From Chrysomallon squamiferum (taxonomy: Eukaryota; Animalia; Mollusca), in assembly GCA_012295275.1 (NCBI GenBank), contig CM022665.1, positions 12,772,001-12,836,000 on the forward strand: 64,000 nucleotides of DNA, given 5' to 3'. The notes below the pieces were generated by a model, which ran no database searches, had not been told where the DNA came from, and was given only the letters and a program-made list of their open reading frames with translations. The first letter of the stretch is position 1. The number at the start of each line of letters is the position of its first letter. Shown here one piece after another: positions 1 to 64,000 of the stretch. Both the position numbers and the translations under genes were made by a program.

Positions 1-55
1 TACAGTCTTGCTCAATAAATCTCAGAATTAAAGTAAATATGAAGAAGTCTGTGCA

Positions 56-122
56 TTATGTTGCTACATTCATCTGTGATAGCATATAAATTAAAGCAAT
101 CACAAGGCAAATATAACATCAA
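56..122 (-). ncRNA. pre-miRNA, miR-2/K-box seed family; predicted 3p UAUCACAGAUGAAUGUAGCAAC (81->60)
   Basis: Plus-strand TGTGATAGC (75-83) pairs with GCAATCACA (96-104); lower stem ATGTT/AACAT; seed AUCACAG. Confidence 0.65.
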
Positions 123-180
123 AATACATGTAATACTATTAATTTCTCTAAAAAAAATCATATATCTTCTTGTACATTTT

Positions 181-261
181 TGTTGTGCTTTCCCTAGTAT
201 CAGAAAGTGCTAGGTATAAAATCATTTCCAAGCACAAAGTGATGCCAGAGAAAGTAGAACA
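181..261 (-). ncRNA. pre-miRNA, UAGCACUU family; predicted 3p UAGCACUUUCUGAUACUAGGGA (212->191)
   Basis: Arm TGCTTTCCCTAGTATCAGAAAGTGCT pairs with AGCACAAAGTGATGCCAGAGAAAGTA. Confidence 0.7.
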
Positions 262-313
262 TTTGTTAAGCTGAAATATATAATTGTAATAACTATATTC
301 AAGATGTAAGGAA

Positions 314-389
314 GGTTGCTTACCCTAGCATCAGTAAGTGCTAAATATAATTTAGTTTCAGCAAAAACGGATACCAGAGAAAGAAAACT
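314..389 (-). ncRNA. pre-miRNA, UAGCACUU family; predicted 3p UAGCACUUACUGAUGCUAGGGU (343->322)
   Basis: Paralogue of the 181-261 hairpin with a weaker stem. Confidence 0.6.
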
Positions 390-580
390 CAGTATCTTTA
401 ATGAATCCTAGACTTGAGATCTGAAAAAAAAAAAAAAAATCCACAAATGTTTCTAAATTAATAAATAAAAATAGGTGATCCTTTCAGTGTAACATTATCA
501 CTTACATTTTGATACTTTGTAAATTATATACCAGTATTCATATTTTAACCAAACATTCTCTGTAAAGTTTGAACAGAAAC

Positions 581-646
581 ATACCCTTACTATATTTCCG
601 TCCAGTTCTTTAACACAGACAGGATGGGTATATAGTAAAGGAATAT
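581..646 (-). ncRNA. mir-184: pre-miRNA, diverged miR-184 paralogue; predicted 3p UGGACGGAAAUAUAGUAAGGGU (604->583)
   Basis: Strong stem CCTTACTATAT-TTCCGTCC / GGATGGG-TATATAGTAAAGG. The mature arm shares 5' UGGACGGA and 3' UAAGGG with canonical miR-184 (UGGACGGAGAACUGAUAAGGG). Confidence 0.8.
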
Positions 647-799
647 AAATGTGTTGGGATGAATCATTTATAACTGTTTCAGGTAATTCTGTACTGCCTA
701 CTTATACCTATTATAATTACTGAAAATATTACTGGGTAATATTCTTGAACTTACCTGAGTGCCTGGATATATATTTGTTTCTATGCTTATTGTACTCCA

Positions 800-866
800 G
801 ACCTTGCATTGATCTGTGATTGCTTGAGATTAACATTATGCAATCACAAGAAAAATACAATGTTAG
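800..866 (-). ncRNA. pre-miRNA, miR-2/K-box seed family; predicted 3p AAUCACAGAUCAAUGCAAGGUC (821->800)
   Basis: TGTGATTGC (815-823) / GCAATCACA (840-848) form a perfect 9 bp stem; CATTG/CAATG lower stem. Confidence 0.65.
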
Positions 867-1101
867 AATTCAAATTAATCAAACTAGTTCAAAAAGTTGC
901 ATATCATGACCAGCACCTCCTTTCTGTTTTTAAATAATCCTTTAAGATTTTAAGCAAATTAATATCTTGTCTCTATGAATGCCTGAACTAGTGGTAAGAC
1001 ACCTCTTCCCTTTCTAAGTAATCAGTTGATTTTCACTGATTTTGCTCATTCATATTTTTATTAGTCTTTAAAATATCTTTATTGAAAAGTCGTTAGAAGG
1101 T

Positions 1102-1181
1102 TTTTCATCTCGTGTCACATATAGCTGTGATAACTTTATATAAATTGTCATCACAAGCTAGATGTGAGCAGAGATGATAAA
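1102..1181 (-). ncRNA. pre-miRNA, miR-2-like; predicted 3p UAUCACAGCUAUAUGUGACACG (1132->1111)
   Basis: Long stem TCATCTC..TCACAT.TAGCTGTGAT / ATCACAAGCTA.ATGTGA..GAGATGA. The first 9 nt (UAUCACAGC) match miR-2/miR-13. Confidence 0.8.
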
Positions 1182-1236
1182 AATAAATTAGAACAAGAAT
1201 GTCAGCTATACAAAAATATGGTTAAATAAAGACATA

Positions 1237-1302
1237 TTTGGTATAGCATTAGAAAGTGCTAGCAGCAAAGATAAGCCAGCACATAACTAATGCTAGGCAA
1301 AA
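1237..1302 (-). ncRNA. pre-miRNA, UAGCACUU family; predicted 3p UAGCACUUUCUAAUGCUAUACC (1261->1240)
   Basis: TAGCATTAG..GTGCT pairs with AGCAC..CTAATGCTA. Confidence 0.7.
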
Positions 1303-1443
1303 GAAGCCATTTAAAATTTCATCATGAATTTTTTGTTAATCATAGCCTTTGTCAGTTGCTTGTGAATGTCTTTATTCTTGGAAGAATATACTATTTTATC
1401 ATAAGGTTTAATCATTCTGAATGTAACAAATATGAATGCCAGA

Positions 1444-1513
1444 TATCAGGTATTGCAGGTTTCTGTGATAGCTATTAACATCTGCAGTCACAAGAAAGAT
1501 ACAATGGCTGATA
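1444..1513 (-). ncRNA. pre-miRNA, miR-2/K-box seed family; predicted 3p UAUCACAGAAACCUGCAAUACC (1470->1449)
   Basis: TATCAG.TATTG..TTTCTGTGA pairs with TCACAAGAAA..CAATG.CTGATA. Confidence 0.7.
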
Positions 1514-1738
1514 AATGAAATTTTTCATTAATAGTAAGATCCATCGTGTATTTAGGATATACAAGTACCTCTTCATAATACTATCAATATTGTATTTGGT
1601 AAGAACATTTTTAGTTTATTTAGGATAAAGAAGTCCCTACGATAATATTATTTGCATTCTCTTTATTAAGAATTTTCATAGACTACTAGTCCCTACCAAA
1701 ATGATATCAGTAAGTTGATAAATCTGATGAAGACTATA

Positions 1739-1811
1739 ACCCAGTACCCCAGCATCTGAAAGTGCTAGTATCCTAATATAACAAGCACAAACAGATACTG
1801 TGGAACAGAGT
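1739..1811 (-). ncRNA. pre-miRNA, UAGCACUU family; predicted 3p UAGCACUUUCAGAUGCUGGGGU (1767->1746)
   Basis: CCAGCATCTG..GTGCT pairs with AGCAC..CAGATACTGTGG. Confidence 0.7.
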
Positions 1812-1952
1812 AATAATTGTGATACCAGTTCCCTTGATTATAGATCTCAAATTCTATTACACTATTTTACAGTGTCTTTGTCTTTATTTGTCTTTGTGGG
1901 TGATATACTGTTTAGTATTAATATCTAGCATACAAATATAGAGTAGTGGTAA

Positions 1953-2028
1953 TTCTTCTCATTCCCAGGATACCACTGTGATACTAACTATATGTGCAGT
2001 ATTACAAGTAGTATCTTAGGTACAAGAA
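1953..2028 (-). ncRNA. pre-miRNA, miR-2/K-box seed family; predicted 3p UAUCACAGUGGUAUCCUGGGAA (1983->1962)
   Basis: CCAGGATACCACTGTGATACT pairs with AGTATTACAAGTAGTATCTTAGG. Confidence 0.75.
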
Positions 2029-2109
2029 AAATCAGTTCTACAGTATATAATAAATTGGAGTATATGAAATAAAATGTTAAAATTTTATATTATTAGTATG
2101 TGGGAGTAG

Positions 2110-2197
2110 TTTCTTTGGCCAGCCCCAGGATTAAACTGTGATTGTTTGTTAGTATATTGACATTCACAAGTAGAATCACAGGACAAGATGAAGAAAT
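2110..2197 (-). ncRNA. pre-miRNA, miR-2/K-box seed family; predicted 3p AAUCACAGUUUAAUCCUGGGGC (2143->2122)
   Basis: CCAGGATTAAACTGTGATTGT pairs with ACATTCACAAGTAGAATCACAGG; basal TTTCTT/AAGAAA; close paralogue of 1953-2028. Confidence 0.7.
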
Positions 2198-2895
2198 ATT
2201 AACAAACTTTTATATAGATTTAACATATATATATATTGCAGTCAGAATAATAAATTAATATTTACTACTACATGAATGATACCAAAATGTGAAAAAAAAA
2301 AAAAATAGAATAGAATAGAAAAAAAAAAAAAAATAATAATAATAATAATAGTAACTGTCAGATATATAAATTAGAAATTTAATAAATCACTGTCACAAAT
2401 GAATTTCTAAAAAGCTGTATAACCAGAAAAGCTAATTTGTGTAAAACTCAAAATCACTACCTTCACTGTGGCTTGTCAAGCTTCAACTAAAAACTATTTC
2501 CAAAACTTCTACAAGTTACTCTAAGGTAAAGCTAATGATGACACCAGTCTCCCAATAAACAAAAACACCCAACCACAGAGCTCTTCAATAAGCAAATGAG
2601 AAATACCTCTTCTTTTGCCAATACCCTATTTATGAGAGGTGTTAAGTGGGTCTAGTGGGTGACTGGGTGGCTGGGGAAGAATCCCAGATGCCAGGAAATA
2701 GTGAAAAAAGCTTTGATGTTTATTGACTTGGATAATATCCTTGTGGGTTTTGAATTTTGTATTGTTCAGAAATTGGTTCATAGTGTTCTGATAATAAAAT
2801 TAATTTAGATTATGATCTAACATAATAGTGCTAAATTGAAAATGAAAATGGTTTTAAACATTTTTCATAATGTACCTAAATAACTGAAAGTTATA

Positions 2896-2930
<35 letters not shown>

Positions 2931-3989
2931 AGTATTTTCAGAATAAATATATTCTTTATAACTTTATAAAAATTTTAATTTATATCAAATACTAACTAAT
3001 TTTGCAGTACAAGAATAATACAAATATAAAAACTTTTTAACTTACAAAACAGGAAAATCTTGTGTATCCATCTACCAAGTTCTTCTTTCAGCTCCAGAAT
3101 GAAGTCTGTATTCTGTTTAACTTTGTCAGAGATATATATACCCTCTCACAAGAATCAAAAATATCTACTCAGAATCATTTTTATCAAAAGTAACTCTTCT
3201 GAAGCAACTTTCCACTCAATGTCAACTCCATCTCCTTGGACTGTTTCTCAAAAGATGCTTTCTCTTCTTGTGAACTTTCTGCTTTCAATTTTTAGTTGAC
3301 TCTGTAGTAACAGCTCCTCTTTCTCCAACTTGTTCTTCTCAGCTTGGATGTCCTATCAGTTCTACTCCTCAGTTGTGTCTTGCTGCCTTCTTATTTGCTG
3401 AGGTTTTTTTTGTTTAAGGATTTGTTGACAAACTTACCAATTAACTGTAACAGCACTAGTTGTTTAGACAATAGCATCCCACAGAGTGGACTCTCTAAGG
3501 TGTAAGGAGGTTTTACTTTTGTTTGTTTGGATTAGGATTAAGAAGAAAAAAAATAATATTGGATTAGAGGAGATATTCTGAGTAGGGAATTTTTTGGTAT
3601 ATGGATGAATTGGAGATTTAAAAACAAAAAACTAAATTTTCTTAATATCATCTTTGTTTTTAGATGTAAAATTAATTAAAAATGGAATAAAAATGAAGTA
3701 TTTATAAATAATAGTTTTTGACATTAATATATATATATTCAAAATATTAAACTGTTTTGAAGATAAAAAATAACAATTACCATAATTATTTTAATTTTTA
3801 TTATTCACAAATAAATTCTTTTCACACTGTTTCAGTTGTGCTGTTAAAAAGATTTATTCTCAGTTATATTTTTAAAATGAACAATAGGTAAATAATATTT
3901 TATTGTAAATTAATTTTTTATATATATATTTTTTAATAAACACATTTAAAAATATAAAATTTTGAACTAAGTTAATTAATTGCCCAAAT

Positions 3990-6900
3990 ATTTGATTGTT
4001 TATTGTATATTGTTAATTATTGTAAAACAATAGTGTTTATCATTGTATGTCACACTTGGTGTCAGATTAGCAGTTAATCCAAATTAATCCACACTTCTGC
4101 TGATCATCCTACACTGTACTGTGCAAAGAAGCCATCTTAAAACAGCTATAATTAACAGTTTGATATTCACACATACTGTCAGCAAATTCTATCTACAGTT
4201 TAAGAAGGAAAAAAGAATTATCTTAAAGTAATAAAAGAAATTTTATTTTACATTTGAAATTTGTTTTTTAAAAATATAATTATCTAGAAATTTAATGCTG
4301 TTGATGACATTATCGAATACATTTTTATTAAATTTGTTTATTTCTAAACTTTATACTGTTTTAATATATTTTGTAACTAGCCTTTAAATTATTTTTTTTA
4401 ATAATAATACAAAGTTTAATTTGTTTTAGCTGCAAATAAATAATACATTATTAATTTTTTTTACATATATTTGTGTGTATGTGTGTGCATGCATGTATGT
4501 GTGTGCATGCATCTATGTTTGTGAATGTGTGTGAATGTGAGTAACTTAATGAGTGAAATTTGATAATATAATATATCATCTTATATGCATTCAAACATTT
4601 CATTATATTTGTTATATAGTTTTTTCTTTTCAGTTGGGTGTAATACTAATATTTATTTTTATGTATTTATTTGAGAAAAAAAATTTAAGAAACAAATATT
4701 CATATAAATTAATTTCCAAGGATGTCAAGCACGTTTTCATTATTTTTGAAATTAAAACAACTACATCAACACATTTTTAAAAAATATTTTCTTTCTCCAG
4801 TTACTGAATACTTCATAAACTGAAAGTAATAAGATAACAGAAGTTTAAATTTGTTATTTAATACTGCTTTTACTAGCTGTCTGGGATAGCTGCCATATTG
4901 GTTTTCTGTCAGCAATGTTGTCTGTCAGAAGATTCTTATAAACACAAACACCTTCAGAATGTTTAGTAAACAAACATTTGACATTAACAAGGATGATATA
5001 TATTTCAAAACAACACCTTTATTAATTTATTGGGTAAATGTTTAATTATTTTTGTGTTTCTTATGTGATATATGAATTTTACTCATTTTATTTATTATTA
5101 TTATCATTGAAATTATTGTTCTTTTTCATCTTCATCTTCATAACCATCATCATCATCATCATCTTCTTCTTCTTATTATTATTATTATTATTGTTTAAAA
5201 ATTTTATAATGCGAAATAATCATTTTAATATATTTTGTTGCATTTTATTTATGTTTTGATAAAATTATTTTCTGAAAAATCTTACAATAATAAAAAAGTA
5301 AATGAACTGAATTAAAGAAATAACTTGTTTTAAAAAAAATTTCAACTGAAAATTGTTATTCTTGTAGTTCAGAAAATATTTACACATTAATTTATTTTAG
5401 AATTTCTATATATAAATATAAAACTGAATGAAAGAAAGTATTAAAATAATATTTGATTTTTTTCTCTGTTAATTTAATAAAATAAAAAGATATTTCAAAT
5501 ATTTTACTGATTTGGAAAATAAAAATAGTTATAATTTAGTTTTATTAATTTAAACAAATTTCATTACTTCACATTTTATGTTTAATATATATATTTGTAA
5601 ATAATATTTCTGAAATGTGTTAAAGATGCATTTTTATTCCTGTCTTATTAAAATAAAAAATAGTGTTTCATATTTAAATTGAAAAATAGTGTAAAAAATT
5701 ATATATTTAATTATTTATTTATTTTTTTTCTTTCTTTCTTTCTTTCTTTCTTTTAAAGATGTTTTCAGTTTGACATATATTACAAATATAAGATATACAA
5801 TATAACAAAACTAAATAAATTTGTCAGTTAATTGATTGTTTATTTGTTTACTGTTAATTATTGTAAAACAATAGTATTTATCACTGAATGCCACACTTGG
5901 TGTCAGATTAGCACTAATCCAATTAATCCACACTTCTGCTAATCATACCACACTGTTCTGTGCAAGGAAGCCATCTTAAAACAACTATAATTAACATACA
6001 TTTGATATTCATACATACTCAGGGTAAAAAAAATTGTTCAGTTTATGAAGAAAAGAAATAAAAAATAAAATAAAATTAGTTAAAGACAAAAATAAATCCA
6101 TGAAATTAATTAATGCAGTACCTAAAAAACAAAAACAAAAAAAACACAGAAAAACAAAAACATTAATGCCATAAGGTAATAATTAATTAACAGTTATATA
6201 AATATATAAAACTGCAACAACAACAAAATACCAAATTTCAATTTTAAAATTATTTGCAGTTTTTATGAAATTTTATATCATTATTAATATTATTTTGTAA
6301 AATTATTTTTTTCAAAATTTTAAAGTTTAAAATGTTATGTATTTCTTTTGTAATTTTGTTAATAAAAACAATAATTAAAACTATTGTAACAAATATTTAC
6401 TATATTAAAACTAATTTAGTAATATTTTATGACCTGGTTAATATATGTGTGTTTAAATGTATGAATGTGTTTATTGTGTGGCTTAACAACTTTAAAAACA
6501 ATTTTTTTTTTTTAAAGAATTATATTTGATTTATTTATTTGAAATGTTAAAAATAAAAATTTAGTTGGTTGCTTCCAATTTTAAAAATAATTTTTTTTTC
6601 ATAAAAAATATATTAAAAATGTTTTCAACCCTTTAAATTCAAAAATATATTAAAATACTTTCTTCAGATTTCCCTTTAATTAAGAAGTTCCTAAATGGAA
6701 ATACTTCATTAAAATTAGAAATGTAATATTTGCATTTATTTTTCAATTAATAATACTTCTATTAGCTGTCTGGAACACCAGCCATTTTAGACTTATGTCA
6801 TTAGTCAGAGTCAGCCATATTGTCTCTCTGAAGATTCTTATGAAAACAAACCCTTTCATAGCAAAACAGATTAGCAGAAATATTTTAGATTAGCAAAGAT

Positions 6901-7810
6901 AAATAAAACCTGTGAGTATTTGTGTTTTAGGATAACTGTATTAATTTGTTTGGATAAATCTGTTTTGTTTTATTTTCATGCAGTTGGTGGATTTTATCAT
7001 TTTATTAAAGTGTAATTACTTTATATCTCTCTCTCTCTTTTCCTGTCTTTCTCTTTCTGTGTATTTTTTAAAAGCATATATTTATAATGCAAGTAAAAAA
7101 AATTATACGTCCAAGTTACAATTTCAGGATAGGTTTGTTTTTCTTTTGTTTTAAATAATTATATTCCAAAATACTTGATCAATAAGTGATTTATTTGGAT
7201 AATTATCATTAATTACATACAAAACAGCATGATATATTCTAATATTTTACACTTGGTGTCATATTTAAGTTAATGAATTTATAAGATTAGAAACCCTGTT
7301 GTGAAGACATACAGTCCTTTTACAATTAAGTCACATTCAATTTCAGTTTGAAAACAAAATTAACTAATTTTAAATAGTGTCAGTATTATAAGATGATACA
7401 AATTTTCAAAGCAGTTTTATTCTTATTATTTTAAATAATATATGAATTTAAAAAATATATATATATATATTAAATAATAAAATAGTTTAATTTTGTATAG
7501 TTATATGAGTATCACTGAATATTATTGGGGTTTTTCAGTTTATATATTGCTTTCTTTTAGTTGTTTTTTTTAGTTTAGAAACATTTAATTATTAATATAA
7601 AGGCAACAATTTAAAAAAATTATTTATTTATTTATTCTTCAAATTATTATAATTAATTACTAATATAATGTAATTAAGCTGTGCTATAACAACAAAGGAC
7701 TCCTTGTCAGTGTTTTTTCTAAGCTGTTTGAATTAGCAGCCATTTTGAAGGCTTATGTCACCAGCTTCCAGAGGCCATATTGTCTCATGAAGTAGTTTTC
7801 AAACATAAAT
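3990..7810 (-). promoter_or_regulatory. Duplicated conserved non-coding modules: A at ~3990-4175 and ~5830-6015 (remnant ~7250), B at ~4860-4950, ~6750-6850 and ~7720-7810; candidate promoters/enhancers
   Basis: Near-identical A copies contain CACTTGGTGTCAGATTAGCA and tandem TAATCC. Seven GCCATNTT (YY1-type) motifs at 4131, 4892, 5970, 6781, 6814, 7739 and 7774 all share one orientation. The duplication is seen directly; the function is inferred. Confidence 0.5.
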
Positions 7811-7904
7811 ACTTTGAAAAGGACAAAAGAAAATGTGCAGTGATTTAAACAGAGATGTTGTAAAATAATTAAGAGATGGTGTGAAGTATTTTACTCTGAT
7901 TTGG

Positions 7905-8650
7905 ATTTAAAGTAAAACTCATCCCATTTGGCTCTGGTTAGATAAATATATGAGGTTTATAACAGACATTTTTATTCATCTTTAGATTACTAAATGTGGC
8001 TTTTCATTCCTCTGTTGTTATTTCAAAGCTTCTTTTTAAAGTAAAATTCATCCTATTTGGCTCTGGTTAGACAGATGCACTTATATTTTTAACAGACATT
8101 TTTGGTATTGTTTTTTTAAAGTGTTTTTGTTTTAAAGCTCTCTAAAAATATTTGAAGTTTGAAATAAAAACAGGTCTGGTTGTTCTTGGCTTTGCTTAAA
8201 CAAATGTATTTATGTTTATAGTAGACCTTTTAAATATTATCTTGCATATAGTAAGTATTTTTATTTAAATTCTTTATCAATAATCTTTTGTTTTATTTTT
8301 GTCCTGAAATTAAAATACAATTACTCCATCTTGGCTCTATTTGGATAAATTTATTTGGGTTTATAAATATTTTCTTACTATCTTTTAGAATAAAATAAAA
8401 AACACAATAATTTAATTCCATTTTTTGTTTCTAATTTGAAATTAAAACAGCCTCTTCCTTTTTGGCAACACTTTATTTTAATAATTTTGATATTATCTTT
8501 TGGAGTGCAAAATAAAGTTAGGTGATTCCATGTTTTTGTTTCAAAACTGTAAATAAATACTTTTTGAATTTTATTAGAAATTAAAAGAGAACTAGTCTAT
8601 TTAGCTCATCTTAGATTTCTTAGAGTAATTACTTAACAAACATTTCATTA
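7905..8650. repeat. Degenerate tandem repeat, ~130-140 bp unit
   Basis: The core CATCCYATTTGGCTCTGGTTAGA..TAACAGACATTTTT recurs at ~7920 and ~8049, with decayed copies at ~8185, 8327, 8457 and 8597. Confidence 0.6.
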
Positions 8651-10253
8651 TCAGTTTTGTTCTAAGAACAAATTTTGGTTTTCTCTGAATTTTATTTTTA
8701 AAAATTTTTACAAAATGTTTCACTGAAATTTTATATTACTATTTTTTTCTTCTATTTTTAAAGAAATTTTAATTAGTTTATGTAAATAAATCATCTTGTG
8801 AAAGACAATGAATTTTGTTGTTTCTTATTTTTCATTTTGAAATTCTTTAATGTTTTTTTTTTCGTCAAAGTATAAATATTTTTTTTTATTAGTGTTATTT
8901 TTATTACCAGAACTAATGAAAAACACATTTAAGTCTAAATTGATTGCTATGGTTAGATAAATCTTTTCATAGTTGGATCAGAATGTTTAAGATAAAAAAG
9001 AAATGAAATATGGTATAAAACAATTTTTTTAGAAAACGTAAAATATATAAAATAAATAAAAAGATAACAGTAATCTGAATAATAATAATAATAATAATAA
9101 TAATTATTATTATTATTACAAAAAAAAAAAAAAAAAAAAAAAAAATACACTAATATGAAAAAACAAAATAAATAAAATATATATAAATAATATGGACAAT
9201 CTCCCATAAACCCTCAATAACTTTTCCTGCAGGGGAAAAAAAATAAAAATAATAATAAAAAAAAAGAATCATAAAAACCAAATCTTTTATACAATTACAA
9301 GTAATGACAATATCATTTAACACATACTACCATATGTGACAGTATATTGTGTATTCCACATTAAACATGTAGAGTTTTTTGTACTATAGGCCTATCAGGA
9401 AACAGCAGGAGTTTGCTACTGTTTTGACAATATCCACTCTTAAGTTCACTGATTTAGTTTCAGGAATTTGTCTTCTGTTTACATCTGACAATATCCACTG
9501 AATGATTTTTCATTTAACTTTGTATTGTTGAATACTAAACTGCTTTTATGGCAATACATATTAAATAATAAATATAAAATATAGTATTATCTTTTTTCCA
9601 AAGTTGGTAAGACAGTTTAGAGTAATTAATAATAATAACAATAATAATAATAATAATAAAAACATCAATAATAATAATTATTATTAAATTTATACCACTT
9701 GAATACATATTTAATGATAACTTATTGCTATTTTTTAATTTGTATTGAATGAACAAAAAATTATTGTTTTAATAACTGTGTTTTTCTCTTTCAGTCTGTC
9801 TTTGTGTATATATATGTGTACGAGTGTGTCTGTGTGTAATATAATGTAAGGATGAAATCTGCAAAAACTTTGTAATTTTGGTTACTCTTACTGACTTGCA
9901 GCAAAGATTTTGATTTTAATCATGCTTTCCCATTGACAGGACAATATTGTATTGCTTTCATCATGCCAGTCATTGAGCACTGGTTTAAATGGGAAATAGT
10001 ACTCTAGGTACACTAAGTGGGATTGAACTTCAAATAAATATTTTGCTATGGCTTTATAATTACTTTTATAATTTTAAAAGTTTATTGTCATCATCATCAT
10101 AATCATCATTATTACTATCATCATTATTACTTTACCTCAATGTAACACAGTTTATTAACTTCAGTATTTTTTTTTTTTTTTTTTTTTACACCTATTGATT
10201 TAGTTGATTAAATTTGGAGAGCAGTTTAAATTTTATGGATATTGTTATTCTAG

Positions 10254-22356
<12,103 letters not shown>

Positions 22357-25300
22357 ATTTCAGAAACATCATCATTTTGTTGTAGGTTGTACAACAGCTT
22401 TCATAATAAGAGAAAGAGACATCTTGGATATGATGAAATAATTTTAAAAATTATTCTGTCAATATAAATGATTTATTACGAAGCATCATACTGATACTTT
22501 GTTTAAAAGATAAAGACAATATCAGAATAATTTAGAATATTCTTTCAAGTTACTTGAATGTAAATAGGCCAATGTCACTTTATAATTTTTAAAATTATAA
22601 CATTTTATTTAAAAATGACTTGAATGAAAAAAAAGAAAGAAATAAAACAAAACATTCAGTATCAAAATTTAAAAACACTAATTTTCAAGAATAAAATAAA
22701 ATTTCTCATTTTGGTCAATACATAATAATCATAGGACTACATTGGAATCCAAGGATAAAACTTATATATTCTGTCCAAATCAAATATCATAAACTGCATT
22801 TATTATTATAATTATTTATTTATTTTATTTTATTTTTAAATGAAACTAAAATATGAAATCTATTGAAAAAAAAAAAAATTCATTCATTAGTAAAGTCAAA
22901 ATTTCCAAGAAGTATCGTCAGATACATAAATTTAAAAGATAAGAATCAAAATTTTAGAGACATAGAGGCAGTAATTTTTGTCATCTTGCTCATAAATATG
23001 TGACAGCAGGCTAATAATTTAATATGATAACTATTAATTTTCATTTTTTTTTTTTTTTACACACAGCAGTGTTATACTGATACATTTTTGTTTTCATTCA
23101 TTAAAATATTTTTGACTAAGTAGTCGGTGATAACCCTGATATTATTATTAATCACATACATATTATTATCTAACAAAATATGAAATCCAAGAACTTTGAT
23201 AGTAAAACTATAGTCATATAATAATGACCGTGTATATCTTTATGATATAAAGCTAGACTGACATGTGGATGTGCTTTAAACAAGCTGTCCAGCAATGCCA
23301 GAAGAAAGAAAAAAAAAAAAACACTTTCCACTTTTGTTGTGGAAACAATAATGCATTTTTATGTGCATAATCTTGGTATTGGATATTCAATTTAATTGTG
23401 TTTTTACAAATGTTTCTACCTTTTTATGTGTGTTTTTATAGTCATGTCTTCAAGGTTTGTGTTAAACAAAATACTCACTGAATTCTTGGTCTTGGAGGTG
23501 CCTTTGATGTTGCATGAGAATGTTAATATTACCATTTTAATCTTAGGTGAAATATCGCTTGTAAAATGAAAAAGAATTTCTGCAACCACATCTATACATC
23601 ATTGAGGATGTATTTGTAAATATTTTTCATTTTAGTAAAAAAAAAAAAAAAAAAGAAGAAATCCCCATTAAATCTGCATGCATTCTAAAATGTATTTTTA
23701 AATTTGAAATGGCTGTTTTACAAACAAATTTGGATTTTTTATTTATGCCTGTAATTATTCTTTAGAATTTATGGCAGCTGAAAAATTTCAATTTATTAAC
23801 TTTTTTGAAAAAACAAAACCAGTATTGTGAATGGATTTGTAGGAAGCTTAAATGTTGTCTGGAAAAAAATCTTCTTATTCAAATTATTAATATTATTAAA
23901 TACGTAATTTTAATATTTCATTTATACTCTTAATTATTACTATGCAGGTGAATTTAATTTATATACCCAATTATTTAAAAATATTTTTATAAGATTTTTG
24001 TTGTCTAAATCATTTTTGCTCATTTTTTATTTTTATTTTTTCCTATGGAAACACAATAACAGATGTTTAAGGTGCTTCATCACAATTAACAAAAATTAAT
24101 TTAACCAAAGACATTTTTATGATTTTCATGCTCATGTCCCAGCTATTAAAAAAAAAAAAAAAAAAAAAAAAATGACGAAAGAAAAAAAAAAAAATAAAAT
24201 AAATAATAAGATCAATTTAATAGTTTACCATACTAATAAATAAAATATTAAACTTTAATTTGGACTCAAAAATAGAAAAAAAACCACCCCAAAACAACTC
24301 TTATGGTGATGTATCATTTTCACTATCACAGACAATTGCAAGACTTATATTGGCCTTCTATTTGCTCATGTTTTCATATGCTCCTATATTTTAAACTTAA
24401 CCAGTGTAATTTACATGTAATTTCATCAGTTATTTCACTTAAAATTTAAACTTAAATGTTAATAACTTTGCCATTCATTATACCTATAATGTTCTTCAAA
24501 TTGAAGTTTATTATTAAAACTGATGAACTTGAAATAAGCAAAAGAAATAAATGAAAAAGAATAAAAGATTGTTTGATGTTCTAGCAGAAAAGAAACTAAT
24601 TAATGTATCCTCAGATACTTTGTTCAGATATAAATTAATCAAAGCATTAAATATTAAAAACCAAAAGTAAATGAAATAAAGCAACTGATATTTTTAACAT
24701 TATTAGAAAATTAAGTTAATTTTTTATATATCTGTATTTTATTATTAAATAAACTGATAAAAAGTATTTTCTGCCACTTGCCAAAAGAATTTCATCTTAT
24801 TGATAATCATTGTACATTGTTTTGTATTTACTTTTACCAATTTTAATTCTTTACATTTTTTCATTTTTTTTTATTTCCTGTTATTTATGCAATTTTATGT
24901 CTGTATCATTTAAAAATAAATATTGTTTTGTGAAAGCTTTCACTTTGATTTCTTCTGTATTTTATATAAATATATTAGTATCTTGAAATATTTTTATTAT
25001 TGTTGTTTGTTTTTTTTGTTCACTTTTGTTTTCACTATTTTACTAAGATGGCTTCATTCAAAGATGATGTTGTCATCCTAACAAAGATAATTCAACTGTG
25101 GAGCACTAAAACTTGAAGCTTTCTGAACAGATTTTGCGACAGGATTAGCATTTATTTAAAAAAAATTAAAAATTAAGATCACATGGTAAACAAAAATAAA
25201 ATAATCTACACTGCTGTATCATCTTTACAATAAGTGTAGATCTAAGAACATACTTTGAATACACATTATTACAGTAAATATAGATAAAAAAGACACATTA

Positions 25301-25516
25301 GAAATATATTAAAAAATACCATTAAAATTAATTGGGGGGGGGATTCAGAAAAGATTATTATTTAATATATTTTATGATTTTATTTTTATATTTTACCTTT
25401 TCCAACAACCCAATGGAATATAGAAATAGTATTAATAATAAATAGTAATATAAAATAGCAAAATTTCAATTCAAGAGCTTTTTGCTTTAGCACTGGTATA
25501 CTTGAATGGAAAATAA

Positions 25517-25550
<34 letters not shown>

Positions 25551-28500
25551 GATCAGTAACATTCAATATTTCATCAACTTACTACTGCATACAGATTAAA
25601 CACAAAACATAATAATAATTAAACAAAAAAACAAGAAACAATAGAGATACAGTTTCATATCTTTATTTGACCACCATAAATATTTACTATTACATAAGCT
25701 TTAGTAATACTGTCTTCCAGTTACAATATTTTAACTTTTTTTAATCCCTGTATCATTTGAAATAGGAAGCTTATTAGTTATCACAAACCTTCAACAATAA
25801 TATAATTGTGCAAAAATATATATATATTCATATTAAAACCATTTTGAGGGGATCTTGGTTCATTTATTAATCTCTGATTAAAACTATGATTTTGTAATTT
25901 TTTATTTTTTTTTTATTATTATTTTTTTTTTACCAATGTTCAGATTGTGATAGAATCTGAAGATAAAATACAAACATAAAAAATTATGTCTGCAATAAAA
26001 TTTATGTACAAGTTTTTAAAATTTTATTTTTGTTTTATATGCTGAGTATATGATTGTAACAACTGCATGATTTAAAATAAATATTGTAACTAAAACAAAT
26101 GTCCACCAGTTATTTTATTATTATCTTTTTTTCTTTGAGTGATGTGTAGCTTTATGGTTAACAATGGTTGTTTTCCATTATATTCCAGAATGGGAAATTG
26201 GTATTTATATTTTCTTATTTTAAAAAACCATAGTATTTAAAATTTTTAAAATAAAAAAAAAAAAAAAAAAAATGTTTTTTGATTGAAGAATTTCCAAACA
26301 TTTTAAAATAATCAAATAATTTGAAAAAAAAAAAAAAAAAAAAATTAAAAAAAAGAAGGAAAAAGGAAAACAACAAAGATGAGTGAAAAGTTAAATTTAA
26401 AAAAAAAAAAAAAAATGCCTTTTTTTCTGGAATTAAAAACAGATTAATTTTTCAGTAATTTCAGTAACATTATTCCAATATACATAACATGATTAAAAAC
26501 AGAACTATTTACACAACAATTAATGATGTGCTACAGGCATATCACAGTTGTTTGGCAAGAAAAAAAACATACATTAACACCTGAAAAACCAAAAAAACAA
26601 ACACCAAAACAAACATGCATTAATTAATAAATAATTTACTTACCTATGGCAGATGTTGAGAACTATTATGAGAGGGTCCAAGATAATTTCCTTAAAAAAC
26701 GTTTGTTAACAAGTTTTGGTAGCAGATAGTATAATCTGTTTTATTTTATTTTATTTTTTAAATGTAAAAGTGAATAAAATATTAGTAAAATTTTAAAAAT
26801 CAGCACAATGGATTAATTTTTTCCCCTTTATATTCTGGACACTTTACAGCCCAGGTTTATGGTCTATATTGATGTAATCAATAATAAATAACTGTATGAT
26901 TGTTAGGTCATGGCTGATAGTGACTTAATTCCATTATAACATTTAATTAAATAACATAAAAATGTCAAGGATTTATATTTTTTACTTATTTTTTTTGGTT
27001 AAATTGTATCAAAAATACTATTTAAAAAATCAAAAAATCAAAATAAAACTAACCTAATAATGCCAGAGGTTTATTTAATTATTGTTATTGTTTAAATGAC
27101 TGAATTAAGAAAAATCTTTCTGGTTCAGTTTTGCTAAAATTTCTGAACATTCTTTTGTTTTTGAAAATACAATAACAATCACAAATATTTAAGTATTATT
27201 CATTTTTTACTTGTAAACAATTATTAAGTTAATTATAAATAACAAAAAACAAAAATGATGTAAAATGTATTATCAACAGACCTGTCTGATAAGGAAAAAT
27301 ATAGAAAGCAAATATCAATAATATAATTAGAAAATATATAATTTATAAACACAAGAAAACATTAAAATAATAAAGGGGAAAATTCTTATAATGACAATAT
27401 CTGGTTTGGAAAAAACAACATAAATCAAAATTATATAATAATCATTATGTACAAGCATTAGTAACCTAGTAAAGTGCAGCTAAGTTGAAACCTTAAAAAG
27501 CTTTTATCCCTGATGTTTTGTTTCATTACTTTTTGATGTGCCTGTCTTTGTCTGCAGCAAGCACAGATCAAATTAATATTAATTAGGTTCAACATGAGTA
27601 CAGGTTACTATTAGTAACAAAGTTTTAATAAAACATTGCACTAAAACAAAGAAACAAAAAACACATCAACAAAAATAATTACTTTGGTATGCAAATGACC
27701 AAAAATCATTTTAAGTGTAGTTTTATTTATATTACATCCCATAGGGTCTTACTCCACGAAGCATTTGCAATTATCATAAAAACTTGATAATTGGTATTTT
27801 TATATATATATATAAAATCTCCTATTCTACATAATCTTAAGGATACAAACATATTTTTAACTTTACAATATTCTTCAAATTATAGTTTTTTAACACCATC
27901 AGAAATGTTCTGAATACAGATTTATTCTTCTAGAAAGTTAACACTACAAATATTCTACAAAGTTTAAAAGCAGTCCAAGACACTTGGCATATTGTAAAAT
28001 CAAATATAAATATTTAAACATCTGCCTGGAATATATCAAATATAACAAAAAGGGAGAAAAAGAAAAGAAAAATGTAGAAACTGTAAGGGTTAAAGTCAGT
28101 GATGATCAAATGTGATGTGAAATCCGTGGATCAAAACAGTAACACAGTCATAAAGTTTGATCAAACTTACTAATGTAAAATATATCTAAGAATTTACTTA
28201 GGGTACATACTGCTAGATACTGGCTGTATACAAAAAGAACAATTATTATTTTTTAATAATTTTTGCTGAAAAACTAAAGTACTGTAAATATGTGTTCAAA
28301 ACCTTCCACTAATCTAACAGAAGAATGAGATATATAAAATGGAAGTGAGAAGATAATTCAAATGTTACTTGCATAAATTTTAAATATTTAAAAGTATGAT
28401 GAAGCCGCTAATGTTTAAATGCATAGAGAAATATTTTAAATTTCTGTATTATAAGAAATTAAAAATGGATAAAAGACTAATAAAATGTATTTAAGTAGCC

Positions 28501-28859
28501 TGGATAATTTAGAAATTTGACATAATTGCTAAATTTCCAAATGGAAGTTGCTCATACAGTGAACTGAAAAATGTCATTAAATTTAACACACATGGTTAAA
28601 AACTCAAAAAACATGTGAAAATTAATTTGTTGTTTAACAAATTAGATGGAAACTAACATTCTGAAAAAGTTCCTAATTAGCGACAAAACATGAAATGAAA
28701 ACTAATTTCTAGTCATTTTTCACATTGTCTATTTTTACGTGACTTAATGTGCGTACACAAAAGTATTAAATCAAAAATAAATATTAAAATGTCACTTTAT
28801 TTATTGCTTCAAGATAACTAGTAGAAATTAAAATGTTAAAAAGTTTGAAGACTAGTCGA

Positions 28860-29222
28860 TGTTTAAAATACTCAAATCTTGAGTCTTCTGAGAACAGACG
28901 GTTTGAGGACAATGGGGAAATCACTGAGATAAATAATGTTTAAAATACTCTGATCTCAGATGTTCTATAACAATGGCAGCAAACCACTGAGATGAACTGA
29001 GGGTCTTAAAGGCTCAAATTTTGAGTCCCCTGAGTTCAAGGATAATGGGGAAATCACTGAGATATATAAAGTTTAAAATACTCAGATCTCAAAGAAATGA
29101 ACAGAGGGTCTTAAATTCTAAAATTTCGAGACCTTTGAGAACGGAAGATTACAGAACAGTGGGGAAAATCACTGACATAAACAGTTCATATCTCAGAGAG
29201 ATGAACAGTGTGTTTTAAATGT
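28860..29222 (-). repeat. Degenerate tandem copies of the DENND5 C-terminal codons/stop region in its 3'UTR
   Basis: Plus-strand CAAATCTYRAGTC..CTGAGAACAGA....ATGGGGAAATCAYTGAG is found in the CDS at 29224-29279 and again at ~28873-28929, ~29015-29061 and ~29120-29175. Confidence 0.8.
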
Positions 29223-32200
29223 TCAAATCTCAAGTCCTCTGAGAACAGAGGGTTCCAGGACTATGGGGAAATCATTGAGTGTGCTGATAATGTGGACAAG
29301 AAACTTGGTTAGAGCTGGGTCACGGAGAAATGAGTTTTCTTCATACATCTGACCTGTCACTGTTGTATTTGCCATCAGAGGCAACCAGCGATGCAGACAG
29401 TGATCTCTGGAGGAAAAAAAAATAGAAAAATTAATTAATTAATATGTGGAATTATTTTATTTCTTCATGGTAAAATTCTGTAAAAAAACCACCCCAAAAA
29501 TGCAAACTCACATCAATGAATCAAAGAAAATTATATAAATAAATAAGTGATCCTTGAAAATATTAAAAATCCATGATTAATAATAAACATTCAGGTATAG
29601 TTATACCTAAAAACATTTTTATGAATCTGAAAAATAACATGCAATAAATTTAAATATAAAAAAGAAAAATAATTGAGACATTAATTTCATTCTTTAAAAG
29701 TAAAATTCAGGCAAGAAATAAACAAAGTTTATTTTCATTTATCCGAAATGCTAAAAACGTAAAAAAGATATATCATAAATATTTATACAAAAGGACTTAT
29801 AAGGAAAAACTAACCTAACTCCTACACAGATAAATATCTGAAATTTCCCATCTTTGCCAATTGTTTCAGTGGCTGCATTTATTTTGTTGAGAAGATTACA
29901 GAAAAGCCAGTACCCAGCCTTTGCAACCTCAGCAATAGGACGACGGTCATTTCCTGATAAAGCATTCTCAAAATTTGTTTTCACTTTCTCTGTAATAAAT
30001 TACAGAAATGATAGCTATTAACCCACTTTGAAAACAAAATATAATAAAATTTAATAATAATATTAATGAACATCATAATAATGATGATGATGATGATGAT
30101 AATGCTAATGCTAATGATAATAATAATAATAATGCTAATGGTAAAAGTTATAACATTAGATTATATGCCCTAAACTATAATATTAATAAACATTTCCATT
30201 AGTGATAGTTTTTGGACCCTGCCCACCCAAAACACCAAATATTTAGTGCATAAAAAAATAAATATGTTTCCATCAGATCACCTTTAACATCTTACATTTA
30301 CTGTTTAAGCCAGTGACACTTTTTGTACATAAAAGTCTTGTATTTTATTTTATTATTATTTATATTTTTTTTGTAAAGAACTATGAAAGAGAACTAATTA
30401 ACTCATGAAGGTAGCAATTTTTCTACTTATATTATTGGTATATTTAATATTTAATAAACTGTTAACAAATTGTATACCAAAGTAGTCCCAGATGAACATT
30501 TTGTTTCTGAAGAGACGAGATGAGCGGAAACCACAGAGAAAAACACTCTCTAAACACTGCACCAAGCCATGGTCTCCACATAACAAAAATGAAAGACTTC
30601 CTCTCTGTAAATATAAAGATTTAGATTTTTTTTTTTTTTTTTTTTATCCTTTCTATAACAATAAATAATAGAGTTCTATGTTAACAAACAAACAGTAAAA
30701 TAACAATAAAACAGTAAAAAAAAAAATTAAATTTATTTATTTATTTAAAAAAATAAAAGAATGACATATAAATAGTGATACTTGTTTGAAAAAATAATTT
30801 AATTAGTAATATGAAAATGCTGAAAAATCTTTATTTCTCATTCATCACCATTATAATTATTATTATTATTTTCTTATTTATTTGAAATTTTTTTTTTTTA
30901 CTTGCCTCTTTCTCTGGTTTATAAAAATATTTGACTAGATTGTTGACTGCATGCCCTAAGTTTTCCTGAATCTCAGGTATTGATGATATTGGAATAACTT
31001 TAAAAAAACCAGAAGAAATAAAAATCATAACTGCATCAAGAAAACCTTAATACATTTTTGTAACAATTACACATTTACAATGATTTAAAACTTAAACAGT
31101 GTGGAAAAATGGTTAACCCTTGAATTTTTAAAAAAGATTTATCCTGTAGTAATTTATTAAGATTAAATAATTTAAAATTTTTAAAAATTAAAATATAAAT
31201 CAGTGTATAATAAATTAACTTTAATTTAAAAAGTTTAATGTATTTTATACTGTACCTGTTGCACATAATATTTATTAATGGTATTTTAAACAAATATTGT
31301 AGATTATTTAAGTTGCGGGTCACACTTTCAGATGGTAAATTGGTTTGTATAAATATGAATAAAAAATAAAATTTTAAAATGCCATGGATCAGTAATGGTT
31401 ACTAACCATGGTCACAAGATTTGCGTGGTGAGCTAGGAGATCTACTTCGGGGTGGGGTATGGCAAGTCACAACATCTGAAATATGATTTATTTTTTATTA
31501 TTAACATTGTGTCAGTTATTGAAATAAAAATAAGTTAAATAAATAAAATATAGTGAGGCAATATCGTTAATAGTAACAACTGAATTTTTTTTTTTATTTG
31601 TTACAGTTAAAAAAAAAAAAAAGAATAAAAAAAAAGAAAAAGAAATTAAAGTATACAAAAAACAGAAGTTTTAAAAGTTGTGTTTCATTATGAATTCTGT
31701 TACAATGCTAAAATAAAGAGACAGTTTTGGAAATTAAATAATTAAGATAAATATAAAGGAAAAATAAATTGATTAAATTTAGAAAAAGAATCTGGACTAT
31801 AATGTAATAGAAATAAATATTAAAAATGTTAAAAAACAACATAAAATAAATAGGTCTATTAAGTAAAATAAAATAAATTTACAAAATTAAACAAAAGGAA
31901 AAAAAAGATATAAAAATAAATAAATAGGAGTATAAAGCAAACCAACTAAATTTACAAAATTAACAAGATCCATAAAATAAACAGGTAGATAAAGAATAAA
32001 TAGAAATAATCACCATCATTGTCAGAGGTCTGGTGAACAAGTTCAGCTACAAGAAGTCTCTCAATGCTGCCATCATCAACTCCTTTACCCAACCAACGTC
32101 CACAGGGAAACCTAGAATACACAGAAATAAACTTTATAAAGAAACACAGAATCAACATGTGTAATGAAAAAACAGTAAAATCAATGAAAAGTAACTGTTA

Positions 32201-35200
32201 CCACCAAAAAATAAATACAAAATATTGAAAAGAAGAAGAAGATGAAAAAAAAAAAAAAAGAAGAGGAAAATGTGTTTCTTAAAATAAGAAGAAAATAGTG
32301 ATAGAAACAAGAAATAATACTAAAAAAAGGTAAAAAAAAAAAAATACTTGTGTCATTTAAAGTATAAAATATTTAATTCTTAAGAAAGAAACATCAAACA
32401 TTCTGAAATATAAAGAAATAAAATAAAAAGGGAATGGATTGAGAAGAATAGATATGAGAATAAATAAAGACAAAACAACACCCTAATGCAAAAACAAAAT
32501 ATTTGCCAATATGTGTCAAAAAAATTAGTAGAATGAATGTAAGAAGAATAACAAGGGAAAATAGAAAAATGATTGCTTCACTCTTAAACTGAAGTGTATC
32601 TGTAAAATATTTATGAACTGATGTTCTACGTCAGACAGTACTCTACACTGATGTAAGTAAAATGAAAGAACAGAACAAACCTGTATGTATGGCCACTTAT
32701 TTCATTTCGTACCAGGACGTACTCCACCAGCCAGCGTGGAGTCATACCATTGTTGTCATGTCCAATTCTCAGAGTGGTTAAAATACCAAGATTCTTGTTC
32801 TGAATGAAGAAAAGTTTATAACATAACTTAACTTGGATTATTTAATAGTTGGTTAACTGAGACCTAATCATTTAATAAAAAAAAAAAATAGAAAAAAATA
32901 AATGTCTTATGTTTCCTTAGTATAACAATTTTCTTTTTTTTTCTTCAAAAAAACAACAACAAAAAAAAAAAAAACCCAACCTTACCTTTGTTATAAAGAG
33001 AAAGAGAGAGAAAAAAAAAAATCTTTAAAATTCATGATGGTATAAAATTAATCAGATTAAGCTTGGTTATTAAAATGACTCAGTCCTTTTCAGCAGTAGA
33101 AAGGATTAGAAAAAATTAAAAGAAAAATGAGCTTGAATTGATAACAGTTCACTGATTATTTTTGTAAACTAAAAGTACATACATCAACACAATGGTCAAG
33201 GCATCCTTTCTGAATCTCTATGACTCCAGTTTCACCTAGTTGACCAGCAATGGACACCCAGGGTGTGGCACTTGTTGTTCCACAGCCAAATTTAGTGCTG
33301 GGATAAATCAACAGACGATATGGAACAACTGAAAAATTAATAAAATGTCCTGTTAAAAAATTATTATATATTGATGTTTAATATTTGTTGTAATAATTTG
33401 TATTAGAAATTAATATGTCCGTTGGATTTCATTTGCTTTGAAAAAAAAAAAATAAAAAATAAAGAAAAAGTATTATTGCCAAGTACATTTCACTCAAGAC
33501 ATTTTTTATTCTGGATTCCATTTGGTGCCCAGTTTAATAGTATTAACAATCACAGCAATGAACAAGTAACAAATAAAAAAATGACACATAACAAAAGAAA
33601 AAAATATGAAACCTGAATACCCTAATTAAATATGATAAATCAGTGATGAAAATCAGTTATCCAAATAAAGGATGGTAATATATCTTATGATGATTATTAT
33701 TATTTGTTTTTTTTCATTAGCAAAGGGTTGTTTACAAAATTAAGTAAATCACTTGAAAGTATGTAAAATATATTATACAAATTTGAACTTCAATACATTA
33801 TGAACATTATAAATAAAAAACATATGTGGATAGTAACACACAACTGACTTATGATAAATCTGAATGTCATTACATTATAAACAGTTGAATAAACAGAAAT
33901 ACCTATATCAGTGAAAGTATTTGTGAAACAGAAGAAGTCAACAGCATTGAGAGAAAGGAGATGATACAGAAACTGTTCTCTCTCATCTTCACATCTCAAA
34001 AATGCATACCTCTTATACAGCTGTCTATAAAATATAAACATAAAAAATAGAGGTAAACATAGAGTGAATAAAAAAACAAACATTTCAATCTTATTGCTTA
34101 TGTTTACAAGGGAAGAAGGCAGGTGTTCTATGATATGTATTAGTGTAAGGAACCCTCTATAACTCACCTCTGAGTTATTTCCAAATTCACCAGTGCCCAA
34201 GAAAAGATTTTTTTAAACTTTCTGGTATGACGTATATATACAAAATTTACTAATGGAGAAACAGAATTTGGAGTAATAGCAACTCTCTTTCTCTATCTGT
34301 TATCAGCATTACAAAATACATACATATCAATCATTATTATTTGTATGAAAATTTTAAACAAAACATTCATTCTTTCAACCATCTGTATCACTAAATTTAT
34401 GACATGTGGCTGGAATATAAAACAAGTTAATTTTAATTAAACTTATTATAGCACGTGGAGAAACAAAATACAATCAAAATGGCTGCAGGAGAACTTTGAG
34501 GCAATTTTAAAACATAGGTAAAACCTGTAACTATTAAAATTCAGTGATATAGTAACACTGACATTAAGGTGAGAAATATACCTGAGAAGAACACTGTCTT
34601 GTAACAGTTCTTTGAGGTGAGCTGACAACATTTTCTTCTCTAGTGCTAACCTCACCCATGCCCTGGCACAGCCAACTTCTGTCTTAATGTTAGTCATCTG
34701 CTGCACAATTCTGAAACACGTCAAAATCATGTCTGAAAAAACTGAGACAACTAGCTGCCCAATTCATACAAATACACTGAAGTAATCAGCTAAAGATTAA
34801 AGTTTTTTAATTAATCTGGTTAAAATACTCGAGATCTGAACAAGCTAATTAATTTAGAACAATTTCATTGTCAGAGTACTTAGACTGGAAAACTTTCAAA
34901 GAAGTTTGGTTGTTATTTAAATAAGATTTATCACTGTTATATTTTTCAGTGAATACATTAGAGAAATCATGTTTATATTATTTAAAAAATTATTTTGAGC
35001 TAATCAGTCATTTAATGGCATCATGTTACCCCCAAAAAATCAGCTGATTTAAGATGAATTACTAAAGCATTCCAATTTAAACCAATTTAAATTCTTTAAA
35101 CTGTTTTATAAAACAATTGTAATTTATACATAATCATATAAGTACTGTTATAATAAAGAATTATTTGTAAAAAACAACAAAAAAGAGAAGAAAAAAGTCC

Positions 35201-38200
35201 ATGTTAAGTTAGATATTTTGAAATGGTTGTAACTGTATTAAAGACAAATAATACTGACAATAGTTTACAAATAACTAAAAGATGTATTTATAGCAGTTTC
35301 TCTGAAATTACAATAAACACAAGAAAACTTTTAAAGTTAAGAGAGAGACATAACTGAACAGTGAAACTACATTTTGACTAAAAATTCTTCAACTAATTTT
35401 CAGAGAAATCAAATAAAAATGTATAGTACCTCATGTCATGAAGCAATGACTTGGGTAAGGCTTTTAGAATAGGCAGCTCTATCCTTCCTTGACTACCTTT
35501 CCTTCTGTGTGTTTTTAATGTGGCCGATTTCTCAGTATCAATTGTCATGGAAGAAAGATCTATTTAAAAAAAAATAAAAATAAAAATATACAAAAAGCAT
35601 AAAGTAAATTATTATTTTAGACTAACTTATTTCTTTTTTAAAATATATTCTGCCAGTCTGGAATTAAGCAGTCAACTGGATAAATACTGAAGCTGACCTC
35701 ATGAAAAGATGATTGTTTTTATGCACACTATTTGAAATAAGATTAGCTATCTTAAATTTTTGAAAAAATGATAGCAGTCCAATTTAGACAATAAAAAACA
35801 AATTTTTTAAAAAGTATACAAAGAATGCAACAAAAAGATATTTCAAAGGAAACACAAGAAAATAACTAATGCATAAAAAGACCAAAAATTCTGATAATGT
35901 ATAAATTACATGTTTTTTTTATCTTAAAAAAGAATTTGAAACATTACTAATTATGAATTTCAGCCTCATGCAAAAAGTAATTTTCAACAAAGTTTAATAC
36001 TCATTTAATATTCATGCTTAATTTTGAATCAGATTATCAAAAAAAAAAAAATCTTCAGTGCAACAGAATGACACTTAAATGTCAAATACAACAAAAATTA
36101 TTACTAATAAAATAAAAGACTAATTGTTACAAACACACTTATGTATAAGCAAGACAAGAGTGCAATAATATACAATTATTGTTTTTTTTCTTCTGAAAAG
36201 ACAGCATGCTAAATATTCTATCTACATCAGATTACATGAAATAACTGGGATATAATCATATATATTTTTAAAAAAAAGAAAATAATATATAGATATATAT
36301 GTGTGGAAAAGAAATACTTGTCTTTTTAAAGCACCCCCCCCAAAAAAAAATTAAATGAATATTATGAGGTTATTTTGTCATTAGCAATGATTAAAGAAGG
36401 CTTTGTTGAAGTGTTTTTACAATATCAGAAGATTCAAGCAGAAAGTATTTGTTTTGTCAGTTGTATTAGAAGTCTAATTCTCAGTACATATATAAATTAC
36501 ACACATTCAGTCATAAACATGTATAAATATGAGTAAATCTCTGTATGTACTTGTGTATTACTGTTTCAGCATGTAGATGTTTATGGCTGTTGAAAAAGTC
36601 ACTTTTAACAATTAACACAGTAATGTTTGTAGCAAAATAAAACACACATACACAAACTCACATACATACATATATAATAATGAAATGCAGGTAAAAATGA
36701 AAAAAAATTAGAAAACAAAAATAATAATAATAAAAAAGAGAGAGATCATTATACAGTAAAACAATATTCAGATGAAAAATATTTTTAAACCAATTACTTT
36801 TATTCACATGTATGAAAGGTAAGTAGAAATGAAAAAAATTCTGAATATCAAGAACAGTTCTAGATTTTTTATTAGCCCCCCCCCAAATAAAATAAAAATA
36901 AATACAAATTATTAAATAAAAATAAAAACCAATTCTAAAAATTTAACAATTTGTTTATTAAGTGTTATTAATATTTTATAACAAGATGTATCAGTATGTC
37001 ATGAGAAAAAAAAAAAAAAAAAAAAAAAATCAAAGCAGAAAAGTACATAAAACAAAAGGTATTTCTAAATTAAAAAAATAAAATGAACAAGAACAGTAAA
37101 CTAAAGAAATTACACTATGGATACATAAAGAAATATATACAAGCTATAGGCCTATATTTTTATCAACAGTACATCATGATGACTGGTTTTAATTAAGAAA
37201 CTTATGGCTACCAATGTTTTGTTACTACTATTAATTATGTATTAATTTTCTACATAAAAATATATTTATTATATTCCACAACAGTACAGCAAATCCCTTT
37301 ATTACCACAGTATTGAACACTGCTCACTGCTAAAGCTGTATTAAAAGCTTTTTAATTTTTTAAATGCACAATCTGTACACCACTGGGAAAAGTAGAGACA
37401 GCAAAGAAACAGCATTTAAAAACAACCTACACCACTGGTTAATCTCAAAGTCAATAAAGAATAAATTTTGTGTTGTTTGTAATTTATATTTTTAAGAAAA
37501 CAAATTAGAAATTAAAGTGTAAGTAAGTAAGTGTATAAGTGTGTGTGTGTCGTGTTTGTATATGTTTGTATTAAAAAAATGCATAGCTCTTTTAACACCT
37601 CATTCAAAACATTTTATTCAACAGTATTAACACAGTCTCTCTCTCTACCTACCTCTCCTCTTTCATTCACACATAAACCTACAAAAACAAACAACAAACA
37701 ACAAACATATACTGAAATATGAAAAAATAACATAGGCAGGTGAAATTTCACTTAATGCAATCCCTTCACAATCCAAGTTGACTGACACTTTTTGTGAATC
37801 AAAACATTCACATCTTTGCTACAACTAATCAAACACACACTGAAAAACAACAGTAATGCACACAACAGTATGTTTACACACACATATATATCCATGTATT
37901 GTAAGTGAGTAAATCTATAAATGTGGCCATTTATCAGTACAAAGCCCAGTGATGCTAGATAAGAAAAAAGAATTTCCCATCTGTTATACTGGATTTGAAA
38001 ATATTTTCATAATAAAAATATGTAATTGAATACATAGCATATATAGATTTATATAAAATTTTGGTTACTGTTATAAATGGAATTACCTTCTAGTATTTAA
38101 TTCTAAAAGCATTAGTTGATTGAAATATTTTATTTTATTTAAAAGAGAGCAACAATTAACTAAAATCAACAGAATAAACAAACTCAAAAAATAAATAAAA

Positions 38201-41200
38201 TAATAAACAAATAGAAAAAATAAAACAAAATATAATTTTATTTTTTAAAGACAGTATGTTATCATTCCTTAAAATGTTAATATTATAAAAAAAAAAAAAA
38301 TTTCATAAATTAATTTTTATATCTACCAGTAAAAATCTACATTAAAAATATGTTTAAAATATCACAGCACAGTACAGGTTGGTTATATTACAATTTTTAT
38401 TTTAACCTTTGTTAAGTTTCAAGCAATAAAATTAAAAAATACTACTGGGCTTTGGCATAAAAATGGCAATGATTAATAAAATCACAACTCTAAATCTATA
38501 ATTCCTGCAAGTCAAAAAAATGCTTGAAATTAGAAGTACAGGTTTCTTTTGAGCAGACAACAACCTATTCTTCATTATTTAACTGATAAATTACAGGACT
38601 GACAGTTAATTGTATATACTAAATATAAAACAGTTTTTGTTGTTTCTTTTTAAATTGCTAGTATAGTCTGGTATTTGTTTTCTTTTAAATTTAAAAAAAA
38701 TTGTAAAAACTGATTGAATTACCAGAGGAAGATATGTTTACACTACAATTATATAAAAACTGGAATTTTTAAGCAAAATTTAATATTACTTTGATTTTTT
38801 CAAAGAGAAAAAAAATTAAATAATAATAAATAAAAAATATGTGTGTGTATGTGTTTTATTTGAATGATAGAATATATGCATCCAAATCATTAATAACAGA
38901 TCGCTTTTATGTAAATTAAACATAAACTCAAAATTTTGTGGCAGACATATTTCAGTAATTACATTATACTTATTTAGTATAGCCTTTGAAACATAATAGA
39001 CAGTTAACAAAAAATAAAAAATAAATTAAAAAAAAAAATAATAAAAAAATATAATAATAATGAAAGTTAACAACAACAATAAAAATAATAAAACATAAAT
39101 TATGAATATTAATAAATAAAAATTTATCATAAAAATAAATAAATAAACAATTAAATAATAAAAAAAATTAAAAAATAAAGTAGATAATAAATAAAATAAA
39201 ATATTAAAACAACTTTTTATTATTTGAAACTGAATTATTTTTCAAAACTAATAACTGATAACAACAACACAGTACAAAAACCAACAAGACTGAAAGATTA
39301 CAAAGCAGGATATTATTGTTAGAAGAAACCTCAACTTCCAACCCATGCACTTGAACTAGCAGGCTGTCTTCAGATGCCATACTTACTACTCCATGATATG
39401 GAGCGCCCCAATATTTTGATGGAGCCATCCATCAGAGAGCTTAGATCTATGAGACTATTCCTTTTCAGTGGACCTTTAGTGGAAAAACAGTTACTAGTCA
39501 ACTTATTAAGAGATGTCACAGATCTTTGTAAATCACTCAAACCCTTATGTAAGAGATTTCTTTCTTTTCAAATATAGACTAACTTTTATTTTTTAAAGCA
39601 AATTACTGAAAACCATACATGCAAGAAATTACAGATCTAGGATTTTTTTCTTTAATGTATATAATAAATTTAACTTTTTAAAGCCAATCCCTCAAACCCA
39701 TATGCAAGAGATTTTAGATGCATAATTTAAATTTTATATTATGAATTTCTTTTTTTTTTCAAACACAGAGAAACTTTATTTATATATATATATATATATA
39801 TATAAAGATTAAATATATTTATACAGGGTCATTCAAAAGTCATGCTACACTTTTAAATTTTAATTAAATGAAAACAGCTTTACAGATTTGAACAAAATTA
39901 GTTGTGAACTTTCTAAAAACTCCTGCAATTTGAAAACATAACGAAAAAATCCCTCTTCTTCTGTTTTCTTAGGCTCTGTAGACTTCAATGTGAGCACCTT
40001 CTTTTTCGAGACACATTGCCCACCTCTTCAAGCATTTGTCTCCAACTCTGGTCAGCATCTCCCTTTAACAAGATTGCAGGCATTCCTTACACGTCATAGG
40101 GTGTCAAATCTGGAGTACGTGGCACCCACTCCAGAGGTCCTCAACAACCTACCCATTTATCAGGGAACTTGTGATTCAAGAAACTGCAAACTGCTTTAGC
40201 ATAATGTGATTGTTTTTTCCAACAAGATGGTGCTGCTCCACATTATGCTAAAGCCCAGGAGCACTGAAGAGTTAGAGGAATGTATAAGGAATGCCTGAAA
40301 TCTTGTTACAAGGGAGATGCTGACCGGAGTTGGAGACAAATGGTTGAAGAGGTGGGCATGTTGAAAAAGAAGGCGCTCATGTTGAAGTCTACGGAGCCTA
40401 AGAAAACAGAAAAAGAAATTTTTTCATTATGAGACAAACTGTAGCAGTCTACAGAAAGTTCACAACTAATTTTGTTCAAATCCGTAAAGCTTTAACTGTA
40501 ATAAATAAAATTGTTTAAAGGATGAGTTAAAAATATTTAATTATTTATTACTATTATTTATTGCTAATTCCATCAAGATTAATTACTAATTATAAATAAA
40601 ATTACCATAATCAAATAATAAACACTGACATAATTTAACCTATGGCAAAACCTGGTATCTACAGATTTTATTTATCAATCATTAATGGACATCATTAACA
40701 TAACAAAAAACAGTGCATGTTTATTCTAATTGTTTTGGGGGGGAATATTAGAACATATGTAAAGATTTATAAATTATAATAAAATATTAGAAATTACTTT
40801 ACATTGGATATATTTAATTCACAAAATGCGCTTTTAAATACAAAATATTATAATTCATATATTTAAGAAACTTTAAATAAAAAGTAAGATGCAGCATTTA
40901 TTTTATTCGTAATGCAGATATATTTAAGATAATGAAAGAAAAAAAACTGAATTTTCATCTAATGCAATATCAACATATAATAGTAGATATTTAAAAAATA
41001 TTTTTTGAAATTATCATGCACAAACATAAATAAAGAGACTTGGAAAAAATAAAAGGCAAGAGAGAAAGATTTAAAAAAATATAATGTGAGATTAAACTGT
41101 AAATAAATTAAAATCATTAATGTTATATACAGAAATAAAAAAAAATAATAAAAAAAAATAAATAATATGACTCGTTCACAGAAATGTGTGTCATCCAAAA

Positions 41201-43290
41201 TATAAATATTAAAATATTAACTGACTGATTTTTCTAAGTCCTGAAAACACAAGCTGTTAATAAACTGGCTTCACAGGCACCTGGAGATTCTTAAAAGCTG
41301 ATCAATAATAAATATTTAGATTCCATTTTCTTCAAATATTTTGTAAATAGTAATATAATAATAAAAATAATAAATATTTAAATGATTTTAAAATCTGCTG
41401 CACACAACTTCACTAGACACACAGATCATTTGTTTTGAAGATAAATGTATATAATGCAATCAGTTTGAAATACTGAAACATTCTCATACATCACTTTTAT
41501 TAGCAAATCCTTATTATCAGATTTTTTAACTATATGTAATAAGTAATATATCATATTACAATATCTGAAAAAAAAAAAGAAAAAAAAAAAAAAAAAAGAA
41601 GAAAAGTGCTGTACATATTAATCACCTGTAAAATGCTTTTAAGAAATTTATAAAAATGATTTCAAAATTATGCTGTAGACTAGTTCCTTAAGCTCTTTTG
41701 AACTTTTTGTACTGATAAAATATTCTGATTTCAAAATGAAGCTAAAATAATTATTTAAAAATGAGATAAAGATGAATACATACCTGGAGTGAGAAGTTTT
41801 GCATCAGTTGACCTGTTACTGTCCACGTCTTCATTTTCCTGGTAACTTAAAAGATGGTACCACAGTGCAGATTTTCCCTGCAATACAATTAAATAAATAT
41901 GACAACCTGTTTCTGAAATGTGAACCAAAACAGAAGGAAATCATGTACTTAAAACAATTATGACAAATAATAATAATTACATAAATAACTTTCTATATAA
42001 CTGAAAACCAATTAGCTAAATACAAGAACCAATTTGATATTTTATGTGTATACTATAAAGTTCTGTTTTACATTTGGCTTTCATTTTTCTATCAAGAAAA
42101 AATAAACAACAAAGACACAAAAATGCCAAAAGAAAGAAGAGAGAGAGAGAGAGAGAAAAAAAAAAAAAAGAGAGAGAGAGAAAACATATAGATAAATAAA
42201 TACACACAATATATAACATAAAAAAATAAAAATGCACTAATATAAGTACATGATCTGACTAATTTTACTGACTTACCTTCTTCATCTGGAGGCCATGGCT
42301 CCATATTCTTTCTAAGAGGTCACACAGACTGGCTATCAGAGTATTCTCTTCTACACCAGTAATACTGACCTCTCCGTGACCTAGGTCAACAGCCTCCTGA
42401 CCCATCTTTTCTACCAACATCTTCTTTGTCTGAATAATAATAACAATAATAATAATAATGATGGTTTTAGTAGTAGTATTAGTGGTAGTGATTATAGTGT
42501 ATTGGTAGTAATAGTATCAGTAGTGCTGGTAGTAGTAGCAATAATAGTAATAATAATATTAGCAGTTATGGTAGAAGGAAGTAGTACTAAAAATAAGAAG
42601 AAATATCATATTAATTACAGTTATTTTTAAAGTTTTATTTTAATATATTTTATATGTTTGAGAAGATAAATGTATATATAAGTATAAAATTATATCTTGA
42701 ATTCATCATAAACATGTCCCCTAGAAAAATTAAAGTGACTGCATTGTTTAAATTTAAAAAAGATTTTGATATAGTCAAACATTTTTCTTTTTTTGGCCAA
42801 ATGCTGGTGTAAAACTTAAATTTTTCTGTTTCACTCTCAGCTTTGAATATTTGGCAATTTTAGTTTTTTGTTTTTAAATAAAGACAAAGTTAAAACCTGC
42901 TCTGACTTTTCTATGATCCAATCATTAAAGAATAGAGGCAACAAGATGTTGTATTCTGAATGTAATTTTCAGACAGTGAAAAGCACAGGTTTTCATAAAC
43001 CAGATACAGGAACTGGACTGGCATGGACTGCAGCTCAAACAGAAAGCCACCAAGGACCGATTCTGTGGACCTGTCAGGCTTAGGCTGTAACATATAAACC
43101 ACTGCCCAATCTTTACATTACCTTTATTTTACACTCCTTGAGTAAAGTTTCAACAAACTTCCAGTTAGTTTGTACCATTCCCTGAGCAGACATGTCTGAC
43201 AACTTTGGTTGGCGAAGACTTTTGATTTTTGCTTCTTGGAGATATCGCTGTAAAAATTCACACAAAAACAGTTTATTAAATGTTCATAAT

Positions 43291-43325
<35 letters not shown>

Positions 43326-46123
43326 AAAATTTAAAATTAAATTAAAAAAACCAACAAAAAAAACCCCAACTGTACAACAATTTTTTGGTTTGTTTTAATA
43401 TGAATTGTTAGTATACTGCTTTTATTTTTTATAATTTTTAACACATTATCACTTTCAGTCCTGAATTTAGTTCCCTGGGTACTCACTACTATATATTTAG
43501 AAAAGTTTCCTGAATATTTATATCTGTGACTAAAATAATAAAATACATTTAGTAAACAAATTTATTATGTTTTTGTTCACTGTTTTAAGAAAAATTTCTG
43601 AAAAATAACTTCAGAAAATAAAAATGCTATCTACATATATGCATAAATGGATCACTTGTATATAATGTGATAAAAACGAACCCAAACCATCATACATTAC
43701 AAATATAGTTTAAATGTTAAATAACATTAAAATACAAAAGTTTGCCATATATATAAAAAAAATATAGTATATAGGTGATGTTACTGAAAATAAATATTTT
43801 ATCTACATATATATAAATGAATAACATGTATAGATACAAATTCACCCAAATCACCATACTTTGTAATTACAGTTTAGATAAGTTTTAAAAAATAATAATA
43901 GTATTTAAATTTTATATATATATATATATATTTATGTATTTACATATATTTAAAATAATTACAATTATACCAGTAGCATGCAGAGGTTTGGTGATGCTCC
44001 TTGACTGTATGCCCCCAAGACTCAAGTATAGGGTCTAGTACTGAGATATTTTAGAAAGGAAGCTATTTCAAGTATGTAAAAAAATAATAATAAAAAAACC
44101 CCAGATGAAATAAACTTTTTGTTCTAATAAATATAAATCAGCCATAGTAATTAAGTTCAGTGCTAAATTAAGCTTTTACAACAGAGTTAACAGATAATTT
44201 CAAATTTCAAAAATCTTAATTTCATTCTCTGATTGGATGTCCCCCTGAAATGAATGCCCAAAGTCACTGCACCCATCTGTCTGTCTCCCCTTTCTGCATG
44301 CCACTGAATCATAATAAATAAAATAAAACATTTTTTTAGACAACTGATAAAATTCCAAAGTTAATAATTCCTGTAACAAAATACCACTTCAGCACCAGTT
44401 AGTTCACAAAATATTATTAATTCAATACACCAGTTATGATTTTTAAAATCAGTTTTAATTAAGACACACTAGATTAAGTTAAGAAATCCAAATTCCGATA
44501 CACATTTTGTTCTAAGAAAAGAAACTTGTTTAAATTAAGATCATAAAAGTTAGTTCTGTTTCCCATGTGAATTCTTATACAATTAAAAAAATAAAAATTG
44601 TATTAGTCTATGATAGAAATTATTATTGTTATTATTTTTTTAAAGCATGCAGAAAATCCTGTTTGCTTCACTATGATGACAGCGATTATATTTATTATTA
44701 CAGGATGGTAATGACAATGATGATAATTCCTAAATAATAAAAACATGTAGAAACTGATGATCAGTTTCATTAGAAACTGATATTTTATTTAGATTAAACT
44801 GGATATAGTCCACCTTTTAACAGATCTAGATTTGAAAAGTGTATTAAACTAGAAATTTAAAGTTTATATTTATAAATGGTAAATAAATCTTTGTTAATCT
44901 ATTTTGAATATACTTTAAAAAAATAAAAAAAAAATAATAATAATAATAAACAAATACATAAAAATATATAAGATAAAAAGAAACTGTCTAAGAGAATTAA
45001 CAAATCCTTATATTTAACACTTTGATCTTCAAATTTTTCCTTCAAAATTACATTCTACAAAACTTGGTTTGTTTGAACACAAAAAATAATAATTGTACTG
45101 CATAATATAGACTTAAAACAATATTACTCAATAATAAATAAAATCATAGTAGTAATAATAATAATAAATAATAAAAATAGCAAAACTAAGTCCATGATGA
45201 TGATGATGATGATAGTAATATATAAAAGCTATAATGACAAGAAAATAATTTTAAAAAACGATAAGGTGAAACGAGAACCAGACTATAAAGCAAAAGCCTC
45301 AAGCATGTATAAATGTTGCATTTATAATACTTTGAAGGAAAAATAAATAAATCAGAAGTTGACATTGTTTGGAGCTACTCACAAGCCATTGTTTGGCAGT
45401 TCTTTCAGCCACGGTAGACTTTAGAAATAAAATCATTTAATATTCAGATCATGAACAAACATTAGTACAACAAGCAAACACAACAACAAAACGAATATGG
45501 TACTCAGATATATACTTGCTCATTCTACAAAGAAAACAGAAATATTTGGTGTATATTTGTATATTATCAGTTATTGAATTAAGGTTCATTGTGGTTATTA
45601 TTATTATTATATTTTTTTAATATTACAGTTAGCATGCGTGTTGGTGATAACATTTTTTTTTTTTTTAAAAAGAAGGTAATAAATCTGAAATAGCAAGGGC
45701 TTAGAAAGATAATAATATGTCTAATTTCCAAATTTTGTTTGGTAAGATAACTAAAATATATATTATTAATCATTATTTGAAAGATTTAAATCTCAGAATA
45801 TTTTATATAAACATCTTCAGAAATTTTGTATTATTATATATTTAAAAATCATGAAAATGCCATTTTTAAAATTATTAAGTGCACGTGGAAGATAAGTGAA
45901 ACTTAATAGTTTTTAAATAAATGATGTTATGCTTAGTTACATAATATTTAATAAAAGAAAAAAGAAAAAGAAAAAGAAACTGAAATATATTAAATAACAA
46001 TTAAGTTAATAATGAAACATAACAATAAACATGCATTAATCTATGTGCACATCATCTTGATGTTTTTATTTTCAAATAGTTAAAATTAATATATAAACTG
46101 ACCATTTTCTTTGTTATCATATA

Positions 46124-46159
<36 letters not shown>

Positions 46160-49100
46160 ATTATGAATAGAAACACGGTTATTTTTAATATTATATTTTT
46201 GTTAAATCATTTTTGGGGGGTTTATCTGGTGGTGCAGATAATACATAAAACATTGCTTCACCATGCACAATCAAAATAAAATCAAATAATAATATGCACA
46301 TACCGCTTTTGAAAAGCTTCATACAATACAGAAACACTTAAATTAGGAATTTTATGGTGTTTTCTTTTCCATTTCAAAACACAAGACAAAGGATACATTA
46401 AAAATATATAACTGCTTATTAAAGTTGTTAAAAAAAGAAGAAGAAGAGTAACATACCTCTCTTTGGTCAGAACTAAGTTGAAGATGTTCAGCATGTTGCA
46501 AAATTCTGTCTTTTTTCCTCCATTTGGCATTTTCTCGAGATTTAGACCTGGTAGTTATCAAAATTAAATTTGAGAAAAAGCACCCTGAACATGTTTTGGT
46601 AAATGTTTATCTGGATTTAAATCATCATAGTTTATTATTATTTGACAATTCTTGTTTGAGAAATATTTTAAAAGGAAATTTTGTACGTCTATTTAATTTT
46701 AAAAGAAAAAGAACTTATAAGGAAACTCAAAGTCTAGTTTTAAAATAAATGAGTGTTTAAATATATATAAAAAAAACCAAAAAACAACACCATAATTTGG
46801 ACTCTCACATAGATTCTAACAAATCTTACTCATAAATGTGATAAAACAAGAATTTAAACTGTATAGGATTTTAAATCAGTCTTTATATATCATCTTCTTA
46901 CTTTTTTTTTTTTACAAAACAGAAAAGGAAAAATGTAACTGGTGCATCTAGGAAATGCAGGATAGGAACGTATACATGCTGCCATGTGAAAGAGAACATG
47001 AGTGCACTAATGGATTCTGCTACCAGCAATAATTATTAATAATATATCTAGGTACACATACTTGTTACTGACAGGTTCAGTATTCAAGATATCTTGACTG
47101 AGGATCGGAAAAAATCCCATTTGGACGGTAGCTGGTTCAAACTGACCAGCAGGAGGAGAAGCTGGTTTGATGGCTGTGTGGTCAATGAAAGATGACCGCT
47201 TTTCAATATTCATCTCTACAAAACATTTTTAAAAACAAAGATATTTAATTAGTATTCACACTCTACATAAAATATATTAATACTAACAAAACAAAAATAT
47301 TAATGTAGGTTTTTTGTAGCCAAAGTATCAGATATTTTTCAAAAGCCATTTAAGATATTAACAGTAGATTTTGTCAATAAGTTAATTTACTATTTATTGA
47401 ACAAAAAAATAAAACATCTAATTTAATAATTATAATTATTAATATTAATATTAATATTACAGCAAAAAAAAAAAAATTAAAAATAAAAAAAAAAAAAAAA
47501 AAAGAAAAGAAAAATTAAAAAATAGAATTTACTATAAAACCCATGCTCAAAACAATAAAGATTTCACAAAATAAAGGTAAAAGATACTTAAAATATTGTT
47601 AAAAAACTGGGTTTTCCCATTATAATTTTTGTTCTTTAAAACTTACCCGTGTTGAGGAAAGAAGGACACTGACTATAAGTGAGTACTCTTGCTTCACCAG
47701 TTTCTTCACTGATCCGTTTAATGCGAGTATCAAACACATGAAGATATGGATCTGTCTCTTCCCAGTGAGATACAATTTTATTATCAATGAATGTCGTGAA
47801 CATCTGGGTCTCTAAAAAGGGAGACAAGAAAGGCAAGTGTGCTTCTGGTTGGTCGCTGAGGAATGATGCTTTGTCAAAAATCTGCATTGACTCTCGATTG
47901 TTCAGCCATGACTCCATGTCCTGTGATGGCTGAATTACAAAAGCTTCATACAAGGAGAACATATGAACGAACTGATTGAGAAATATTTCTCTGACAGCAT
48001 TGCTGAATTTGAGATCATCAATTTCAGAGATTGATGCTGAAAATGAGTCTCTGGAACCTTTTGTTGCTTTATCCTTGGTCATGGTCAGGTCTTCAGCAAA
48101 GTCTTCAATGGAGTCCCAGACCCCTGTCTTCTTCGCAAGATTTGAGATTTTCATCCATGCTTCGCTCTGTTGAAGAATCTCCATTTTCTTTGGCGAGTTA
48201 GGCCAGCTGCCAGTTCCACCACTCTCCAACTGACTTGACATTTTATTGCTGTTATCTCTCTTTGGTGTTCCTGGGTAACTTCGATTGCTAGTCTGTATGT
48301 CCTTGTTAAACATATGATTGTATTTCTTGATAAGGGCACATAATTCATCATTGAGTTGTTCCTTGTGAGGGAAAGTAGGCAGATCTTCTGGAACATCAAC
48401 GCTGTTGGCATCAATATCCACAAAGCACATGTTGGCCTAAAATTATAATTATTAAAAGAATAATTATGTTGCTAGAAAAAGGGAAACAACTAAAAATTTC
48501 ATTATAAATTTAAAAACAGTATAACTACATAATAAACTCATCGCAATCTAAATAAATAATACTGCAATAACGCACTGGCTTATTTCTAAATATTTTAAAT
48601 AAATAATTAATTTCTCTGAATTTTAAATGAGAATTTCACTAAACACTTGCATACTGTAAACAGTGTTGAAAACAATACCTCACAAGACAAGGACAACTCA
48701 GATCTATCCTCCTGACCACGGTGAAGACCCATAATAAATGGCACTGGTGCATCTAGGAAATGCTGCAGAGATGCTGGCAGGATAGGAACGTATACATGCT
48801 GCCATGTGAAAGGGAACATGAGTGCACTAATGGATTCTGCTACCAGCATTAACTTGTTATAATCTGAAGAAAAGAAAAGAAAAAAAAATGGTTTTTGGGT
48901 TGTTTGGGTTGTTTGTGTTTTTTTAATTCTTCTGCCTTATGTTTTTAATTATTATTATTATGATATTATTATCATCATCATCATCATCATTACTATTATT
49001 ATTAATGTTATTGTTAACAATACTTATGTCTAAACTCACCCTTTTAACTTGAATTATTTAACTTCAGTTATATTCATGATATAATTGCACAATCGCACGT

Positions 49101-50279
49101 GCAACAATAAAATCTTTGATGTAAAATATAAATTAAAATACAGTATACTATAATTAGTTTAAAACAAACAAAAATAAAATAAATAATGGTTAAATTTGTT
49201 TTTCATTTAAAGGGGAAACTGAAATTAAGTTAAGATTGAATTAAAAAAACAACAAGAAAACCCCACCTTTTCCTGCACTTACTAGTTAAACTAATACTCA
49301 TTTATAAACAAGAACAACAATTAAGATTCTATAAAAACACTTGCAGAATATTTAAATTAATTATAAGTATTAATAAATATGTCTACATAATAATAACTAA
49401 GCATTATAATGTGAAATATAGATATATAAATATTAATACTAAGAAGAAAAGAAAATTATGTATTGGAGAAATTATAACACATCTTGATTTTCAGATTTTA
49501 TTCATCACTTGCTAAATATAGTGACTGGTAATAAACATTCTGCACAACTTGCAGACAGTAATTACTGAACAGTTACATTCATCTTTATGTTTCACTTCGT
49601 CTAAGTGTAGATTCTTGACATTTAACATTCTGCACAACTTGCAGACAGTAATTACTGAACAGTTACATTCATCTTTATGTTTCACTTCGTCTAAGTGTAG
49701 ATTCTTGACATTTAACATTATACTAATAACACAATAATGTGATGTCATTAAGACAATACCTGAAGAATATAACAAAGTCTGATGCTCCAGCAAAACACTG
49801 GTAAAAATCTGTAGCACATTATCTGTTCCTAGTTTGCGAAATAATTCCCAAAGTGAGAAGTCAAACAGTGGAAGTTCACTTGTACCTGCAAATGTAAAAC
49901 AATTTTTAAACTCAACATTCGCCTTTTATCAACTGGCAAATATGTGGGTTAAAACAAAATTCCTGAGAAATAAAATATTTCTTATTCCATTCTAAGATGT
50001 ACAGAAGCTATAGAAAGTATTATTTTATTCCATAGTTTTAGTTATTTCACATTTATTGACTTATCAAACCAGTTTCTAATTATATGTGCATATAGCCAAT
50101 TTGTGAAAGGGATAACTGTGAAATTTCATTACAGTCAGCATATGGAACATAGTTAAGTATAGATTCATTATCATTAACAAAATACCTTAGAATTTTAGAT
50201 TTCTTCATGAATAATATAATTTTAAACATACATACATGAGAGAGAGAGAGAGAATGAAAATGAGAATAAGAGTGAGAAT

Positions 50280-50353
<74 letters not shown>

Positions 50354-51022
50354 ATATATATTATTATTTTAAAAAATAATAATAAAAAAATATTCACCAG
50401 GTCTCTGACAAACAATGGGGCTAGATACACCAAAGAATTTGACACTTCTCCCTGGTGGTGGAAGAGGCACTTCATACAGAATGTTGTAAACGTAACTCTC
50501 CAAAGGTAAAGATGGCTGTGGAGACTTGGCAATGGCTTCATGCAGCTGCTTTAGAAAATTTCTACATGCTCTGACAAACGGTAGCTGTGTCATTAAACAG
50601 ATACATTTTGTAACATACAGCTTGTCAGTGTCTGCTTCAAACGTTTTCTTACTCTCTCCAAATGGAATTATTGCATTCATCATAATAGGACTGTCGTCCG
50701 AGTCTGACAACGATGAGTCTTTTGGGCTTTGACCAGTGTCCAGTAAGAACATTGTCTGTAATGTTTTCATGGCAGAACAGATTCGTTTGTTGATCACTTC
50801 TTCGAAGAAAATGTATGCAGAACCATAATTGCGAGATCCGTCTTCGCGGGTGATGATGAATGAGTGGAATTGTGCTTCGCGTGAATGTTTTTGTGTTCTG
50901 AATGTCAAACCTTTTGGGAAACACAGCTGTAAAAGAATATTAAATACTTCATGATATATTATTATTAATTAGAATTAAAAAATAACATTCAAAGTGTGCA
51001 TTCAAAATAAAACAATAAATCT

Positions 51023-51062
<40 letters not shown>

Positions 51063-54000
51063 TCTTTTTGGTAAGATTTAATCAGTTTATATCAAAAGCT
51101 TGCTGTTTTTTTATCTTCATAAGATATTTTAATTCTTAATTCTTTGCGCAGTATAAATAAGTCAAATTTCAGTTAATAACATCATACTCTCAATACATTT
51201 TTAGATTATAAGTAAAACCATATTTTGAAATGATAGTTAAAAAAAAATTAAATCAAAAATTAAATCAAGAAAACCTGCTGCTGTTATTCTATGGATTGCT
51301 CTTATCACAATATCAGCAAGGGTTCTTTTATCGGCAGCTTTATTACATCATTCACGGGGATATTACTACTATTTGCAGCAGGACATTAATTGAATAACTC
51401 AGTGTGTAAATTATACCCATCTGCTGTACCACTTACCATCCCAACAGCATCTTTGTCGAAAGGATTCCATGAGACAGATTCAGGATAGTGAGCTAGTACT
51501 TTGGATTTGTACGGGCGTTCAAGTGGAGGGCAGTGAAGATGATCTCCTAAAATATAAAAATATTACTGTTATCTCACAAGGCTGAGAAAATGGATGGATA
51601 GTACTTAATTCTATAATCAATGAGCATCTTCTATAATTTCTCACTGAATATCATTTATAAATTAAATTTGAAGAACATTATATAAACCAAATTTAATTCA
51701 TTCCGTGACCAAGCTCATAACTCAAATTTGCTCATATATCAACTCAATTTTCCCAAATGAAATAAACTGAAATACCATTAATCTGTTCCAGCCCCCAAAA
51801 CCACCCCAATGTTTTGTAACACGTTTTTAAATAAGCTAAATGTATGTATAAATGACAAATATTGTATAAAAACAATTTAAAAGAGAATGTAAAGAAATAA
51901 ATTGGTTTTGTAAAGTGTACATGGTTAGGGTTTCTCCTTCTTTTCTAAGGTCCACAGCTTAGAAATTATTTTAACAATTTGCTTGGAGTTATAGCCTTTA
52001 TCGACTCCTTCAGCTTCAGTATGTTACATATTGTAAAAGTACTATACTTGTACTGCCTAGCCTTGTTGACTACACACACACCTTGCTCATGTTTTTCTAT
52101 GATTTTATGCTTTAATTCAGTGGACATCATCTGCTTCTTCTCAGCACTGTCCTTTGCACTCACTTTCTTAGGATCCATGGAAAATTGACAAAATACTGCA
52201 TAAATCGCAAGCATAACACAACAGAGATGTTTCCATGGCAAGGTAACCATGCGAAGCAAACAAGTGAAACGTGGGATGCTGGGCAGATGTTGTGTTGTTC
52301 GTTGTGCCAACTAGTTTGCAACTTGGATTTTGGCTCACAACTCAAAGCAAAACATCAAATGGGCAGTTGCTCGTAACTCGGAAAACCCATAAGTTGGAGC
52401 ACTTGTAACTCCAGTTACCTCTGCATATCTATATTAAAGTGCTCTTTATGTATTTGATCATCTAATGTACTAATGCATATAGGAACCCCTAATGGTAATA
52501 TGAAGTGACCCACTTTATATTTTAAAAAATGGTGAATTCAGTGAGTAGAAATTCAAAACAGCATTTTTAAATGATCTATATCTATCTGTCTATATGTGTG
52601 TATGTGTGTGTGTGTATGTGTAGATATATATATATTAATCAATATTTTTTCTTTATTTAATTATTTTTCTAAATGTGGAGTATACTAACTAAAAAATATC
52701 AATCTTCATGCTATTGCTTTTAAATAAGTACATTTTTATTTTTTATCTTCAACAACTTGATTGTTAGAGATGTTAATTTACAAATCTCTGTATAGCTTAT
52801 CTCTGCTCTATAGTGATGAATGACCTTCCTACTGCACAGTTCCTGCTGTGTATTATTAACACACTTGGTGTTAAGAATGCCTGTTTCCTGTTGACAGTTG
52901 ATAAAACTACATCCAAAATGACAAATGATTGGAAATAATACAATAATGCTAAGCAATCATTTGTCATATCATTATGATAAATTAATATACACATGTAACT
53001 TATAGCATTCTATTCTACTGATTCTTTTTTTAAAAGAATATCTAGCATTGTACTGTACAATTTTTAAATTTTAATAATGTTTCCAAATGTGAAAAGTATA
53101 TAGTTGATTGTGTTAATTTTTTTTATTTTATTAATTACTGGTAGGATATTACTAAATAAATAATCAGTTATAAAAATAATAATTAAAACATGTTTTTAAA
53201 TTAGTTTTTGTCATTTAAAAACTGTATGTACTTATCATTATGATAAAGGTATTACAGTAGACTGAGAATAATAATAATAAATATAATAATAACAAAAAAG
53301 AAAACATCTAAGAAAAATACCTGAAAATTCAATCAAAATAGTAAATATATAAAATACAAATTAGTAATAAATTAAACAAAAATATATATTTTTTAAGTCA
53401 TCAAACATTAATTCATGCATACTTTAGCTTTATTAAAAATTCAAAGGAGAAAGAAATACAGTAACATCCTTGTACCATAAAAATGTTTAACACACAATTT
53501 GTATTAAATTATACAGCTGCCAAAAACAGTTCTTTAGTTATTTATGTAAGGGCTGTGAAAAAAAGAAGAAAAATAAAGATGTTTGTAAACATTGGCAGAC
53601 TTTCTCAAAGGCATTACTGTTTTGACACGTTTGAAGCATTTCAAGTTCAGCTTTCATATACCTGCATAAGACAGATAAATATGGATGTAGTGTTAAGTAT
53701 GTTAAACAGACAAATAATGTAATCACAGTTGTGTTACATACAGATTACAAGAACCATGCATGTATTCAAGTTCATACACAGGACACGTACATCTATGCGA
53801 TGGAAATTTGCCAAGGCCAGCCTTGAAAAAATAAATCAGTTTGCCAAAAGCTTACCTATGAACATCAGTTAAACATGCACTAATAGATGTTGTTTCTAAG
53901 TTACATTAGTACTGTAATATTTACTGATTTGTTGTTGCTCTTCTTTTTTTTCTTTCTTTTTTTAAAGATTACATTTATACATGTATATAAAAAAATGTAA

Positions 54001-57000
54001 AGAAAACAAAAAAGAAAAAGTATATGTAATACATAATTTTAAAATTAACAGAAAAAATAAATATACTAAGATAAAAGACAATATAATTTTTCTAGTGAGT
54101 TTTATCATGTGTATGATGTCAGTGTTAAAGACATTAATGTTTAAAGTAACAAAATAAAATATGAAACATATATATATATTCTGAATCATGTAAAATTGAA
54201 TCTGGTCTTGTGGGCACCCAGAAACCTTCCCCATCACATTTCTTTCTTTATTTGACCTGTACAGAACATCTACCTCTCTAATGCAGCCTGTAGGCACTAA
54301 TGCTTAGCAAAAATAAAGCCAAAACCTACATTAGCAGCCAAAATATTATTTTAAAACAAAATAATAAATAAATAATAATATTAATAATAAAAATTAAATA
54401 ATAATAATAAAAATAATTAAAAATTTCAAATTCTTTCCACACCATATGATTTACTTCCCAGAAAATTCAACAGTTTTCTGCAGTACAGTCACTGTTGTGT
54501 ATGTGACTGGAAAGTTTGGCGATTTGATTCGACTAGACAAAGAATAAGCTTATTCTGATGTTACCATAATTATGATGATGTTGTCGTAAACAAATATATG
54601 TTTACTAATACTAAGCATTTTTTTGTTAGTTCAGAAAATATAAACAGCTGTTTAGTTCTGCAGCTGAATAATCTGAATTCAATAATTCAGCTTGAATTGT
54701 TACTCAGTAACAAGGTGACTTTTCACTGGCTGTAACTTATGAAAGCAGTATCCATTACAATATCTGAGTATTATCAAAGGCTATAACCAAGGTGCCCAAG
54801 TAGTCCATACTGTCATCTGGGCATGATCATTGTTTGCAGCAAGCAGCAAACATTAATGAATTTAGTTAAGCTGGTACGCTTTGGTAAATTACAACCTTTT
54901 GTGACATAAACCCTATGCAAGTAGAGGATCAATGAATTAGAGGAAACATACAAACTAATAACGACTTAAACATGTCACTTGATTAATAAATTCCAATCAA
55001 ACAAAAGTAAATTTTAGTAAAATTTATTTATGAACCAACTGTCAAGCAAAATGCCATTGAATAATTGTTCTGCCTTAAATAACAAGTTAGAGCAGATTAT
55101 CAGGAAAACACAGAGAGATTGTTTAAGTGCTAGAAAAATTGCAAAGCAATTTGGAGTGTGACATATGCAAACTGATGGGATTTTAAAAAGGAAAGCAGAT
55201 GTTCTAACAGACCTTGAAAATAATGTGCCCAGCAGCAATGAAGAAATCAACATGCTTATTTGTCAGTGTTTTCAAGACGCAATATCCTGTCAAATAAACC
55301 TCAGTCTATCACTTATTTTATTAAATGATATGGAGGCAAATGTACTAAATTTGCATTAATAAATACGATTATATGTACATTTATTATTCTGTGCCGTTTT
55401 TCTTTTCTTGAGGGTACTGGAATTAAAAAAAGAAATCATAATATTACAGCAGTTAATGATGAAATATGTTATTGTCTTCAGTAAATATTTTAGAAACTCT
55501 ATATAAAAGCCATCTGTCCATAACAGACACTTTTGTTGGTTTGTTGAGTGGTTGTTATAGGCAAGTTCAGCAACAACACACACAGAGGGGTCCTTGAGAT
55601 ATGTTGGAGATCCATTCCTGTGGGCTGACGTAAGATGATTTTTGATGCAAGTCAGAATTAAACAGTATTAATTGTTTATGAAATGTTATTACATGTATAA
55701 ATATTATCTTGATCAATCAGTAATATTATTATTATTTTTTTTATCCATGCTTAACCTGTTTTCGTTGAAAAAGGAAAACAAGGTTTTCAAATAGACTAAA
55801 TTACATGCACACAACTATCTAATTTTTTAACATCTGCAAAGAATAAAATTGTAAAATGGTAATTTTCAGTTTTCTTATTTTAGATTTTCAGTCAGTTAAT
55901 ATAAACTTTTAGAATAATAAATATGTTACAGTGTATGTGACTCTTACACAAATACACTTGTGATACATTTACAAACAAAATAAATTTCTTAAATAGTTAT
56001 AAATCAGGCATAAATCATGTAATTCTGGTAATAAGTAGAAAAATATTCTGCTTTAAAATAATATTTACAAATGCTGACCATATTTCTTTTACTTTGAAGA
56101 ACATGCTATAGACTACTGTTATGTGACAGGGTTTTCTGTCTGGACTAAATATAAAACATTAACAAACTGTTGATGAATAGTCAATAATGTTTCAAAATAA
56201 TATGCAGCTTTTCTTTCTATACTCACAATAGAGAAAGTTTTATGTTTAAACTGCAATTTTCTTAAAGATAAACACATAAAGTTGTATCTAAATGGTGTTT
56301 CCCACCACATGGAACTCTTTAGTTCAATCTATACTATAAAACCATAATTAGTTGAACTGAATATACAACACAACCAAATCCATTTTGGTTGCTGTTTCAA
56401 TAACATGTAGTAACAATTAATTCCTTTATCAAAACTATATAAGAAACAAAGGCAAACTAAATGTTAAACTATTAACCTATCCAGATTTAGGATTATGGTT
56501 GCCTTAAAGTCAAACCAAGATATGGGTAAATTTGACAGTCAGCTACAAATCAAGCAATCCCTCTGGAAGCAAAATCATATAAAGTTACAGTTAAATGTCA
56601 AAACACTTGTGACATCTGAACATTATAAGTTTATGACAAAAGACTTAAGTGTAACACTGCAGAAGGTCGTCTGATTGTTGTGATGTATTTATGCTTATCG
56701 TGAAGAGGGATACCTCACTTGCATTTCTGTTTCATCATTATTTTTAAATATTTTCAAAAACAACAAATATCATAACAGTATACATATTCAGCTTCATCAC
56801 ATTCACAGTATTCTTTTTTTGACAGGTCATCTTTGATAAACAATGCATTAAAGCTATATGAGGTATTCAGTGTTTATGTTGCAAAATGACAGAAACAAAT
56901 CAGTTTCTCCTTAGATTATGAAGGAAACTTCGTTCATATCAATGCCATTAAAAAGATCTTGGTGTCATTTTTGGCTCTTTCTAATTATATGCAATGTTTG

Positions 57001-57654
57001 GGGAAAATCACTTTTCTGAAAACTTTACAATGTACCTATTATATGGCCTTACGGATAAGAGAATATGTAAACAATATAATATATAATGAAGAAGACTCTC
57101 CTTTAACATTTGTACATTTGATTTCTTTAGTTTTATTTGTTTTTCAAAAAATAAAATAAAATAAAATTCCCCATCAAATATACCTTCATAACTAAATTTA
57201 CTGTAAACAAAGCATTAACATTACAAATTAAAATTAGTTATCAATATTTACTTTTATTATTATCATTTTTTTTCAAAGTTAATCAACTTGGGTCTTTCAA
57301 CTGACTAATGCCAAAACTGTACGTATGAAATTATGCAATTATAAAAAAAAATAATAAATCATTAAATGATTTGTAAATTCATATTATTATTAACATAGCT
57401 GATAGTGATAGGGTCAACTGGTAATATATCCTAACTCAAAATTATAATTTATACAAAGAAAATTTAGTGGTTATTCCCTTAAACGATATAACCCTCCACT
57501 ATCAGCAATGTGTCACGTTATGATCCTATCAACGTCAACGATTATAAAAACAACAAACACCTGACAAACGATCTGGCTCCAATCCTGACGCCACATCCAG
57601 TCCGCATATGACAAAATAGTCAGCGAATCTGTTGGAAGGTGTTGTTGAAGTCAT
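29223..57654 (-). CDS. DENND5: DENN domain-containing protein 5 (Rab6-interacting protein 1; uDENN-DENN-dDENN, RUN, PLAT, RUN), 1280 aa
   Basis: 22 phase-consistent exons: 57561-57654 ([20 protein letters not shown]), 51437-51546, 50398-50926, 49760-49885, 48679-48863, 47647-48436, 47062-47215, 46457-46547, 43122-43247, 42277-42429, 41784-41877, 35430-35559, 34582-34710, 33903-34024, 33183-33328, 32681-32799, 32014-32111, 31407-31475, 30906-30997 (GC donor), 30478-30604, 29815-29989, 29223-29406 (TGA); total 3843 nt. Motifs: [57 protein letters not shown]. Confidence 0.95.
39387..39563 (-). CDS. Candidate 177-nt cassette exon of DENND5 (phase 1-1)
   Basis: Open in frame between exons 11 and 12 (ERNLLHKG...GRSISWS). 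GTAAGT donor, TGCATG ~38 nt downstream, weak AAG acceptor. Confidence 0.55.
39824..40491 (+). mobile_element. Deleted Tc1/mariner-superfamily DNA transposon with long inverted repeats
   Basis: TA|CAGGGTC left end. Inverted repeats at 39876-39915 / 40453-40491 and ~39960-40007 / 40363-40410. Internal transposase remnant [10 protein letters not shown] at 40217-40246. Confidence 0.8.
45383..45418 (-). CDS. Candidate 36-nt cassette exon of DENND5 ([12 protein letters not shown], phase 0-0)
   Basis: TTTCTAAAG|TCTACC...TGGCTT|GTGAGT; in frame between exons 8 and 9; GC-richer than its flanks. Confidence 0.65.
46938..47028 (-). pseudogene. Intronic duplicated fragment of DENND5 exon 5
   Basis: Near-identical to ~48743-48848, with a short internal deletion and one substitution. 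Confidence 0.85.
49534..49719. repeat. Perfect 90-bp tandem duplication (2 copies)
   Basis: AACATTCTGCACAACTTGCAGACAG...TTGACATTT at 49534 and 49624. Confidence 0.95.
50237..50352. repeat. (GA)n microsatellite
   Basis: Direct reading. Confidence 0.95.
51690..52425 (-). mobile_element. Internally deleted Tigger/pogo-type DNA transposon
   Basis: The minus-strand ORF encodes [34 protein letters not shown]...[16 protein letters not shown], a CENP-B/Tigger N-terminal HTH. Subterminal GCTCRTAACTC repeats occur near both ends (~51712 and ~52368). Confidence 0.8.
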
Positions 57655-58266
57655 TTTGGTTGATTAAGATACTTCTTACACCATCGTTGTTTATATTAAA
57701 TTTCAATCAACCATTTTTACATCATCAAAACAACAGCAGACATCACTTCACACCACTCACCGCATTCCCATTATTTTTTCCTTGTTGTTTATTTCCCGTG
57801 AGAGGGCGCTGTAGTCGAAGATATTCTAAATGGTGATGTCATTTTCGTATGGTAAACATTTGGTAACAGTTCAGTACCTACGAAATATATTTATATAAAA
57901 TGAATATTAATTAACAATTTAAAATATTCATTTATATTGACATCTCGTATTATCAACAATGAAAGCACTTAAATTATAATAAACTAAAACTAAGGTTTTG
58001 AATTAATCAAATGCGTTCAGATATCCAATACAATATAGATGATAGTTAATGATTAATTATTCATTTATATATATATATATATATTATTAGCATAAATTAT
58101 TCAAGGAATAATCCACATAGGTAATTATTTTATGTTGTTTTAGAAATAAAATGAAAAAAGAAGAGATGAATTACTTTGTAATGATAATAGGTTCTTTAGC
58201 AAATATTATTATCTTAAGGTCAGCGCCATCAAGTGGAAATTCTCTGAACTTAGAGTTGAGATTAAG
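57655..58266. promoter_or_regulatory. Bidirectional promoter region DENND5 / HINT2 with two CTCF-like motifs
   Basis: Divergent start codons are ~950 bp apart with local CpG enrichment. Motifs CCGTGAGAGGGCGCTG (57796-57811, +) and CCACTTGATGGCGCTG (58221-58236, -). A probable HINT2 5'UTR exon ends at AG|GTATTT (58266). Confidence 0.6.
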
Positions 58267-58602
58267 GTATTTTAATCATCCATAAAACAATATTTTAATA
58301 ATATTCATTTATTTTATTTACTTTTGTTTTGCGTTTTAGAAAAGATAGAATGTTTCAGCATTTAGTCAATTATTTTTATGGATATCGCTGTAAAATGAAA
58401 ATAACTAGAACAAAGTTGGTGATAGAAATTAGCAAGGGACTTAACAAATTATGGATTGTGTTTAAAAGAAGTTATCGCCCTTATATATCTATAGCTCTCT
58501 CTCTATATTAGCAGCCATCTCAAATTAGAAAAAATTAAAAATGAAATAAAAAAAAAAAATTTAATCTGTTAAAAAACTGTACATTTGTAATACATTTTCA
58601 GT

Positions 58603-61215
<2,613 letters not shown>

Positions 61216-61719
61216 TAATTTCTCCACAAACTCACTTGTATCTTGTATTTTTAATTTTCTGAACAGAGAACCATCTTCTGTTTATTAACAGGGTCTGTTT
61301 GTTACAGAATTTAGAATTGTCTTTTAGATGATACATTTTACACTGCAATTTGGAACTGTGCTCAAGTGTTATTAAGTTTGTTATTATCTTCCAAATTATG
61401 AAATACAGACTTGTGTAACATGAAATTCAGGATAATCTGAATTATTTTACTTGACATTGTGAATTTGAAGTATAGATCAAATACTAACTTCTGAAATAAC
61501 TGAGACACCGTGAAATAGAATTCAAAATAAATTATTATGTTTAATTTAAAAAAATTAAATGTTGCCTACAGAACCATTTTGTACATTATTTCTAATCCTA
61601 ATAAGAAATATAATCTTGTATAACCAAGAGCTAATGTAAGTTTATCTTTTAAATTGTATCTACATTATTATATATAACCAGGTCCTAGCTGGGAATTTAA
61701 AGTTATCATCTTAAAACAC

Positions 61720-61752
<33 letters not shown>

Positions 61753-64000
61753 AATATCTGTTGCTTTGCAGAATGATTGGGTATTGTTTTTTTGTGTTTT
61801 GGGGTTGTTTTTTTTTAGATTAAAAAGGGAATAATTTAATTACTACAAGCAGTTCTTAATAAATTAATTACTGGTTGCAGAATTAATAACAGTATTTTAA
61901 AACTTCTTATAAAATGACGTATTCTGGTATTTGTAAGGAATGGAAGTTACTGGAGTTACAATAATTCGTAACAATCCAATTTGTCTGGCAGTTTGAATTA
62001 TGACATGTAAATTTACAAAAAAAAAACTAAAACTTTACTCATAAGGTGAATAATGAAAAATTCATATATTTACATCCAATTTTATACCTTTACAAGAATT
62101 AAATACGAATGTTGTTAGTAAGATATTGATATAATTGTATGCATAATACATAGTGTGATATTTACACTATATATTAATTTAAAATAAAAACATTTTCATT
62201 ATATTGCTTATGAATTTTATTTATTTATTGAAAATAAACCATCCTAAGAATTGTATTTATCCATAACTACTTTCATGAGTTCACAGATGTTGAATGATTT
62301 ATAAGCTGATTTTCAGTGACAGCAACTGAAACTTGACTCAGTCTAATTAGCCATGATTTTTAAGTTACTGTGATTTTGAAAAAAAGGTGTAGATTAGGGT
62401 TAGATTGAAATTTCCTTTGGTTCGATTAGGATTCAGTGTAATAATTATTACTGTTCTTACATTGCACTTGTGTGTATATTCATGGTTGAAACCGGTTTTA
62501 GCAGGAAACCTTTGGCATCATTTTTTCTTTTCCCATATTTTGCATTCAGAATAAAAGTTTATTTTCAAACAAATGAATGCCACATGTAGTGTGGCCTTTC
62601 AAAACATTGACAAAAAAATAATATTAATAATTTCCCCTCCCATATCCAACATGTCATATCAAAAGAATGATATATTATTATTATTACTTAACTATTAATT
62701 TTCACATTTAACGGAAATACCAGATATGGTAATATCTTTTTATAGTGGTTTCCCTTGCAGCAGTATATATTAATTATTACACTACATAATAATTATATTC
62801 AGCTGATTGCATCTAAATGGCCCAGATGGTTTATGTATTATGTTCATTCATTAAAATTAGTTTCTGCATTTACAATATTAATAGAGATATTATAAAATCT
62901 AGAATTTTGTAGCAGTTGACAAACGAGCAAATGGTTACAAAATCAGTCATAATTCCCATTTGCACTTATGAAGTGGCAGCAGCATGAATATAAACTAACT
63001 TTATACTTAATAATGTTTAAATAAAGATGAGTTAGAGGCCTGCTAAAAAGCTGCTCAGCTGGTAAATGTAACAGGTAGTTAACTAATATACAAAAGTCAG
63101 TTTGGGAAAAGTGATAAATATTTTGCTAATAAGAATTGTAAGTACAACAGCTGATAAAGATGAAGTTCATTCAGAATTAATTTTACATGCTGATTGATTT
63201 TAAAATGATTTCATGATCATGTTGCACAGTTTAGGTAGTACTGAAAAGTTGAATCCTGATTTAAATAACAATAATAAGAAGATATTAAACAATTTCATAT
63301 AGAAAAACCAGAAATTGAATGAAAATACTCCAAACACACAAACATACGAAATAAAAAAAAAAATAAAAAAAATACTAGTAATGGCAGTTTTAATAAACAC
63401 TTGCATAGTACAAATGAGTTTTATAGAATAAAAACATTAACACTGATATATATTTATAAGCTAAAACAAGCAAAAAATTGGAATAAAAATTAATATGTGT
63501 AGATTCATTGCAAGGGATTAATAGTTTTTAAAATACAAAATAGTGTACCTGTTCTGCTTGTTAACAAACTGTCTAGAAAATAAAGCAATAACAATTAAAA
63601 ACAGAAACAAAACAATAATAAACAACAACAGCAGCAGCAGCAATAACAACAATGAAACGACCATAAAAGAATTCTGTCTGAATATGCAAAATGGTACAAC
63701 AGTGTTTTCACGACAGGCCATTATAAATCAAATATCATTGTGAAGAATGCACAATGTATTTAAGCTGTTAAATATTTATAATTTGTGACTGACTTTCAAA
63801 CTTAACAATAAAATTTTATAACTTAACAACAATAACATTTTAAAATTTAACATTGGTATAAAAATAAAAATGCAACAATGTATCAACATTTTTTAAACTG
63901 GTATTCCAAGCATATTGGGGGAAAAAATTTTTTATGGAATTTATTACATGGCAATTCATTCAAGATCCATAAATTTTAAAGTATCTGATCAAATTTGTAT

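Follow-up and report, generated by a model that had tools for sequence, protein, structure and literature searches.

Fish, frogs, and flies have well-documented microRNA systems that clear messages, and, to our knowledge, the mechanism by which maternal mRNA is cleared in spiral-cleaving embryos is open. The clearance role of miR-430 is treated in PMC8915122, and the part of that paper used here likens to miR-430 an embryo-expressed tandem cluster of the annelid Capitella. In molluscs, the published locus that bears most directly on the one described below is 'cluster 20' of the oyster Crassostrea gigas (Xu et al. 2014, PMC4138081). It consists of m0314, m0315, m0317, and the candidate m0316 within 970 bp of scaffold370 (642749-643718), antisense-intronic in gene CGI_10025557; by the authors' miRNA criteria m0314, m0315, and m0317 pass and m0316 fails the overhang test. 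The tables give m0317-3p reads of 1 in egg, 102 in blastula, 1317 and 535 in trochophore, and 300 in D-larva, then 0 in all 5 later stages and 0 in all 8 adult organs, and m0314-3p and m0316-3p follow the same time course (PMC4138081). Eggs have 1 to 6 reads of these miRNAs (14 to 84 RPM) and female gonad 0 to 1 (PMC4138081). The host gene, unlike the cluster-20 miRNAs, is expressed in 16 of the 16 samples listed.

The locus examined here lies at one end of the window, the whole 64,000-nucleotide stretch that was analysed of DNA from Chrysomallon squamiferum, a gastropod near Gigantopelta. The minus strand from 60 to 2182 holds 11 hairpins of pre-miRNA size, all with the arm on the 3' side: 6 have the K-box seed AUCACAG on the 3p arm, 4 belong to a family with UAGCACUU, and 1 has a divergent miR-184 arm. 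Numbered 5' to 3' on that strand, the K-box predicted pre-miRNAs are hairpin 1, the 5'-most (2122-2182, 3p arm 2143-2122), 2 (1962-2020, arm 1983-1962; unique among the 11 in having a basal UG at -14/-13), 4 (1449-1506, arm 1470-1449), 6 (1111-1170, arm 1132-1111), 7 (800-862, arm 821-800), and 11 (60-118, arm 81-60). The UAGCACUU set is made up of hairpins 3 (1746-1803, arm 1767-1746), 5 (1240-1297, arm 1261-1240), 9 (322-378, arm 343-322), and 10 (191-249, arm 212-191), and hairpin 8 (583-640, arm 604-583) is the miR-184-like one. An earlier note on this DNA had counted at least 11 such hairpins in 2.2 kb, with minus-strand 5' ends at 81, 212, 343, 604, 821, 1132, 1261, 1470, 1767, 1983, and 2143; every one of these ends matches, and the count is exactly 11 within the window because covariance models of the K-box and UAGCACUU families found no extra member in the 64 kb. 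A degenerate twelfth hairpin near 1706-1723 (blast E = 2) was set aside, the same models having failed to recover it. Since hairpin 11 sits at the window edge, the cluster may continue, with further hairpins past position 1.

Folding energies range from -20.6 to -34.4 kcal/mol, with z scores of -2.7 to -9.2 (hairpin 6) against 100 dinucleotide shuffles each, and all 11 are above chance. Folding on both strands, which the earlier note had proposed as a check, favors the minus strand in 9 of 11. The plus-strand (sense) reading is rejected because the conserved 7-mers would miss the seed position. Predicted pre-miRNAs are 57 to 63 nt with loops of 13 to 18 nt and 15 to 20 of 22 mature bases paired; measured against mature/star pairing of at least 16 nt with an ordinary loop, 10 hairpins have 16 to 20 paired bases and hairpin 5 has 15. 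Hairpin 5 is the weakest of the 11, its minimum-energy fold lacking the lower stem, and is possibly decaying or dependent on its neighbors for processing. On the minus strand of 1-2300, ATCACAG occurs 6 times (shuffle mean 0.18, maximum 2) and AGCACTT 4 times (mean 0.18, maximum 3; 1000 shuffles). Considering all 7-mers with at least 3 G/C, 6 copies arise in 0 of 1000 shuffles and at least 4 copies of one in 75 of 1000. A seed-blind scan of the 64-kb window places 9 of 42 minus-strand hairpins within 1-2300 (binomial P = 1.5 × 10−5), missing those at 1261 and 2143.

Among paralogues seed identity is 100%, against 40% over positions 9-22 for the K-box hairpins and 65% for the UAGCACUU hairpins. 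The first 8 nt had been described as fixed within each family, with positions 9-22 diverging. Fixation holds for positions 2-8, with position 1 of the K-box arms varying (U in 4, A in 2), and the divergence applies to the K-box set and less so to the UAGCACUU set. Double-sided stem changes are seen in 19 of 30 K-box pairs (0 of 500 shuffles as high) and in 8 of 22 UAGCACUU pairs (5 of 500 as high), both tests using structures derived from the same sequences. A miRNA gene is expected to conserve its seed and stem, and what we find is fixed seeds, compensated stems, and an oyster match to the UAGCACUU arms. A real polycistronic miRNA-type cluster on the strand opposite a kielin/chordin-like (KCP) gene is supported.

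That oyster match comes from querying with m0317 3p: three of the four UAGCACUU arms agree with it to within 2 to 3 mismatches (hairpins 3 and 10 at 19/22, hairpin 9 at 20/22), against 0 matches in 100 shuffles; the fourth arm agrees at 15/22 by eye. The earlier supposition that the cluster is lineage-specific is not supported, since the UAGCACUU family is shared with a bivalve whose copies were published in 2014. As far as sequence likeness can tell, it is likely an old molluscan, partly known locus of which the snail version is new.

Assignment of the other hairpins to named families is looser, and no Rfam model reaches its curated cut-off on any of the 11. Hairpin 8 scores 34.8 bits (E = 3.8 × 10−5) to mir-184, under the cut-off of 54.1, has the GGACGGA seed on 3p, and agrees with published miR-184 at 16/22 by eye. 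The arm had been called recognizably miR-184; the seed agrees while the model score falls short, and the hairpin is likely a divergent paralogue, not the canonical locus. Hairpin 7 has a weak mir-308 likeness (21.1 bits, cut-off 60). Neither mir-2 nor mir-71 is among the 8 Rfam matches up to E = 5, and mir-71 has no match in the window. Given no mir-2 model match and 40% likeness at positions 9-22, the six K-box hairpins are kept apart from miR-2 proper and are, judged by their arms, K-box seed-mates rather than canonical miR-2. The proposed separation from the miR-71/miR-2 cluster thus stands, the canonical mir-2 cluster of the oyster, of six copies, being within PPP4R1. Of the 4 UAGCACUU hairpins only hairpin 10 resembles mir-29, and weakly so (25.8 bits at E = 0.017, where the cut-off is 46.7). 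Descent of this family from MIR-29 is possible: the 3p arm begins UAGCAC in both, but the MIR-29 seed AGCACCA is absent and all 4 arms have AGCACUU, and because seed positions 7-8 are UU rather than CA the predicted targets differ from those of MIR-29. The label 'MIR-12096', considered for the UAGCACUU arms, was not confirmed, being absent from MirGeneDB 3.0 Supplementary Table 1 and from any paper found. Among the literature text matches listed for the family 8-mer, none is on molluscs by title. A degenerate UAGCACUU pattern has 5 matches in metagenomes, 0 of 5 on a 3' hairpin arm or with a second seed nearby, and we regard these as chance.

The C-terminal half of KCP occupies 10254-22356 on the plus strand (Pfam: VWC repeats, VWD, C8, TIL), corresponding to residues 865-1709 in the KCP of Haliotis rubra, which is 1720 aa long. 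Its first exon in the window, 10254-10424, begins inside a VWC repeat, has neither Met nor signal peptide, and is preceded by an AG acceptor at 10252-10253; tblastn with 6 of 6 KCP proteins gives no match below 10200 in the window. Because the exons in the window are the C-terminal half, with the upstream exon outside, we infer a plus-strand intron of at least 10 kb over 1-10253, its 5' end beyond the window, and the cluster likely lies within it, antisense. The hairpins are on the minus strand and the KCP exons on the plus, as the earlier note had it.

Two candidate minus-strand promoters, with putative starts near 2600 and 2185, precede hairpin 1. One (2590-2700) is a G+C-richer patch with CCACCC at 2670, the TATA-like CATAAATA at 2634, and, 35 nt past it, an Inr-like TCATTT. 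The other (2207-2216) is TATAAAAG, which precedes hairpin 1 by about 30 nt in AT-rich surroundings where TATA-like words are common. Within 460-2210, a stretch that holds 8 of the 11 hairpins, three snail RNA runs from a single study give 5 contigs over parts of the region, unstranded and at depth 2 to 5; they show no joints, and a fourth run has no contig there. They may be KCP pre-mRNA or DNA. Of the 10 contig ends, 4 are no more than 7 nt away from a predicted Drosha cut (P = 0.03, and 0.06 to 0.10 at 3 other thresholds), but the thresholds were picked after the fact and we give the result no weight. We discarded a possible minus-strand intron near 753-669, which an RNA contig bridges unspliced, and also the idea that repeats at 4-8 kb are H/ACA snoRNAs of a host transcript, which has no Rfam or fold support.

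The timing evidence comes from the oyster. From the published tables, the RPM of the homologues rises 20- to 50-fold from egg to blastula, and m0314-3p and m0316-3p have their top normalised level at blastula and their top raw reads at trochophore. This timing favors zygotic early-embryo expression and disfavors a germline role. Of the two settings put forward in the earlier note, the embryonic one gains support from the oyster reads from blastula to D-larva, from which snail timing is extrapolated, and the germline one is not supported, given the egg and female gonad counts. Separate transcription fits an oyster host gene found in all 16 samples while its miRNAs are restricted. CGI_10025557 was not found in the main texts of papers and no C. 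gigas KCP is in the best 120 of 378 matches; neither result identifies it as KCP, and its orthology with the snail host gene is a supposition of the reading below.

We put at about an even chance a reading in which a zygotically activated, antisense-intronic cluster would, up to the early larval stage, repress and clear messages from the egg and from early development. A single minus-strand transcript with a separate promoter would carry the 11 hairpins and be processed by Drosha and Dicer to 3p guides, switching on at embryonic genome activation if the snail keeps oyster timing. Sites AAGUGCU, CUGUGAU, and UCCGUCC in 3' UTRs would then direct the repression and clearance of these messages, and having 4 and 6 copies would give each seed a higher dose as sequence beyond the seed drifts. 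Hairpin quality, the chance controls, fixed seeds, compensated stems, and the oyster match and timing support this as the best explanation. Maternal mRNA clearance as the function is plausible by analogy: the zygotic onset and transience of clearance clusters are seen for the oyster homologues in the published tables. Against it, taking the oyster as proxy, the homologues sum at blastula to about 4,200 RPM, or about 0.4% of miRNA reads by arithmetic on those tables, short of the abundance of clearance clusters, and they last through trochophore and D-larva, later than pure clearance needs. Zebrafish miR-430 is dominant among miRNAs, and the oyster homologues are far lower. A bolder version, which we offer tentatively and with more doubt than belief, makes this a molluscan miR-430/miR-309-like cluster, retained in antisense orientation in one and the same intron of KCP from before the snail-bivalve split, its seeds drawn from three old families (MIR-29-derived AGCACUU, K-box, miR-184) with lineage turnover of content, and clearing maternal mRNA in spiral-cleaving embryos.

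The same oyster profile can be read as that of a zygotic embryo-larval cluster serving mainly trochophore patterning or cell survival, for instance by acting on Notch-target and pro-apoptotic mRNAs that bear K-box sites. Raw reads that top at trochophore and are still high in D-larvae would suit this, as would modest abundance if a subset of cells expresses the miRNAs, and Drosophila K-box miRNAs target pro-apoptotic genes. But the normalised maximum of m0314-3p and m0316-3p at blastula comes ahead of trochophore organs, and the seed-redundant tandem layout is like that of known clearance clusters; we consider the patterning account unlikely, if a serious contender. Another account has the gastropod cluster active at a low level in adult or somatic tissue (haemocyte, neural, or other), with embryonic restriction confined to the bivalve UAGCACUU members. 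Three intronic K-box-type miRNAs in about 1 kb are reported from adult Biomphalaria haemolymph (PMC12261956), and snail RNA libraries contain pieces of the cluster region. However, the Biomphalaria levels are low (8 to 53 RPM), the host gene is unnamed, the adult table as seen has no UAGCACUU miRNA (PMC12261956), and the snail contigs are shallow, unstranded, and from a single study, so that this account strikes us as distinctly improbable.

The idea that the cluster is maternal or germline and its products are loaded into oocytes could draw on the few oyster egg reads and on compact fast-evolving clusters being often gonadal, but the near-empty female gonad and the egg-to-blastula rise, in a sample list that excludes male gonad, make it very hard to credit. 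We give scarcely any credence to the view that the hairpins are unexpressed or decayed, or are the remains of a repeat or transposon that fold by accident. That view would agree with the lack of a curated Rfam match, the degraded look of hairpin 5, and snail expression that is extrapolated, yet the seeds are fixed and the stems compensated, the spacers between hairpins resemble one another only in short chance-level matches, and identity to sequenced oyster miRNAs reaches 19-20/22.

The early-embryo clearance reading makes the cluster a specific candidate whose three seeds are defined and which is testable in oyster, abalone, or limpet, partly with existing staged RNA-seq. A full-text literature search found no paper linking miR-430 with zygotic microRNAs of the molluscan trochophore, and miRNAs published as oyster-specific turn out to be shared with a gastropod. 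If curated databases already name the genes, catalogue novelty drops, while the proposed function and the conservation of the antisense arrangement would still merit testing.

Set beside Drosophila miR-309~6 and zebrafish miR-430, the snail locus is likewise a compact, seed-redundant, fast-diverging polycistron, its oyster homologue is zygotic and transient, and it shares K-box seed copies with Drosophila miR-6; it differs in its other seeds, its antisense intronic position, and the low oyster abundance, with clearance proposed by analogy. AGCACUU is the reverse complement of the miR-430 seed, which we take to be coincidence. In oyster cluster 20, AGCACUU is the 3p seed of three hairpins out of four, and like the snail cluster it has a compact span (about 1 kb) and is antisense in the intron of a protein-coding gene, a position likely for the snail. 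Unlike the snail cluster it has 4 annotated hairpins rather than 11, includes m0315 with a GCACCA-type start, and carries a K-box or miR-184 seed on 0 of the 4, which leaves timing evidence for no more than 4 of the 11 hairpins and none for the other 7; its authors scored it oyster-specific and, in the parts consulted, proposed no clearance role. The canonical miR-71/miR-2 cluster (Marco et al. 2012, PMC3384581) also has tandem copies with the 3p K-box seed, but has miR-71 and highly conserved miR-2 arms, where the 3' parts of the snail arms are 40% alike. The Biomphalaria glabrata trio miR-2c/miR-2c.1/miR-2f (KE720464:152823-153843, PMC12261956) is gastropod, intronic, and about 1 kb; its K-box-type arms are divergent and take their names from Lottia miR-2c and Melibe miR-2f. 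It is from adult haemolymph and is likened here by description, host gene and strand not being given. The Capitella teleta scaffold 488 cluster (PMC8915122), compared by description only, is, like the proposed snail cluster, spiralian, tandem, and embryo-expressed, and has itself been likened to miR-430.

When both strands are read and folded, the minus strand shows 11 hairpins, spanning 60 to 2182 (numbered from 2182 downward), with the claimed mature arm on the 3' side in all 11. Six have K-box arms with the AUCACAG seed (hairpins 1, 2, 4, 6, 7, and 11), 4 have UAGCACUU arms with the AGCACUU seed (3, 5, 9, and 10), and hairpin 8 is miR-184-like. Fold energies run from −20.6 to −34.4 kcal/mol, with z from −2.7 to −9.2; in 9/11, the more stable fold is that of the minus strand. 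With bounds set by drawing duplexes with 2-nt overhangs, the predicted precursors are 57 to 63 nt, with loops of 13 to 18 nt and 15 to 20 mature bases paired. The lower stem has 6 to 12 pairs in 10 hairpins; the minimum free energy fold of hairpin 5 (arm start 1261) is without any. As raw counts, a basal UG is found in 1/11 and a CNNC 16 to 17 nt downstream in 5/11. ATCACAG is present in 6 copies versus a maximum of 2 in 1000 shuffles, and AGCACTT in 4 versus a maximum of 3; with post hoc correction, 6 copies of any G/C-containing 7-mer arose in none of 1000 shuffles, and at least 4 copies in 75. A seed-blind scan placed 9 of 42 minus-strand hairpins within the first 2.3 kb (P = 1.5 × 10−5), and family models recovered just the 4 UAGCACUU and 6 K-box members known, plus opposite-strand echoes. 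The cluster is real, and is probably a variant of a molluscan embryonic locus already partly known.

The proposed pattern of selection on seeds is borne out, as positions 2 to 8 are invariant in 15/15 K-box pairs and 6/6 UAGCACUU pairs while the remainder has diverged, with mean identity at positions 9 to 22 of 40% and 65%, respectively; loops and flanks have 41% to 54% identity, gaps allowed. Double-sided changes occur in 19/30 pairs of the K-box stems, equalled by 0/500 shuffles, and in 8/22 of the UAGCACUU stems, where 5/500 shuffles are as high. These compensated changes point to selection on the hairpins, but only lean in favor of it, since the structures were built from the very sequences tested. 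At curated cut-offs, Rfam has no match in the whole window. Below cut-off, mir-184 matches hairpin 8 at 34.8 bits (E = 3.8 × 10−5); hairpin 10 is matched by mir-29 (E = 0.017), and hairpins 7 and 11 by mir-308 (E = 0.25 to 0.29). That MIR-29 gave rise to the UAGCACUU seed is no more than a lead. The 8 sub-cut-off matches include neither mir-2 nor mir-71, consistent with a cluster distinct from the canonical miR-71/miR-2 one. Because a K-box seed in common is insufficient to define a miR-2 (Marco et al., PMC3384581), we class the 6 AUCACAG hairpins as K-box seed-mates.

The kielin/chordin-like gene KCP, with VWC, VWD, C8, and TIL domains and matches to KCP proteins, has exons at 10254 to 22356 on the plus strand, and is followed by DENND5 at 29223 to 50968 on the minus strand and a HINT-like gene at 58858 to 61215 on the plus strand. 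The KCP exons are colinear with residues 865 to 1709 of the 1720-aa Haliotis rubra protein, and the first visible one begins mid-domain directly after an AG, so about 860 residues are missing upstream; 0/6 KCP proteins match below position 10200. The cluster had been placed antisense inside KCP: it is antisense to the KCP exons, and its host is likely an intron 10 kb or more in length, judging from the exon map, with the upstream exon beyond the window. The gene might instead be split at this point. In the bivalve Solemya, a partial model (P0134) has its start in the exon that corresponds to 10254, a hint that a large intron or a break at this position is conserved. Matches to KCP and DENND5 lie on contigs of equal length in Mytilus coruscus (1,332,684) and likewise in Solemya velum (144,309,086), which suggests that KCP-DENND5 linkage is conserved. 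In one DENND5 exon, identity is 81% with Gigantopelta aegis and 63% with Haliotis, which makes a peltospirid vent snail the likely source and would suit the scaly-foot snail. A peptide that recurs in the ORF list marks a short tandem duplication at 49525 to 49737, within an intron of DENND5.

The inferred KCP intron also holds 3 small dispersed repeat families, at 4003 to 4157 and 5844 to 5996; at 4849 to 4956, 6738 to 6858, and ~7690 to 7830; and at 7906 to 7947, 8035 to 8076, and 8309 to 8350. Their main copies are 75% to 92% identical, their consensus folds are poor, and Rfam has no match to them; 2 of the 3 contain AAGATGGC/AAAATGGC words, which we take to be YY1-like, and TGACA words. On the minus strand at ~3050 to 3430, a G+C-richer stretch flanked by GTAAGT words resembles coding sequence for a coiled coil, interrupted by stops and changes of frame; it may be a pseudogene fragment or belong, as an exon, to a non-coding host transcript. 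Two perfect K-box 8-mers (CUGUGAUA) occur on the minus strand, at 24324 to 24331 and 26540 to 26547. They are 2.7 and 4.9 kb past the point where visible DENND5 coding sequence ends, and possibly within the 3' UTR of that gene; they would equally suit canonical miR-2.

The earlier description of the cluster as lineage-specific does not hold, as the UAGCACUU arms have published oyster homologues (PMC4138081). Four Crassostrea gigas hairpins, m0314 to m0317, fall inside a 970-bp stretch of scaffold370, on the antisense strand of CGI_10025557, and are rated oyster-specific (Xu et al. 2014, PMC4138081), so the core of the family is already in print as species-specific. The first 8 nt of m0316 and m0317 are those of the 4 snail UAGCACUU arms, with which m0314 has positions 2 to 8 in common. 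The m0317 arm matches 3 of them at 2, 3, and 3 mismatches (0 in 100 shuffles), and the fourth at 15/22 by eye. In the flanks of its lower stem, hairpin 10 (175 to 262) also looks similar to m0316 by eye, and conservation may thus reach past the mature arm. The hairpins come in a different order in the 2 animals, and one-to-one orthology is not implied. K-box or miR-184 seeds occur in 0/4 annotated hairpins of the oyster cluster, whereas the snail cluster has both; in oyster, those mir-2 copies that the paper's text names are in PPP4R1 and SMC4, and the mir-184 arrays are on other scaffolds (PMC4138081). CGI_10025557 was not identified in the literature texts or among the KCP protein matches listed. 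A metagenome scan for relatives gave 5 matches, all dismissed as chance.

Oyster m0317-3p has 1 read in egg, 102 in blastula, 1317 and 535 in trochophores, and 300 in D-larva, after which the 5 later stages and the 8 adult organs, female gonad among them, have 0; a like course is seen for m0314-3p and m0316-3p, m0315-3p has only traces in later stages, and the host gene is expressed in 16/16 samples listed (PMC4138081). A second array of 5 hairpins with an AGCACUA seed (scaffold392:613542-617624), likely an offshoot of the UAGCACUU family, has the same blastula-to-D-larva timing at weak expression, and was discarded by the authors for low reads (PMC4138081). In Biomphalaria, 3 divergent K-box-type miRNAs within a ~1-kb stretch of an intron, at 8 to 53 RPM in adult hemolymph (PMC12261956), may represent the same locus as the snail cluster. 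Four snail runs contain part of the cluster region, 3 of them RNA and none small-RNA. Five shallow contigs from one study partially cover 460 to 2210 without joints; being unstranded and compatible with DNA or KCP pre-mRNA, they are not counted as cluster expression.

We propose that the cluster would be carried on a Pol II transcript of the minus strand, made independently of KCP, with candidate starts near 2600 or 2185. Microprocessor and Dicer would free the 3p guides, weak hairpin 5 possibly with help of its neighbors, and copy number would amplify the dose of 2 seeds, plus the single miR-184 seed. Of no direct bearing on the cluster, miRNA biogenesis genes are at a high level in early oyster embryos (PMC4793324). 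Resting on the observed hairpins, seeds, compensated stems, UAGCACUU homology to sequenced oyster miRNAs, and oyster timing, the most likely role of those weighed, at about an even chance, is to repress and clear maternal and early transcripts, starting at genome activation and lasting into the early larva. Larval patterning or survival as the main role is possible but less probable, and low-level adult use in snails is unlikely. A germline role is very improbable, as m0317-3p has 0 reads in oyster female gonad and 1 in egg (PMC4138081), and a non-functional cluster is the least credible reading. No clearance hypothesis for the oyster cluster appears in the portions of PMC4138081 examined, and full-text searches, which miss most subscription papers, found no published description of the snail cluster or its role, although curated databases or other mollusc papers may already name its genes; among the Chrysomallon microRNA papers listed, none is on it, judged by title or abstract start.

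To return to the preferred clearance role, the 4 oyster 3p arms sum to ~4,200 RPM in blastula (741, 2330, 287, and ~817, the last obtained by scaling reads), or ~0.4% of blastula miRNA reads if RPM is per miRNA read, as the egg figures imply. The architecture of miR-309~6 and miR-430 offers a comparison for the snail cluster. It is built like them, but their abundance feature is not seen on the oyster proxy, and partly for that reason we liken the cluster to miR-309~6 and miR-430 in architecture without classing it as a member of their type.

Follow-up and report, generated by a model that had tools for sequence, protein, structure and literature searches.

Main features of the cluster

Six hairpins encoded on the minus strand between positions 50 and 2190 of the window, i.e. 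the whole stretch of 64,000 nucleotides that was analysed, are probable new K-box-seed miRNA paralogues and are treated here as putative genes. In each of them WAUCACAG opens the 3' arm, while CUUGU(G/A)A lies on the 5' arm. The explanation that we favour, and consider to be probably correct, is that the six are predicted paralogous miRNA genes which arose by local duplication inside a likely polycistronic cluster of 11 hairpins. The matures, arms and 5' ends given below for this cluster are predictions from sequence and fold.

The K-box-seed hairpins, named a to f, are located on the minus strand at 50..130 (a; predicted 3p UAUCACAGAUGAAUGUAGCAAC, start 81), 790..874 (b; AAUCACAGAUCAAUGCAAGGUC, start 821), 1098..1184 (c; UAUCACAGCUAUAUGUGACACG, start 1132), 1434..1516 (d; UAUCACAGAAACCUGCAAUACC, start 1470), 1945..2028 (e; UAUCACAGUGGUAUCCUGGGAA, start 1983, with the star motif CUUGUAA) and 2108..2190 (f; AAUCACAGUUUAAUCCUGGGGC, start 2143), the last of which has the weakest stem. 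The six matures proposed in the earlier note can be read letter for letter from these starts. They alternate with four UAGCACUU (mir-29-like) hairpins and one mir-184-like hairpin, which are likewise encoded on the minus strand: the mir-29-like hairpin m29a at 180..262 (predicted 3p UAGCACUUUCUGAUACUAGGGA, start 212), the UAGCACUU hairpins at 312..392 (UAGCACUUACUGAUGCUAGGGU, start 343; included in alignment A2), 1228..1310 (UAGCACUUUCUAAUGCUAUACC, start 1261) and 1740..1815 (UAGCACUUUCAGAUGCUGGGGU, start 1767), and the mir-184-like hairpin at 568..658 (UGGACGGAAAUAUAGUAAGGGU, start 604). The start-to-start spacing of the 11 hairpins is 129-311 nt. Since five hairpins of two other seed types are interleaved, the unit is therefore the mixed cluster of 11 and not the six K-box hairpins alone. 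A comparison of the spacers between the hairpins gave no convincing repeats, and the duplication of a larger unit consisting of a K-box and a UAGCACUU hairpin was rejected on this ground.

Seed frequency and hairpin folding

The motif WATCACAG is present 14 times in the 64-kb window as opposed to 5.38 expected occurrences (sd 2.27), a number that none of 100 shuffles reached. Six of these sites share one strand and a stretch of 2.1 kb, far more than chance gives, and none of the remaining eight is found in a hairpin of pre-miRNA size. The site at 26540 (+) belongs to a hairpin of only about 18 bp, and that at 2174 (+) reads hairpin f in antisense.

The calculated folds of the K-box hairpins have MFE values of -23.6 kcal/mol (a; z -3.57), -25.4 (b; z -4.14), -33.9 (c; z -8.38), -21.5 (d; z -3.05), -28.3 (e; z -4.71) and -17.2 kcal/mol (f; z -1.57), the value of hairpin f being equalled by 19 of 200 shuffles, which makes it a poor fold. 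The cluster mates fold at -26.1 (180..262; z -5.19), -22.6 (312..392; z -3.80), -25.2 (568..658; z -4.00), -28.9 (1228..1310; z -5.18) and -27.4 (1740..1815; z -4.64). When both strands of the 64 kb were scanned without regard to the seed, five of the six K-box hairpins were among the 45 best single hairpins listed, with hairpin c as the top single hairpin of the whole window; 12 of these 45 best listed rows fall within positions 1-2200, which make up 3.4% of the window. The K-box hairpins have 22 consensus pairs and loops of 12-16 nt and thereby show at least 16 paired nt together with a suitable loop, as MirGeneDB-type criteria for animal miRNA genes ask for. In all six, the seed AUCACAG occupies positions 2-8 of the predicted 3'-arm product, directly 3' of the loop.

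Homology among the six K-box-seed hairpins

In the alignment of the six hairpins (A1), 18 of 76 columns are invariant, and 13 of these belong to the seed ATCACAG and the star motif CTTGT.A. The invariance of the seed is partly a selection effect, because the six copies were picked by their seed. The earlier note had described a constant star motif, a common one-nucleotide bulge and strongly divergent 3' halves, and had considered descent of all copies from one precursor to be probable. These observations held: the star motif is CUUGUGA in all but the 1983 copy, which has CUUGUAA, one U of it is unpaired opposite seed positions 6-8 in the consensus structure, and the non-seed part of the 3' arm is only 17-75% identical between copies. 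The stems have nevertheless been preserved, as 12 of the 22 pairs are altered on both sides, a number reached by none of 500 shuffles, and 85.3% of the cells are paired compared to 70.2% in the shuffles, none of which attained any of the five measures, although these shuffles ignore the kinship of the copies. In slid controls, 27-42% of the cells were paired and two to four pairs were changed on both sides.

A covariance model built from the six K-box hairpins (R1) and run on the 64 kb gave 70.0 (a), 71.8 (b), 68.5 (c), 65.9 (d), 53.8 (e) and 61.4 bits (f), with a best score of 13.8 bits outside the cluster and no further family member in 2200-64000. Homologous hairpins, invariant motifs, the shared bulge, compensated stems and the specificity of R1 for the six make descent from one precursor by local duplication the best reading of the data. 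Regarding the more recent duplicates suggested in the earlier note, the copies starting at 1983 and 2143 do form a pair, being 57% identical overall and 75% identical in each of the two non-seed arm segments, and each is the best partner of the other. The copies at 81 and 821 are 60% identical, but their pairing is only partly borne out, since the 821 copy is equally near to the 1470 copy (60% overall and 91% over the 5' arm).

Strand, transcription and processing

The sense fold has a lower MFE than the antisense fold in nine of the 11 cluster hairpins and in five of the six K-box hairpins, and between one and five G-U pairs per hairpin turn into C-A on the other strand. A CNNC starting at +16 to +18 after the assumed 22-nt 3p, the position of this Microprocessor motif, is present in five of 11 sense hairpins and in one of 11 antisense controls. 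With a background of 0.064 this corresponds to a binomial P of about 3e-4, a value that has to be seen against the choice of the test after inspection of the data and the assumed mature length of 22 nt. The motif is located at +16 in hairpins a, e, f and the UAGCACUU hairpin 312..392, and at +17 in 1740..1815. In addition, the minus strand is the only one on which the starts AUCACAG, GGACGGA and UAGCAC of three known families take their canonical place at the 5' end of the 3' arm. Fold stability, CNNC and seed placement thus all favour the minus strand.

A weak hint of transcription of the cluster comes from RNA contigs of two libraries of one study, which span 672-914, 1293-1530, 1459-1744 and 1566-1748; hairpin b lies inside the first and hairpin d inside the second of these. 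The contigs have a depth of 2.5-4.6, carry no strand information and stem from libraries that may contain DNA. The mapping covered positions 480-2220, so hairpins a, m29a and m29b (1-412) lie outside it, and uncovered stretches carry no weight. Contigs from the DNA runs X1 and X5 were absent over the same 480-2220, possibly owing to a filter effect.

If the hairpins are expressed as predicted, a single minus-strand primary transcript would be cut by Drosha/DGCR8 and Dicer, and the 3' arms would be loaded into Argonaute. Their common seed would direct all six to K-box (CUGUGAU) sites in 3' UTRs, while their unlike 3' halves would lead to unlike supplementary pairing and could result in partly different target preference or turnover.

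Two alternatives concern the functionality and the orientation of the cluster. The hairpins could be duplicates that decay or evolve neutrally, or a structured repeat, and yield no functional miRNAs, which would agree with the poor fold of hairpin f and with the lack of a match in the metagenome and prokaryote genome collections and in paper full texts. However, neutral decay would not hold seven seed and six star columns invariant, nor would it alter both partners in 12 of 22 stem pairs and still keep them paired; a dispersed repeat should have more copies in the 64 kb than the six found, and both the CNNC enrichment and the folding bias towards the sense strand argue against decay, which we regard as quite improbable. 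The cluster could also be transcribed from the plus strand, with functional arms other than those predicted, considering that the antisense versions still fold and receive 13.7-34.4 bits from R1, that hairpins d (-21.3 antisense versus -20.1 sense, a marginal difference) and m29a are as stable or slightly more so in antisense, and that the RNA contigs are silent on the strand. This orientation is nevertheless very hard to reconcile with the greater stability of the sense fold in nine of 11 hairpins and the G-U pairs that become C-A, with the CNNC ratio of 5/11 to 1/11, and with three family starts that occupy the canonical 3'-arm place on the minus strand only, and it is given very little credence here.

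Relation to mir-2 and other K-box miRNAs

The six hairpins can be placed in the K-box family by their seed only. Like the K-box functional class, they are hairpin precursors whose predicted guide seed pairs with CUGUGAU. A conserved 3' arm beyond the seed that is recognised by the RF00047 model, as in mir-2 sensu stricto, was not found in them. No Rfam match in the window reached its gathering score, and a search of positions 1-4000 at E<=10 gave 11 matches, none of which was to mir-2 (RF00047). The mir-308 model (RF00743; gathering score 60, not reached) matched hairpins a (21.4 bits, E 0.41) and b (21.1 bits, E 0.48) and none of the others, and mir-754 matched hairpin c with 19.8 bits (E 3.2). 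Of the cluster mates, 180..262 was matched by mir-29 with 25.8 bits (gathering score 46.7; E 0.028 in 4 kb) and 568..658 by mir-184 with 34.8 bits (gathering score 54.1; E 6.4e-5 in 4 kb and 0.001 in 64 kb). Matches to mir-297 and mir-4012 at 4459-4527 and 52576-52642 were below threshold and were rejected as likely low-complexity hairpins in view of the nature of the mir-297 family, and snoRNA matches with E values of 7.5-9.6 were taken as chance. No match to the mir-71 family was found in the window, which ends 50 nt past hairpin a and leaves the 3' side of the transcript outside. Four TGAAAGAC sites lie at least 6.6 kb away from the cluster and are no more numerous than expected by chance.

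Among known systems, the K-box seed family of protostome miRNAs (in Drosophila mir-2/13, mir-6, mir-11 and mir-308) has the same AUCACAG and a 3'-arm mature, which is predicted here, and, in the accessible part of its description, is likewise rich in clustered local duplicates that diverge strongly outside the seed, with clusters put together from duplicated members of old seed families (Mohammed et al., 2014; PMC4238352). In contrast, a CUUGUGA in which one U is bulged is specific to the star arm of this cluster, two of the six predicted matures begin with A and not with U, and none of the six matches a K-box member printed in the available parts of the sources over more than 11 nt. These 11 nt are shared by hairpin e and bdo-mir-6 of Bactrocera dorsalis, as partially available in PMC4593211, which bears out the identity with miR-6 claimed in the earlier note for the 1983 copy, though for this species rather than for Drosophila. 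The likeness extends only 3 nt past the seed and is plausibly due to convergence. The strict mir-2 family and the mir-71-mir-2 cluster (RF00047) have seed, arm, tandem paralogues and a protostome host in common with the cluster; according to the accessible text (Marco et al., 2012; PMC3384581), however, their 3' arm is highly conserved and they were ancestrally linked to mir-71, whereas the 3' halves here are mutually unlike. A gastropod counterpart is the mir-2 cluster of Biomphalaria glabrata (bgl-miR-2c, 2c.1 and 2f), which occupies about 1 kb on one scaffold and consists of paralogues with differing 3' halves, each printed mature starting with the seed and then differing (PMC12261956, in part). 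By eye, the sequence past the seed has no correspondence to that of the snail hairpins in the portion available, where the Biomphalaria cluster is reported to be intronic and to contain one member with an altered seed.

The common ancestor of the six may have been a canonical mir-2 copy or an independent K-box-seed hairpin. If a lineage-specific hairpin gained AUCACAG by chance or convergence and was then duplicated, the six would be kin to each other but not descendants of mir-2, and would act like K-box miRNAs without belonging to the mir-2 family. The missing Rfam mir-2 match at E<=10, 3' halves that by eye are unlike the Biomphalaria mir-2 matures as far as these are printed in the available text, and the absence of a mir-71-seed hairpin near the cluster would fit such an origin, as would the statement in the accessible part of Marco et al. 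that there is no evidence for a relationship of the seed-sharing mir-6 and mir-11 to mir-2 (PMC3384581). We nevertheless hold it to be somewhat unlikely: the predicted mature comes from the 3' arm and its seed follows right after the loop, as described there for mir-2, the available text of Mohammed et al. argues that old copies explain diverged K-box members more plausibly than de novo births do (PMC4238352), and the cluster mates bear old family seeds too, which fits the uptake of existing copies. For the favoured reading, i.e. local duplication from one precursor, the combination of a kept seed and a drifting 3' half bears on this debate between diverged copies and convergent births, as far as it is set out in the accessible parts of PMC4238352 and PMC3384581.

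Cluster mates and biological context

The DNA belongs to a gastropod mollusc whose nearest relative with a name is Gigantopelta aegis, and the literature search found no miRNA annotation for that genus. Nine predicted matures (all searched as RNA and three as DNA too) gave no match in paper full texts, a search whose scope lay outside supplementary tables, miRBase and MirGeneDB. Exact matches to the mir-184-like mature were found at 0 loci in metagenome and prokaryote genome contigs, and to the mature of hairpin c at 0 loci in metagenome contigs; these zeros say nothing on conservation, because the collections are without gastropod genomes. If expressed, the cluster would bring six K-box-seed miRNAs, together with five cluster mates, to a gastropod lineage in which these searches found no annotated miRNAs. 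Our knowledge of how miRNAs work is unchanged by it, but it represents a clean example within one locus of duplicated miRNAs that hold seed and hairpin while the 3' half drifts.

Mixed clusters are known from insects. In Drosophila mir-11~998, a K-box member adjoins a member of the mir-29 family, as in the snail cluster, and in mir-309~6, which is expressed in the early embryo, several old seed families are represented by diverged copies that share one promoter (PMC4238352, in the part available). The snail cluster differs in phylum and partners, having a mir-184-like hairpin and a mir-29-like seed that has become AGCACUU, and is without a recognised host gene; homology of the arrangements is not claimed. 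It would allow a test of whether the joining of old seed families under one promoter is recurrent outside arthropods. A more far-reaching and speculative idea, which we think unlikely, is that a lineage-specific neomphaline (vent-type) regulatory cassette of diverged hairpins from three ancient seed families, six K-box, four mir-29-like (AGCACUU) and one mir-184-like, was assembled and amplified under one promoter as a molluscan counterpart of the early-embryo cluster mir-309~6. Within the cluster, the UAGCACUU hairpins may derive from K-box hairpins by seed mutation, because the R1 model cross-matches the UAGCACUU hairpin 1228..1310 with 24.6 bits (E 0.002) and hairpin d and the UAGCACUU-type hairpin m29c are identical at 13 of 22 mature positions. 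The UAGCACUU hairpin 1740..1815 obtained 15.9 bits with the same model.

Six K-box-seed hairpins on the minus strand

The window is AT-rich, with a GC content of 0.21-0.32 per 2 kb, and contains the octamer WAUCACAG 14 times as opposed to an expected 5.38, a number reached in 0 of 100 dinucleotide shuffles. Six of these sites lie on the minus strand of 50-2190, at 81, 821, 1132, 1470, 1983 and 2143, with exactly the sequence and positions given in the earlier note, and this same-strand accumulation within 2.1 kb is far beyond the window background. Upon folding, each of the six sites marks the 5' end of the 3' arm of a hairpin, referred to here as a (50-130; MFE -23.6 kcal/mol, z -3.57), b (790-874; -25.4 kcal/mol, z -4.14), c (1098-1184; -33.9 kcal/mol, z -8.38), d (1434-1516; -21.5 kcal/mol, z -3.05), e (1945-2028; -28.3 kcal/mol, z -4.71) and f (2108-2190; -17.2 kcal/mol, z -1.57), the last being a weak fold that was equalled by 19 of 200 shuffles. 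Identical folding of all 14 octamer sites in the window served as control and gave a pre-miRNA-sized hairpin at none of the remaining eight, among which site 26540 (plus strand) forms a stem of only about 18 bp and site 2174 (plus strand) is hairpin f read on its other strand. When the whole window was scanned on both strands without regard to seeds and the 45 best single hairpins were listed, 12 of these lay in 1-2200, five of the six K-box hairpins among them, and hairpin c was the top single hairpin of the window. At the base of its 5' arm on the minus strand, hairpin f carries CUGUGAUU (2174-2181 on the plus strand), so that the putative primary transcript bears a K-box site complementary to the seed of its own family.

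Paralogy and selection

In the alignment of the six hairpins, 18 of 76 columns are invariant, 13 of which belong to the seed ATCACAG and the 5'-arm motif CTTGT.A; outside those columns the mean identity is only 64%. The consensus structure comprises 22 pairs and includes the shared bulge that had been proposed for all copies, in the form of one unpaired U of CUUGUGA facing seed positions 6-8. In 12 of the 22 pairs both partners have changed while pairing is retained, and 85.3% of all cells are paired, as opposed to 70.2% with partners shuffled. Any of the five covariation measures was reached by 0 of 500 shuffles, which take no account of the relatedness of the paralogues; in a control that keeps this relatedness, in which the partner was slid by 1-3 columns, pairing fell to 27-42% with 2-4 two-sided-change pairs. 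A covariance model built from the same six scored its own members at 53.8-71.8 bits and detected no further copy in the 64 kb, the top match outside the cluster reaching 13.8 bits (E 0.82). Given the invariant seed and star motif, the compensated stems and the result of the covariance model, it is well supported that the six descend from one ancestral hairpin, as had been supposed, through local duplication with seed and stem under selection. The suggested recent pair e and f is borne out by 57% identity overall and by 75% in each of the two arm segments outside the seed. The other, a and b, share 60% overall, but b is equally near to d, with 60% overall and 91% over the 5' arm. Hairpin c has no close partner by pairwise identity.

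Cluster mates and strand

The earlier interpretation is largely right but incomplete, since five more same-strand hairpins of other types are interleaved with the six. Four of them, at 180-262, 312-392, 1228-1310 and 1740-1815 on the minus strand (z -3.8 to -5.2), have UAGCACUU at the start of the 3' arm; these mir-29-like hairpins are paralogous, with compensatory changes in 6 of 19 consensus pairs, and one matches Rfam mir-29 with 25.8 bits, below the gathering score of 46.7 (E 0.028). The fifth, at 568-658 (minus), resembles mir-184 with 34.8 bits against a gathering score of 54.1 (E 6.4e-5 in 4 kb, 0.001 in 64 kb). The gathering score was reached by no Rfam family anywhere in the window. 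To our knowledge, miR-184 is near-invariant elsewhere. Compared by eye with the Biomphalaria glabrata miR-184 reported in PMC12261956, the predicted product keeps the seed GGACGGA but matches at only 16 of 22 positions, which points to an additional copy that has diverged and not to the canonical gene; the mir-29-like product matches B. glabrata miR-29 from the same source at 13 of 22 positions and differs at seed positions 7-8.

When the covariance model of the six was applied to the UAGCACUU hairpins, it gave 24.6 bits for the third (E 0.002; 1235-1302), 15.9 for the fourth (1741-1807), 11.5 for the first and 10.2 for the second, as opposed to at most 5.8 bits for the local mir-184-like hairpin, and the neighbours d and the third UAGCACUU hairpin have 13 of 22 mature positions in common by eye. 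The two types may share a common ancestry, with a seed change within the cluster; alternatively, their likeness may stem solely from related UGUG/CAC cores.

Three lines favour the minus strand for the cluster. The known-family starts AUCACAG, GGACGGA and UAGCAC occupy the canonical 3'-arm position on this strand only, and in 9 of 11 cluster hairpins, among them five of the six K-box hairpins (d being the exception), folding gives a more stable structure for the sense than for the antisense sequence, with 1-5 G-U pairs per cluster hairpin. The third line is CNNC, a Microprocessor-enhancing motif with a characteristic position 3' of the hairpin. It begins 16-18 nt past the 3p, whose length was taken as 22 nt, in five of the 11 hairpins (a, e, f and the second and fourth mir-29-like) compared with 1 of 11 in the antisense control, corresponding to a binomial P of about 3e-4 at a background frequency of 0.064; this enrichment is counted as a suggestive minus-strand and processing signal, because the test was picked after data inspection.

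Transcription and proposed processing

From one predicted mature to the next, the start-to-start distance is 129-311 nt, a spacing as in polycistronic clusters. In a run search, the bulk of the stretch was found in five runs that are DNA-labelled or of unrecorded kind, and 16-19% of its words in two RNA libraries from a single study. Four RNA contigs, at 672-914, 1293-1530, 1459-1744 and 1566-1748 (depth 2.5-4.6; 480-2220 examined), cover hairpins b and d and spacers, which fits an unprocessed primary transcript, the contigs being unstranded and possibly including DNA carry-over. One RNA-library contig has four additional nucleotides, TGTG, following position 751; the site lies in the spacer that separates the mir-184-like hairpin from b, and the insertion is likely a polymorphism outside the hairpins.

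In the proposed pathway, Drosha/DGCR8 would crop each stem out of a single primary transcript from the minus strand, with CNNC-bearing and stronger stems possibly assisting weak neighbours such as f, an idea of cluster assistance described in PMC13041549. After cleavage of the hairpins by Dicer, their 3' arms would be loaded. Every one of the six guides would recognise CUGUGAU sites, with the differing 3' halves shifting supplementary pairing and perhaps stability, and the cluster mates would contribute AGCACUU and GGACGGA targeting from the same promoter.

Relation to known K-box systems

According to Marco et al., mir-2 is characterised by strong conservation of its 3' arm and by ancestral linkage to mir-71, and the seed-sharing mir-6 and mir-11 should not be counted as members (PMC3384581). 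The six hairpins share only the seed and arm features of mir-2 as described there. Rfam mir-2 does not match them at E<=10, mir-308 reaches about 21 bits in a and b only, their 3' halves are 17-75% identical among themselves, and no mir-71 was seen in the window, which stops 50 nt past hairpin a. Precedents are found in Mohammed et al., who describe diverged K-box members as old copies altered outside the seed, the mir-11~998 cluster, where a K-box member adjoins a mir-29-family member, and the early embryo cluster mir-309~6, put together from several old seed families (PMC4238352), as well as in Biomphalaria, for which three clustered mir-2-type matures with strongly unlike 3' halves are reported (PMC12261956). 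Since only seed and arm agree and such precedents are published, the six are filed as K-box-seed miRNA candidates that may act like mir-2-type miRNAs, rather than as members of mir-2 in the strict sense. The 11 nt that hairpin e shares with miR-6, put down in the earlier note to probable convergence, are confirmed for bdo-mir-6 of Bactrocera dorsalis (PMC4593211); as the match reaches only three bases past the seed, chance or convergence suffices. Nine predicted matures were absent from all paper text searched, and among the Gigantopelta microRNA matches listed, judged by title and start of abstract, none concerned the miRNAs of that group. The locus is probably a new miRNA cluster, of a type already known, from a gastropod lineage that is otherwise unstudied.

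Neighbouring genes and repeats

Exons with VWC, VWD and TIL domains at 12395-22356 on the plus strand (supported by Pfam at 12.8-22.4 kb) belong to a BMPER/crossveinless-2- or kielin/chordin-like gene, in divergent orientation about 10 kb from the cluster. They are followed by DENND5 exons (uDENN/DENN/dDENN) at 47636-50968 (minus) and a HIT-domain exon at 59323-59661 (plus), both by Pfam. For one DENND5 exon of 266 aa, identity amounts to 81% with Gigantopelta aegis, 64% with Haliotis rufescens and 55-59% with seven further named gastropods. It does not exceed 54% with any of the named bivalves and cephalopods or with a chiton, and lies at 40-48% with named vertebrates and arthropods, barring one partial arthropod match of 45% coverage. 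These identities place the source of the window among gastropods of the neomphaline kind. About 100 nt are tandemly duplicated within the ORFs 49512-49925 and 49525-49737. Plus-strand hairpins at 4459-4527 and 52576-52642 match Rfam mir-297/mir-4012 below threshold (33.4 and 28.3 bits against a gathering score of 90) and are probably repeat-derived rather than genes. Long trinucleotide-type repeats at 10245-10720, 12091-12387 and 18865-19362 are open in several frames as poly-Leu, poly-Asn and poly-Ile/Val ORFs, and perfect 33-bp palindromic hairpins occur on both strands at 12151-12230.
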